In this document: positions 1-64,000 of the stretch, one piece after another
Layout: every line of letters starts with the position of its first letter
Numbering within the stretch: the first letter of the stretch is position 1
Assembly (NCBI GenBank): GCA_964016885.1
Contig: OZ024763.1
Location: forward strand, 21,452,001-21,516,000
Origin: Eledone cirrhosa
Lineage: Eukaryota
Reading direction: 5' to 3'
DNA length: 64,000 nucleotides
Position numbers and translations under genes: made by a program
The notes under the pieces: model-generated
Database searches by the model: none
What the model saw: the letters and a program-made list of their open reading frames with translations, nothing else
What the model was told of the DNA's origin: nothing

Positions 1-145
1 CCACAGGCGATAGCAAGTCTATCTAGTGTTTGGAACATCACTCAATGAAGGTTCTTGCATAAAATTATGATGTAAGGTTTTTTAGATAAATGTAAACACT
101 TTAAAAGTCTATCATAGCACCTGGAGTGTTTGGAACATGAGTTGG

Positions 146-361
146 CCTTTTAGCATTTAAACCGGCTGTATCTGGCCAGAATTCTCTCACTTCTTTTTGT
201 TCATACCAGCCATAACTAACCACTCATACTAATGTTAAGGTATTGTTCTCAAAATAAATGATATCAAAATCTCATAGATATTATGTGAGATATTTATGTG
301 AGGTAAAGTCTTTAACATGAAAATATAATAGTAAATATAGAATAATGTAAATGCTAAAGGG
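146..361. mobile_element. piggyBac-like non-autonomous MITE (family P1)
   Basis: Ends AAATGCTAAAGGG|TTAA. Left end CCTTTTAGCATTT. Internal sequence matches the complete copy at 13441-13640. Confidence 0.75.
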
Positions 362-954
362 TTAAGAAAGATTCTTACATGAAATTATGATGGAAGGTTT
401 TTAGATAAATGTAAACACTTTAAAATAAACAGTTTTGTTTCATAGAAACTGGAGTGTTTGGAACATACATTAAGAAAGTTTCTTACATAAAATTATGATG
501 GAAGATTTTTAGATTAATTTAAACACTTTAAAACAAACAGTTTTGTATCACAGAACTTGGAGTCTTTCAGGCAGTTTTATTGCAAATGGTTTCAAAACAA
601 ACAAATATGCCATAGCTATTTTAACCTTTATGAAGTGGAAGAAGTTTCTAGAGTGTTTATCAAGGGGATTTGATAATAAAATATTATTTTCAATAATGGT
701 AAATTGAGATTTTCTGAAGATGGTTGTTATTTAAGTTTCTTCAAAGTTTATAATTATTATCAAAATATTATGCAAAGCGGAAAGTAATTATACACGCAGT
801 AAAATAAAAATATTAACTATAACAGTTTAACTGTTAATATCGTTTCTGTTAAGTTTACTTGATATAATAATTACGCATGTGTGTGTATATATACATATAT
901 GGGAAGGAAGGCACGTGGCTTTGTGGTTAGGGTGTTTAACTTATAATATAGTAC

Positions 955-3900
955 ATGTGTAAGGTATACACTATATATGTATGTGTGTAAGGTATACACT
1001 ATATATGTATGTGTGTAAGGTATACACTATATATGTATGTGTGTAAGGTATACACTATATATGTATGTGTGTAAGGTATACACTATATATGTATGTGTGT
1101 AAGGTATACATTATATGTATGTGTGTAAGGTATACACTATATATGTATGTGTGTAAGGTATACACTATATATGTATGTGTGTAAGGTATGCACTATATAT
1201 GTATATGTGTAAGGTATACACTATATATGTATGTGTGTAAGGTATATACTATATATGTGTGTATGTAAGGTATACACTATATATGTATGTATGTAAGGTA
1301 TACACTATATATGTATGTGTAAGGCATATACTATATATGTATGTGTGTAAGGTATATACTATATATGTATGTGTGTAAGGTATACACTATATATGTATGT
1401 GTGTAAGGTATACACTATATATGTATGTGTGTAAGGTATACACTATATATGTATGTGTGTAAGGTATACACTATATATGTATGTGTGTAAGGTATACACT
1501 ATATATGTATGTGTGTAAGGTATACACTATATATGTATGTGTGTAAGGTATACACTATATATGTATGTGTGTAAGGTATACACTATATATGTATGTGTGT
1601 AAGGTATGCACTATATATGTATGTGTAATGTATGCACTATATATGTATGTGTGTAAGGTATATACTATATATGTATGTATGTAAGGTATACACTATAAAT
1701 GTATGTGTGTAAGGTATACACTATATATATATATGTGTAAGGTATACACTATATATGTATGTGTAAGGTATACACTATATATGTATGTGTGTAAGGTATA
1801 TACTATATATGTGTGTGTGTAAGGTATATACTATATATGTATGTGTGTAAGGTATACACTATATATGTATGTATGTAAGGTATATACTATATATGTATGT
1901 GTGTAAGGTATACACTATATATGTATGTATGTAAGGTATACACTATATATGTGTGTGTGTAAGGTATACACTATATATGTATGTGTGTAAGGTATACACT
2001 ATATATGTATGTATGTAACGTATACACTATATATGTATGTGTGTAAGGTATACACTATATATGTATGTATGTAACGTATACACTATATATGTATGTGTGT
2101 AAGGTATACACTATATATGTATGTATGTAAGGTATACACTATATATGTATGTGTGTAAGGTATACACTATATATATATGTATGGATGTAAGGTATATACT
2201 ATATATGTATGTGTGTAAGGTATACACTATATATGTATGTGTGTAAGGTATACACTATATATGTATGTATGTAAGGTATACACTATATATGTATGTGTGT
2301 AAGGTATACACTATATATGTATGTGTGTAAGGTATACACTATATATGTATGTGTGTAAGGTATACACTATATATGTATGTGTGTAAGGTATACACTATAT
2401 ATGTATGTGTGTAAGGTATACACTATATATGTATGTGTGTAAGGTATACACTATATATGTATGTGTGTAAGGTATACACTATATATGTATATGTGTAAGG
2501 TATATACTATATATGTATATGTGTAAGGTATATACTATATATGTATATGTGTAAGGTATACACTATATATGTATGTATGTAAGGTATACACTATATATGT
2601 ATGTGTGTAAGGTATATACTATATATGTATGTGTGTAAGGTATACACTATATATGTATGTATGTAAGGTATATACTATATATGTATGTGTGTAAGGTATA
2701 CGCTATATATGTATGTGTGTAAGGTATACACTATATATGTATGTGTGTAAGGTATATACTATATATGTATGTGTGTAAGGTATGCACTATATATATATGT
2801 ATGTAAGGTATACACTATATATGTATGTGTGTAAGGTATACACTATATATGTATGTGTGTAAGGTATGCACTATATATGTATGTGTGTAAGGTATATACT
2901 ATATATGTATGTGTGTAAGGTATGCACTATATATGTATGTGTGTAAGGTATGCACTATATATGTATGTGTGTAAGGTATACACTATATATGTATGTGTGT
3001 AAGGTATATACTATATATGTATGTGTGTAAGGTATATACTATATATGTATGTGTGTAAAGTATACACTATATATGTGTGTAAGGTATACACTATATATGT
3101 ATGTGTGTAAGGTATACACTATATATGTATGTGTGTAAGGTATACACTATATATGTATGTGTGTAAGGTATGCACTATATATGTATGTGTGTAAGGTATA
3201 CACTATATATATGTGTAAGGTATACACTATATATGTATGTGTGTAAGGTATACACTATATATGTATGTGTGTAAGGTATATACTATATATGTATGTGTGT
3301 AAGGTATGCACTATATATGTATATGTGTAAGGTATACACTATATATGTATGTGTGTAAGGTATGCACTATATATGTATGTAAGGTATATACTATATATAT
3401 ATGTGTGTAAGGTATATACTATATATGTATGTGTGTAAGGTATACACTATATATGTATGTGTGTAAGGTATACACTATATATGTATGTGTGTAAGGTATA
3501 TACTATATATGTATGTATGTAAGGTATACACTATATATGTATGTATGGAAGGTATACACTATATATGTATGTATGTAAGGTATACACTATATATGTATGT
3601 GTGTAAGGTATACACTATATAAGTATGTGTGTAAGGTATATACTATATATGTATGTGTGTAAGGTATACACTATATATATATATGTGTAAGGTATACACT
3701 ATATATGTGTGTGTGTGTAAGGTATACACTATATATGTGTGTGTGTAAGGTATACATTATATATGTATGTGTGTAAGGTATACACTATATATGTATGTGT
3801 GTAAGGTATGCACTATATATGTATGTGTAAGGTATACACTATATATGTATGTGTGTAAGGTATATACTATATATGTGTGTAAGGTATACACTATATATGT

Positions 3901-6900
3901 ATGTGTGTAAGGTATACACTATATATGTATGTGTGTAAGGTATACACTATATATGTATGTGTGTAAGGTATACACTATATATGTATGTGTGTAAGGTATA
4001 CACTATATATATATGTGTGTAAGGTATACACTATATATGTATGTGTGTAAGGTATATACTATATATGTATGTGTGTATGGTATATACTATATATGTGTGT
4101 AAGGTATACACTATATATGTATGTGTGTAAGGTATATACTATATATGTGTGTAAGGTATACACTATATATGTATGTGTGTAAGGTATATACTATATATGT
4201 GTGTAAGGTATACACTATATATGTATGTGTGTAAGGTATATACTATATATGTGTGTAAGGTATATACTATATATGTGTGTAAGGTATACACTATATAGGT
4301 ATGTGTGTAAGGTATACACTATATATGTATGTGTGTAAGGTATATACTATATATGTGTGTAAGGTATACACTATATATGTATGTGTGTAAGGTATATACT
4401 ATATATGTATGTGTGTAAGGTATACACTATATATGTATGTGTGTAAGGTATACACTATATATGTATGTGTCTAAGGTATATACTATATATGTATGTGTGT
4501 AAGGTATGCACTATATATGTATGTGTGTAAGGTATACACTATATATGTATGTATGGATGTAAGGTATATACTATATATGTATGTGTGTAAGGTATACACT
4601 ATATATGTATGTGTGTAAGGTATATACTATATATGTATGTGTTTAAGGTATACACTATATATGTATGTGTGTAAGGTATATACTATGTATGTATGTAAGG
4701 TATACACTATATATGTATGTGTGTAAGGTATATACTATATATGTATGTGTGTAAGTTATACACTATATATGTATGTGTGTAAGGTATACACTATATATGT
4801 ATGTGTGTAAGGTATATACTATGTATGTATGTAAGGTATACACTATATATGTATGTGTGTAAGGTATATACTATATATGTATGTGTGTAAGTTATACACT
4901 ATATATGTATGTGTGTAAGGTATACACTATATATGTATGTGTGTAAGGTATATACTATATATGTACGTGTGTAAGGTATACACTATATATGTATGTGTGT
5001 AAGGTATACACTATGTATGTGTGTAAGGTATACACTATATATGTATGTGTGTAAGGTATACACTATATATGTATGTGTGTAAGGTATATACTATATATGT
5101 GTGTAAGATATATACTATATATGTGTGTAAGGTATACACTATATATGTATGTGTGTAAGGTATACACTATATATGTATGTGTGTAAGGTATATACTATAT
5201 ATGTATGTGTGTAAGGTATACACTATATATGTATGTGTGTAAGGTATACACTATATATGTATGTAAGGTATACACTATATATGTATGTGTGTAAGGTATA
5301 TACTATATATGTATGTGTGTAAGGTATATACTATATATGTATGTGTGTAAGGTATACACTATATATGTATGTGTGTAAGGTATATACTATATATGTATGT
5401 GTGTAAGGTATACACTATATATGTATGTGTGTAAGGTATATATTATATATGTATGTATGTAAGGTATACACTATATATGTATATGTGTAAGGTATATACT
5501 ATATATGTGTGTAAGGTATACACTATATATGTATGGGTGTAAGGTATACACTATATGTGTATGTGTGTAAGGTATACACTATATATGTATGTGTGTAAGA
5601 TATATACTATATATGTATGTGTGTAAGGTATACACTATATATGTATGTGTGTAAGGTATACACTATATATGTATGTGTGTAAGATATATACTATATATGT
5701 ATGTGTGTAAGGTATGCACTATATATGTATGTGTGTAAGGTATACACTATATATGTATGTGTGTAAGGTATACACTATATATATATATATGTGTAAGGTA
5801 TACACTATATATGTATGTGTGTAAGGTATACACTATATATGTATGTGTGTAAGGTATACACTATATATGTATGTGTTGAAGGTATACACTATATATGTAT
5901 GTGTGTAAGGTATACACTATATATGTATGTGTGTAAGGTATACACTATATATGTATGTGTGTAAGGTATACACTATATATGTATGTGTGTAAGGTATATA
6001 CTATATATGTATATGTGTAAGGTATACACTATATATGTATGTGTGTAAGGTATACACTATATATGTATGTGTAAGGTATATACTATATATGTATGTGTGT
6101 AAGGTATATACTATATATGTATGTGTGTAAGGTATACACTATATATATATGTATGTAAGGCATACACTATATATGTATGTGTGTCAGGTATACACTATAT
6201 ATGTATGTGTGTAAGGTATACACTATATATGTATGTGTAAGGTATATACTATATATGTATGTGTGTAAGGTATAAACTATATATATATGTGTGTAAGGTA
6301 TACACTATATATGTATGTATGTAAGGTATACACTATATATGTATGTGTGTAAGGTATACACTATATATGTATGTGTGTAAGGTATACACTATATATGTAT
6401 GTGTGTAAGGTATACACTATATATGTATGTATGTAAGGTATACACTATATATGTATATGTGTAAGGTATACACTATATATGTATGTGTGTAAGGTATACA
6501 CTATATATGTATGTGTGTAAGGTATACACTATATATGTATGTGTGTAAGGTATGCACTATATATGTATGTATGTAAGGTATATACTATATATGTATGTGT
6601 GTAAGGTATACACTATATATGTATGTGTGTAAGGTATATACTATATATGTGTGTGTAAGGTATACACTATATATGTATGTATGTAAGGTATACACTATAT
6701 ATGTATGTGTGTAAGGTATACACTATATATGTGTGTAAGGTATACACTATATATGTATGTGTGTAAGGTATACACTATATATGTATGTGTGTAAGGTATA
6801 CACTATATATGTGTGTAAGGTATACACTATATATGTATGTGTGTAAGGTATGCACTATATATGTATGTGTGTAAGGTATACACTATATATGTATGTGTGT

Positions 6901-9234
6901 AAGGTATACACTATATATGTATGTGTGTAAGGTATATACTATATATGTGTGTAAGGTATACAATATATATGAATGTGTGTAAGGTACGCACTATATATGT
7001 ATGTGTGTAAGGTATGCACTATATATGTATGTGTGTAAGGTATACACTATATATGTATGTATGTAAGGTATACACTATATATGTATGTGTGTAAGGTATA
7101 CACTATATATGTGTGTAAGGTATACACTATATATGTATGTGTGTAAGGTATGCACTATATATGTATGTGTGTAAGGTATACACTATATATGTATGTATGT
7201 ATGTAAGGTATACACTATATATGTGTGTGTGTAAGGTATATACTATATATGTATGCGTGTAAGGTATACACTATATATGTATGTATGTAAGGTATATACT
7301 ATATATGTATGTGTGTAAGGTATATACTATATATGTATGTGTGTAAGGTATATACTATATATGTATGTGTGTAAGGTATACACTATATATGTATGTAAGG
7401 TATACACTATATATGTATGTGTGTAAGGTATACACTATATATGTATGTGTGTAAGGTATACACTATATATGTATGTGTGTAAGGTATATACTATATATGT
7501 ATGTATGTAAGGTATACACTATATATGTATGTATGTAAGGTATACACTATATATGTATGTATGTAAGGTATACACTATATATGTGTGTGTGTAAGGTATA
7601 TACTATATATGTATGTGTGTAAGGTATACACTATATATGTATGTGTGTAAGGTATACACTATATATGTATGTGTGTAAGGTATATACTATATATGTATGT
7701 GTGTAAGGTATATACTATATATGTATGTGTGTAAGGTATACACTATATATGTATGTGTGTAAGGTATATATTATATATGTATGTGTGTAAGGTATATACT
7801 ATATATGTATGTGTGTAAGGTATACACTATATATGTATGTGTGTAAGGTATACACTATATATGTATGTGTGTAAGGTATACACTATATATGTATGTGTGT
7901 AAGGTATACACTATATATGTATGTGTGTAAGGTATATACTATATATGTATGTGTGTAAGGTATACACTATATATGTATGTATGTAAGGTATGCACTATAT
8001 ATGTATGTACGTATGTAAGGTATGCACTATATATGTATGTACGTATGTAAGGTATACACTATATATGTATGTATGTAAGGTATACACTATATATGTATGT
8101 GTGTAAGGTACACACTATATATGTATGTATGTAAGGTATACACTATATATGTATGTATGTAAGGTATGCACTATATATGTATGTATGTAAGGTATGCACT
8201 ATATATGTATGTGTGTAAGGTACACACTATATATGTATGTGTGTAAGGTATACACTATATATGTATGTGTGTAAGGTACACACTATATATGTATGTGTGT
8301 AAGGTACACACTATATATGTATGTGTGTAAGGTATACACTATATATGTATGTGTGTAAGGTATACACTATATATGTATGTGTGTAAGGTATAAACTATAT
8401 ATGTATGTGTGTAAGGTATATACTATATATGTATGTGTGTAAGGTATATACTATATATATGTATGTGTAAGGTATACACTATATATGTATGTGTGTAAGG
8501 TATACACTATATATGTATGTGTGTAAGGTATACACTATATATGTATGTGTGTAAGGTATACACTATATATGTATATGTGTAAGGTATACACTATATATGT
8601 GTGTAAGGTATACACTATATATGTGTGTAAGGTATGCACTATATATGTATGTGTGTAAGGTATATACTATATATGTATGTGTGTAAGGTATACACTATAT
8701 ATGTATGTGTGTAAGGTATGCACTATATATGTATGTGTGTAAGGTATACACTATATATGTATGTGTGTAAGGTATGCACTATATATGTATGTGTGTAAGG
8801 TATACACTATATATGTATGTGTGTAAGGTATACACTATATATGTATGTGTGTAAGGTATACACTATATATGTATGTGTAAGGTATACACTATATATGTAT
8901 GTGTAAGGTATACACTATATATGTATGTGTGTAAGGTATATACTATATATGTATGTGTGTAAGGTATGCACTATATATGTATGTGTGTAAGGTATACACT
9001 ATATATGTATATGTGTAAGGTATACACTATATATGTATGTGTGTAAGGTATACACTATATATGTATGTGTGTAAGGTTTACACTATATATGTATGTGTGT
9101 AAGGTATGCACTATATATATGTATGTGTGTAAGGTATACACTATATATGTATGTGTGTAAGGTATAAACTATATATGTATGTGTGTAAGGTATACACTAT
9201 ATATGTATGTGTGTAAGGTATGCACTATATATGT
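955..9234. repeat. 28-bp satellite array, about 300 units, consensus AAGGTATACACTATATATGTATGTGTGT
   Basis: Direct tandem periodicity of 28 bp with 24/26/30/32-bp slippage variants and TATACAC/TATATAC/TATGCAC variants. No ORF in the track. Confidence 0.98.
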
Positions 9235-9235
9235 A

Positions 9236-9510
9236 AAGGCACATGGCTTTGTGGTTAAGGTATTCAGTTCACAATCGTAAGGTTGAGAGTTCAAGTCCAG
9301 GTAGTGTGTTGTGTCCTTGAGCAAGACACTTTATTTCATGTTGCTCCTTTCCACTCAGTTGGCAAAAATAAGTTGTACCTGTAATTCAAAGGGCTAGCCT
9401 TGTCACATTCTGTGTCATGCTGAATCTCCCTGAGAACTATGTTATGGGTATTCATGTCTGTGGAATGCTCAGCCACTTGTATGTTAATCCTCATAACCAA
9501 TGGAGTGCCT
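9236..9510 (+). mobile_element. tRNA-derived SINE
   Basis: A-box-like TGGCTTTGTGG, B-box-like GTTCAAGTCC, then the conserved GTGTCCTTGAGCAAGACACTTTATTTC body shared with other SINEs here. Confidence 0.8.
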
Positions 9511-9529
9511 CAGCAGTTATATAAAGATA

Positions 9530-9680
9530 TAGGTGGTGATTTGGTAGAGTCATTAAAATCAGATAGAGTACTTTGTACTATACATTTCAGCTCTCTGCTC
9601 TCTGAGTTCAAATCCTGCCAAGATCAACTTTGTCTTTCATTCGAGGTCAATAAAAGAATAAAGTACCAGTCTGGGGGGCC
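9530..9680 (+). mobile_element. degenerate tRNA-derived SINE with Meta-domain-like core
   Basis: GAGTTCAAATCC B box followed by CTTTCATTCGAGGTCAATAAAAGAATAAAGTACCAG. Homologous to 53930-54070, 61800-61990 and 62060-62190. Confidence 0.65.
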
Positions 9681-10082
9681 GATTCTTCCTATATACACTC
9701 TGTGGTGGTGTTGGTTGTTGTGGTAAAAGGATAGTTGCAATAGTGATTGAGATGATAGTGCTGGTGATCCTGAGGATAGTGTTGGTTGTAGTGGTGGTGG
9801 TGGTTGAGGAGGGGTTGGAGGGGGGCAACATAGGACCCATACCAACATAAACAACTGGTGTTTCCGAGCTCTGTATTTAACTGAAAGAAATTAATTTCAC
9901 CTACTTTTATGGTAACTATCGGAGAATTCTGTCAACAGAGGTTTAGGAAGATTACAATACAACTGAAACTCCCCTTTCTTCTATAGATACACCAGACCCC
10001 CTACCCTATAGATACAGAAGACCCCACCACCTACAATACAAGGTACAATACCAAATTTGGCATCAAACTTATCACTCTAAAC

Positions 10083-10347
10083 CAGTGCTTCTCAAACTAT
10101 CTGATGTGGCGGACCTGCATTATTTTTTTCAATGTGCCACGTACCGCTAATATTTCGTAGTAATATTAATTTATACCAGAAACGATATATATAATGAATA
10201 TAATAATAGTTGACCATTTATTTATCTTCTATTTATTTTGTAAACAAATAATACAATATCAAAACAAAAGTAATAAAAAAAATTCCTCAAATGATTCCTT
10301 AGCATGACCTGGACACTGGCCGCAGACCACCATTTTGAGTAGCACTG
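10083..10347. mobile_element. hAT-like MITE
   Basis: TIR CAGTGCTTCTCAAA / TTTGAGTAGCACTG with perfect 8-bp TSD CTCTAAAC (10075-10082, 10348-10355). Confidence 0.9.
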
Positions 10348-11058
10348 CTCTAAACAACAATTTACTAAATAGAGGTAGCACTACGAATACTAACAGATCT
10401 TATCTCCTCTACAGTTAAATGGAACACATTTTCATTTATCTCTTGCAATGTGCAGGCATGTGCAGGCATATGCGTGTGTATGTGTGTATGCCTGTGCCCT
10501 GTCTTTGTGAGTGAATGTGCATACCTGTAATGCAAAGTGTGTCTGTGTCTTGTAGAGTACCCACATTCAGTTTAATATAGAAATGGCCTCTACAGGGCCA
10601 GAACTGTTTCATTCAAAAGAAATTAGCATGAAAAGCAGGCATGTATGATGATATATATATATGTACATAAATATACATACATACATACATATAGATAAAG
10701 TTACCAATGGAGAATTATACTTCTTTCATCAAAAAACGATATTTATTCTCTTACAATTGTTTTGAATGAGATATGACCTTGAATTATTCCATTTTTAAAG
10801 ATACTGTAAACATTTGAATTCATAAATCACATGAAACCCCATTAGCAAGACATTCTTGAAAAGTACAAAACATCACTATTTTTGTATCATATTAATAATT
10901 AAAGTCTTTATCAAAGTTTACTGCAAATTTTCACTATGATCTATCCACTAGAAGGATTGTTAATATAAACATCTGAATTAATAAACTGGCTTTTAGATAT
11001 TTTCTACTTAATCATTACAGGATGTTAACAGGTTTAAGTTTATCATAAAATATCTTAA

Positions 11059-11271
11059 CCCTTTAGCATTTACATTACTTTATATTTACTATTATATTTT
11101 CACGGTAAAGGCTTTACCTCACATTATTATCTCACATAATATTGAATCTTTGAGATTTTAATATTATTTATTTACACCTTAACATCAGTATGAGTGGCCG
11201 GTTACAGCTGGTTTGAACAGAGGGAGGTGAGGGAATTCTGGCCAGATATGGCTGGCTCAAATGCTAAAGGG
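11059..11271. mobile_element. piggyBac-like MITE P1
   Basis: TTAA|CCCTTTAGCATTT ... AATGCTAAAGGG|TTTA. Confidence 0.85.
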
Positions 11272-12309
11272 TTTAAGCATAGAAATTTTGAAGCTGCAAA
11301 GCATGGTGTCTGTTGCTTTACCGATTACTGCCGATCCACTATAAAGGTAAATCATTATATCTTTAGGCCTCCAGTATCCTATACTCTCAACTTTATGAAA
11401 GATAGATAAGATAGCTCAGATCAATAGCATTAAGCTATACATGCATACAAAAATCACACTTTCTCTTTTCTCTGGAAAAAATGTGACAACCCTAGATAAT
11501 GTTTTCATCTACTGTGATTATATAAAATTTGTGAGTGTCTGTGTGTATTTCTCACTATGATTAGATCAAATATGTGTGTATATATATATGCGTTTGTGTG
11601 TATATATATATATGTGTTTGTGTGTATATATATGTGTTTGTGTGTATATATATATGCGTTTGTGTATATATATATATGCGTTTGTGTATATATATATATA
11701 TATATATATGTGTGTTTGTGTGTATTTGTCACTGTAATAACTGTATTTTTGTGAGTGTGTGTATGTAATCCCGTGTATATGTGTGTATTTTCATTGTGAT
11801 AACATAATATATGTGTGAGTGTGTGTGTGTATATACATGTGTGTACATGTGTATTTCTCTTTGTGTGTATGTATAAATGACACTAACACGTGTACATGCA
11901 AGCACTCCTACATACTCATACATAAATATACACATTCATACAAATGTTGAACACATTAATAAATTATGTGTGTATATTTACACATTTGTGTAGATAAACC
12001 AGAATATCGCCATGTATACACAATTATATACACTCACTTATGTATAACTGTGAATGAAAGGTAGATTAAAGATTTAGATTTATGTTCAAGATGAAGAAAA
12101 GGAAACATTATATACTCACATATACATGTTTATATATATATATGTGTGTATTATATATACATATATATATATAATACACACATATATATATATATATATG
12201 TGTGTATTATATATATATATATATAATACACATATATATATATATGTGTGTATTATATATATATATATTATATATATATATATATATAATGTATATATAT
12301 ATATAATAC

Positions 12310-12344
<35 letters not shown>

Positions 12345-12389
12345 ATATGTGTGTGTGTGCACATATATTCTGCTGTGCATGTGTTTGTG

Positions 12390-12428
<39 letters not shown>

Positions 12429-12878
12429 ACACAAACACATACACACATGTACATAGTGAGAGAGACAGAAAGAATGAAGGGGGGGGGGGGGGTTAAAAAG
12501 AGAAAAGAGCATAACGAAAGGAGGAAGAGGAGGAGGATACAGTGGAGGGAACAAGAAAATTGCAAGAGAAACATTTCTGGAATGGGACAAAGATGTCGTT
12601 TTTTTTGTGTGAAAGAACTATTTGGAGTAAGACTTGATGTAAAACATGTTATTGGTTCCATAACTACAGTCAGCTTCAATGAAATACTGTTTTTACTCTT
12701 CTAATTCCTTCCGTACTACTACTACTAATACTACTGCTACTGCTGCTGCTCGGTCACTTGTATGTATGTGTTTATGTGAGTATGTGTGTATGTATCTTGT
12801 AATACTCAGATTTATTCAGGTATTTTTATGTCATAAAGATACTACAAGTCTGAAGCTCTGAAGTTGTTTTATATGATG

Positions 12879-12912
<34 letters not shown>

Positions 12913-12959
12913 AGTGTATGCGTGTTTGTGTGTGTCTTTATGTGTGCGTGTGTGTGTAC

Positions 12960-12999
<40 letters not shown>

Positions 13000-13440
13000 G
13001 TTCATAAAATATAAATGTCATTTGGAATTACATCATATATATTTATTTATTGCATATATATATATTTATTGTTAAAACCAGTCTGCAAATGTATTTGTTT
13101 GTGCACATGCATATTATGTGTGCATGTGCATTTGTGAGCATGCATGCACGTCTGTGCATTGATGCCCTTCCCTAATAGATGCCGTAATGAAGCAAGCTGA
13201 ATGAGGTAAGAGGTGGAGGGAGAAGGCAGTTAATATAAGAAAAAAGGGAAAGGCTCCTACAAAAATCTGTTATCTCTTTTGAGTCAGGTTATAGCTGTTC
13301 CCAGATAAAACATAGTTGAATTTCATTCTCATTGATCCCAGAGTTTTCAGAGTGAAATTTTTTCTTCTTATCATCCTTTTAGCCCTTTTGATACCAGCCT
13401 GCCTAATATTGCCTTATTTTTAAGGCAGAAACATTCTTAA

Positions 13441-13640
13441 CCCTTTAGCATTTAAGCTGGCCATATCCGGCCAGAATTCTCTCACCTTCAGACTGGCAAT
13501 AACCAACCGCTCATACTTATGTTAAGGTATACTTCTCAAAATAAGTAATATCAAAATCTCATAGATTGGATATTATGTGAGATAAAACCTTTACTATGAA
13601 AATATAATAGTATATATAGAGTAATGTAAATGCTAAAGGG
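13441..13640. mobile_element. piggyBac-like MITE P1 (complete, 200 bp)
   Basis: TIR CCCTTTAGCATTTA / TAAATGCTAAAGGG with TTAA TSD on both sides. CCC termini plus TTAA are typical of piggyBac. Confidence 0.92.
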
Positions 13641-13704
13641 TTAATAGAAGTGTATATGAAAGCATATATGATATGTTTATATATAATAAATATTCATATG
13701 TGTG

Positions 13705-13932
13705 TTTAATATCATCATCTTCAGCCAAAATCAACTCAACAATTAATCTCCACGTGTGTCTGTTGTTCATTGGCGATGCCAAGTCCTGGATTTCAATACC
13801 AGAATCTCTGGAGATGACATTGGGATAGGAGAGCTTGTGCCCCCTATTATTAGAGACTGCTTGTGGTTTCCAGAGCACTAGTGGGGACATAGCTTCAGAG
13901 GTGGCATGATGGCTGTGTCCAGCAAATCTTAC
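13705..13932 (-). mobile_element. 3' end of RTE/RTEX-type LINE ORF (remnant)
   Basis: Translation VRFAGHSHH...LVLWKP...YPNVISRDSG...DLASPMNNRHTWR, similar to the C-terminus at 35200-35642. Ends in a GAT tail. Confidence 0.75.
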
Positions 13933-13943
13933 TCTCCTTTTAT

Positions 13944-14477
13944 GTTAATGACATAGGCAGTGTCTTTCATTAGCAATATGGAAATGAAAGGGTTAATGAC
14001 ATAGACAGTGTCTTTCATTAGCAATATGGAAATGAAAGGGTTAATGACATAGACAGTGTCTTTCATTAGAAATATGGAAATGAGAGGGTTAATGACATAG
14101 ACAGTGTCTTTCATTAGAAATATGGAAATGAAAGGGTTAATGACATAGACAGTGTCTTTCATTAGAAATATGGTAATGAAAGGGTTAATGACATAGACAG
14201 TGTCTTTCATTAAAAATATGGAAATGAAAGGGTTAATGACATAGACAGTGTCTTTCATTAGAAATATGATAATGAAAGGGTTAAAGACATAGACAGTGTC
14301 TTTCATTAGAAATATGGAAATGAAAGAGTTAATGACATAGACAGTGTCTTTCATTAGAAATATGATAATGAAAGGGTTAAAGACATAGACAGTGTCTTTC
14401 ATTAGAAATATGGAAATGAAAGGGTTAATGACATAGACAGTGTCTTTCATTAAAAATATGAAAATGAAAGGGTTAAA
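13944..14477. repeat. 48-bp minisatellite, about 11 copies
   Basis: Unit GTTAATGACATAGACAGTGTCTTTCATTAGAAATATGGAAATGAAAGG. Explains the repetitive 247-aa ORF. Confidence 0.95.
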
Positions 14478-14742
14478 TGTCTGCCTGCTCTTGTTACTTT
14501 GATACCTTGTGTGTCTCTTTCCTTTCATTATATCGTGTTTATTATTATTATTATTCTCCTTTATGGTATATGAAGGATGTAATTCCCTTTTCAAATTCAT
14601 TCCAAAGTTATAGATAACATTAAATTGAATCCCTTTCCTTTTGATATCATAATAGCCATGTAAAGGGATCATAATTACCCCCTTAACTGTTCATGTGTAT
14701 GTACAGAGAGAGAAATATGTTTGTATATATGTGTATGTAAAT

Positions 14743-14783
<41 letters not shown>

Positions 14784-15084
14784 TGTCTGTGTGTGTATGT
14801 ATGTATGTATGTGTGTGTGTATATGTGTATGTATATATGTATGTATGTATGTGTGTATGTATATATTTCTAACCCTGCTATCAACAGACAATGTTTAGGT
14901 TATATCCCCTAGAGAAAAATCATAGGTTATATAATATATATATATATATGTATATATATATATTTTGATTCTTCATATATATATATATAAGTATGTTTTG
15001 ATTCTTCATATATATATATATATGTGTGTATGTATGTTTTGATTCTTCATATATATATATATATGTGTGTATGTATGTTTTGAT

Positions 15085-15115
<31 letters not shown>

Positions 15116-15807
15116 GAAGAATCAAAACATATCAAATATGTTAGATTTTTGTGCTTCTCAATAAACAAGCTCAATAAACTTTGTCCATATATATATATTA
15201 TCATTTAATGCTTCCCCTGCTATATATATATGTGTATATACATGTATATATATATATAAACATTCACAAGGAACAATGTCAAAGATAGTTGACATGAAAA
15301 CATAGTGAAATATGGTGGTTGGTTGGTGAAGGGAGCTTTTTGAGTTGCGTAGCACCTCTGTATAAAAATGATGGAATTACTCCTTGCTGATAAAATATCA
15401 GAGATTATGGGCCTGTAGTTGAGTTTCCCATCCATCGGTCTGGGCCTTTCATCTCATCAGAATCAATAGAATAATAAATACGACACTGAATACCGAAGAG
15501 AATTTAAAACTTAAACATGAGGTGCCAGACCCAGACTGATATGGAAGCCGATTCACAGCTCCTAGCTAAATTATTTGCAGAGATATCAGAGGGACTTGCA
15601 TATCTAATATAGTGGGCTAAAAAAAGGAAAAGATAAAAAATCCAGTCATTTGAGATTAATAAAGCAATTAGTTGAGAAAAAGTTCCCCTGGCATGTTTAA
15701 AAATCTAATAAAGACAATAAACAAAGGGAGATAATATTAACAGGATCAGTAGAGCAAAACTTTTCGAGTATACAGACAATGAGAACTGAAGTAAATCTGG
15801 TCTTTGA

Positions 15808-16028
15808 CCCTTTAACATTTACATTACTCTATATTTACTATTATATTTTCATGGTAAAGGCTTCATCTCACCTAATTGTCTCACATAATATTGAATCTAT
15901 GAGATTTTGATGTTATATATGTTGAGAACAATACCTTAATGTTAGTATGAGTGGCCAGTTATAACCAGTTTGAACAGAAAAAGGTGAGAGATTTCTGTCC
16001 GGATACAGCCAGTTTAAATGCTAAAGGG
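15808..16028. mobile_element. piggyBac-like MITE P1
   Basis: CCCTTTAACATTT ... AAATGCTAAAGGG|TTA. Confidence 0.85.
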
Positions 16029-16902
16029 TTACATACATAACATACATAGATACATAATACATACATATATACATACATTCATACACAATACATACTTACA
16101 TACACAATACATACGTACATACATACATAATACATACATAGATACATACATCCATACACAATACATACATACATGCATACATACACACTACATACATACA
16201 TGCATACTTACATACATTCATACACAATACATATGTACATGCATACATAACACATACGTACATATATACATACATAATACATACATAGATACATACATAC
16301 ATAATACATACATAGATACATACATACACAATACATATGTACAAACATACATACATACATAAGCTGCTATCTTTAGATTTTCATTTAGAATGATCTAGAA
16401 AGAAATTTTAAGTTAATTTTTTATTTGTCTCTCTTCTTCCTCTCTCTCTCACTTCTGCCCCTGCTTATTATATAAACATGTGTATATACATAGCACACAT
16501 ATAAAACAAACTGAACACACCATAACAGTTAATTTTCCTGATATATTTTACTAGCTATTTCAATAGGAACTATTTTGTCCTTTAAAAGTGAAAGCGAAAA
16601 TAAAATTCTGTTGAAATGAACATTTTTTTTTGTTTACATTTTTTAGTTGTTAATGCCATGATTGCTTTTATCTCTTTAAAATAAAATAAAATAAAATAAT
16701 TTAAAATTAAATTAAAATAAAATAAATAAAACCGTGTCTCTAGTTTCTGTTGTCACTGATGCAAAGCTAGTTCACCTCATTTACAAGAGTGGTGCTAAGT
16801 GCAGCAGATTGTCTATATTCTATATTATCTTGCATTACAACTATTAACCTTCAGAAAGCTGCATTGAAATACTGAGAACATCATGAACATTTCATTGAAC
16901 AT

Positions 16903-17240
16903 CTCTTCTTCTTCTTCTTTGCTTTCTTCTTCTTCTTCTTTGCCTTCTTCTTCTTTGCTTTCTTCTTCTTCTTCTGTGCCTTCTTCTTCTTCTTCTGTGC
17001 CTTCTTCTTCTTCTTCTGTGCCTTCTTCTTCTTCTTCTGTGCCTTCTTCTTCTTTGCTTTCTTCTTCTTCTTCTTCTTCTTCTTCTTCTTCTTCTTCTTC
17101 TTCTTCTTCTTCTTCTTCTTCTTTGCTTTCTTCTTCTTTGCTTTCTTCTTCTTCTTCTTTGCTTTCTTCTTCTTTGCTTTCTTCTTCTTCTTCTTCTTCT
17201 TTGCCTTCTTCTTCTTTGCTTTCTTCTTCTTCTTCTTCTT
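16903..17240. repeat. interrupted (CTT)n microsatellite
   Basis: Direct reading. Gives the spurious poly-K and poly-S ORFs. Confidence 0.95.
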
Positions 17241-17291
17241 AATGCTTTTGCTCTGGCAGATTATTGTTATTATTATTATTATCATCATCAT

Positions 17292-17373
17292 TAGTAGTAG
17301 TATTATTATTTTTTTTATTTCATTTTGATATTGTATTTTATAAAATATATCTATACATATATATATACATACA

Positions 17374-17429
<56 letters not shown>

Positions 17430-17509
17430 TGTATGTATATATATATGTATAGATATATTTTATAAAATACAATATCAAAATGAAATAAAAAATAATAATA
17501 CTACTACTA
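17292..17509. repeat. near-perfect palindrome (foldback) centred on (TA)n
   Basis: TAGTAGTAGTATTATTA...CATACATCTA (TA)n TAGATGTATG...TAATAATACTACTACTA. Arms differ only in a T8 vs A6 run. Confidence 0.9.
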
Positions 17510-17778
17510 TATATATAAATATATATATATATAAATAAAAATTCTGGAAATTTCTTTTTTAAAAAGTCTATTAACCTTCATTAAAGTCTTGTGACTGATT
17601 CTGTTCTGATATATTGAAAAGTGTAAAGATATGTAGGTTAATTTTTGTTATGGTTTATGTTGGTGTTTTTTATGTACAAATTACTTTGAACATGATTAGC
17701 TCGCTAAGGTGGTATGGTGGTATTTAGACTTATTTTCTTATCTATATTAATATGTTAGTGTGTGTTATATATGTATGC

Positions 17779-17820
<42 letters not shown>

Positions 17821-17964
17821 GTATATATATATTTATGAATAGACACACATATTATATATATGTATACACACACACACACATATATATATACGTATACATA
17901 TATATATGTATACACACACATATACATATATATATACTGTATATATACACACACTCACACACAC

Positions 17965-17996
<32 letters not shown>

Positions 17997-19184
17997 CTCC
18001 TTAATAGAATTTTTAGATAGAATTTTTCCAAGAAAATTTCCAACATTAGACTCGACTATATTTCCCCCACTCCTACCCCTTCACCCTCCAATCCTCTTCT
18101 TATTATATATCTCTCTCTCTCTCCTCTTCTTTACTATTGTAAAAAATTTTCACTTTTCAATTAACATTTTATAATACAGTCTTTTAATATTTCAGGTTTT
18201 GTTACAGAACATAATCGGGTTAGAAATAATAAGGGGACATTTTGTCACTCCACAGTTACTGTTTTATAGATTCAGTAAAGAATATTTTCAAAGAATTCCT
18301 CAAAGATAAGAAAAAATTAAAAGCAAGACTTGAAGGGTTGGGGGTGTATGGTAAACGAGATTAATGTCTTCCTAAGACTCTCTAAAATGCCATCTTGTCT
18401 CTTTCCATGTTAGTCCTGTTGTCTTTCTTGTTGTCTTTTCTTCTTCTTCATCATCATCATCATCATCGCCTTCTGTCTTCTGTCATCTTCTTCTTTCTCT
18501 TCTTCTCGACATGTGTTACGAGCAGGATGTGTGTGTGTGTATGTATGCATACAAATCTATATAAAGTTGTGTCTGTGTGTGATGATGGTGGCGGTGATGG
18601 TGGTGGTGATGTTGGCCGTGGAGTGTGGTCATGATGATGATGATGATGATGATGATAGTGGTGGTGGTGATGATAATGATGATGGTGGTGATGATGATGG
18701 TTATGGTGGTGGTGGTGATGGTGGCCGTAGTGTTTGATCATCATGATGATGATGGTGGTGGTGGAAGCAGTGGTAATGGTGGCGGTGGTGATGATGATGA
18801 TGGTGATGGTGGCTATGGTGTGTGGTCATGATGATGATGGTGGTGGTGGTAGAATATATGGCTAAACCAGATTTAAATATAAAATATTCTCCAACATGTA
18901 TTTCCTCCCTTCAGATATTTTATTATTTGTGTCTGTTAGAATTCCTTAGTTTCGCTTCTTTGCATCAATTGCAAGGCATTATTTATTCAGAAGCCTAGCA
19001 CATGAAAGACAATATTTTTATAAGCCTTGAAAACCAGGATTAAAGATGCAGAGAAAACAAAGGATGCAAGCAGAATTTGGTTACGCAAGGGATTCACAAT
19101 TTGGTTTTTGAAAAAATAATATTTGTAAAAGAACAAAAATTGCATTTCCATTCTATCTGACACACATTTTAGCTTTCCCTTTAA

Positions 19185-19632
19185 CTCTTTAGCATTTAAA
19201 CTTGCCATATCTGGCCAGAATTCTCTCACCTTTTTCTGTTGAAACTGGCCATTTCTGGCCAGAAATCTCTCACCTCCTTCTGTTTACACTGGCTGTATCT
19301 GGCCAGAATTCTCTCACCTTTTTCTGTTGAAACCAGCTATATCTGGCCAGAACTCTCTCACCTCTTTCTGTTGAAACCAGCTATATCTGGCCAGAATTCT
19401 CTCACCTCTTTCTGTTGAAACCAGCTATATCTGGCCAGAACTCTCTCACCTCTTTCTGTTGAAACCAGCTATATCTGGCCAGAATTCTCTCACCTTTTTC
19501 TGTTTAAACTGGCTGTATCTGGCCAGAATTCTCCCACTTCTTTCTGTTCAAACTGGCTGTAACCAGCCACTCATACTGATGTTAAGATATTGTTCTTGAA
19601 ATAAATAATATCAAAACCTCATAGATTCGATA
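19185..19632. mobile_element. piggyBac-like MITE P1 with internal 44-bp tandem expansion (8 copies), right end replaced by LINE sequence
   Basis: TTAA|CTCTTTAGCATTT start. TATCTGGCCAGAATTCTCTCACC unit every 44 bp from 19208 to about 19560. Confidence 0.85.
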
Positions 19633-19915
19633 TTGCAGGTAGTTTGTTCCATGCTTCAGCAACTCTGAGCATGAAAAAATGTTTCTGAAAGTCATGGGAG
19701 CTGTGCTGTTTTCTGATTTTGTAGACATGTCTATGGGTGTTAGACATATGGAATTCAAAAAGGTGCTCAGGGTTGTTTTTGGAAGGATGGTTAAAAATGT
19801 TGTGGGTGTCTACCAAGTTAGTTGCCAGACGTCGGAGCTTCAATGTATCCATGCCCAGGGAAGCAAGGTGTTCAGAGTATAGTAGATACCTGATGGAGGG
19901 TATTTTTATGCATAT
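19633..19915 (-). mobile_element. CR1/L2-type LINE 3' ORF remnant
   Basis: LASLGMDTLKLRRL...KHFFMLRVAEAWNKLP is the typical CR1-clade C-terminal motif. Same family as 34052-35003. Confidence 0.85.
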
Positions 19916-20847
19916 ACATGATATATATATATGTATAAGAACAGTAGAGGAATTTGAAATACATGACAAATTGGTATTGGAAATTAAGTGGCTTCCAAAA
20001 TAAAATAATATTCTTTCTTTCTTTCTATTCCGTTAATCAAAGGTTCTGGTTCTTTTGTGTAGGAAAGGAAGCTATGGTTCCCAAAATATTCTCGGTGTTT
20101 ATTTATAAATGGCCAAGATATTTGAAATCAGAAATGTGAAATATAAAACTAGATAGCATGAAGTATAATTCTGTTGATCTGTCTTTTATTGTCTTGTAAC
20201 TTTTCTTCTTTCAAAGTAGTTATAATGTTATTGATGAAAGAAAGGGAAAAAATATAGTTTGGTTCGGTTTGGTCTCTCATTGTTGTAACTGTCAGACCTT
20301 CCAGGGAAAGAGAGAGAGTTTAAGAAAGAGAGAGAAAAAATAAGAGAAAAAGGGAGAGGAGAAAGAAAGAAATAGAGAAAGAGTAAGAGAGAGGGAAAGA
20401 GAGAATGAAGGAGAAAGAGAGAGGCAGAAAAATATAGTTTCGCTGCAACTGTCAGCCCTCCCTCCCCTCACCACCACCATTACATAACTTTGTGAGGAGA
20501 GGGCGACAGAAAGAGGAGGGGAGTTTAAGAAAGAGAAAGAAAGAAAGAGGTAGAGAAAGAGTAAGAGAGAGATAGAAAGAGAAAGAGAGAGAAAAAGAAA
20601 GAAACGTTGCCAGATAAAGGAAATTGTGTGTGTTATAAAACTCCTTTTAAACTGTATTTCATCATCATCATCATCATCATCTCAGCTAATACTAGGAGCA
20701 ATTCTTCCTCTGTTTCTCTCTTTTTTCCACTCACTCTATGCTTCTCTGGAAGAAATCTATTGTATTCAGGTTTAAATATACCCTAAAAATGCAGTATGTT
20801 AACATGGCACCCCTACAACTCCCTCGGGAATTACAGAACAAGGAAAA

Positions 20848-20900
<53 letters not shown>

Positions 20901-21057
20901 TTTGATAAAAAGAACAGGAGGTCGGACTGGTGATATTCTTTAAAGTAGTTTTATTGTTGTAAAAACACTATAGATATTTCAATGGCCTGGTTATGTAAGG
21001 TCCTGGTGACATCATCAGGTGTGGATTGCATATAATCCCTATATATATATATATATC

Positions 21058-21380
21058 TATCATCATCATCATCATCATCATCATTTTACGTCTACTTTTC
21101 CCTGCTTGCAAGGGTGGACGGGCCCTCATCAGCACAGCATCTCTCTCCATTCGTCACGGTCCTTCGTCATCTCCTCTGTGTGCTTCAGCGATCTGAGGTC
21201 TGCTCTCACCACCTCCACCCATGTTTTTCGTGGTCTACTGCGTCTTCCTTCTACTGGGATTTCTTGGCACTTCTTTACCCAGCGGGCATCCTCCATGTAC
21301 ATCTCATGTCCATACCAACGCAGTCTTCTATCCCACACACTACAGCTTATCCCTCTTATACACAGTTTCTCTCTCAACTT
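21058..21380 (-). mobile_element. RTE LINE 3' fragment with (GAT)n tail
   Basis: RRLRWYGH...VEGRRSRPRKTWVEVVRADL...DRDEWR (ORF 21129-21377), short 3' UTR, microsatellite tail. Confidence 0.9.
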
Positions 21381-21401
21381 GTCTATATATATATATATAT
21401 A

Positions 21402-21700
21402 TGTAGGAGGTGAGTTTTATTGTAGTACAATAAAGCAATGCAGATATCGGATAAGAAGCACTCTACAGTTTGTAGGACTGGAGTATAAATAATATATAAG
21501 ATCAAAAGATGGTTAAAAGAGTTCCATATGTTGATTTAAAACTGCACTATTCACAAGTGTGTTTTAACCTTCATATCATGTCTCCCTATTTTATCTGACG
21601 AAAACGCAAATGTTATTGCATGATGATATTTGTTTTTGAAATGCGCATAATAAAATACATGGAACTTTTTTAACCATCTTTTGATCTTATATATTATATT
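21402..21700 (+). mobile_element. Penelope-like non-autonomous hairpin element (family H1) in (TA)n
   Basis: About 88-bp unique tail, inverted arms (about 21490-21531 / 21657-21700) enclosing a hammerhead. Second copy at 41692-41980. Confidence 0.7.
21587..21657 (+). ncRNA. type I hammerhead ribozyme (intact core)
   Basis: Stem I TATTTTAT/ATAAAATA, CTGACGA, long stem II 21602-21637, GAAA, palindromic stem III TGCGCA, predicted AUA cleavage after 21649. Confidence 0.85.
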
Positions 21701-21829
21701 ATATATATATATATATATACACACACTTATCTCTCTTATACACAGTTTCTCTCTCAACTCTCTCTATATCTATATACACACTTATCCCTCTTACACAGTT
21801 TCTCTCACAACTCGTCTACATATATAACA

Positions 21830-22022
21830 CGGTAAAAAGCACCCAGTCCACACTGTAAATGTGGTTGGTGTTAAGAAGGGCATCCAGCCATAGAAAACCT
21901 GCCAGACGGTCCTATACGAGCGAGACACGGTCACCCACTTGCCTCAAGTGGGACAATTCCTGTCTAACCCATGCTAGTGTAGAAGATAGACATTAAACGA
22001 TGATGATGATGAAGATGATGAT
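21830..22022 (+). mobile_element. RTE 3' UTR fragment with (GAT)n tail
   Basis: GGTTGGTGTTAAGAAGGGCATCCAGCC...AACCCATGCTAG...GACATTAAACGATGATG. Matches 62920-63108. Confidence 0.75.
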
Positions 22023-22351
22023 AGCAGGACCTGTGGAAATTCCACACATGAAGAAATTAAGAGGAGCTATTTAAAAGATGTTCGTTTAGTTGAATCTTAA
22101 TCTCATTTCTCCTGTTGTCTTAGTCTGCTTGTTCTAAAAAAATGTCTCTAGTCTTCATTCATTTCCTCAAGTCTGTTTATGTGTTTATTTATGAATATGT
22201 ATGAGTTGATGTGTGTGTGGTTGCACTTTTGTTGTCTGTGTATCTCTTTATGTATTTATATATAGATGTGTGTGTATGTAACTAAAGCATAACATATGAA
22301 TGAATAGACAAAACACACCAAAAATTATAATAAGATGTGTATATATATATC

Positions 22352-22570
22352 ATTTCATCATTCATCATTTCATTTTACGTCCGTTTTTTCCCTGCTTGCA
22401 AGGGTGGGACGGGAACTGATTCTGACTTGATTTCTACAGCTGGATGCCCTTCCTAACACCAACCTCATTTACAGTGAGTGCTGGGTGCTTTTTTGCCGTG
22501 GCACCTCCACGACCCCTTTGCAGTGGAATGATATGGACCCCAGTCCCTATCATCTCATTTCTACAGCTGA
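22352..22570 (-). mobile_element. SINE family S1, 5'-truncated
   Basis: Reverse complement of the 3' two-thirds of 36102-36447. Confidence 0.85.
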
Positions 22571-22740
22571 GTATATATATATATATACGTCCCACACTTG
22601 CAAGCAGGGAAAAAGGACGTAAAATGATGATGATGATATATATACATATTCACACACTTATATAGATTCACATTGAGTATAGAGACATACATACACATAG
22701 ATGTATACACACATGCATATATATATATATATATATATAT

Positions 22741-23088
22741 CATCATCATCATCATCATTTCATTTTACGTCCGCTTTTTCCCTGCTTGCAAAGGTGGGAC
22801 GGGAACTGATTCTGACTTGATTTCTACAGCTGGATGCCCTTCCTAACACCAACCTCATTTACAGTGAGTGCTGGGTGCTTGTTTGCCGTGGCGCCTGCAC
22901 GACCACTTTACAGTGGAATGATAGGGACCCCAGTCCCTATCATCTCATTTCTATGGCTGAGTAAACTGGAGCAATGTGAAATAAAGTGTCTTGCTCAAGG
23001 AAACAACACATCACCCGGTCTGAAAATTGAACTCACAACCTTTCGATTGCAAGGCCAATGCTCTAACCACTAAGCCATGTGCCTCCAT
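22741..23088 (-). mobile_element. SINE family S1, full length (tRNA head + RTE-type tail)
   Basis: Near-identical to 36102-36447. Flanked by (TA)n. Confidence 0.92.
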
Positions 23089-23331
23089 ATGTATATATAT
23101 ATTTATATTTGCACAGACACCTGTAACAGTTCAGAAGTAAATGTGCGTATATAAATATTCACATTAAATATATACACACATATATACACACAAATTCACA
23201 CTTACTCTCACATGTACACATGAAGTGTTACACACACACACTCATATAACAGGAGAGGTAAACAAGACTGTATAAATGTGTATATATATAAATAATACAA
23301 ATTGGGTATATAGACACATATACATACATCT

Positions 23332-23367
<36 letters not shown>

Positions 23368-24009
23368 TTGTACATATGAGTTTATATATACACACACACA
23401 TATATAACAGGAGAAAGGTAACCAAGACTGTGTAAATGTGTGTGTATATATATATGTATACACATACACACACTCACACACAAATACATACAGACTCATA
23501 CACACATTCACACATATTCACATGTATACATTTGCATGTATATAAATACACGCATTAAGTATACAGACGCACACACACCCACTCACACGAATACACACAC
23601 ACACACACATAAATACATACACACACAAATACATACACACACACATATACAGACACACACACATATATACACACACACAAATACAGACACATACAAATAC
23701 AGACACACACACATATACAGACACACACACGTATATACACACACACACAAATACATACACACACACACATATATACACACACACAAATACAGACACACAC
23801 AAATACAGACACACACATATATACACACACACACAAATACAGACACACACATATATACAGACACACACACATATACATACACACACACACATATATATAT
23901 ACACACACACACAGATATTTGATAATCATTTTCATCAATAGTACTTAACTATTAATTGCGTGATGTTTTCGTAAACACCCATTTAGGTGTAGTGTGAACT
24001 ATTTCAGTA

Positions 24010-24500
24010 CTCTCTCTCGCTCACCTCTGTCTCTCTCTCACCTCACTCTCTCTCTCTCTCTCTCACCTCTGTCTCTCTCTCACCTCACTCTCTCTCTCTC
24101 TCTCTCTCTCTCACCTCTGTCTCTCTCTCACCTCACTATCTCTCCCAAAACTCTAACTTTCAAAACTCACTCTCTCTTTCACCTCTCACCCCACTCTCTC
24201 ACCCCACTCTCTCTCACCCCACTCTCTCTCACCTCACTCTCTCTCACCTCACTCTCTCTCACCTCACTCTCTCTCACCTCACTCTCTCTCACCTCACTCT
24301 CTATTACATCACTCTCTCTCTCACCTCACTCTCTCTCTCACATCACTCACTCTCTCACATCACTCACTCTCTCTCACCTCACTCTCTCTCACCACTCACT
24401 CTCTCTCACCACTCACTCTCTCTCACCACTCACTCTCTCTCACCACTCACTCTCTCTCACCACTCACTCTATCACCTCACTCTCTCACCCCCCCCCCCCA
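24010..24500. repeat. (CT/CTCAC)-rich polypyrimidine simple repeat
   Basis: Direct reading. Gives a spurious SLTSL ORF. Confidence 0.9.
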
Positions 24501-25499
24501 TCTCTCCCTAAATCACTGTTATATACTTACCTGTATAAAAAATACAACCTCTTCTATTTTATTTACCCCAAACTTTCTCAAATATTTGCTTATCTCCATC
24601 AGAACATTCTCCAATGTTATTTCTTATTGATTAAAAAAAAAAAGGTTTTTTCAGTACGTTTAACTTTTGTTTTCACCAGACAAGTCTGCAAATTCAGAAC
24701 TTTTCTTACTTAATCATTTATATATATATATATATATAGTATGTATATGTACTTTTTTGTGGTGGTTGTGGTGGTTTGTGGTTGGGAGTTTAAATATTAT
24801 TATTAGTGATGGTGATGGTGGTGGGTTTAAATATTATTGGTGATGGTGGTGGTTGTGGTGAAGTTTAAATACTATTATTGGTGGTGGTAGAGATGGTGGT
24901 GGCCGTGGTGTTGGGTTTAAATATTATTGGTCATCTCACCATTACTTACATTTTCTACTCTAAATAAATTCAGTATGTTCCAGACATATTGTTTCCTTCC
25001 CACCCCACCACCCCGCCACTTCTATTCCTACTGGAACAATCTCAGCTCTTTTATAATTTAATTATTTAGCTGCCCACGTAGAACTAATCACCCAGTCTCA
25101 CCTGTTTCTCTCCTCTTCCTCCTATCACCTCTATTGTGTTTTATCTATGGCCTGACACCTGGGCTACCCCTATAATCAAGGGCTGAAACACTTGCTTGAT
25201 GGGGAGTTCTTCCTCTGAAGATCCTTCTGATGTCTGTTCACCCTGACACAGGTTTTCTGCTGACTATTTCTAAACTAAACATTTATTTTATATTGTCAGT
25301 CCACGCTATAATGTGGTTGTGTTGGTGCCACGATAAAAACCACCCGGTCCACACTGTAATGTGGTTGGTGCTAGGAAGGGCATCCAGCCATAGAAATCAA
25401 GCCAGAAACAGTTCTGTGTAAGACATGGTCACACAGGGTCACATTTCGTCAAACCCATGCTAGCACGAAAAGATAAACAAAACAAAACTAGCAAAAAAT

Positions 25500-25670
25500 A
25501 TATTAGAGAGTGTCTGGTCCCTACAGCTGAGCTCTTGCCATTCTCATAGCTAATTCCTAGAGTTAGCTGTCAAAACAACAAGAGCTCACCCATTGGGCTC
25601 TGACTTTCTCTAATATAACCATACTCTACTACCCCCAGTATTGAGTACTCTGGTGAATAATGGTCTTACT
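25500..25670. mobile_element. degenerate palindromic MITE (family M1)
   Basis: CAGCTGAGCTCTTG...CAAGAGCTCA...CTCTACTACCCCCAGTATTGAGTACTCTGGTG. Homologous to 32248-32520. Confidence 0.65.
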
Positions 25671-25734
25671 AGTTTAAAACTGTTAAAATCCTGACCTATC
25701 TATCTATTTATCTATCATCATCATCATCATATAT

Positions 25735-25954
25735 TATATCGACAGTCGATTGACTTATGTCAAATCGGACTGAGCGAACAATGTTTCCATTGGTCTTTCC
25801 AATTGCTAATACTATCTATTGGTTGCAACTCCAGGTAGAAGGAAAAACGTGAAATAAAGTGTCTTGCCCAACGACATAATGCATCACCTGGTCCGGGAAT
25901 CAAACTAACAACCTCACGATTGTGAACCCAATTCTCTAACCACTCAGCCACGTG

Positions 25955-25958
<4 letters not shown>
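25735..25958 (-). mobile_element. tRNA-derived SINE family S2
   Basis: Head GGCACGTGGCTGAGTGG...GTTTGATTCCC on the minus strand. Body CAATGTTTCCATTGGTCTTTCC shared with 42215-42370 and 49230-49470. Confidence 0.75.
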
Positions 25959-25989
<31 letters not shown>

Positions 25990-26292
25990 GATAACAAAAT
26001 ATCGTTATAGGTAATCCAGTTAGAGGTTATGAATACTTCTTATTATGGATAGTTTTAGTGTACGGCGTTGCTTGACTCAACAAGAGGTTTATGTAGATGA
26101 CGAGTTTATGATTTCACTTGTATTCCTATGTAAGTTTATCTTGGAGTAATCAAATTGAAAAAGGGGAGAATAACATGGTCAACAGTACAAAAAAGGGAAT
26201 TTATTTGCAGTGAAACAATTGTTAGACTGCAAATAAATCCACTTTTATGTACCATGTTATTCTCCACTTTTTCAATTATATATATATATATA

Positions 26293-26977
26293 TTTCGTTT
26301 CTGAATTTGTTTAGCAAGATTCTTTATCTGAAATCGTGTGTTGAAACCGATATTGTTATACTTTGGGAGGGTCATGTTGCCAATAAGAACATAGAAATAA
26401 AAATAGAATCCACACACAGAAAAGATGCAATGTTTAGGCAAATTACAGAGGCAGTAAGCATAAAAGAATTACAACCAAAATTAAATAGAAAATATGAGTG
26501 GAACAGCAACATCACAACTTACAATTAAGGACAAAATGAAAACACACACAGGACAAAATGAAAACACACACACACATAGAACAAACAACCAACCAACAAT
26601 AAATAAATAAATAAATAAACAAATAGATAAATGAACACAAACACACACAGACACCCGGATGTGGCGCATGCGCAAACTGAGCACACAACACACACACAGA
26701 AACAAAATAGTGTAGGATAGAAGAAAGGAAAGGCACAGAAACAAAGAAAGGAATCCCCAGTCACTGAAGAGGTCACAGAGTGTGTGACGAAAGGACTATG
26801 ACTATATATAAACAACTATCTGGTTGTGGAACCAACCAACTAACCAGAAATTTATAAGTTTGTAAGTTTGTAAATTTGTAAATTTATAAATTTATAAATA
26901 TATAATAAATTGAAGTGAAAGCAACTGGTGCGTGTGTTTCTTATTGGCAACATGACCCTCCCAAAGTATAACAATAT
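26293..26977 (+). mobile_element. 5'-truncated Penelope-like element (GIY-YIG C-terminus + pLTR with hammerhead + inverted 5' arm)
   Basis: FRQITEAVSIKELQPKLNRKYEW (26389-26528) fits the PLE GIY-YIG C-terminal RxxxEAxxIxxxxPxLN motif. 40-bp inverted arms 26350-26389 / 26938-26977, 57-nt extension on the inverted arm, (TA)n flanks. Confidence 0.85.
26759..26803 (+). ncRNA. minimal type I hammerhead ribozyme in PLE pLTR
   Basis: AGTCA-CTGAAGA-G-GTCAC(agagtgt)GTGAC-GAAA-GGAC-TA-TGACT. Predicted CUA cleavage after 26798. Confidence 0.75.
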
Positions 26978-27019
26978 ATATATATATTTATATATATTTA
27001 TATAAATAAAAATCAAGAT

Positions 27020-27205
27020 GGATTCAGTTTGAAACTGGTTAGGCCATTACTCACCAGAGTACTCGATACTTGGAGTAGTAGAGTGTGGTTATATTATAAA
27101 GAGTCAGGACCCCGACAGCTGAGCTCTTGCCATTTCAACAGCTAGTTCTAGACTGGAGCTAGCTGTTGGAACAGCAAGAGCTCAGCTGTTGAAGCCCCGA
27201 CTCTG
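27020..27205. mobile_element. partial palindromic MITE M1
   Basis: AGAGTCAGGACCCCGACAGCTGAGCTCTTG...CAAGAGCTCAGCTGTTG...CCCGACTCT. Confidence 0.7.
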
Positions 27206-27704
27206 TATAAAATATATCTATATCATCATCATCACTGTATTATGTCCATTCTTCCATGCTAGCATGGGTTAGACGACATGAGCATATGTCCACACACAGA
27301 TATATATATATGTATACACCATCACACATGCCTATAGATTTGTTTAAATCTTTAAAAAATAAATATCTTATTATTTTATTATTCATGAAATATATTTCTA
27401 ATCTAAACATTTACTTTATATTGTCAATATTTACATCATTCCATTTGAGGTCTTTGCCATTGACTGTCACTTATTCTACCACCACAGATTATTTCATCTA
27501 ATTCTCAATATTTTCATCTCAATCAGCTTGTTTGAAGAGATTAGTACATTAGTACATTAACTGATAACCGCCACAGTCTGACACTAGTAAGTCTTGTTAG
27601 TATTTCTTCAACAGTCAGACAGGATTCACTTGAAACACTTGTGTAATATTTCACTTTGAACTCTGTTGTTTGTTGTTCTATAACAATACTGAACACTGCT
27701 GCTG

Positions 27705-27758
<54 letters not shown>

Positions 27759-27851
27759 GCTCTGCTAGTTTCATTATAGTTTGAGAAATAGTTCGTTAGA
27801 AATCACTTAATAAATTTAAGATGTTAAGAGTCTAATTATATATATATATAT

Positions 27852-28160
27852 ATAGGAGGAGGTTATAGTTCACTTGAAGCATTGTGTAATGAGGTATAAA
27901 CATTTGAATATGTATAATAAAGCCAAAACAATGCAGGTATGGACATAGAAAAAAAGAATGCAATTGCAAAAGATATTGTTGACAAATCGTCTTTTACCTT
28001 AGATTTATTTAAATGTCCTTAATTTTCGAGATAATATCTCTTCTTCAGAGTGAAATAAAGGTCTCAAACCAGCGTTCTAAATATCTTGCCAAGCCATGCT
28101 GACAGTTCTATGTCCATACCTGCATTGTTTTGGCTTTATTATACATATTAAAACGTTTAT
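27852..28160 (-). mobile_element. Penelope-like hairpin element (family H3) in (TA)n
   Basis: Unique tail, then about 55-bp inverted arms (about 27894-27950 / 28106-28160) enclosing a minus-strand hammerhead core. Confidence 0.65.
28017..28052 (-). ncRNA. minimal hammerhead motif, weak stem I
   Basis: Minus strand CT-CTGAAGA-A-GAGAT(att)ATCTC-GAAA-AT-TA-AG. Only 2 bp of stem I pair. Confidence 0.55.
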
Positions 28161-28182
28161 ATATATATATATATATATATAT

Positions 28183-28384
28183 AACGAAGGAAATGTGGTA
28201 AGGAACCAGGTCGACCATAACGCACCAAAGTACTCAATACTTGGGGTAGTAGAGTGGGTAATAGGAACCAGTAAGACCCCGACGGCTGAGCTCAAGCCGT
28301 TTCAACGGCTAATTCTGGACTAAAAATTAGTCCAGAATTAGCTGTCGAAACGGCTTGAGCTCAGCCGTCGGGGTCTTACTGGTT

Positions 28385-28390
<6 letters not shown>
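28183..28390. mobile_element. palindromic MITE M1 (right arm truncated)
   Basis: Near-perfect palindrome 28260-28390. Left arm homologous to 32248-32330. Confidence 0.85.
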
Positions 28391-28422
<32 letters not shown>

Positions 28423-28439
28423 GACTCTTAACATCTTAT

Positions 28440-28590
28440 TTCTGTATCTCCTTGGTGATCCTGTCTCTAATTTTGTACCCCTGAAGAAGGGATAAACCCC
28501 GAGACGTTGAACATTCTTTCCCCTTTTCCATAGAAAGCATGAAACTAATAAGACTTTTTGTACCTCTGTTGTGTCTTTTCCTTGAACTAT
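28440..28590 (+). mobile_element. old PLE-like fragment with decayed hammerhead
   Basis: CTGAAGA-AGGGATAAACCCC-GAGA-CG-TT at 28481-28508. Second copy 32098-32242 (CTGAAGA-AGGACTAAAGCCT-GACA-TG-TC). Confidence 0.45.
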
Positions 28591-29034
28591 ATATGTACTA
28601 GACCACTTGGGACCTATTAAGTCACGTTAACTCAAAAATATTTTTTAAAATTCATATTCACTTACAAATAATTTTTGAATAATTAAAATATTCACAAACA
28701 TGTCTCTCTCTTTCAATCTACTCTCTCACAACCGCTATCTCTTTCTCTCTATCTTTCGTTCTCTCTATTGTTAAACTCGTTTTATTCCATTTGTATTCCC
28801 ATTTCAGGGGCAACTTTCTTTCAAAGTATTTTCCCATTATGCGTCATTTTCGCTGTATTAAATTACAGACAAGACACAATCACAGAGTTTTAGTAGTATA
28901 TAAGACCCGACTTCCCACGGATACAAGCCAAAACTGAAGCATATAGAGAATATGCCCCCACCCCTTCCCACTGCAAAGTGCTCATGGACGTGCCACAACA
29001 AAAAAGCAGCCAATCCACTTTGTAAAGTGGTCGT

Positions 29035-29232
29035 TTAGGTGCCACAGTAAAAAGCACCCAGCACTCACTGTAATGAGGTTGGTGTTAGGAAGTGCATCCA
29101 GCTGTAGAAATCAAGCCAAAATCAGTTCCCGTATGAGCAAGACAAGGTCACCCGACCTGGCATTGCCCACAACAGGACAACCCGTCTAACCCATGCTAGC
29201 GTGGAAGAATGGACGTAAAACGGTGATGATAT
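29035..29232 (+). mobile_element. SINE/RTE-type 3' tail fragment
   Basis: AAAGCACCCAGCACTCACTGTAA...GCATCCAGCTGTAGAAATC...AACCCATGCTAGCGTGGAAGAATGGACG. Confidence 0.75.
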
Positions 29233-29274
29233 GTACATGCACACACACACATATATATATTTATATATATATAT

Positions 29275-29942
29275 AGAATAAGAAAATGCAAAGTAGTTTC
29301 AGAAGTCTGTTATTAATAAGGCTGTGATATATATTTCAATGACAACAGTGGTCACATGATTCTGTGTCCTAGTGCCGTGATCTCATCAGACAGCTTCTTA
29401 CATAATAAGGTTACGTTCCCGAGGCAATCCAAGTTGAAACGACAGAAAAAGAGGGTGTTCTTGAATCCTTCACCCATTCCCTTGTATATATATATAATTG
29501 GATACTTAGTAAAATCGAATCTCTGGCGGTGTGCAAGCAAATTCGGCCTACTATGTGAATGAGTTAGCAAAGTACTCGACAAGGTAGGTCCTCAGAGTAA
29601 TAACATACGTTTAAATAGCTTGACAAATTGAACATTGTGGTAGGCAAAATCTAACACACAATATACCAAAGTTACGAAAGAACTAACAGGTTGAGAAAAA
29701 TACACCTGGACAAATCAAACGTTATACGTTTAAAGTGTTTCTATGAATCCAAAATCAAATATCAGACTTATGTAACTGGTAAGCTCGTGGTATTCATGAT
29801 CAAACAGAGGATTCAGTTCATCAACAAGTTTTCGTTCTACCAAAGAACGGGCCGAGAAGCTAAATGTTACCGCTAGGTGCAGCATATCGTATATATAGTT
29901 GTCACGTGTTATTTCCAGCAAGGGAAATAACCCCCGGTTTTT
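29275..29942 (-). mobile_element. Penelope-like element 3' remnant
   Basis: RSLVERKLVDELNPLFD (ORF 29730-29969) resembles the PLE GIY-YIG C-terminal motif. An intact hammerhead lies downstream on the same strand. Confidence 0.6.
29321..29394 (-). ncRNA. type I hammerhead ribozyme (intact core, long stem II)
   Basis: Minus strand GCTGT-CTGATGA-[45-nt imperfect stem II]-GAAA-TATATA-TC-ACAGC. AUC cleavage triplet at 29328-29326. Confidence 0.8.
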
Positions 29943-30716
29943 GGAGAGAGAGAGAGAGAGAGATTCCACATGACAGTAAATTCTTTCTGGTGATAACAGA
30001 AAGAGGAAGAGAAGAAATTAGTATAGTTTAGCTGAAACATTGTGAAATATGTTATGTTAGAATTGGGCAGGGTAGAGTGAAGGAGAAGACTAGTACAATA
30101 CAAGTTGGAAATAAAAGAATGAAAAGACAACACAACATTATTAAAACAACTCAACAAAACTACACTTTTCCCTTTTACCTATATTTTGTGATATTTCGTT
30201 GTTTAAAACCTTAGAACTCTTTTCTGTAAAGAAAAGACCTGTAATGTGATTGTGATTGTGATGGTAATGGCAAGCTAGAAGTCATTTTGTATATATTTCA
30301 TATTGAAAATAATTACACTTCTATGTCTTCCATTGAACACCTTTTAATTGTTGTGTCTACTTTGGCATTTTTTTATATATTTTTTTTTATTTATTTTTAT
30401 TTTTTTTATTTATTTATTTTTTTTAATTTTAATTTATTATTTATTTTTATTTATTTTATTTTCATTTGTTTATATATATATATATAATTTTTTTTCGGTA
30501 AAACAGAAATCTGCATTATTTCATGAAATACTTTTGAAATGGTCCACTTGTTATATATTAGTTCCTGCTTGTTACACAATTGTCTGTGTTTTATTCAATT
30601 GATGTTTCTCTAAAGATTTCTCAGTTATAATTATAGTTTTATGGAAATTTCCGTAATTTATATTGCTAATTCAGATGGAGAAAAAGTTGTAATTTCTCTA
30701 CTTAGTTTTTGTTGTT

Positions 30717-30767
<51 letters not shown>

Positions 30768-31149
30768 ATTTCTATTCTTTCTCTCCTTTTATTTCTTTCC
30801 TTCTTTATTTATTTCTTTTCTTCTTTATTTCCTTCTCTCTCTCTTTCTCTCTTGTTCTAACTGCTTCCCACCAGTTGTTCCTCTGTCTTGCTGTGATTGT
30901 TATGCTTTAGTAAATGTCTGTATTTACATGTCAGTTGTCTTCTTGGTCACTGTTGTTAAAGAATGCCTGTTGTAATTTTAACTAGAAATTTCTGAAGTGT
31001 AAATGGCATCAATTTTCAACATAATTGATGGAGAGACTAGGAAACTGGTGTATGTGAAGGTGTGTGGCCCAGTGGTTAGGGTGTTGGACTTACAATCATA
31101 GTCAAGTTATTGGTCGGTCTAATGCTATTTCAAAAGTTATTTTACTTTA

Positions 31150-31180
<31 letters not shown>

Positions 31181-31186
<6 letters not shown>

Positions 31187-31431
31187 CGTAGTTTAGAAAG
31201 CCACAACAATGCAGAGGGAAATCTCGAGGTAGGAAGTGAATGATAGATAGGAGAAATAGGATAAAGTGAAAATTGAGAGAGACAAAGATGAAAACAAAAC
31301 AAAGGTAGAAGGGTTACCGTAGTGGAGATTTAATCCCAATATTTCGGGCTCACGCCCATCAACGGGGGAAAGTTCCAAAAGGGGGGGAACAGGCTAAGCG
31401 GAGAAAGTTGTGATGTCGTTAAAACAGGAAT
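31181..31431 (-). mobile_element. PLE-like fragment between (TA)n tracts with variant hammerhead (31334-31369)
   Basis: Minus strand TCCC-CCGTTGA-T-GGGC(gtga)GCCC-GAAA-TA-TT-GGGA. Helices are perfect; two core positions differ from CUGANGA. Confidence 0.6.
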
Positions 31432-31851
31432 ATATATATACACGCACACATATATATACATGAACATGTGTATGAGTGTGTGTGTATATAAATATACACA
31501 CACAAACATACACATACATATTTAGAGTTGGTGCTGGGAAGGGCATCCAGCCATAGAAAAAACGGCCAGAAACACCCCTGTATTAGCAAGACACAGTCAC
31601 CCGGCCCAACTTGCCTCTAAATGGCACAAACCCGTCTAACCCATGCTTACATGGAAGATAGATGTTAAATGATGATGATGGTGATGATGATTTATAGAGA
31701 AACACACATACATTATCATTTTATATATCTCTCCATACTTGCATGGGTTGAAAAGACTTTTTGAGGAAATATTATACAGAAACAAGCCCTTTTAGTCACT
31801 TCTTAAGACATGCAGGGATAGGGTGAACTTATTCTAAACCTGTTACACATG

Positions 31852-31891
<40 letters not shown>

Positions 31892-32247
31892 TAAATCCAA
31901 CAATTAATGGTAGGGTCTAAACCGTATGAAGAACTCAATGTAATCTGTATGTAGATGTCGTGAAGCAAAGTTTAAAATACAAAATTTTCAACGATATAAT
32001 TCATTGGATACAGAGTCAAAAATACATATATATATATGTTTCTTCATTGTACTTCATTGTACTTGTTTTTTTGTTTTGTTTACTTTTTACATATATAGTT
32101 TCCTTTGTGATCCTGTCTCTAATTTTGTCCTCCTGAAGAAGGACTAAAGCCTGACATGTCAAACTTTCTTTCCCCTTTTCCATATAAACTGTGAAACTGA
32201 TACAACTTTTTTTTGTACCTCTGTTTTGTCATTTCCTTGAAATATAT

Positions 32248-32520
32248 AACAAAGAAGGTGTGGTAAGATACCAGGTGGACCATAATGCACCAGCGTACTC
32301 AATACTTAGGGTAGTAAAGTGGGTAATAGGAAAAGAGTCAGGACCCCGATGGCTGAGCTCCAGCCGTTTTGACAGCTGGATCCAAACTGTTCGATCTAGC
32401 TGTCAAAATGGCTGGAGTTCAGCCATTGGGGTCCTGACTTTTTTCCCATTTTACTACCCTAAGTATCGAGTACTCTGGTGCATTATGGTCCACCTGGTAT
32501 CTTACCACACCTTCTTTGTT
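32248..32520. mobile_element. complete palindromic MITE M1 (273 bp), TA-flanked
   Basis: AACAAAGAAGGTGTGGTAAGATACCAGGTGGACCATAATGCACCAG ... CTGGTGCATTATGGTCCACCTGGTATCTTACCACACCTTCTTTGTT. Confidence 0.9.
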
Positions 32521-32532
32521 ATGTATATATAT

Positions 32533-32845
32533 ATATTGTTATACTTTGGGAGGGTCATGTTGCCAATAAGAAACACACGCACCAGTTGCTTTCACTTCAA
32601 TTTATTATATATTTATAAATTTATAAATTTACAAATCTACAAACTTATAAATTTCTGGTTGGTTGGTTGGTTCCACAACCAGATAGTTGTAAATTTATAA
32701 ATTTATAAATATATAATAAATTGAAGTGAAAGCAACTGGTGCGTGTGTTTCTTATTGGCAACATGACCCTCCCAAAGTATAACAATATCGGTTTCAACAC
32801 ACGATTTCAGATAAAGAATCTTGCTAAACAAATTCAGAAACGAAA
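32533..32845 (-). mobile_element. second copy of the 26293 PLE family: inverted pair of pLTR ends only
   Basis: Near-identical to 26815-26977 and 26293-26389 in opposite orientation. About 95-bp inverted arms. Confidence 0.85.
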
Positions 32846-33056
32846 TATATATATATATATATTTAAGAAACTGAGATTTTTTTAAATGTCCCACATGAGT
32901 AAAAAATATAAAAAGAAATTGAAAATGCAACTGAAGTCTTTTAAGAATATTTATTTACTTTACTGGTTTCAAGGTTCTTATGATTTTCAAAAGTAAAATT
33001 AAGATGGAGGGTTTGTTTTCTGTTGTGATTTGTCTCACATCTCTTTTTCTTACACG

Positions 33057-33108
<52 letters not shown>

Positions 33109-33502
33109 AATAATTAACAAAGATACATATGTCATGAGCTAAAAGAGAAGAGAATTAGTAAAGGACTGTTTATTTCCATCTCCATTTCAACCAGCCATAG
33201 GTAATGTTAATTAGATATGTTTTGTAGTAATGGAGTAAAGTATGTGTTGATGATGATTAGAAGCAGGATATATATGTGTAGGGTAATGAAGAAGTATTTA
33301 TAGTGAGTAGTAATAGCTCTGTCACCTAATTCCAAAGTGTTAAGTAAGAATCTCGTGTTGTATATAAAGTAAAAATAGCAAAGTTATTTCCAGTTTAGTT
33401 TAGAAAATGGTATTAAAAAAGAATTTATTTATTTTCAAAGCAGAGGTATATTTGTGCTCCAATTTTAATTATTGTCAGAGCGTATATATATATATATATA
33501 TA

Positions 33503-33853
33503 ATCATCATCATCATCATCATCATCATCATTTTACGTCCGCTTTTCCCTGCTTGCAAGGGTGGGACGGGAACTGATTCTGGCTTTATTTCTACAGCTGG
33601 ATGCCCTTCCTAACACCAACCTCATTTACAGTGAGTGCTGGGTGCTTTTTTCCGTGGTGCCTACACGTCCACTTTGCAGTGGAATGATAGGGACCCCAGT
33701 CCCTATCATCTCATTTCTACAGCTGAGTAAACTGGAGCAATGTGAAATAAAGTGTCTTGCTCAAGGAAACAACACATCACCCGGTCTGAGAATTGAACTC
33801 ACAACCTTTCGATTGTAAGGCCAATGCTCTAACCACTAAGCCATGTGTCTCCA
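33503..33853 (-). mobile_element. SINE family S1, full length
   Basis: Reverse complement of 36102-36447, (GAT)n tail, within (TA)n. Confidence 0.92.
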
Positions 33854-33868
33854 TCAATATATGTATAT

Positions 33869-33899
<31 letters not shown>

Positions 33900-33901
<2 letters not shown>

Positions 33902-34050
33902 AATCAGAATGGATGCAGTAAAAACCTGTTAGAGTACTCGATACTTGGGGTAGTAGAGTGTCATATTTTTGCCGCCAGAACACTGGCGTTCCAGTTTGGA
34001 ACTAGCTGTTGAAACGACAGCAGCTTAGCCGTTGGGGTCCCGACTCCTTC
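33900..34050. mobile_element. partial MITE M1
   Basis: GAGTACTCGATACTTGGGGTAGTAGAGTG...GGGGTCCCGACTC. Confidence 0.6.
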
Positions 34051-34051
34051 A

Positions 34052-35003
34052 TATAATAATAATAATAATAATGAAATTATTGTGTACAGTGCTCAGGTGC
34101 ACTACAACTCATCAAAGGTGCATATATAGTACATGGAATAATGTTCAAACATCAGGAAAATGAACAGTGTATGAGTCATGATATACATGTGTGCGTGTGT
34201 ATGGAGGGGGAATATCAGGTGTAGTGTGGGCGAATCTCAGGAAGCATGGAAGTTTTGAAGGATGCAGTGTCTCGGCAGCTAACAATTGATGCAGGTAGTT
34301 TGTTCCATGGAGGTTTTAAAGGATGCAGTGTCTCGACAGCTAACAACTGATGCAGGTAGTTTGTTCCATGGAGGTTTTAAAGGATGCATTGTCTCGACAG
34401 CTAACAACTGATGCAGGGAGTTTGTTCCATGGAGGTTTTAAAGGATGCAGTGTCTCGGCAGCTAACAACTGATGCAGGTAGTTTGTTCCATGGAGGTTTT
34501 AAAGGATGCAGTGACTCAACAGCTAACAACTGATGCAGGTAGTTTGTTCCATGGAGGTTTTAAAGGATGCAGTGTCTCGGCAGCTAACAACTGATGCAGG
34601 TAGTTTGTTCCATGGAGGTTTTAAAGGATGCAGTGACTCAACAGCTAACAACTGATGCAGGTAGTTTGTTCCATGGAGGTTTTAAAGGATGCAGTGTCTC
34701 GACAGCTAACAACTGATGCAGGTAGTTTGTTCCATGGAAGTTTTAAAGGATGCAGTGACTCAACAGCTAACAACTGATGCAGGTAGTTTGTTCCATGCTT
34801 CAGCAACTCTGAGCGTTAAAAATGTTTCCGAAAGTCATGGGAGCTGTACTGTTTTCTGACTTTGTAGACATGCCCACATGTGTTAGACACATGGAAATCA
34901 AAAAAGGTGCTCAGGGTTGTTGTTGGCAAGATGGTTAATAATCTTGTAGATGTTTACCAAGTCAGTTGCCAGACATCGGAGCTTTAATGTATCCATGCCC
35001 AGG
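34052..35003 (-). mobile_element. CR1/L2-type LINE 3' end with (TTA)n tail
   Basis: Homologous to 19633-19915. Includes the 3' UTR and an internal 61-bp tandem array. Confidence 0.85.
34247..34797. repeat. 61-bp minisatellite, 9 copies, inside the CR1-type element
   Basis: GGATGCAGTG starts at 34260, 34321, 34382 ... 34748. Confidence 0.95.
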
Positions 35004-35071
35004 TGCGTGTGTGTGAGTGTGTGTATATATATGTGTGTGTGTGTATATATATATATTTATATATATATATA

Positions 35072-35642
35072 TGTCCTGGTGTTTCTCCAGTGCAAGGCGC
35101 ATACAATAGTCCACTACGATGATAAAAAGGTAGGGAGCCAATGTATCTCCCTGGAGCACTCCAGCCAGTATCTCAAAGAACTCTGTCATCCCATCAGGTG
35201 TAATGACTTAGTGGAGTCTGTAGTGGAGTCTGTGCTGCTGTATGGGTCTGAGGCTTGGACACTGACCAAGAGACTCACTCAGATGGTGGATGGGTGCTAC
35301 ACGAGAATGCTGAGGATGGCTCTGAACATTAATCAGTATACACTGAGGATGAAAAACTCAGAGCTGTATGGGAGCATCCCAAAAGTCAGCTCAAAAGTGA
35401 CACAGAGGAGACTGAGGTTGGCTGGACATGCTCACCGACATCCAGAGTTGACATTGCACTCAGTGCTCCTTTGGGAGCCCCTACATGGACACACTAGAAG
35501 AGGAAGACCAAGGTTAATATATGTTGATGCCCTAAGGACAGACACTGGTCTGTTGGAGATGCAGGATATGGCAGCGATAATGAGGGACAGAGACCGCTGG
35601 AGAGAACTCGTCCATGGATCTCGGGAATTTTACCCGCCTTAG
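35072..35642 (+). mobile_element. RTE/RTEX LINE fragment with 5' inversion
   Basis: Plus strand 35200-35642 VESVLLYGSEAWTLTK...RRLRLAGHAHRH...RGRP...DRDRWR. Minus strand 35072-35195 AGVLQGDTLAPYLFIIVVD (RT motif). (AGAT)n tail. Confidence 0.9.
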
Positions 35643-35859
35643 ATAGATAGATATATATGTGTGTGTGTGTATATATATATATATTTATATATATGTGTGT
35701 GTGTGTGTGTATATGAATGCACTGTTTTCTGACTTTGTAGGCATGCCCACATGTGTAAGACACATGGAATTCAAAAAGGTGCTCAGGGTTATTGTTGGCG
35801 GCAAGATGGTTAATAATAGAAACAATTATATATATATATCATGATGATCATAGTATATG

Positions 35860-36013
35860 TACAGTGGTAAAAAACTTGGAAGTTACATCTGTAATTGGTA
35901 GTGCACTTAGTCCAAAGGATGAGTTCGGTATATAGAGTTAGTTCCACAACAAATTAGCAAGCCATACTCGAGGGCATGTGTATGGTTTACTAATTTGTCA
36001 TGGAACTAACTCT
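35860..36013 (+). mobile_element. hairpin element related to 63698-63869 but lacking the hammerhead
   Basis: Tail GCACTTAGTCCAAAGGATGAGTTCGGTA matches GCACTCAGTCCATGGGATGAGTTTGGTA. Arms 35934-35967 / 35980-36013. Confidence 0.65.
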
Positions 36014-36032
36014 CCCTCTTTCTGTGTGTGTG

Positions 36033-36101
<69 letters not shown>

Positions 36102-36102
<1 letters not shown>

Positions 36103-36447
36103 GGAGGCACATGGCTTAGTGGTTAGAGCATTGGCCTTGCAATCGAAAGGTTGTGAGTTCAATTCTCAGACCGGGTGGTGTGTTGTTTCCTTGAGCAAGA
36201 CACTTTATTTCACATTGCTCCAGTTTACTCAGCTGTAGAAATGAGATGATAGGACTGAGTTCCCTATCATTCCACTGCAAAGTGGTCGTGAAGGTGCCAC
36301 GGCAAAAAAGCACCCAGCACTCACTGTAAATGAGGTTGGTGTTAGGAAGGGCATCCAGCTGTAAAAATCAAGCCAGAATCAGTTCCCGTCCCACCCTTGC
36401 AAGCAGGGAAAAAGTGGACGTAAAATGAAATGAAATGAATGAAATGA
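36102..36447 (+). mobile_element. SINE family S1, full length reference copy
   Basis: A box TGGCTTAGTGG, B box GAGTTCAATTC, CCTTGAGCAAGACACTTTATTTC body, RTE-type 3' end GGAAGGGCATCCAGC...CCCTTGCAAGCAGGGAAAAAGTGGACGTAAAATG. Confidence 0.93.
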
Positions 36448-37545
<1,098 letters not shown>

Positions 37546-37727
37546 GGTGTGGGATGCTTAAAGCATCCGTAAGCAGTAGGCCATTTGAGCACTCGATGCA
37601 TTTGGAAACTCTACTTCGTAGAATCGAGATGTATCTGAGGACCTTGCGATTTTTCCATTTATATATATTTATATATATATTTATATATATATATATACAC
37701 ACACACATACATATATATATACACATA

Positions 37728-37766
<39 letters not shown>

Positions 37767-38244
37767 GTACATATATATAGAGAGAGATACATATATGTAC
37801 ACATATATATATTTATATATACATTTACTATATACATACGTACATATAATAAAGTGTACATTGTTTTGTCTTTGTCTTCACCCATTAACACTTCATAACG
37901 ATAGAAATGTTTCTTGAATGAGGAAAACAAGTGAGAAATATTTGTCAAATTAGAAAGACACCCAGACAACATTATTTTTAGAGATCAAAACCAAAATTTA
38001 AAATATAAACGTCATTTCTTTTCTTTCTTTTGAAAAATAAATAAATAAATAGATAAATAAATAAATAAATAAATAGATAAATAAAAACAGTTTGAAAATA
38101 AATAAATAAGAATATTTTCACCAATATAGTTCAAATGATGTTTTTGTTTGTCTTGAAAATAATCAATATAATCGAAATTTATTCTAATTTGTTCTTGTTC
38201 ACTAAGTGAGTTTTCTGCGTACATCTTACACGTCGGCATATATA

Positions 38245-38790
38245 TATTTGGTGTCCCCCAAAAATGTATACATACTTGAACAGCACTCTAATGTATGTAT
38301 ACATTTTGGGGGGACATCCTGTATATAAAGGCATATATGATATGTTTATATACAGGGTGTCCCCCAAAAATGTATACACACTTGAACAACATTCTAATGT
38401 ATGTATACATTTTTGGGGACATCCTGTATATAAAGGCATATATGATATGTTTATATACAGGGTGTCCCCAAAAAATGTATACACACTTGAACAGCATCTT
38501 AATGAATGTATGTATACAGTTTTGAGGGGACACCCTGTATATAAAGGCATATATGTTGTGTTTATATACAGGGTGTCCCCAAAAGGTGTACACATTTCAA
38601 CAGTATTCTAATAAACATGTGTATACATTTTCGGAGGACACCCTGTATATAAAGGCATATATGATGAGTTTATGTATAATAGATATACAATCAACAGCAT
38701 TTTAATAAACATGTGTATATATTTTTGGGGGAGACCCTCTGTATAAAGGCATATATGATGTGTTTATGTATAATATATATATATATATAT
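38245..38790. mobile_element. tandem array (about 5 units, about 105-110 bp) of a Tc1/mariner-type palindromic MITE
   Basis: TA|CAGGGTGTCCCC..ATGTATACA...TGTATACATTTT.GGGGACA(T/C)CCTG|TA plus a constant linker. Solo copy at 58888-58987. Confidence 0.8.
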
Positions 38791-39089
38791 ACAGGAGTCT
38801 CACTGTAAATGTTTTAAGCTGTGATCATGTCACAGTCATCTCAGTAGTCATGTGAGAATGTCAGACATATGTTTGTGGATTGTTTTGTTTATATATCTGT
38901 CATCAGTGATGTTTATATTCACTTGGTGCTTAGACAGGAATAAGCTATAGCTTATATGCATGTTTGGTGTAATGAAACAACAGATAGAGATGCTCATTTG
39001 CCTATAGTGTAAACTTGATTGGCTCAGGTTAATTAGAAGTAACACTAACATTATACTTGTTTTTTTTATTAGATTAGGGTAGTATCTAA

Positions 39090-39473
39090 CCCTTTAGCAT
39101 TCACATTATTCTATATTTAGTATCAAATGAAAAAAAATGGAGCTAAAAACTTGCGTTAATCCCCTGTAATTTAATGAGCTCAAAGAATAAGTACTGGCCT
39201 CTTCATAATGCAGTATGAGAAGAAAACACAAAAGGAAATGTTTTCATACCCGTTTGTGTTTTCTTCTCTATATTCTCTATATACTATTGTATTTCCATGG
39301 TAAAGGCTTTATCTTACATAATTATCTCGCATAATATCGAATCTATGAGATTTTGATATTATTTATTTTGAGAACAATACCTTAACATCAGAATGAACAG
39401 CAGTTATGGCTGGTTTGAACAGAAAAAGGTGAGAGAATTCTGGTCGGATATGTCTGGTTTAAATGCTAGAGGG
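39090..39473. mobile_element. piggyBac-like MITE P1 interrupted by about 150 bp
   Basis: CCCTTTAGCATT start, resumes about 39270, ends AAATGCTAGAGGG. Confidence 0.75.
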
Positions 39474-40022
39474 TTTAATGTGAAACATAAGTAATACATA
39501 TGTATAAAGGTACATATAATCACACACATCTCTATCTTTGACACACATACATACACAGAATGCACAGCTCTCTCTCCTTGACTCACATACACACACACTC
39601 AAGTAAGAACACACATCCATATACACAAATACACACAGCTCAAATGTTGATATAGATACACCACACCCATACATACACTCAAATACACATATCTCTATTA
39701 CCGACAAACATTAACACACACACAAGTACACACGTCTCTACCTCTGACACACATACACAAGTATACATATCGCTATTACCGACACGCACACACACACACA
39801 CACAAGTACACATATCTCTATTACCGACACACACACACAGCTCAATTACCAATACACACATACACAGACACACACATACACACATAGTTCAATTACCAAT
39901 ACACACATACACAGACCCAATTAGCTAAGAACCCCCATCCCACCAAAACCCCTCACAACAAGAGGCCATAGCAACAGAGACACCATATTTCAAGAATTGT
40001 TGATATTAAAATTCATAAAAAT

Positions 40023-40059
<37 letters not shown>

Positions 40060-40318
40060 TTTTGTTTTAAATCAATATATTTCATTTTTCTTGATTCTAA
40101 TGTTGCTATTATTGATAAAAGAAGCTCATTCGATTCCTAAATACCTCATCGGGGGTATTTTTGTTGTTACTCTACACTAAAGGTTCTCAAACTTTTTGGG
40201 CCACCGCTCCCCCTCTCATAGCCATGTGATACCCTCAGCCCCCCCCCCCCCCCTATTTCCAGAGAGACCTGCCTACACAGAAATTGTAAATTATATATAC
40301 TAATAAAATCGTTAATTT

Positions 40319-40820
40319 CATCATCGTCATCATCCTCATCATTGTTTAACGTCCATCTTCCACGCTAGCATGGGTTTAGATGGGAATTGTCCCACTTGAG
40401 GCAAGATTGGTTGTCTCGCTTGTATGGGACTGTCTGGCAGGTTTTCTACGGCTACAGCTGGATGCCCTTCCTAACACCAACCACGTTTACAGTGTGGACT
40501 GGGAGGTTTTTACCGTGTTACCTACATGGCCACATTACAGCGTGGACTGTATGTTTTTTTTGTCATGACACCTACACGACCTCATTTATTTAGGACTGGA
40601 TGTTGTGGTACCAACATAACTTTACAGAAAAAGGGGTGGTGTTGATGGGATTGGGGGAGTTGGGGGTAGTGGGAGGGGGGTGTATATTTGATTAAGAGAT
40701 GCCTACTGACTGTAGGTTTCACTTTATACTTAGGCAAGGCCGGTTTTCTGTATTACTGCATAGCGCCAAAGATCTCGGTCCAGCGACTTTGTCTTAGAGA
40801 GGAGTAAGTGTGTAAGGTCG
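40319..40820 (-). mobile_element. RTE LINE 3' end with long 3' UTR
   Basis: Reverse complement of 62625-63108. Confidence 0.85.
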
Positions 40821-40861
40821 GAATTTATCAAAATTATATATAATAAATAATATAATTGGAA

Positions 40862-40920
40862 GGTTGTTTATATATTGTCAACGCTCTTTCATCACACATT
40901 CTGTGACCTCCTCAGTAATA
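40862..40920 (-). ncRNA. decayed hammerhead homologous to 26759-26803
   Basis: Minus strand CTGAGGA-G-GTCACAGAATGTGTGAT-GAAA-GAGCGT-TGACAATATATAAACAAC. Cleavage triplet degenerate. Confidence 0.55.
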
Positions 40921-41509
40921 TAATATATACTATGTTTAAATAAATATTATATATTTTTTATTTTACTATATTTATATCTAATATGTATCATTTGATATTT
41001 ATTATACTATTATATCATCTCTACCGCTAACTCCCACCCCCGCTGGAACTTCTCAATGACCCGAGGGTGGAGTAGCACCCAGTTTAAAAACCTCTGCTCT
41101 AGACATACACAGTCATGTTACTGTGTGTGAATGGTTCCATGATAATTCAGGTTTTATTTCATTAGTTTACAATTGGGGGATAAGAAAAAGTACATCTCAT
41201 CTAAAAATTAAAATTAGAAATTATTTTTATTTGTTTATTTTATTTTTTAATTATAAAATTAGATAAATAAATAAATTAATTAATTAATTTATTTATTTAT
41301 TTAATTTTTTAAATTTTACTATTGTGGGAACCAACTCACTTGAGACACAGCAGAGGAAGACCTGCTTGAACTTTTATTGATCAACTCTCAGACAATATAA
41401 ACCTCAGTAAGGAGTTTTTGCCAGGAGCAATGGATAGAAAATCATTAATTGTGGAGAGAGACTCTGTCAGGAATGTGAGTCTGTGGTCATAATGATGATG
41501 ATGATGATG

Positions 41510-41604
41510 ATCATCATCATCATTTTATGTCCGCTTGCAAGGGTGGGACAGGTCCTATTCAGCACAGCATCTCTCCACTTGTCACGGTCCTTCGTCATCT
41601 CCTT
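41510..41604 (-). mobile_element. RTE 3' terminal fragment (same family as 21058-21380)
   Basis: CAGCACAGCATCTCTC...GTCACGGTCCTTCGTCATCTCC shared. Confidence 0.8.
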
Positions 41605-41637
41605 ATATTATATGTAATATTATGGGAACTAATATAT

Positions 41638-42577
<940 letters not shown>

Positions 42578-42581
42578 TACA

Positions 42582-42710
42582 TATGTAAAAGGTAAACAGA
42601 AATAACAATACTATCGGTACAGTATATGGAAGGAATATATTACGTTAACGCTTGATATAGCAGGAAGAGGGTCTTAACGTTTTGGACGCTAGTCCTTCAT
42701 CAGAAGAAAT
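42582..42710 (-). mobile_element. PLE-like pLTR fragment (family H4) with minimal hammerhead 42672-42707
   Basis: Minus strand TCTT-CTGATGA-A-GGAC(tagc)GTCC-AAAA-CG-TT-AAGA (GAAA mutated to AAAA). Second copy 55775-56010. Confidence 0.7.
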
Positions 42711-43323
42711 ATATATATATATATAATACTGAAACAAAGTCATCGTATAAGACTGAAAAATCTTTGATCATTTTCCAAATCACTCAATGCTTTAATTAAG
42801 CCAGTATCGTTAAAATACCAACCCAAAGGAAAACAGAAACTGAAATTTGTTGAATAAAAAATATTGTCCTTCCAAGTTTCCAAAAGTATTATTAATTGTA
42901 GCTAATGTTTACTAGCTGAAACTATAACGTAACAATGTTGTCTTTGACCAAAACTTTTAGTCCAATGTCCATTGTGTTTTTATAGCAAGCCTGTCCTCAC
43001 AGCTATCAATTGCTAGCTGTCTCCTTTTCAGTAAGATCAATTTCTATGGAAACAAGTGATTCATTGCATACAGGGAACCGGTGTTGTGATTTTTACATTT
43101 TTTACATTCGTGATTGATAGAAAGAAAACCTAATTTCTCAAGTTACAAACACTGCTCTTCAGTAGAGGAGACAATGAAGTCACTCATATTTCATTTGCTT
43201 TCATTTTCAATGACATTTTTTATTCAGTCTGTTGGACATTTTATACAAAATAACTCTTTATTGTGTCTGTGGCTCTGTCTGCTTAATTTTCGTTGGCATC
43301 TTATAGAGTTAGAATATTGGTCA

Positions 43324-43538
43324 ACCCTTTCATGACCACATTTCTTAGGAAATACACTCTATTTTAATTAATTGATGAAGAATTTTGAGGGATTTACTAA
43401 ATTTATTAATTATTTCATTACTAAGATATTAATTTAATGTAAGGTTCTTATATAAAGTTATGTTAAAAGATTTTAATTTTAATTGGAAACCTTTAAAATG
43501 GGTGGTTTTATGGTTTTGGCAAGGTTGGTAACTAAAGG
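43324..43538. mobile_element. second piggyBac-like MITE family (P2), partial duplicate at 43665-43800
   Basis: CCCTTTCATGACCAC ... TGGTAACTAAAGGG|TTAA. Confidence 0.6.
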
Positions 43539-44504
43539 GTTAAAATACACAGCTTTGCGTCATAGAACAAGGAATGGTTTCAGGCAGTTTGATAGCAGAA
43601 GATTTAGTATAGGTTTTTACATAAAATTATGATGGAAAGTTTTAAAATTAATATAAATATTTTAACCCCTTTATGACCACATTTCTAATGAAATACACTC
43701 TATTTTAATTAGTTAATGAAGAATTCTGAGGGATTTACTAAAATTATTAATTATTTCATTACTAAGATATTAATTTAATGTAAGGTTCTTATATAAAATT
43801 ATGGTAGACGACACTTATTTGTCTTCCCCCCCCCCCACACACACTTTATCCCCTGGGTGCCACCTAAGTGAAACTGAACCAGAAACAATATGGCTACAAA
43901 TTAAACTCCATATACCACTGCTTTCATTCGACTTTCATCGTTCCTTTACAACACTTATTATTTATCTTTTGCATAGAAGTTCTTTCAAACGTACAACTAT
44001 TGTAAAAATGTATTATTTAAAAAATCATTTCCTAATATCACGCTCACACCTTTGAATTAGTAGTCAGCTCCCTTGAAAAGCTAGTTACCTGTAAAAAAAA
44101 AAAAACTGTGCAGCACACCTTACTTATTGATTAGTACAACTAATAATAAAAAAACAATTCGTTAAATTACCTAATAATGTTTTTTCCATGTTTAGATATT
44201 GGTGATGAGAAACAAAGGAAAATAACGAAACAGGTTTCAATTGACTTTGAACATGTATGAAACTGTTTTAATCTATCTACTTGATTGGTTCAGCTGTCTA
44301 GCCATACCTACTTATATATGAAACAGCAGAGGTGAGTCTCCAGAGACCCATCTTCAGACTAAACTATTCTGGAGGGTGTGAGGGAGGGAAAAAAAGTATT
44401 TTAAATTAATAATTCATTCATAATTCACAACATGTATTTCTACCCTGTGACCAGTTGATAATCACTTTTGGTTCTCATTAGATACCAACTATTTTTTTAA
44501 TTAC

Positions 44505-44765
44505 TCTATATGGGCATGTGGTTAGAATGTCTCAAGAAAGAATCACTGGACAGGTTTTACAGGCAAAACCAACAGGTAGAAGACCCAGGGGTAGACCCTG
44601 AGCAAGATGGTTGGATAACATCAATGAGCTTGGCTGGTCTCGGTTGGGATCCAGCTGGATCAGTTGGAGATGGTTGCTTCTGACAGGATCTGCTGTAAAG
44701 AGTTTGAGGACTTTGCCCCCATGACCCTCTCAGAAATAATTGGGCAAAGAAGAAGACTGTATATG
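44505..44765 (+). mobile_element. RTE LINE 3' remnant
   Basis: Translation YGHVVRMSQERITGQVLQAKPTGRRPRGRP*ARWLDNI. Confidence 0.8.
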
Positions 44766-44907
44766 CTTCAATGTCATATGGGAAAACTACTCCATCAGTT
44801 TTCCAATGAAGCTCAAACTTTACAAGTCTTTGGTAACTTCAATCCTTTTTTGTGGGTGTGAGAGTTGGATTCTCACAGCTGACATGGAATGAAGAATCCA
44901 GTCATTC

Positions 44908-45280
44908 AAGCACAAGTCTTTCAGAAGGTTGCTACACATCCCACACACAGAGCACAAGTCCTTCAGAAGGTTGCTACACATCCCACACACACAGCACACG
45001 TCCTTCAGAAGGTTGCTACACATCCCACACACAGAGCACAAGTCCTTCAGAAGGTTGCTACACATCCCACACAGAGCACAAGTCCTTCAGAGGGTTGCTA
45101 CACATCACAAACACAGAGCACAAGTACTTCAGAAAGTTGCTACACATCCCACACACACAGAGCACAAGTCCTTCAGAAGGTTGCTACACATCCCACACAC
45201 ACACAGCACAAGTCCTTCAGAAGGTTGCTACACATCACACACATAAGTCCTTCAGAAGGTTGCTACACATCACACACAGA
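44908..45280. repeat. about 42-bp minisatellite, about 9 copies
   Basis: AGCACAAGTCCTTCAGAAGGTTGCTACACATCCCACAC(AC)n. Explains ORFs at 44852-45541. Confidence 0.95.
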
Positions 45281-45780
45281 CAAAACAAACAGCTTTGTAG
45301 GCAGCAAGTTAAGAATATACTGGCAGACAGGAACCCCTCTTTGAGATGGTGGAAACACAGAAACTTTCCTGGTATGGTCATATATCCCACCACAACTCCT
45401 TCTCTCTCTCTCTCTATATATATATATAGAGAGAGAGAGAGACACACACACAATAATTCAAGAGCAAGAAATTGTCTAGACAGTTTCTTACCCTTGACTT
45501 TCATGTTACTGCTCCTAATGAAAATTCTTAAATTTTATTAGTAGAGCTGACTTTAGGCTCTTAATAGTGACTATCTTTAGCACTTTGGTTAACCTATACT
45601 TTTGTCAGACAATATGATTAATAATTTTACATATTAATCAATATTTTAGTACACACACACACATTCACACATATATATATGTAGATAGATAGACAGAAGA
45701 CAGTCATATAGATAGTTAGATAGATAGACAGACAGAAGACAGACAGATAGATAGATAGAAGACAGACATAGATAGATATA

Positions 45781-46905
45781 TTTCTTTATTAGCCACAGGG
45801 GCACAAAAGAAGGGGACAAATACAAAGGGGGAAGTTTACATACAATAAAAACGTGTAAAATGTTATCACAAATGCAATTTAAAAAGTTAGTTGATTTTCC
45901 CCAATAGGGGGAGACAGTTCATATGGGTAACACATAGCCCCGAAAAAACTCCAGGAGTACGAAGAGTTTGTACTCCTTTCCTCTCCTCCTCCTTTTCCTC
46001 AACCTACAGGCTGATATAGAGAGAAGGCCCATTCACTCGGCCCATTCTCGCCACTTTCACCCACCTTTCATAAAACTTGCTGGGGTACAGCACCTCTCTC
46101 TCCATCCTGATTCTTCTTCCAAAGTGGTATTTGAAAAAAAGAATCAGTTGTTGGCCGGAGAGAAAGGTGTCTGACCTCAGCCCTTTCAACCTTGTCCACC
46201 ATACAACCTCTTTCACCATAGCTATCACACAAAGGAAAACCGCCTCTCATTCGTTTTTGAAGGAGGGTGGCAGTTTGATCATGACAATGGACTCGGTGGT
46301 CAACCGGATTGGTCCCACCCGCGACAATAGTCGTTCTACATAGCCCCACAGGTCAGTGACGTCCGGGCAGTGTATGAATGCGTGCGCGACGGTTTCTTCT
46401 TTACGCATGCACCTCGGACAGATCTTTTTTGCAGGGTCCCTGCTCGGGCGCCCATGTCTGTAGAGCTTGTCTCGAACTGGTAGAGCTCCTCGGTAGCACT
46501 GCCAGGCCAGGGACTTTTGGAAGTTGTCCATCGGTCCCAGGCGGAAGGTCCTACCGAACAGACTGGCCAGTTCATCTTCCTCTACGCCTAGAGTTTCACC
46601 GAGCGCGTCGTCGCACTTGCTGCGGATCAACCCTCTATAGAATGACGAAGTGGAGTCTCCACTGATCCCCGGGTCCGCCTGCCAGAGGGCTGTGAGCCCC
46701 TGAGCACATTCGATGTGCCAGTCGCCCGTTTTCCTCGGTCTTTGCTTGACCCAGGACTGCAGCTCAGTCAGCGAGACGAGTCGTGGGAAGGCTCGCCTCA
46801 CGAACGGGGCCCACACCGGTTGTCCGGTGAGGAATACGTAGAGATGCCGCAGCCTGAGCGCGTGTTTGCGCATCGTCAACCACGGCATCCCAGCCCTCCG
46901 TTAGA
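45781..46905 (-). mobile_element. Tx1/L1-clade LINE 3' fragment (zf-RVT region), frameshifted
   Basis: ORF 46247-46888 with LAWQCYRGALPVRDKL and CCHC finger CPRC..EETVAHAFIHC. Continues in ORF 46004-46228 (KEVVWWTR). AATAAA near the 3' end; GC-rich relative to flanks. Confidence 0.9.
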
Positions 46906-48094
46906 AGACATATAGATAGATAGATAGATATGTTTCTTTATTAGCCACATGATTAATAATTTTACATATTAATCAATATTTTAGTACACACACACATTCA
47001 CACATATATATATGTAGATAGATAGACAGAAGACAGTCATATAGATAGTTAGATAGATAGACAGACAGAAGACAGACAGATAGATAGATAGACAGACAGA
47101 AGACAGACAGATAGATAGATAGATAGACAGAAGACAGACAGATAGATAGATAGATAGACAGAAGACAGTCATATAGATAGATAGATAGATAGACAGACAG
47201 AAGACAGACAGATAGATAGATAGATAGACAGACAGAAGACAGACATATAGATAGATAGATAGATAGATAGATAAATAGACAGAAGACAGACAAGGGCGCA
47301 CAAGAAAAGGGGACAATACAAGGACATATGCTAGGGATAGGTAATTAGATAGATAGTTTCATAAGTAGATAGATAACAGATAGCTCAATAGATAGATAAT
47401 TAGATAGATGAATAGATAGATAGATAGATAGATAATTAGATAGATAGATAGATAGATGAATAGTAAGATAGCTAGATAGCTAGAGACACTATTTTGATCT
47501 GGAGCTGGGTTGATATTATTCAGTTGTTTAAATAAACAACAACTATATTAGTGAGAAAATGTTTTGTGTTGTTTCCTTGTGGTGTTTCCTTTGGGAATTT
47601 AATATACCAAGTTACAAGTTTTGACCTATTTAGAATACACAGGGAAATGGTTATTTAAGAATTCTTCCAGTAACTAATATAACACTTCGAGAAAGACAAA
47701 AAAAGACGATCAAAAAATTTAAAAAAGACTAGAAAGATAAATATCGAATAAAATAAAAACTAAAAAATTTTAAAATCTTAAAATAAATATAGAATAAAAT
47801 AAAGTGATAATTTATAAATATTTTATACAATAAATAAAATTGTCTCAATTTAACCCGTTATTTAATTACATCAAAATCTAAATTAAATTTTATTCGAAGA
47901 AAATTAGATTTTCATTTTGTTCCACTTCTTTCCTATTTAAAAAAAAAAATTTTTTTTAACGGTAAATAAACTTTTGAGATTTTATAACCCAAACAACCTC
48001 CACTCTTCCCCTCCCTTCCAGCTATAGAAAAATATGGAAGTCTACATTGGAATATCGGTTCTGCTAATATAAAATAGATTTATTTAAAATGGAT

Positions 48095-49220
48095 TGACTT
48101 GTGTGGCCTAGTGGTAAAGGGGTTGGACTTGTGATCATAACGTCGTGGGTTCAATTCCTGGACTGGCTTGTGTGTTGGGTTGTGTTCTTGAGCAAAGCAC
48201 TTCATTTCATGTTGTTCCTAGGAACACTATGTCTGATGACCAGTAACACTAACTATTATACTGTACATTGGATAATGTAGTCTTAGATGAGTGAGATGTG
48301 TGACCAAGTGGTAAGAGTGTTGGACTTATGATTATAATGTCATTGGTTAGATTCCTGAGCAGGGTTGCTCCAAGGAATGTCTAATGACCAGTAGCACTAA
48401 CTGCTGTACTGAACATTGGATAATGTAGTCTTAGATGAGTGAGACGTGTGACCAAGTGGTAAGAGTGTTGGACTTATGATTATAATGTCATTGGTTAGAT
48501 TCCTGAGCAGGGTTGCTCCAAGGAATGTCTAATGACCAGTAGCACTAACTGCTGTACTGAACATTGGATAATGTAGTCTTAGATGAGTGAGACGTGTGAC
48601 CAAGTGGTAAGAGTGTTGGACTTATGATTATAATGTCATTGGTTAGATTCCTGAGCAGGATTGCTCCTAGGAATGTCTAATGACCAGTAACACTAACTGC
48701 TGTACTGAACATTGGATAATGTAGTCTTAGATAGTGGAGACTTGTGGCCTAGTGGTGTGTTGGACTTGTGATCATAACATTGTGGTTTCGATTCCTCAAC
48801 TGGGTTATATGTTGTGTTGTGTTCTTGAGCAAAAACACTTCATTTCACGTTGCTCCAGGATTCTCAGCTGAAAATGAGTACCAGCAATAACTGGAGGGTT
48901 TAACTCTGCAATGGTGTCCTGTCCAGGGGTAAGTCTTGTACTCTCAGTCACTTAACAACATCATGGGAACCAGGATAAGCACTAATCTGGTGAGCCTCCA
49001 GGCTTGATTGAGACAGACCTAAACCCTACGATGGGCTGGGAGTTTTGTACTCTCAGTTGCTTAATGTCACAGAAACTGGGGTTAGCACTGACTTGATGAA
49101 CCTCCAGGCTCAAAACAGTCCTTAACCCTGTAATAAACTGACGTCCTGTCCTGTGGGGAGTCTAGTAGTCTGAGTCACTTAACACCACCAAAACCGGAAT
49201 AAACATCAACCTGATGATCA
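48095..49220 (+). repeat. SINE-derived tandem array: five tRNA-like heads (148-bp period) then a triplicated SINE body
   Basis: CATTGGATAATGTAGTCTTAGAT at 48266, 48414, 48562 and 48710, each followed by A/B-box-like motifs. Confidence 0.85.
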
Positions 49221-49229
49221 AGGGGAATC

Positions 49230-49470
49230 AATCGACAAGATCCCAGACCTCATTTGCTTACTGAGTGGGGTGGATCTCATCACATCGGACCAAGAAACAA
49301 TATTTCCATTGATCTTTCCATTACTGCCTACAGGTCATAACTCCTGACAGAAGGAGCAACATGAAATAAAGTGTCTTACTCAAAGACATAACACATCGCT
49401 CGCTCTGGGGAATGGAACTTGCAAGTTCGTAATTGTGAATGCAATTTTGTAACCCTAAGCCACCAAAGCC
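49230..49470 (-). mobile_element. SINE family S2
   Basis: Homologous to 25735-25958 and 42215-42370. Confidence 0.7.
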
Positions 49471-50695
49471 GGGTGGCTTCATCTTAACTACAGCTATTTT
49501 TGGTTTAATTTAATGTAATTCTTTTTTTTTCCCGCCATTTATCATATAAAGAGGCTTCAGTCTTTTGTGTTCTAATGAATCTATTTGATAGTAAACTGCC
49601 CTTTTGTCCCTTGGCAAACTTATTTCAAGTCACTCTCTATTAAGTTTCATAATTGTTAAATAATGACTTAGGTATTTCATTGCCAAAATTTATTTCAAAC
49701 AAAAATACTGATAAATTCCTCTTTGAGAACATAACATGGTTTTTAAACAGAACCAAACGAAACATCATAAAATATATAGAAAAGCCTTCAAGTTTGGCTC
49801 CATTCCAAGTTCAACTGGTATTCACAAAAACACAACTAATTTAGACTGATGATAAATTTTGATTTTTCATTCTATAGACTTCAGTAAAAAGAATAATTTA
49901 ATCCTTTAATATGAATTGGCATAACTGTAAAGTGTTATGCAAATACAACTGGATTCTTCCAAGTTTTTCACTCAAATTTCTTTTTAGTCAATGTTTATGG
50001 CTTCATAACGACTACAAATTTATTTCTTTTTGTTGCATTAGCAAATTTTCGATTCTTTAAGACATATATGTTACTCATTTCTTTTTGACCTTCCGTTGGT
50101 TGTATATCTCCTGGGATTTGCCCTCTGCAGTAGAATGTCTTATTTTGCTGTTCTAGCCACCTTTGACCTATGTGTTTATCAATTTCGAATGACTTACCAC
50201 ATAAATTTGATGATAACCAGTTGCATGTAGATTAGCCCCCCAGGAGTATTGTAATTGTTTGTTTTAATGGTTGCTCTCAGCTACTCAAATGTCTTGAGGT
50301 AATAACAACCATTACATTGCAGATATTACTGTACTCTACTGTACTGGCAGTGCTACATGTGTGTGTGTGTGTGTCTATGTATCTGTGTGTGAGTATGTGT
50401 GTGTGTGTCTATGTATGTGTGTGTTTTTTTACAGGTTTCTGCGTTTGGATATTACAACTTTATATACATATATACATATATATATATATATATGTGTGTG
50501 TGTTTTCTGTTTTTACTTATACAATTATATATATTTATATGTGTGTGTGTATCTGTATGTGTGTGCCTATGTATCTGTGTGTATGTATGTGTGTGTTTCT
50601 GCCTCTACCCCAAACTTTATTTATACACATATTTATGTGTATGTATGTGTGTGTGTCTGTGTTTTACATGTTTGTGCATTTGGATATTGATCTGC

Positions 50696-50762
<67 letters not shown>

Positions 50763-50891
50763 CATACATACATACATATATCCATATGTGTGTGTGTATG
50801 TTTTACATGTTTGTGTATTCGGATATAGATCTATGTGTGTATGTATGTATACATATATATATATGTGTGTGTTTCTACACACGCACACACG

Positions 50892-50948
<57 letters not shown>

Positions 50949-51108
50949 ATTAGAATTGTTAATGTATGTATTGAATTTGTAGTTAATGTAATTGTATTGA
51001 ACTTGTGACGCCCAATCACAAATATGATCAGCCATTAGCCATCACCATCATCATCATCATCATCAACATCATCATCATCATCAGCATCAGTGTTATCCTT
51101 GTTATCAG

Positions 51109-51144
<36 letters not shown>

Positions 51145-51659
51145 TCATCATCATTTAACATCTAGTAATGGTTACTAGAATAATCCAATACAGTTTACAG
51201 TGTAGGTTGAAAGAAACTCCCTGTTGAAAATTACTTACAACTTAGAGACTAGTGTGGTCATGTATTTCTCATATGGATCTGTACTTTGGTTTGGTTTCTA
51301 TGGCACCAAAATGATTATATAACAGGGTAGACAGGGTGATTTTTATTGTGGCACCAAAATGATTATATAACAGGGTAGACTGGGTGCTTTTTATTGTGGC
51401 ATGAAAATTACAACTGCATCTTTCTTGCTTTTAATCATGCAAATTTGTCTATGATGTGGTTAAAGTTAGTTTTTTTTTTTATCTATGGCCCTAATAATTT
51501 ATATGAATGGTTTAAACATTTAGCATTTACATTATTTTATATATACTATTGTATTTTTGTGGTAAAGGTTTTATCTTACATAATTATCTCACATGATATG
51601 AAATCTAAGATTTTGATGTTATTTATTTTGAGAACAATACAAGGAGCACTTTCTATTAA

Positions 51660-52212
51660 CCCTTTAGCATTTAAAACAGCCCTATCTGGCTAGAATTCTC
51701 TCACCTTTTTCTGATCAAACCAGTCGTAACTGGCCACTCATTTCATTTTATTTCATTTTATTTTACGTTCGCTTTTCCCTGCTTGCAAGGGTGGGACGGG
51801 AACTGATTCTGGCTTGATTTCTACAGCTGGATGCCCTTCCTAACACCAACCTCATTTACAGTGAGTGCTGGGTGCCTTTTTGCCATGGCACCTCCACAAC
51901 CACTTTGCAGGGGAATGATAGGGACCCCAGTCCCTATCATCTCATTTCTACAGCTGAGTAAACTGGAGCAATGTGAAATAAAGTGTCTTGCTCAAGGAAA
52001 CAACACATCACCCGGTCTGAGAATTGAACTCACAAACTTTTGATTGCAAGGCCAATGCTCTAACCACTAAGCCATGTGCCTCCCACTCATACTAATGTTA
52101 AAGTATTGTTCTCAAAATAAATAATATCAAAACTTTGTCGATTCAATATTATGTGAGATAAAGTATTTACTGTGAAAATATAATAGTCTATATAGAGTAA
52201 TGTAAATGCTAG
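51660..52212. mobile_element. piggyBac-like MITE P1 split by an S1 SINE
   Basis: TTAA|CCCTTTAGCATTT start. MITE resumes at 52083 and ends GTAAATGCTA. Confidence 0.85.
51742..52082 (-). mobile_element. SINE family S1, full length, with TSD
   Basis: TSD CCACTCAT at 51734-51741 and 52083-52090. Confidence 0.93.
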
Positions 52213-52379
52213 CATCTATGGCGGGTGTCATGGGTACAATACCCTAATTTTGCCTCTACCAACAAGCTATCTTTTTATTATTTTATTTGATTCTATTTTA
52301 TTTTAGTTTAACCTCAAATATGTTTCTTTCATCAAAAGGAAAGGAAAACAAAACTTCCATCCCCTTTGAAGAAATTTAA

Positions 52380-52719
52380 CCCTTTAACATTTACATTACT
52401 CTCTATATACTATTGTATTTTCATAGTAAAGGCTTTATCTCACATAACATTTACATTACTCTCTATATACTATTGTATTTTCATAGTAAAGGCTTTACCT
52501 CACATAACATTTACATTACTCTCTATATACTATTGTATTTTCATAGTAAAGGCTTTATCTCACATAATTATTCACTTAATATTGAATCTATAAGATTTTG
52601 ATATTATTTATTTTGAAAACAATACCTTAACAACAGTATGAGCAGCTGGTTATAGTTGGTTTGAACAGAAAGAGGTGAGGGAATTCTGGCTGGATAGGGC
52701 TGGTTTAAATGCTAAAGGG
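52380..52719. mobile_element. piggyBac-like MITE P1 with 60-bp internal triplication
   Basis: TTAA on both sides. TAACATTTACATTACTCTC unit every 60 bp. Confidence 0.9.
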
Positions 52720-53016
52720 TTAATATAAAGTGCTCCTTGCCCAAGCAGCACCCATGGCACCTGGCATGAGTGCTGTACCCTAGTTCTACTTCTCCCCACA
52801 AGCTATCTTATTTTATTTTAGTTTTAACTTCAAATATATGTTTCTTTCATCAAAAGAAAAGGAAAACAAGACTTCCATTCCCTTTGGAAGAGATCTAATC
52901 TAAATTATTCTGTTTTTATGACTTGTTTTAGAATTCCATTTTGAAACTGTTCTCTTCTAAGTCAAACCAACTTCTACAGTCTAGTTTACATGGCATTCTG
53001 TTGGCAACATGTTCAG

Positions 53017-53047
<31 letters not shown>

Positions 53048-53174
53048 ATCTGTCTCTCTCTCATCTCTCTCTCTTCATCTCATCTCTCTCTCTTGAAACA
53101 AATGGTGCTTAACTGTTGTAGTTTAATTACTCGTTATTATAAGTTAATTACTTTTTGCCTTGAAAACAAAATAG

Positions 53175-53520
53175 CCATCATCATCATCATCATCACCATC
53201 AATACCATCACCATTATTAACACCACCAACACCACCAACATCATCAACATCAATACCATCACCATCTTTAACACCATCATCATCATCACCATCAATATCA
53301 TCAGCATCATTAACACCATCATCATCACCATTATTATCCCCATCAACACCATCATCATCACCATCGCCATCATTGCCTCTACCATCATCGACATCACCAT
53401 CACCATCACCATCATCATCATCATTATCATCATCATTGTCATCATCATTATTGTTATTATTATCATTATTATCAGCATAATAATAATTATTATCATCAGC
53501 ATCACCATCATCACCTCCAC

Positions 53521-53562
<42 letters not shown>

Positions 53563-53570
53563 ACATCATT
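53175..53570. repeat. degenerate (CAT/CAC/TAT)n trinucleotide tract
   Basis: Direct reading. Confidence 0.9.
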
Positions 53571-53574
53571 ACTG

Positions 53575-53920
53575 CTTTACCAAGCACAGTTCTGTGCAGC
53601 ACCTTCAGTATCTGCAGTGTAGTTTTTGCTGATGTTTGGCTATTACGCTTACCTTCCTTCTTTTGATTACTGAATGCTGAAGCTGGCACATTACTGCACC
53701 AGCTCCTACAATTCTGGTACTTAATTCAGCCTCCTACCATCATCACTTGTGAACATGGCCCCGAGATACTTGAACTTCTCTACCTGATTGGAACTCCATT
53801 TACATGTAGAGGGACTCCATTTACATGTAGAGGGTACTGTGCAGTCTTCCTTGAGAGGACAAGTGTCTCAGTTTTCACAGTACTGGTTTTCATTCCAGCC
53901 ATGCATCATTTGGCATCAAA
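53575..53920 (-). mobile_element. decayed RTE reverse-transcriptase fragment
   Basis: Minus-strand translation AGMKTSTVKTETLVLSRK...LHVNGVP...EKFKYLGAMFTSD, with stops. Confidence 0.75.
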
Positions 53921-54130
53921 CGTATTAATTCTGGTGGATTGGCAGTATCGCTTTATGGTCTGAGTTCAAATCCCGCCGAGGTTCACTTTACCTTTCATCC
54001 TTACGGGGTCGATAAAATAAAGTACCAGTAATGTACTGGGTAATTGCTGGCCTTGTGCCAAAAGTAGAAACAATTAATTAATTAAAATAGACTGTATTTC
54101 ATTAGAAATGTGGTCATGAAAGAGTTAAAG

Positions 54131-54620
54131 TAGTGATTCCCAACATGGGGCACCTGCTGCACAGGGGATCAATTTGAATATTTAAGGGGGCCATTTGAAA
54201 ATGATGTTAATGAGAATAAACCTCAGGTTTTACCTTATTACTTTTATATCAAGGCAACTTTGGTACACATTACTGTCAGAAACTTCTGTCTCACCTCCTC
54301 CACATGTTATTGTGTATCTGGCACCACCTATACCAAGACAACTTTGGTACACATTACTGTCAGAAACTCCTGTCTCACCTCCTCCACATGTTATTGTGTA
54401 TCTGGCACCACCTATACCAAGACAACTTTGGTACACATTACTGTCAGAAACTCCTGTCTCACCTCCTCCACATGTTATTGTGTATCTGCCACCACCTACC
54501 CACCAATTTGTTTACATTTTGCAGTTGATCATCGCTGTTTTCAAATCAAAGGGATGGGGAGCAATAACAATTTTGAGATGTTGAGGTGGGGTAAGGGGCA
54601 CAAAAGGTTGGAAACCACTG
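54131..54620. mobile_element. hAT-like MITE with internal 84-bp triplication (54255-54500)
   Basis: Ends TAGTGATTCCCAAC / GGTTGGAAACCACTG. CAACTTTGGTACAC at 54255, 54339 and 54423. Confidence 0.7.
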
Positions 54621-54626
54621 GGTTAA

Positions 54627-55031
54627 CCCTTTGGCATTTACATTACTCTATATATACTATTGTATTTTCGCGGTAAAGGCTTTATCTCACATAATATCGA
54701 ATTTATGAGATTTTGATATTATCTATTTTGAGAACAATACCTTTACATCAGTATGAGTGGTCAGTTATGGCTGGTTTGAACAGAAAGATGTGAGAGAAAT
54801 CTGGCCGGATACGGCCGGTTTAACCCTTTAACATTTATATTACTCTATATATACTATTATATTTTCATGGTAAAGGCTTTACCTCACATAATATCGAATC
54901 TATGAGATTTTGATATTATTTCTTTTGAAAACAATACCTTAACATAAGTATGAGCAGCAAGTTACAGCCAGTTTAAACAGAAAGAGGTGAGAGAAATCTG
55001 GCCAGATATGGCCAGTTTAAATGCTAAAGGG
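54627..55031. mobile_element. tandem pair of piggyBac-like MITE P1
   Basis: TTAA|CCCTTT at 54627 and 54824. Ends AAATGCTAAAGGG|TTAA. Confidence 0.85.
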
Positions 55032-55774
55032 TTAAAGTCAATTGGTTTTATTTAAAAAAAATATTTTTTAAACAAACTTTCATATTTTTTTTTATTAGAA
55101 ACTATTTTTAATCTGAAAGAAATTTCCTTCACTTTCAGCGTTATTTTTATTTCATAAATAATTCTATATTGAACAATAACGCCACAACTATGGCTTTGGA
55201 AGTCTTATCCAGATTAAGGCAGTTTAAAATGGTGGAGTTGTTACTGTGGCCATGCTGAGGCACTGCTCTTCTACTGGTTTCTGTTATTAGACTGCAAACA
55301 TGCTAGGGCACCACATTCTTTTATTTTTGGGGAATTTAGAAAATTTTGTTTTTTGGGTTTCACTCATTAGACTGGCCATGCTGGGGCACTTCTCTATTAC
55401 TGGTTTCTGACAGATTGAAGCTAGACTGCAGCCATGCTGTGGCACTACACTTTTACTGGTTTCACACATTAGACTGCTGAGGCACCACATTCTTTTATTC
55501 TTTTACTGGCTGCAGTCATTAGACTGTGGCCATGCTGGGGTATTGTTCTTTTACTCATAATGTGACAATCTATCTAACTCTTGTAAGTATGGAAAATAGA
55601 CATTAAACGATATGCTCCCTTCCACCCAAAATAGCCTCGGAAATGTTACCTTTTAATCAATCTTTGCTGTCTGAAGATATCACGATATCTATCGTCATTA
55701 AAATATGTATAGCGGCTCAATTAATAAAGGACCCTAACATCTTCAACTTCACATTTTCCTCTTTATATATATAT

Positions 55775-56010
55775 ATGTAAAAGGTAAACAGAAATAACAA
55801 CACAATCGGTACAGTATATGGAAGGGATATATTAGATTAACGCTTGATATAGCAGGAAGAGGGTATTAACGTTTCGGACGCTAATCCTTCATCAGAAGAA
55901 AGAATGAGAAATAAGATAGATAGATTAAGCGGACGGACGGGTTGGAATTGGAAAAAATGTCTTTAGATAAAAATAACAGGTCCATTCATGTTGACATCTC
56001 TTGCAACATA
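55775..56010 (-). mobile_element. PLE-like pLTR fragment H4 with minimal hammerhead 55864-55899
   Basis: Minus strand TCTT-CTGATGA-A-GGAT(tagc)GTCC-GAAA-CG-TT-AATA. Core intact, one stem I mismatch. (TA)n flanks. Confidence 0.75.
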
Positions 56011-56364
56011 TATATATATAAATCAGGATAGAACCAGTTTAAAATTAGTTTGATCATTATGCAACAGTGTACTCGATACTTGGGGTAGTAGAGACACACC
56101 TTCTTCAGCTTCATATCCAGTATTATTAGAGCTACTGGTTATATACCAACCCGCTTAGACCAAAGTATGACTGAACTTGGATTTGTGGACAAAGTGCACA
56201 GCTCCCTAATTCATAGAATACAAATGTCTGGCACCTTCAAAATTTGCAAAACATTCCTGCAATTCAAGCGATGACAACTTCTTTTCTTTTACAACCTTGC
56301 CACCAGGAAACTGGCCGGTCAAAATTGTACTCGAAATTAAGAGAAAGAGAACATACATACATAC

Positions 56365-56700
56365 ATGATGATGGCTGCCCCCTCGTTATCGAGTATGGCC
56401 ATTGCACGATATACCATTATTAATAATTATTAATTAATTCTATTGTACAATGCCTGTGCGTGAAGATATTTTTAAAGTGAGGAAAGACTGTGCACTGAGC
56501 CAATCCCACTCTCTAAGCGACAGTAGCTATAACCTGAAAAGAAGAAAATATCAACATCATCGGTAACTACTGAGCCGCAGGTTTTATGTCGGAGTTATCC
56601 CAGTTTCCTGAGTTGCCTTCTCCTAGAAGAACGGCCTGACAAAGGCTAGGGGTCCTTCACTCCCAGTGGTTTAACCGCGTGATCGGGTGTCCAGCGCCTA
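56365..56700 (-). mobile_element. GC-richer retroposon-like element, possibly RTE-derived non-autonomous
   Basis: Minus strand contains CTAGGAGAAGGCAACTC, reminiscent of RTE 5' UTRs. Ends in CATCATCATGTATG. Assignment from memory only. Confidence 0.4.
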
Positions 56701-57659
56701 TGCATATACACATACACACACATGTACATGTGTATATACATATTTACACACTTTTGGATGGCCGTTGACTCTTACATACATACATACATACATACACACA
56801 TGCACATTAATCATACAGACCTATGCACAGATATTAAAATGAGTTTCTTTTGTATCTCTATATCATCCCCTCTCCCCTGATATTACATTCTGGCATCATA
56901 GGATATAAAGAGAAGATGAAGCTGTCCCACTGTGGATATCATAACTGATCAATATATATATAGATGGTATAGCAAGCAATAGATCAGAATTGGCTGCTCT
57001 ATTACTCCATATTTCAACAAACTTCTAACATTTGTCTTCATAAACATCTGTTAATCTGTCATAGAAGTTACTGTTGATATCTCTTGAAGTGGAATAATTA
57101 CTGACTCTTTTTATCTTTTTATCTAATCATTATATGTGTGAGTGTGTGTATGTGTGTGTGAGAATGTGTGTGTATATATATATATATATATATGAGTGTG
57201 TATGTGTGTGTGTATGTGTATGTATGTATGTATGTATACACATATATATATGTATGTATATATAATATATATATATATATATGTATATATAATGGTGGTA
57301 TACATATCTATATGTTTGTATGTATATATATGTGTGTATATAAATATATGTGTGTATGCGTGTGTGTGTATTTATGTACATACATATATATATATATATG
57401 TGTGCTATGTATACACGCAGCCTTCCTAAACCAAATGAAAAATGATTAAGTTTTACTTTGATCATAGCGGTAAGAGTGATGGTGGTGGTGGTGGTTGTGA
57501 TAGTGATGGTGGTGGTGGTGGTTATGGTGATGATGATGATGGTGGTGTGGTGCTTGTGGTGATGAGATAAGATACATTAGTTAATGTCTGTACAGTTTAA
57601 ATATGATGACTTCTTTCTATAATGCTTAAGTGATAGTGTTTATATATAACGCCAGTCCA

Positions 57660-58005
57660 TAGCAGGGTTAAAGTCTGCCTTGAGCCTGGAGGTCAATCTG
57701 GCTGGAGCATATCCCGGTCTCCATAGTATAAAGTGACTCAGAGTACATGACTCTCCCAGCTATTACTGGTACTCATTTTTAGCTGACTTTACTGGAGCAG
57801 CATGAAATGAAGAATTTTGCTCCAGAACACAACACACAGGCTTGTCCAGAAATCAAACCTATGATATTATGATCGTAAGTCGAACACCCTTACCACTGAG
57901 GTGACATGAAATGAAATTTTTTGCTCAAAAACACAACACATAACCTAGTCCAGGAATCAAACCCATGATGTTATGATCGTAAGTCCAACACACTTACCAC
58001 TAGAT
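57660..58005 (-). mobile_element. degenerate SINE with duplicated head
   Basis: Two copies of AACACAACAC...TCCAG.AATCAAACC...TTATGATCGTAAGTC.AACAC..TTACCACT. Confidence 0.7.
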
Positions 58006-58887
58006 AAGTCTTTGTAGCTGTACCAGCTTCCATATAACTTTGTATATTACCATACTTTTCTACAACACAGAATCCTGTCTCCTCCCCCTCCTCTCTCTCC
58101 ATCTCTGTCTCCATATTTCTCTGTTTCTTTCCTTCTCTCTCCTCCATGTTTGTCTCTCTTTCCATATCTCTCCTCCTCTCCATCTCTCCAACATCTCTGT
58201 CCCCCTATCTCTCTCTCCCTCACATCCATCTCTCTCCCCCACCCCCTCTTTCCCACTCCACCCCACCCCATCTCTCTCTTCTCTCAAATGCTGTTATTGA
58301 TCACCATATAAAATAACCAGCCAGCCTTGTTCACTTCTTCTATCCTTGTCTATTGATCATGTTTTTACTAAATATCCTTTTGAATATTCAAAACCACTTC
58401 CACTCTTGCAACTGGCATGGACGGTTTGCCTTAATTTCCTGACGTCTTTCTCTAAACTACACACTCATTTCTATGCATTTCGTCGAGTAGAAGAATCTTA
58501 TTGAAGCTTCTTACTGTGTTATTGTCTGTATTTCTTATTCTTGCTCACACCTGGTTACATTGAAATTATCAAATAAGAATCACTGTTTGCTTCATGTTTC
58601 TATAGTTAGCTTGAAATGTTTATGATCTTTGGCTGTGATAGTTCTGTTAGTTGTGACAATATAGTTCTCTTTGAATCTCTCTCTCTCTCATGGAAAGTTC
58701 ATTTTCTTCTCAATTCCATTTAATTTCATTCCACACATCAATCTTGTTAGTTTTTAAACTATGTATATATACGAGTTTCTCTGAGTCTGAGTGGAAGAAA
58801 ATGATGATGATAATGATGATGATAATGACAATGACAACGACGACCACCATTATACCCCCCCCCCCCACACACACATATATATATATA

Positions 58888-58981
58888 CAGGGTGTCCCCC
58901 AATGTGTATACACACTTTGATTACCTCTACAGGCAATACTTATTAGAGTGCTGTTGAAGTGTGTATATATTGTTTGGGGAC

Positions 58982-58987
<6 letters not shown>
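58888..58987. mobile_element. Tc1/mariner-type MITE (solo)
   Basis: TA|CAGGGTGTCCCC ... GGGGACACCCTA|TA. Confidence 0.8.
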
Positions 58988-59022
<35 letters not shown>

Positions 59023-59477
59023 ATCATCATCATCAACATCATTGTCATCATTATCTCTCACACAGGCTCAGAGAAGTTCTTTCTCTTTCTCTTTCTCTCT
59101 CTTTCCCTTTCTTTTTCTTTGCATCTCTCTCTCTCTCTCTCCCCTGACATCAACGTCACCATTCTGTATTATTTCTAGGTGTTAAAACTTAAAAGCCTTA
59201 TGAGCTTAAACTTTATTTTTTTCTCTATCACCAAGAAATCAATACAATTCACATGTACGTTAGCTTTTATGAACATTGTATTTTGTTGTTAACCTTATTT
59301 CCTAAAAATAATAGAAAACCATACAGACTTCTTTGTCTTTTCTCTATTTTTTTTTTTTTTTTGCTTTTTGCTTTTTTAAAACTTTTTTTTTCAAATTCAT
59401 TTCATCATCAATTTGAAATCTCTATTCTGTCCGCTGAGGCCACAGGGTAGCTAGCGTGTGGGCCCCCATTTGCTCAT

Positions 59478-59760
59478 AATAGTGAGAGATGGGGAGGGTG
59501 GTAGAGATGGAGGCAGTGACAGTGGGAGTTTGGGTCCTTTGTGTTTGGACTTGGTGTATATAATGTATATATTAGTGAGAGATGGGGAGGGAGGTAGAGA
59601 TGGAGGCAGTGACAGTGGGAGTTTGGTTCCTTTGTGTTTGGACTTGGTGTATATAATGTATATATTAGTGTGAGATGGGGAGGGAGGTAGAGATGGAGGC
59701 AGTGACAGTGAGAGTTTGGTTCCTTTGTGTTCGGACCTGCTGTATATATGTATATATTTA
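59478..59760. repeat. about 94-bp tandem repeat x3
   Basis: TAGTG.GAGATGGGGAGGG at 59479, 59573 and 59666. Confidence 0.9.
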
Positions 59761-59899
59761 TTTACCACATCACATTATATCTCAACCCTACTACTACTAC
59801 TACCAGTGCTACCACCAACAACCTATAAACACTTAGTAAGACAGAGAGAGAGAGAGAGAGAGAGAGTATCCATTAATTATGAGTAAAACATAACAGAAT

Positions 59900-60215
59900 A
59901 AAAGGGTAAAGACCCCTTTCTGTCACAAATGACCATGGGATTTGCACCTAGAAAGTTCCACTCTGAGGCACAAGTCCAGGCAAGGTTGTTTGTTGAAGAC
60001 CAGCAGTCACACATGCATACCAGTCTCCCTCTCCATGCCACCGATGTTGTTCAAGGGAAAGGCAATGGCCAATACAGCTTGGCACCATTAAACTGGAGCA
60101 ACGTGAAATAAAGTGTTTTGCTCAAGAACACAGTGCATAGCCCGGTCTGAGAACCGAACTCACAACCTCACGATTGTAAGCCCAGTGTTCTAACAACTAG
60201 TCCAGGCTCCTTCAC
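59900..60215 (-). mobile_element. tRNA-derived SINE (family S3)
   Basis: Head and CTGGAGCAACGTGAAATAAAGTG..TTGCTCAAGAACAC body shared with S1, different 3' half. Confidence 0.75.
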
Positions 60216-60267
60216 AAACAGAAGAAAAGAAAAATATATGATATATATAAACAGCCAGCTGACTTAA

Positions 60268-60484
60268 CCCTTTAGTGTTCAAACCGGCCAAAACCGGCCA
60301 GAATTCTCTACCTCTTTTTGTTGAAACTGGCTGTAACTGGTCACTCAAACTGATGTTAAGGTATTGTTCTCAAAATAAATACTTTCAAAATCTCATAGAT
60401 TCGATATGTGAGATAATTATGTGAAGTAAAGCCTTTACCATGAAAATATAATAGTATATATAAAATAATGTGGATGCTAAAGGG
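60268..60484. mobile_element. piggyBac-like MITE P1
   Basis: TTAA|CCCTTTAG ... GCTAAAGGG|TTAA. Confidence 0.9.
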
Positions 60485-60558
60485 TTAAGAAGTATTGGGA
60501 AAATTTGATGACTATATTTCAAATGTAAGATATATTTTTAAAGTATGTTAGTTTAATG

Positions 60559-60692
60559 CAGTGGCTTCCAAAGTTGGTTCCACAAAGGAGTGTTTGGGGT
60601 TCCGTGAAAAAAAGGTAGAGGAGTATATTTATATTACAACCAATTTCTGAACCAAAAAGGGTTCCACATTTGAAAATGTTTGGGAAACCCTG
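60559..60692. mobile_element. hAT-like MITE (134 bp)
   Basis: CAGTGGCTTCCAAA / TTTGGGAAACCCTG with perfect 8-bp TSD GTTTAATG. Confidence 0.88.
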
Positions 60693-61102
60693 GTTTAATG
60701 TAAGCTGTTTCAATGTAGGTTTTTTTGGGGTGGGGGATAACTGGTTTGTTTATCATAGATAGCTTATTTATCATTCCTTCATAGCCAGCCTATGAACCTT
60801 TCAGTTGACCCTCATACATATATATATATATATTATTCTACATTGTCTCTGTTGATTTAAAAAAAAAAATGCAGAATTTGTCATTTAATTTACACATTGA
60901 GAACCCAAACCCATCCTATTTATTTTATAACATATGGGATTTCTTGTGATGTTCTTTTTTTGTCATGTATAATGTTTTTTAATGTCAAAAGAAAATTATT
61001 TGTCGCAGGAATGCTATCAGTTAAAATAAAATTTCACTGGAGATAGATTAAGAAAATTTAACAAATGGCAGGCTGGGTGTTCGAATAAGAGCAGGGGGTA
61101 GT

Positions 61103-61400
61103 GGAAAAAATCTGAAAAATTAATAAGAGACGGTGGGGGGAATTTGAAAAATTAATAAGTGTGGTAGAGGGGATTGAATAAGAAGGTGGGACTGGAAAAA
61201 ATCTGAAAAATTAATAAGAGACGGTGGGGGGAATTTGAAAAATTAATAAGTGTGGTAGAGGGGATTGAATAAGAAGGTGGGACTGGAAAAAATCTGAAAA
61301 ATTAATAAGAGACGGTGGGGGGAATTTGAAAAATTAATAAGTGTGGTAGAGGGGATTGAATAAGAAGGTGAGACTGGAAAAAATCTGAAAAATTAATAAG
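61103..61400. repeat. 91-bp tandem repeat x3.3
   Basis: GGAAAAAATCTGAAAAATTAATAAG at 61103, 61194, 61285 and 61376. Confidence 0.92.
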
Positions 61401-61799
61401 CGCAGGGAAGGATGATTATTCTAGACCCGAGAATAGTGAAAAACTAAGTTGGTATAGAATCTTAACTGGAATCCATTATTAAGTCTGTTTGTGTGTTGCC
61501 TTTGAAACCCATTATTTCAAACTAACAATGCAGTTCTAGTTATTCTATGCCTTGTAGTCAACAATCTTGGTTACTGTATTGATTGTAGAAAAAAATATGT
61601 ATTTTCTCCTATCTTAATATGTTACATAATCAGTTAAGGTTACATAAGATTCCTGTTCACAGAATCCTTTGTTGTTGAGTTTAGGAAATAAAACAACAGA
61701 ATCAATATTAATTCTGAACAAATCATGGCTTGTTCTTACTAACATAATGAAGGCACTTTCTCTATATGTTTCTCTCTGTTGTTGGTGTTTCATATGTAG

Positions 61800-62190
61800 G
61801 AAGGGCAGCTGATTGGCAGAATCGGTAGAGCGTTGGACAAACATGCTTTGCAACATAGAGTTATATCCCTTTATATTCTGAGTTCACATATCGCTGAGGT
61901 TAGCTTTGCCTTTCATCCTTACAGGGTCGATAAAATAAAGTACCAGTAATGCATTGGGGTTGATTTAATTGACTTTCCACTCCTCCTAAATTGCTTACCT
62001 TGAAGGGTGTTTCTTTCAATGTTTCTCTCTTTTGTTGTTGTTGTTGTTGTGTTATATGTAGGAAGGGCTGCTGATTGGCAGTAATCGGTAGAGTGTCGGA
62101 CGATATGGGTGGCAGCATAGAGTTATGGCCCTTTACACTGTGAGTTCAAATCTCGCTGAGGTTAGCTTTGCCTATCATCCTTACAGGCTC
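61800..62190 (+). mobile_element. two tandem Meta-like SINE copies
   Basis: CTGATTGGCAG.ATCGGTAGAG...GAGTTCA.AT.TCGCTGAGGTTAGCTTTGCCT.TCATCCTTACAGG duplicated. Confidence 0.75.
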
Positions 62191-62564
62191 ATCCCACCCC
62201 TATACCTACGTCCCCAATTCCCCAGACATCTTCCCCAACCCACACCATAAAATGGGCCCCCTGGAGCCACGACAAAAGTGCCCTGCTTACCCTATAAAGT
62301 AGCTGTGTACGTGTCACGGCAAAGTTGCCCAGCCCACACTGTCAAGTGGTTGTGTAGGTGTCATGACAAAAGCTCCCAGTTCACACTATAAATGTGGTTG
62401 GCATTAGGAAGGGCTTCCAGCCATAGAAACCAAGCCAAAATCAGTTCTGTGTGTGCAAAACACAGTCCTCTGACCTGATCTCTCACAAAGGGACAGCTCG
62501 TTCTACCCATGCTAGCATAGAAAATGGACAATAAACGATGGTGATGATGATATATATATATATC

Positions 62565-63106
62565 GTGCAGGGCGATAAAAATAGATGGTAGCCACGGAGT
62601 AGGCAGACCCAGAAAAACCTGGGACAACTTGATAAATTCCGACCTCACACACTTACACCTCTCTAAGACAATATCACTGGACCGAGATCTTTGGCGCTAC
62701 ACAGTAATACAGAAGCCCCGCCTTACAAAGCGAAACCTACAGTCAGTAGGCACCTCTTAACAAAAATACACCCCCGTCCCACCACCCCCACACTATTTAC
62801 ACCACCCCTTTCGATGTAAAGTTATGTTGGTACCACAACATCCAGACCGAAATAAATGAGGTCGTGTAGGTGTCACGACAAAAAAACACACAGTCCACGC
62901 TGTAATGTGGCCGTGTAGGTAACACGGTAAAAACCTCCCAGTCCACACTGTAAACGACGGGGTTGGTGTTAGGAAGGGCATCCAGCCGTAGAAAACCCGC
63001 CAGACAGTCCTATGCGAGCAAGACAACCAATCTTGCCTCAAGTGGGAAAATTCCCGTCCAAACCCATGCAAGCGTGGAAGATGGACGTTAAACAATGATG
63101 ATGATG

Positions 63107-63108
<2 letters not shown>
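62565..63108 (+). mobile_element. RTE LINE 3' end with long 3' UTR and (GAT)n tail
   Basis: CRAIKIDGSHGVGRPRKTWDNLINSDL...LDRDLWR, then a UTR with GGAAGGGCATCCAGCCGTAGAAAACC. Confidence 0.85.
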
Positions 63109-63143
<35 letters not shown>

Positions 63144-63152
63144 TATATATAT

Positions 63153-63197
<45 letters not shown>

Positions 63198-63276
63198 TAT
63201 ATATATACACACACATATATATATATATATATATACACACACATATACATATATATATATACACACACACACACAC

Positions 63277-63322
<46 letters not shown>

Positions 63323-63499
63323 TAATAAAAACAATGAAATAAAAACAAAGAACAAGTTCCTTATATTAAAAAATTCATCATTTTACTATCGTTTCTGGGA
63401 TGTATATGTGTGTTGGTATGTATATCATATAGATCTATGTAAAGATATTACAAATTATCAGAGGAAATATACATACCTTCACATATACATGCCGTCCTC

Positions 63500-63680
63500 A
63501 AAAGAGTCAGGACCCTGATGGCTGAGATCCAGCCATTTTGACAGCTATATCGATCTAGCTGTCGAAAGGCCGTAGCTAGGCCGCCGGGGTCCTGAATCTT
63601 TTCATATTACCGAGTCTACTACCCCAAGTATCGAGTACTCTAGTGGGTTATGGTCCACCTGGTATTTTACCACACCCTAT
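63500..63680. mobile_element. partial MITE M1
   Basis: AAAAGAGTCAGGACCC...TATGGTCCACCTGGTATTTTACCACACC matches 32330-32510. Confidence 0.75.
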
Positions 63681-63697
63681 CTGATATATATATATAT

Positions 63698-63869
63698 AAT
63701 AGTAGAACACTGGAGTGTTATATCCGTAGTAGTAGAGCACTCAGTCCATGGGATGAGTTTGGTAGAAGTAGTTCCACACCAGTTAGTTCACCATATCGAG
63801 CTGAAGATCCGCATAAGGTGAAACATTTGTTCTCAGTATGGTGAACTAACTGTTGTGGAACTACTTCTA
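63698..63869 (+). mobile_element. 172-bp hairpin element (family H5) in (TA)n containing a hammerhead
   Basis: 65-bp tail, then 34-bp inverted arms 63763-63796 / 63836-63869 directly extending hammerhead stem I. Confidence 0.75.
63798..63834 (+). ncRNA. minimal type I hammerhead ribozyme
   Basis: GAG-CTGAAGA-TCCGCATAAGGT-GAAA-CATTTG-TT-CTC. GUU cleavage after 63831. Stem II is short (2 bp). Confidence 0.7.
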
Positions 63870-63884
63870 TATATATATATATAT

Positions 63885-64000
63885 CATCATCATTCATCAT
63901 CATTTCATTTTACGTCCGCTTTTTCCCTGCTTGCAAGGGTGGGACGGGAACTGATACTGGCTTGATTTCTACAGCTGGATGCCCTTCCTAACACCAACCT
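63885..64000 (-). mobile_element. SINE family S1 3' end (runs off window)
   Basis: Matches 22741-22860. Confidence 0.85.

Follow-up and report, generated by a model that had tools for sequence, protein, structure and literature searches.

Head-to-head solo ends of a probable Penelope-like family with a predicted hammerhead motif in (TA)n tracts of Eledone cirrhosa

An element of about 300 bp occurs in two copies in the window, the whole stretch of 64,000 nucleotides of Eledone cirrhosa DNA that was analysed, and each copy is probably a head-to-head pair of 5'-truncated pseudo-LTRs (pLTRs) of one high-copy Penelope-like (PLE) family, assembled anew at each (TA)n insertion and carrying a predicted hammerhead inherited from the parent. 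Summed over the mechanisms considered below, it is highly likely that the element works like a PLE end. Its membership among PLEs is suggested by architecture, no RT or GIY-YIG ORF having been found among the 10 window ORFs tested by Pfam (10 of the 105 listed), and we infer that PLE proteins mobilise it, as a sequence-only reading of the window had proposed.

That reading had placed two copies with nearly the same boundaries in the window, which is borne out; their positions were verified, 21402 being the counterpart of 41694, and blast of the window found these two copies only (Table 1). The copies align with 271 of 287 bases identical, 16 substitutions and one 9-nt gap, which sits at the inner junction and is bounded by GTT (blast identity 91.6%). 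The window is AT-rich and full of microsatellites, and both copies are embedded in (TA)n. Copy 1 occupies the first TA spacer of a 55-bp tandem repeat (21710-21830) that consists of the truncated end of an RTE-like fragment plus TA/CA. The sense copy and the inverted arm share a 3-nt microhomology at 21525-21527 in copy 1 and 41813-41815 in copy 2, and the inner end of the inverted arm lies 10 nt and about 14 nt, respectively, past the predicted cleavage site. The sense pLTR of copy 1 is likely to begin at an RNA 5' end.

Table 1. Parts of the two element copies and their neighbours in the window
Feature	Position	Strand	Basis or remark
(TA)n target tract, left of copy 1	21384..21401	.	sequence
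Copy 1 tail, extending the inverted copy 3' by 82-87 nt	21402..21488	-	in X2, X4 and X21, (TA)n follows on tail-less ends at 21484
Palindrome in copy 1 tail, AATAAA on both strands	21416-21434		
Copy 1 inverted arm, shorter second copy of the pLTR 3' end	21489..21527	-	38/39 complementary to 21659-21697
Copy 1 sense solo pLTR, about 172 nt, tail-less	21526..21697	+	11/15 listed junctions enter at 21525-21530; native upstream loose ends
Copy 1 type I hammerhead motif, predicted cut after 21649	21587..21657	+	
(TA)n target tract, right of copy 1, within 55-bp local tandem repeat	21698..21720	.	
(TA)n target tract, left of copy 2	41668..41693	.	
Copy 2 tail	41694..41780	-	
Copy 2 inverted arm	41781..41815	-	35/35 complementary to 41946-41980
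Copy 2 sense solo pLTR, tail-less	41813..41980	+	
Copy 2 type I hammerhead motif, predicted cut after 41932	41870..41940	+	
Long (TA)n tract, right of copy 2	41981..42213	.	
RTE-like 3' fragment, left of each element copy	21075-21383 and 41512-41603		identified by eye from translation; no Pfam match

The hammerhead motifs are of type I, with cores beginning at 21595 in copy 1 and at 41878 in copy 2. Their 8-bp stem I and long stem II, noted earlier from the sequence, were found again, stem II comprising 15 pairs in 16 positions with one C-U mismatch, and helix III is an 8-nt palindrome (21641-21648 in copy 1). A descriptor scan gave 4 matches in the window vs 0.02 per window over 100 Markov-shuffled windows, and none of the matches in shuffled windows was as strong as the hammerheads of the two copies. 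Rfam returned no hammerhead at gathering score across the window and none at E<=10 on copy 1, and the long stem II may be beyond the reach of its models; a miRNA-like Rfam match was rejected as merely the arm hairpin. In silico, the dimer paired through the palindrome is favoured (-35.9 vs 2 x -11.3 kcal/mol), and the hammerhead is predicted to work as a dimer through palindromic helix III. The strong fold z-scores of the copies (-7.2 and -5.8) are due to the arms, falling to -1.15 and +0.2 without the inverted arm. A candidate hairpin at a structured 5' end (21526-21581, z -2.3) was dropped, as it is broken by 5 of 7 paired family variants.

Variation within the family bears on the same motif. 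Among 40 of the 50 variants of the family, which were those listed, 8 of 9 helix variants keep the hammerhead pairing (P = 0.002-0.003 if transitions are weighted 4:1, and 0.035-0.06 if they alone are allowed), the ninth could form a canonical G-C if in phase with another variant, and the 18 core and palindrome positions show no variant (Fisher 0.014). All listed helix changes are one-sided. A-to-I editing was considered as a source of the A/G helix changes, for A/G stands opposite U in 6 of the 9 helix variants, but two U-G>C-G repairs are not of the editing type. Taken as sequence evidence, this conservation points to selection on the predicted ribozyme in active parents. The differences between the two copies had been described as covarying helices that keep the structure; the change at N7 and the three changes in stem II are confirmed, but each of those in stem II is a wobble change on one side of the helix and not two-sided covariation.

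To place the copies within their family, we turn to 23 listed sequencing runs, none of them an RNA run, of which 19 hold the stretch or part of it and 13, under nine organism labels, hold at least 23% of its words. Four of the runs (X2, X4, X7 and X21) were compared with 21360-21740, X4 and X7 being from other organisms than X2 and X21 consisting of RAD-seq reads that may stem from few loci; the runs left out of this comparison include six with a small share and one with none. Matches were found in 4,044 contigs of X2, 61 contigs of X4, 33 contigs of X7 and 4,782 reads of X21. The family is plainly high-copy, with a summed word depth in X2 of 0.2-1.9 million per bin vs 24-154 for single junction contigs, where depth is not to be read as copy number. 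Exact patterns had no match in metagenome, prokaryote or viral contigs, and a degenerate hammerhead pattern met 181 loci, none of them related by blastn at E<1e-3.

The runs also reveal the native order of the parts. Behind 21527, the tail and arm read on linearly into the antisense hammerhead in 22 contigs of X2, and one contig of X7 does so behind 21526; in X21, 1269 loose-end reads and 84 strand-switch reads (joint 21519>21666, 7 starts) lead into the antisense hammerhead, vs 1351 reads covering 21518. From this linear continuation it follows that hammerhead, arm and tail natively lie in this order on one strand and that the left part of the element in the window is an inverted piece. A tail-less end running into (TA)n at 21484 is present in 52 contigs of X2, 2 of X4 and 129 reads of X21, and the occurrence of both tailed and tail-less ends implies two 3' ends, 82-87 nt apart. 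A longer parent upstream of 21525 is seen in three runs and is known from 30 letters, which are nearly the same in 265 loose-end reads of X21 and in the loose end of one X7 contig (215 nt), and 29 contigs of X2 extend before 21525 with a mixed consensus. Around A21526 the parent reads TTTTC followed by ATATG, which we take to resemble a Pol II initiator; one X7 contig begins at 21526, abutting unrelated DNA.

Fifteen same-strand joints were read, 14 from a table in which 15 of 27 joints were listed and one from another table. Among these listed junctions the inverted piece ends at 13 distinct places (21432-21530) and the sense copy is entered at 21525-21530 in 11. At 8 of those 11 joints 1-4 letters fit both sides, and these are read as direct microhomology joins; joints marked 'between: not known' may conceal letters, and a reference ending at 21525-21527 could inflate both hot spots. 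A pure edge effect is made less likely by seven listed joints that enter at 21526 despite a match to the parent at 21525 as well, though the joints so marked leave doubt.

With inverted ends so varied among the listed joints and a linear parent, the composite probably lacks the unit-like mobility that the sequence-only reading had supposed. Fixed outer ends together with a near-fixed sense start make independent insertions look alike. Random breakpoints, which that reading had held to speak against its own proposal, are largely what the inverted ends present; the breakpoints are partly fixed, however, at the sense start. A fixed composite, non-autonomous and retrozyme-like RNA moving as a unit, possibly as a circle closed by selected arms, is therefore judged highly improbable: the boundaries of the two copies are similar, the hammerhead can still fold within the composite at a penalty of 1.3-2.1 kcal/mol, and at least three junctions cluster near 21523-21527, but the junction of copy 2 is absent among indels at >=5% depth, and each copy has one hammerhead with no tandem array in the window, whereas retrozymes are described as tandem in the available parts of PMC7229834 and of the preprint 10.64898/2026.07.22.740005. 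The earlier label of a retrozyme-like element is not supported.

Where the inverted copies stop may relate to the ribozyme. Inverted ends about 7-14 nt past the predicted cut make up 6 of 18 (the two window copies, three joints and one X2 loose end), and the remaining ones lie in the tail or outer arm, in a layout where inverted copies running past the cut are hard to see. One X4 loose end resembles an inverted copy passing the hammerhead, so cleavage would not always limit the inverted copy. The clustering of ends just past the predicted cut is suggestive only.

Over the shared 35 nt the arms show 1 and 0 differences within the copies vs 2 and 3 between them, which supports the proposal that arms are re-templated at insertion. 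At 21667 the right arm of copy 1 carries a minority state (94% of the family has C) and the left arm keeps the majority state, a mismatch that fits mutation after insertion. The arms would match within a copy if both were copied from one template, and the hairpin need not be under selection; of the outer-arm covariation described earlier, the closer match within copies stands, but one template for two cDNAs suffices to produce it. The tail (21402-21487 vs 41694-41779) has no substitution, all 16 falling in the remaining 201 positions (Fisher p 0.004), and 3 of 75 tail positions vary family-wide among 40 of the 50 variants. The tail is possibly a protein-binding or RT-start signal.

Identical arms with microhomology would likewise result if, with the same PLE parent, the inversion arose when a single cDNA or an antisense template primed itself or folded back, as has been put forward for head-to-head PLE junctions in the part of PMC3846280 at hand. 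We consider this unlikely, as fold-back does not readily produce one tailed and one tail-less arm, which two RT start sites do (PMC11167929, in the sections available), and as there is no palindrome at the junctions and the spacer of 40-60 nt and the hammerhead are single-copy. The 35-39-bp inverted repeats, TA flanks and terminal hairpin would also suit a DNA element (MITE, foldback or Helentron-like) with inverted repeats that had taken up a hammerhead. Such an origin is extremely unlikely, for the repeats are not both terminal, differ in length between loci and are missing in the linear form, and the combination of ragged inner ends with fixed 3' ends marks a retroelement. Inverted repeats fixed in all copies, as in MITE, foldback or Helentron-type elements, were not found, the family having linear copies and variable arms.

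We also weighed whether the two copies are independent. Each has, at a distance of 90-330 nt and in like orientation, one of the two copies of an RTE-like fragment that occurs nowhere else in the window. This pair shows 81 matches, 8 mismatches and 13 gap columns, a divergence of 8/89 that is not significantly above that of the element (Fisher p 0.32). The shared neighbour would be accounted for if both copies came from one locus, by local duplication or by co-mobilisation with the RTE-like 3' end, followed by a 9-nt microhomology deletion and later gene conversion of the arms; the compatible divergences and the inner junctions, which differ by nothing but the GTT-bounded gap, agree with this. 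However, 14 of the 16 substitutions are family variants among the 40 of 50 listed, and 12 of these, which make up 13-71% of the summed depth in X2, are polymorphic family-wide and not private. Further, the right flanks and the DNA between the RTE-like fragment and the element are unrelated between the copies, and in X2 two contigs with a loose end behind 21526 represent an independent junction at that position. An origin from one locus is hence quite improbable, and the differences would fit different subfamily templates.

Under the preferred reading of separately assembled head-to-head pLTRs, a PLE RT/GIY-YIG protein acting in trans would bind an RNA that starts at about A21526. The (TA)n target would be nicked on both strands, and each nick would prime reverse transcription from one of two internal start sites, at the arm end or at the tail end. 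One cDNA would reach the RNA 5' end and the other would stop early, sometimes just past the hammerhead cut, and the two would be joined head-to-head through a microhomology of 1-4 nt. Several of these steps have counterparts in published work, as Penelope transcripts begin inside the pLTR (PMC2377424, in the portion available), and the available sections of PMC11167929 report for an anole PLE in vitro two RT start sites, extension on both strands and a tail that is the stretch between the sites, with no need for hammerhead cutting. A further proposal, tentative and rather unlikely, is that the junctions record PLE RNA processing in vivo: an RNA of ~260 nt with an initiator-like 5' end would be a non-autonomous PLE 'SINE' with two RT starts 82-87 nt apart, and its second cDNA would often stop 7-14 nt past the cut on a template cleaved by the ribozyme. 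If true, this would be in-genome evidence that the PLE hammerhead cuts during transposition, cutting that was dispensable in an in vitro study.

Apart from these copies, the window holds several other hammerhead-like motifs and repeats. At 20899-21040 (-), 360 nt from copy 1, there is an unrelated hammerhead-like PLE-type end with AATAAA and (TA)n on both sides. A solo end in (TA)n at 29262-29490 (-) carries a hammerhead with long stem II and palindromic TATATA helix III and represents a second long-stem family, and related motifs at 26764-26803 (+) and 40915-40863 (-), 85% alike over 54 nt, form a third family. A minimal PLE-type hammerhead lies at 55895-55860 (-), and weaker core-like motifs at 28481 and 32133 (+) fall within a shared repeat. 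Besides, a 28-bp satellite of about 299 copies with 92% matches spans 956-9235, and an L1/Tx1-type LINE fragment with zf-RVT (E 1.5e-7) is present at 46247-46900 (-).

The element resembles most closely the inverted pLTRs of EN+ PLEs, for which the parts at hand of PMC3846280 (Pen2a_Av), PMC8557442 and PMC2377424 (D. virilis Penelope) describe likewise a 5'-truncated sense end, a shorter adjacent inverted copy and a tail at one end, with a pLTR of ~170-220 nt and a hammerhead in the pLTR in common. Fig. 2 of PMC8557442 draws this layout as a partial copy, an adjacent inverted 5'-truncated copy and a tail of 30-40 bp at one end. Our element accordingly has a type I hammerhead with palindromic helix III in the terminal repeat, an inverted 5'-truncated copy of variable length and an optional one-end tail; unlike the EN+ PLEs, it has no ORF between the repeats and its sense start is strongly fixed, and its tail of 82-87 nt is twice the 30-40 nt published. 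Solo pLTRs have been described together with Pen2a_Av (PMC3846280), both short insertions and non-autonomous members are on record for PLEs (PMC9977147), and solo and opposite-strand hammerheads from truncated PLEs have been described (PMC4209133), all in the portions of these texts available.

With the Hydra-clade PLEs, as covered in the available part of PMC8557442, the element has in common (TA)n targeting, a type I hammerhead near the 3' end and a short, often palindromic helix III; insertion into (TA)n is common to Hydra, Naiad and some Neptune elements and so is not diagnostic of the Hydra clade, and Naiads lack canonical hammerheads. The Hydra-1_Obim hammerhead (File S2 of PMC8557442) differs in sequence from that of the window and has a 7-bp stem II, and the window motifs were not found in the supplement of that paper. 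PLE hammerheads, in the sections at hand of PMC4209133, likewise have a type I core and a palindromic helix III predicted to pair between copies, and are mostly solo from truncated PLEs, but their stem II has 6-8 bp vs 15 bp here, their stem I 2-5 bp vs 8 bp, and they carry G-C at 10.1-11.1 where the window copies have A-U. Animal non-LTR retrozymes, as presented in the accessible parts of PMC7229834 and of the preprint 10.64898/2026.07.22.740005, are likewise short, non-coding and low in GC, with a type I hammerhead and a PLE relation, but they are head-to-tail tandems with two or more hammerheads, whereas the window element consists of dispersed head-to-head solo ends. Head-to-tail tandem units with a hammerhead are absent from the window; elsewhere in the genome they may occur.

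The feature is thus of a known kind and its family, with a long tail and a long stem II, is probably undescribed. No description of it was found in the literature, including the available portions of PMC8557442, PMC11167929, PMC4209133, PMC7229834, PMC3846280, PMC2377424, PMC9977147, PMC13282606 and the retrozyme preprint; Repbase, Dfam or the O. vulgaris repeat library (190 Penelope-like consensus families) may hold it. Most likely it is an ordinary product of Penelope-like retrotransposition, and its value is that of a test bed. The role of the PLE hammerhead and the formation of inverted pLTRs and tails are named as open questions in the parts at hand of PMC8557442 and PMC11167929, and the breakpoints in one long-read assembly could answer them, the family being short and very high in copy number, with its 5' start fixed, its cut site predicted and two kinds of 3' end.

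Follow-up and report, generated by a model that had tools for sequence, protein, structure and literature searches.

We analyzed a 64,000-nt stretch of Eledone cirrhosa DNA (the window) and report on H5, a 172-nt element at positions 63698-63869 in which a hammerhead ribozyme motif caps a long hairpin. H5 is probably a minority, folded-back form of an abundant linear repeat end, most likely made in one step by Penelope-like retrotransposition and immobile thereafter.

H5 lies between two (TA)n runs (63684-63698 on the left, where a family C hairpin element described below also ends, and 63868-63884 on the right). A 65-nt tail (63698-63762) comes first, followed by a left arm, a loop of 31 nt, and a right arm whose last base is 63869. 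The arms (63763-63796 and 63836-63869) form 32 Watson-Crick pairs and one G-U pair over 34 positions; when extended through hammerhead helix I to 63800/63832, the pairing comprises 35 Watson-Crick pairs and one G-U pair over 38 positions. The fold has a z-score of −7.35, and none of 200 shuffled sequences was equally stable. With this pairing and a type I hammerhead in its loop, the 172-bp hammerhead-capped hairpin described in an earlier note on this DNA is real. Within the (TA)n flanks, a target site duplication is indistinguishable. An Rfam search of 63400-64000 at E ≤ 10 returned generic microRNA-hairpin matches only and no hammerhead, and the reading frames in the arm and tail lack a clear start codon frame.

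The two halves of H5 are inverted copies of one sequence. The right half (63832-63869, plus strand) is the 38-nt sequence 3′ of the hammerhead cut site, a pLTR-type end that lacks a tail, ends on (TA)n, and has the deepest read coverage of H5. It is preceded by the hammerhead core (63801-63831, plus strand), assigned to type I by its layout and family conservation. An inverted copy of the same 38 nt occupies 63763-63800 (minus strand); its inner end is the first base past the predicted cut site and also serves as the 5′ strand of helix I. The tail, a PLE (Penelope-like element)-type 3′ extension, is carried by this inverted copy and thus has the minus strand as its element sense. As the earlier note described, it contains its own small stem-loop (63739-63758, minus strand), a candidate signal for reverse transcriptase (RT) binding or initiation; the letter most common at 63754 (92% of reads in run X8, introduced below) remains compatible with this stem.

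A sibling element at 35860-36013 shares 71% identity with H5 over 118 columns in a within-window comparison (E = 1.4 × 10−12). Its tail (35860-35933, minus strand) represents a diverged subfamily and by itself scores 57 against the H5 tail, while the maximum in 2000 shuffles was 32. Its arms (35934-35967, minus strand, and 35980-36013, plus strand) form 30 Watson-Crick pairs and one G-U pair over 34 positions, with a fold z-score of −6.68. This diverged relative therefore keeps the tail and the paired arms around a 12-nt loop, as had been claimed. The first 5 nt of this 12-nt center (35968-35979, plus strand) align with the end of the H5 left arm, and the rest may be what is left of a palindromic helix III. 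We speculate that the sibling folded back at this helix and then underwent a small deletion.

To characterize the H5 family, we compared public sequencing runs with 63696-63872 at 80% likeness, using four of ten runs listed, none of the ten being recorded as RNA. These four runs, from at most three samples and under two species labels, contain the family: X1 and X3 are contigs from one sample of organism A, X8 comprises raw RAD-seq reads from organism A, and X4 comprises contigs from organism B (3722, 3820, 8865, and 1133 matching records for X1, X3, X8, and X4, respectively). Contig depth is not a copy number; however, the summed depth of approximately 850,000 on the right arm is far above the depth of 5 to 25 of the single pieces listed, and the family is therefore highly repeated, with a rough estimate of thousands to tens of thousands of copies.

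Coverage collapses at the fold-back junction. In X8, 87 reads cover 63798, compared with 1664 at 63796 and 1989 at 63805 (4-5%), and contig depth at the junction is 224 versus 22,165 in X1 and 225 versus 25,113 in X3 (approximately 1%). The loose ends of the X8 reads (best 24 of 572) account for the alternatives: a different, pyrimidine-rich sequence precedes 63797 in 1273 reads, and a related one precedes 63814 in 813; 1099 reads continue past 63869 into a directly oriented tail, and 1219 stop at (TA)n ahead of 63702. From the collapse and the loose ends together, the usual form is a linear one in which the upstream sequence leads into the hammerhead, the hammerhead into the arm, and the arm into an optional tail that is directly oriented and ends on (TA)n. 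The family has two discrete ends on (TA)n, the arm end and the tail end, and in H5 a truncated copy of the linear end is preceded by an inverted copy that bears the tail.

Folded-back forms are nevertheless not confined to the copy in the window. Approximately 10 other left-to-right joins, several of them ribozyme-less, are found among the best 15 of 28 joints. Moreover, 6 of the 24 contig pieces listed (of 8822) cross the junction region with 10 to 22 other letters, so that the H5 design recurs; two of these pieces evidently represent one locus, and there are perhaps three to five loci in all. Head-to-tail joints of H5 units are absent from the 15 of 28 joints listed, tail ends abut (TA)n, and the window contains a single unit with no tandem copies. 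An upstream motif taken from the reads has no match within the window, and a second such motif matches only H5. Neither the 64-kb window nor the read ends, which extend 30 nt, contain an RT or endonuclease open reading frame (ORF) tied to the family. A 26-nt H5 pattern had no matches in metagenome contigs or prokaryote genomes; a 19-nt pattern matched four loci, all without flanking similarity, which we dismissed as chance. Separately, 465 X8 reads with an end behind 63749 join the family upstream sequence and the edge of helix I directly to the middle of the tail, representing an internally deleted, ribozyme-less linear form, possibly from one RAD locus.

The reads also reveal how the arms came to match. 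All three imperfect arm pairs of H5 become Watson-Crick pairs when the majority letters are substituted (63779, 63796, and 63835; 87%, 88%, and 86% of X8 reads, respectively). These defects are private to the H5 copy, and the hairpin was therefore probably perfect at birth. In addition, the two arms carry matching letters at the mirrored variable sites 63770/63862, 63773/63859, and 63774/63858, and at two of these the H5 letter is in the minority among X1 contigs (63858, G>T in 88%; 63862, T>C in 77%). Shared letters at mirrored variable sites indicate that both arms derive from one template lineage. The earlier note had emphasized that arm pairing is kept despite divergence between H5 and its sibling. 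The pairing is real, but it is expected when the two arms of each hairpin are copied from one template, and it is not evidence of selection on RNA structure. We therefore reject a covariation reading of the arms, whose complementarity was inherited by copying one template twice.

The loop of H5 has the layout of a type I hammerhead, with CUGANGA, GAAA, and NUH in order and an open-ended helix I. Its parts are CUGAAGA (63801-63807), helix II (63808-63819), GAAA (63820-63823), helix III (63823-63830), and GUU (63829-63831), and cleavage is predicted after 63831. Helix III has 2 bp and a 4-nt loop. Helix II is short, with two C-G pairs closed by a U-U in place of the G10.1-C11.1 pair. In a post hoc test, 11 of 3,000,000 shuffles of the 31-nt loop fit the hammerhead layout. 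A strict hammerhead scan of the window yielded three matches, compared with an expectation of 0.17 per shuffled window, and missed H5 because it required a firmer helix II; Rfam at the gathering score gave no matches in the window, to hammerheads or otherwise. The hammerhead fold of H5 has an energy of −7.2 kcal/mol, whereas the minimum-energy fold of these 53 nt reaches −10.6 kcal/mol. Hammerheads with a U-U closing helix II are known to be active: in the axolotl hammerhead HHR_Amex2, which combines this feature with a 2-bp helix III, the monomer is described as cleaving 22% within one hour and the dimer as cleaving better (PMC7229834). Hammerheads of PLEs have likewise been described as having a palindromic helix III and acting as dimers (Cervera and de la Pena 2014, PMC4209133).

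Variation in the public reads is consistent with such a mode of action. Among the 40 of 49 variant rows listed, CUGA, G8, A9, GAAA, and U16.1 are untouched and neither position of the helix II U-U (63808 and 63819) has a variant row; N7 and loop 2 vary. The earlier note had proposed checking the CTGANGA/GAAA core for conservation, and these rows contain no core variant except at N7. Position 63826 is A in 82 to 83% of contig depth, and with this letter the helix III region is perfectly palindromic; the H5 copy has lost this palindrome and would form a self-duplex with two U-U mismatches. Loose ends from organism B carry a different helix III palindrome in which the two central-flanking letters are changed, and one such end has GUA where H5 has GUU. 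This pattern of helix III and the core agrees with selection, in the parent, for a hammerhead that forms dimers, and the family hammerhead looks conserved, although the H5 copy itself is degraded. Judging from sequence, we predict that the ribozyme is active in the parent RNA, where it probably works as a dimer, and that it is weak or dead in the single H5 copy, where little cleavage is expected because the palindrome is lost, a tandem partner is absent, and the interrupted helix I is now a continuous stem. Molecule ends do pile up at 63827 in X8 (505 of 987); we read these as a restriction cut of the RAD library rather than as ribozyme cleavage, and this cut explains the lower share of A at 63826 in that run (30%).

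H5 is not alone in the window. An inverted arm with a one-sided tail in (TA)n recurs in at least four other families, with tails of 52 to 95 nt. The most informative is a PLE-type family with units at 26294-26975 and 32535-32850, which has an inverted 39-nt end and a 58-nt tail; the second copy consists of a palindrome plus tail. The first unit contains a strict-scan hammerhead at 26764 and encodes a 45-amino-acid fragment of the GIY-YIG C-terminal type (26391-26528). Five of its six database matches align with this fragment, and the longest resembles the C-terminal GIY-YIG region of eukaryotic RT proteins in its features and predicted structure. Pfam gave no name for the fragment or for these five relatives, a protein word search with the fragment gave no match, and we rejected the sixth relative (P0002) as an unrelated repeat protein. 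Because one unit holds both the hammerhead and the GIY-YIG-type fragment, a PLE with a C-terminal endonuclease makes an H5-like design in the same genome. The same family has an ATG-led frame running from the repeat end through the tail, and a decayed hammerhead related to that of the 26.3-kb unit lies at 40915 (minus strand). A motif apparently common to the H5 arm and the PLE end at 26.8 and 32.7 kb was discarded as weak (BLAST E value of 3.8) and circular, the pattern having been built from those copies.

A second family has two copies (21405-21686 and 41697-41971), each with a 93- to 95-nt tail, a 26- to 28-bp arm, and a hammerhead with an 8-bp helix I and a palindromic helix III; the junctions of the two copies are nearly the same, differing by 9 nt, and within the window this family is the most promising candidate for replication as an entire unit. 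In a third family (27855-28149), a hammerhead-like motif on the minus strand (28048) lies between 44-bp arms that pair perfectly; the 52-nt tail is on the long copy, an arrangement opposite to that of H5. Family C comprises hairpins with tails of approximately 80 nt at 63500-63685, 32243-32525, 28176-28386, 27010-27204, 25509-25700, 33900-34054, and 56017-56092. Its centers vary between copies, one copy is tailed on both sides, and two copies differ in the upstream module to which the family C tail is joined. In its right half, family C is similar to the 3′ portion of a hammerhead whose helix III is long, and, speculatively, the family could represent a fold at helix II of another hammerhead; no linear parent was found for it. 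The segment after the family C hairpin is loosely similar to the upstream sequence of the H5-family reads. MITE-like palindromes derived from PLE-type ends, a route that the earlier note had raised, do occur in the window.

How might one retrotransposition event produce H5? In the scheme that we favor, the endonuclease and RT of a PLE would nick a (TA)n run, one target strand would prime cDNA at the tail end, and the other would prime cDNA at the arm end. The tail-bearing cDNA would stop, or become joined, at the hammerhead cut position. Because the helix I strands are complementary, the two cDNAs could then anneal at helix I, leaving a seamless hairpin in place of the natural interrupted helix I. 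Annealing is our model for the H5 junction; joining could instead be caused by cleaved RNA that ends at the cut position, and H5 alone does not separate the two causes. Other stop or anneal points would give rise to the sibling and to the ribozyme-less hairpins found in the reads.

Several elements of this scheme have precedents. PLE insertions are described as 5′ truncated and biased toward microsatellites, often with an inverted copy next to them and a tail at one end only (PMC8557442, PMC3846280); palindromes at inverted junctions have been reported, and self-priming has been suggested (PMC3846280). Purified Anolis PLE protein nicks AT-rich DNA on both strands and extends both, two internal RNA start sites delimit its tail, and hammerhead cleavage is dispensable in vitro (PMC11167929). 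Like H5, units of endonuclease-positive (EN+) PLEs join an inverted copy to the 5′ side and carry a tail on just one of the two copies (PMC3846280, PMC8557442, PMC11167929), and they share with the H5 family an AT-rich or microsatellite target, two discrete 3′ ends, and a hammerhead just upstream of the repeat end. The pattern of inverted repeat plus tail is therefore already published, and H5 is a new family of that kind. H5 differs from these units in its extreme truncation (172 bp), the position of its junction inside helix I, and the lack of a linked ORF, and its 65-nt tail is longer than the 30 to 40 bp usually published for PLE tails. Octopus genomes are reported to be rich in PLEs (PMC13282606, PMC8967140). 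In literature that leaves aside most subscription papers and Repbase, we found no description of the H5 family, including in octopus-like genomes, or of self-propagating PLE hairpins.

The nature of the linear parent bears on this reading. Compatible with it, and a possibility that we hold tentatively, is that the parent is a short, nonautonomous, retrozyme-like RNA that borrows PLE enzymes rather than the end of a coding PLE. Animal retrozymes have been proposed to be PLE derivatives (bioRxiv 10.64898/2026.07.22.740005), and the H5 family resembles non-LTR retrozymes in its very high abundance and apparently noncoding nature (bioRxiv 10.64898/2026.07.22.740005), with no ORF seen and no clear start codon frame in the arm and tail. 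The shape of its hammerhead also fits the description of HHR_Amex2, including the U-U at the base of helix II and the 2-bp helix III with a tetraloop (PMC7229834). The minimal hammerheads of PLEs share with H5 the type I layout, a 4-bp proximal helix I, an apparently palindromic helix III region in the family, and occurrence mostly as single dispersed motifs (PMC4209133); however, their helix II has 6 to 8 bp, the G10.1-C11.1 pair, and an extra base, whereas that of H5 is short and closed by U-U. The H5 hammerhead thus looks nearer to the retrozyme type than to the PLE minimal type. Retrozymes, however, are head-to-tail tandem repeats that give circular RNAs, whereas H5 comprises one inverted unit, no head-to-tail joint is present among the 15 of 28 joints listed, and the tail abuts (TA)n rather than a next unit. 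The view upstream of the hammerhead spans 30 nt.

Another alternative is that the hairpin plus tail is itself a nonautonomous unit. From a minus-strand transcript, the PLE RT would prime at both start sites, and the self-complementary cDNAs would anneal along the arms; the ribozyme would be a wrong-strand passenger that can be lost, as in the sibling and family C. The minus strand of H5 does hold the arm and tail in element sense, and the use of antisense templates and the in-trans use of pLTR cis-sequences have been argued for (PMC3846280). Recurrence could also be read in this way: 6 of the 24 contig pieces listed span the junction region with their many differences, two copies of a family designated D have nearly one junction, and family C consists of several copies of hairpins with one or two tails. 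Nevertheless, the junction represents only approximately 1 to 5% of the hammerhead-bearing signal alongside many other junction points, family C centers vary by copy, and the complementarity of helix I would make the junction recur without descent. We therefore regard propagation of the hairpin as unlikely. Similarly improbable is a broader proposal in which hammerhead helices set the fold-back points of PLEs (helix I in H5, III in the sibling, and II in family C) and hairpin-plus-tail units self-replicate by double priming from the anti-ribozyme strand, as ribozyme-shedding, retro-mobilized MITE look-alikes. Of the small ribozyme-bearing mobile unit envisaged in the earlier note, what survives is a mobile-element product tied to PLE-type ends; the hairpin with its ribozyme as the mobile unit is not supported, given that the linear form is commoner.

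We consider it very unlikely that a linear copy inserted first and acquired its inverted half later, by template switching during replication or by repair. Such an event would also be expected to leave near-perfect arms, and AT-rich microsatellite flanks are unstable. However, both outer ends of H5 are the two discrete (TA)n ends of the family, the same design is seen in several families, and the inverted half could not have been copied from the direct half because the former has a tail and the latter does not.

Had a MITE or Helitron-type DNA element captured a hammerhead, the product would share with H5 its short palindromic form, long inverted repeat, TA target, and small hairpin near the tail end, yet this origin is barely credible for H5 and is refuted as family behavior by the linear majority form, in which most copies lack a hairpin. 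The transposase-type terminal inverted repeat behavior that the earlier note had named as a refuting outcome was not found: the ends of H5 are not inverted repeats, the tail is one-sided, the usual family form is not palindromic, and a target site duplication would be hidden by (TA)n. The apparent Helitron-type end hairpin is private to the H5 copy: at 63716, 99% of reads have a letter that disrupts it.

If H5 is a fold-back product of PLE-type insertion, stubs of this kind would be mislabeled in annotation as MITEs or microRNA hairpins. The abundance of the family would make it possible to test where the inverted junctions of PLEs fall with respect to the cut site and helices of the hammerhead, and mapping these junctions bears on whether the ribozyme acts during transposition. 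Were hairpin units to replicate as such, they would constitute a new route to short palindromic mobile elements.

The window contains further repeats, and its SINE-like repeats and TA-rich background give it an octopus-like look. Hammerhead-like cores that fail the strict scan occur in short repeats between TA runs at 28481 and 32133 (plus strand) and 55895 (minus strand). Fragments that we take to resemble the 3′ ends of LINE-type ORFs are present at 34950-35642 (plus strand) and at 46247-46900, 19619-20032, and 13633-13944 (minus strand). Other palindromes or palindromic tandem units lie in TA-rich context at 26156-26274, 17294-17507, and 38250-38754.
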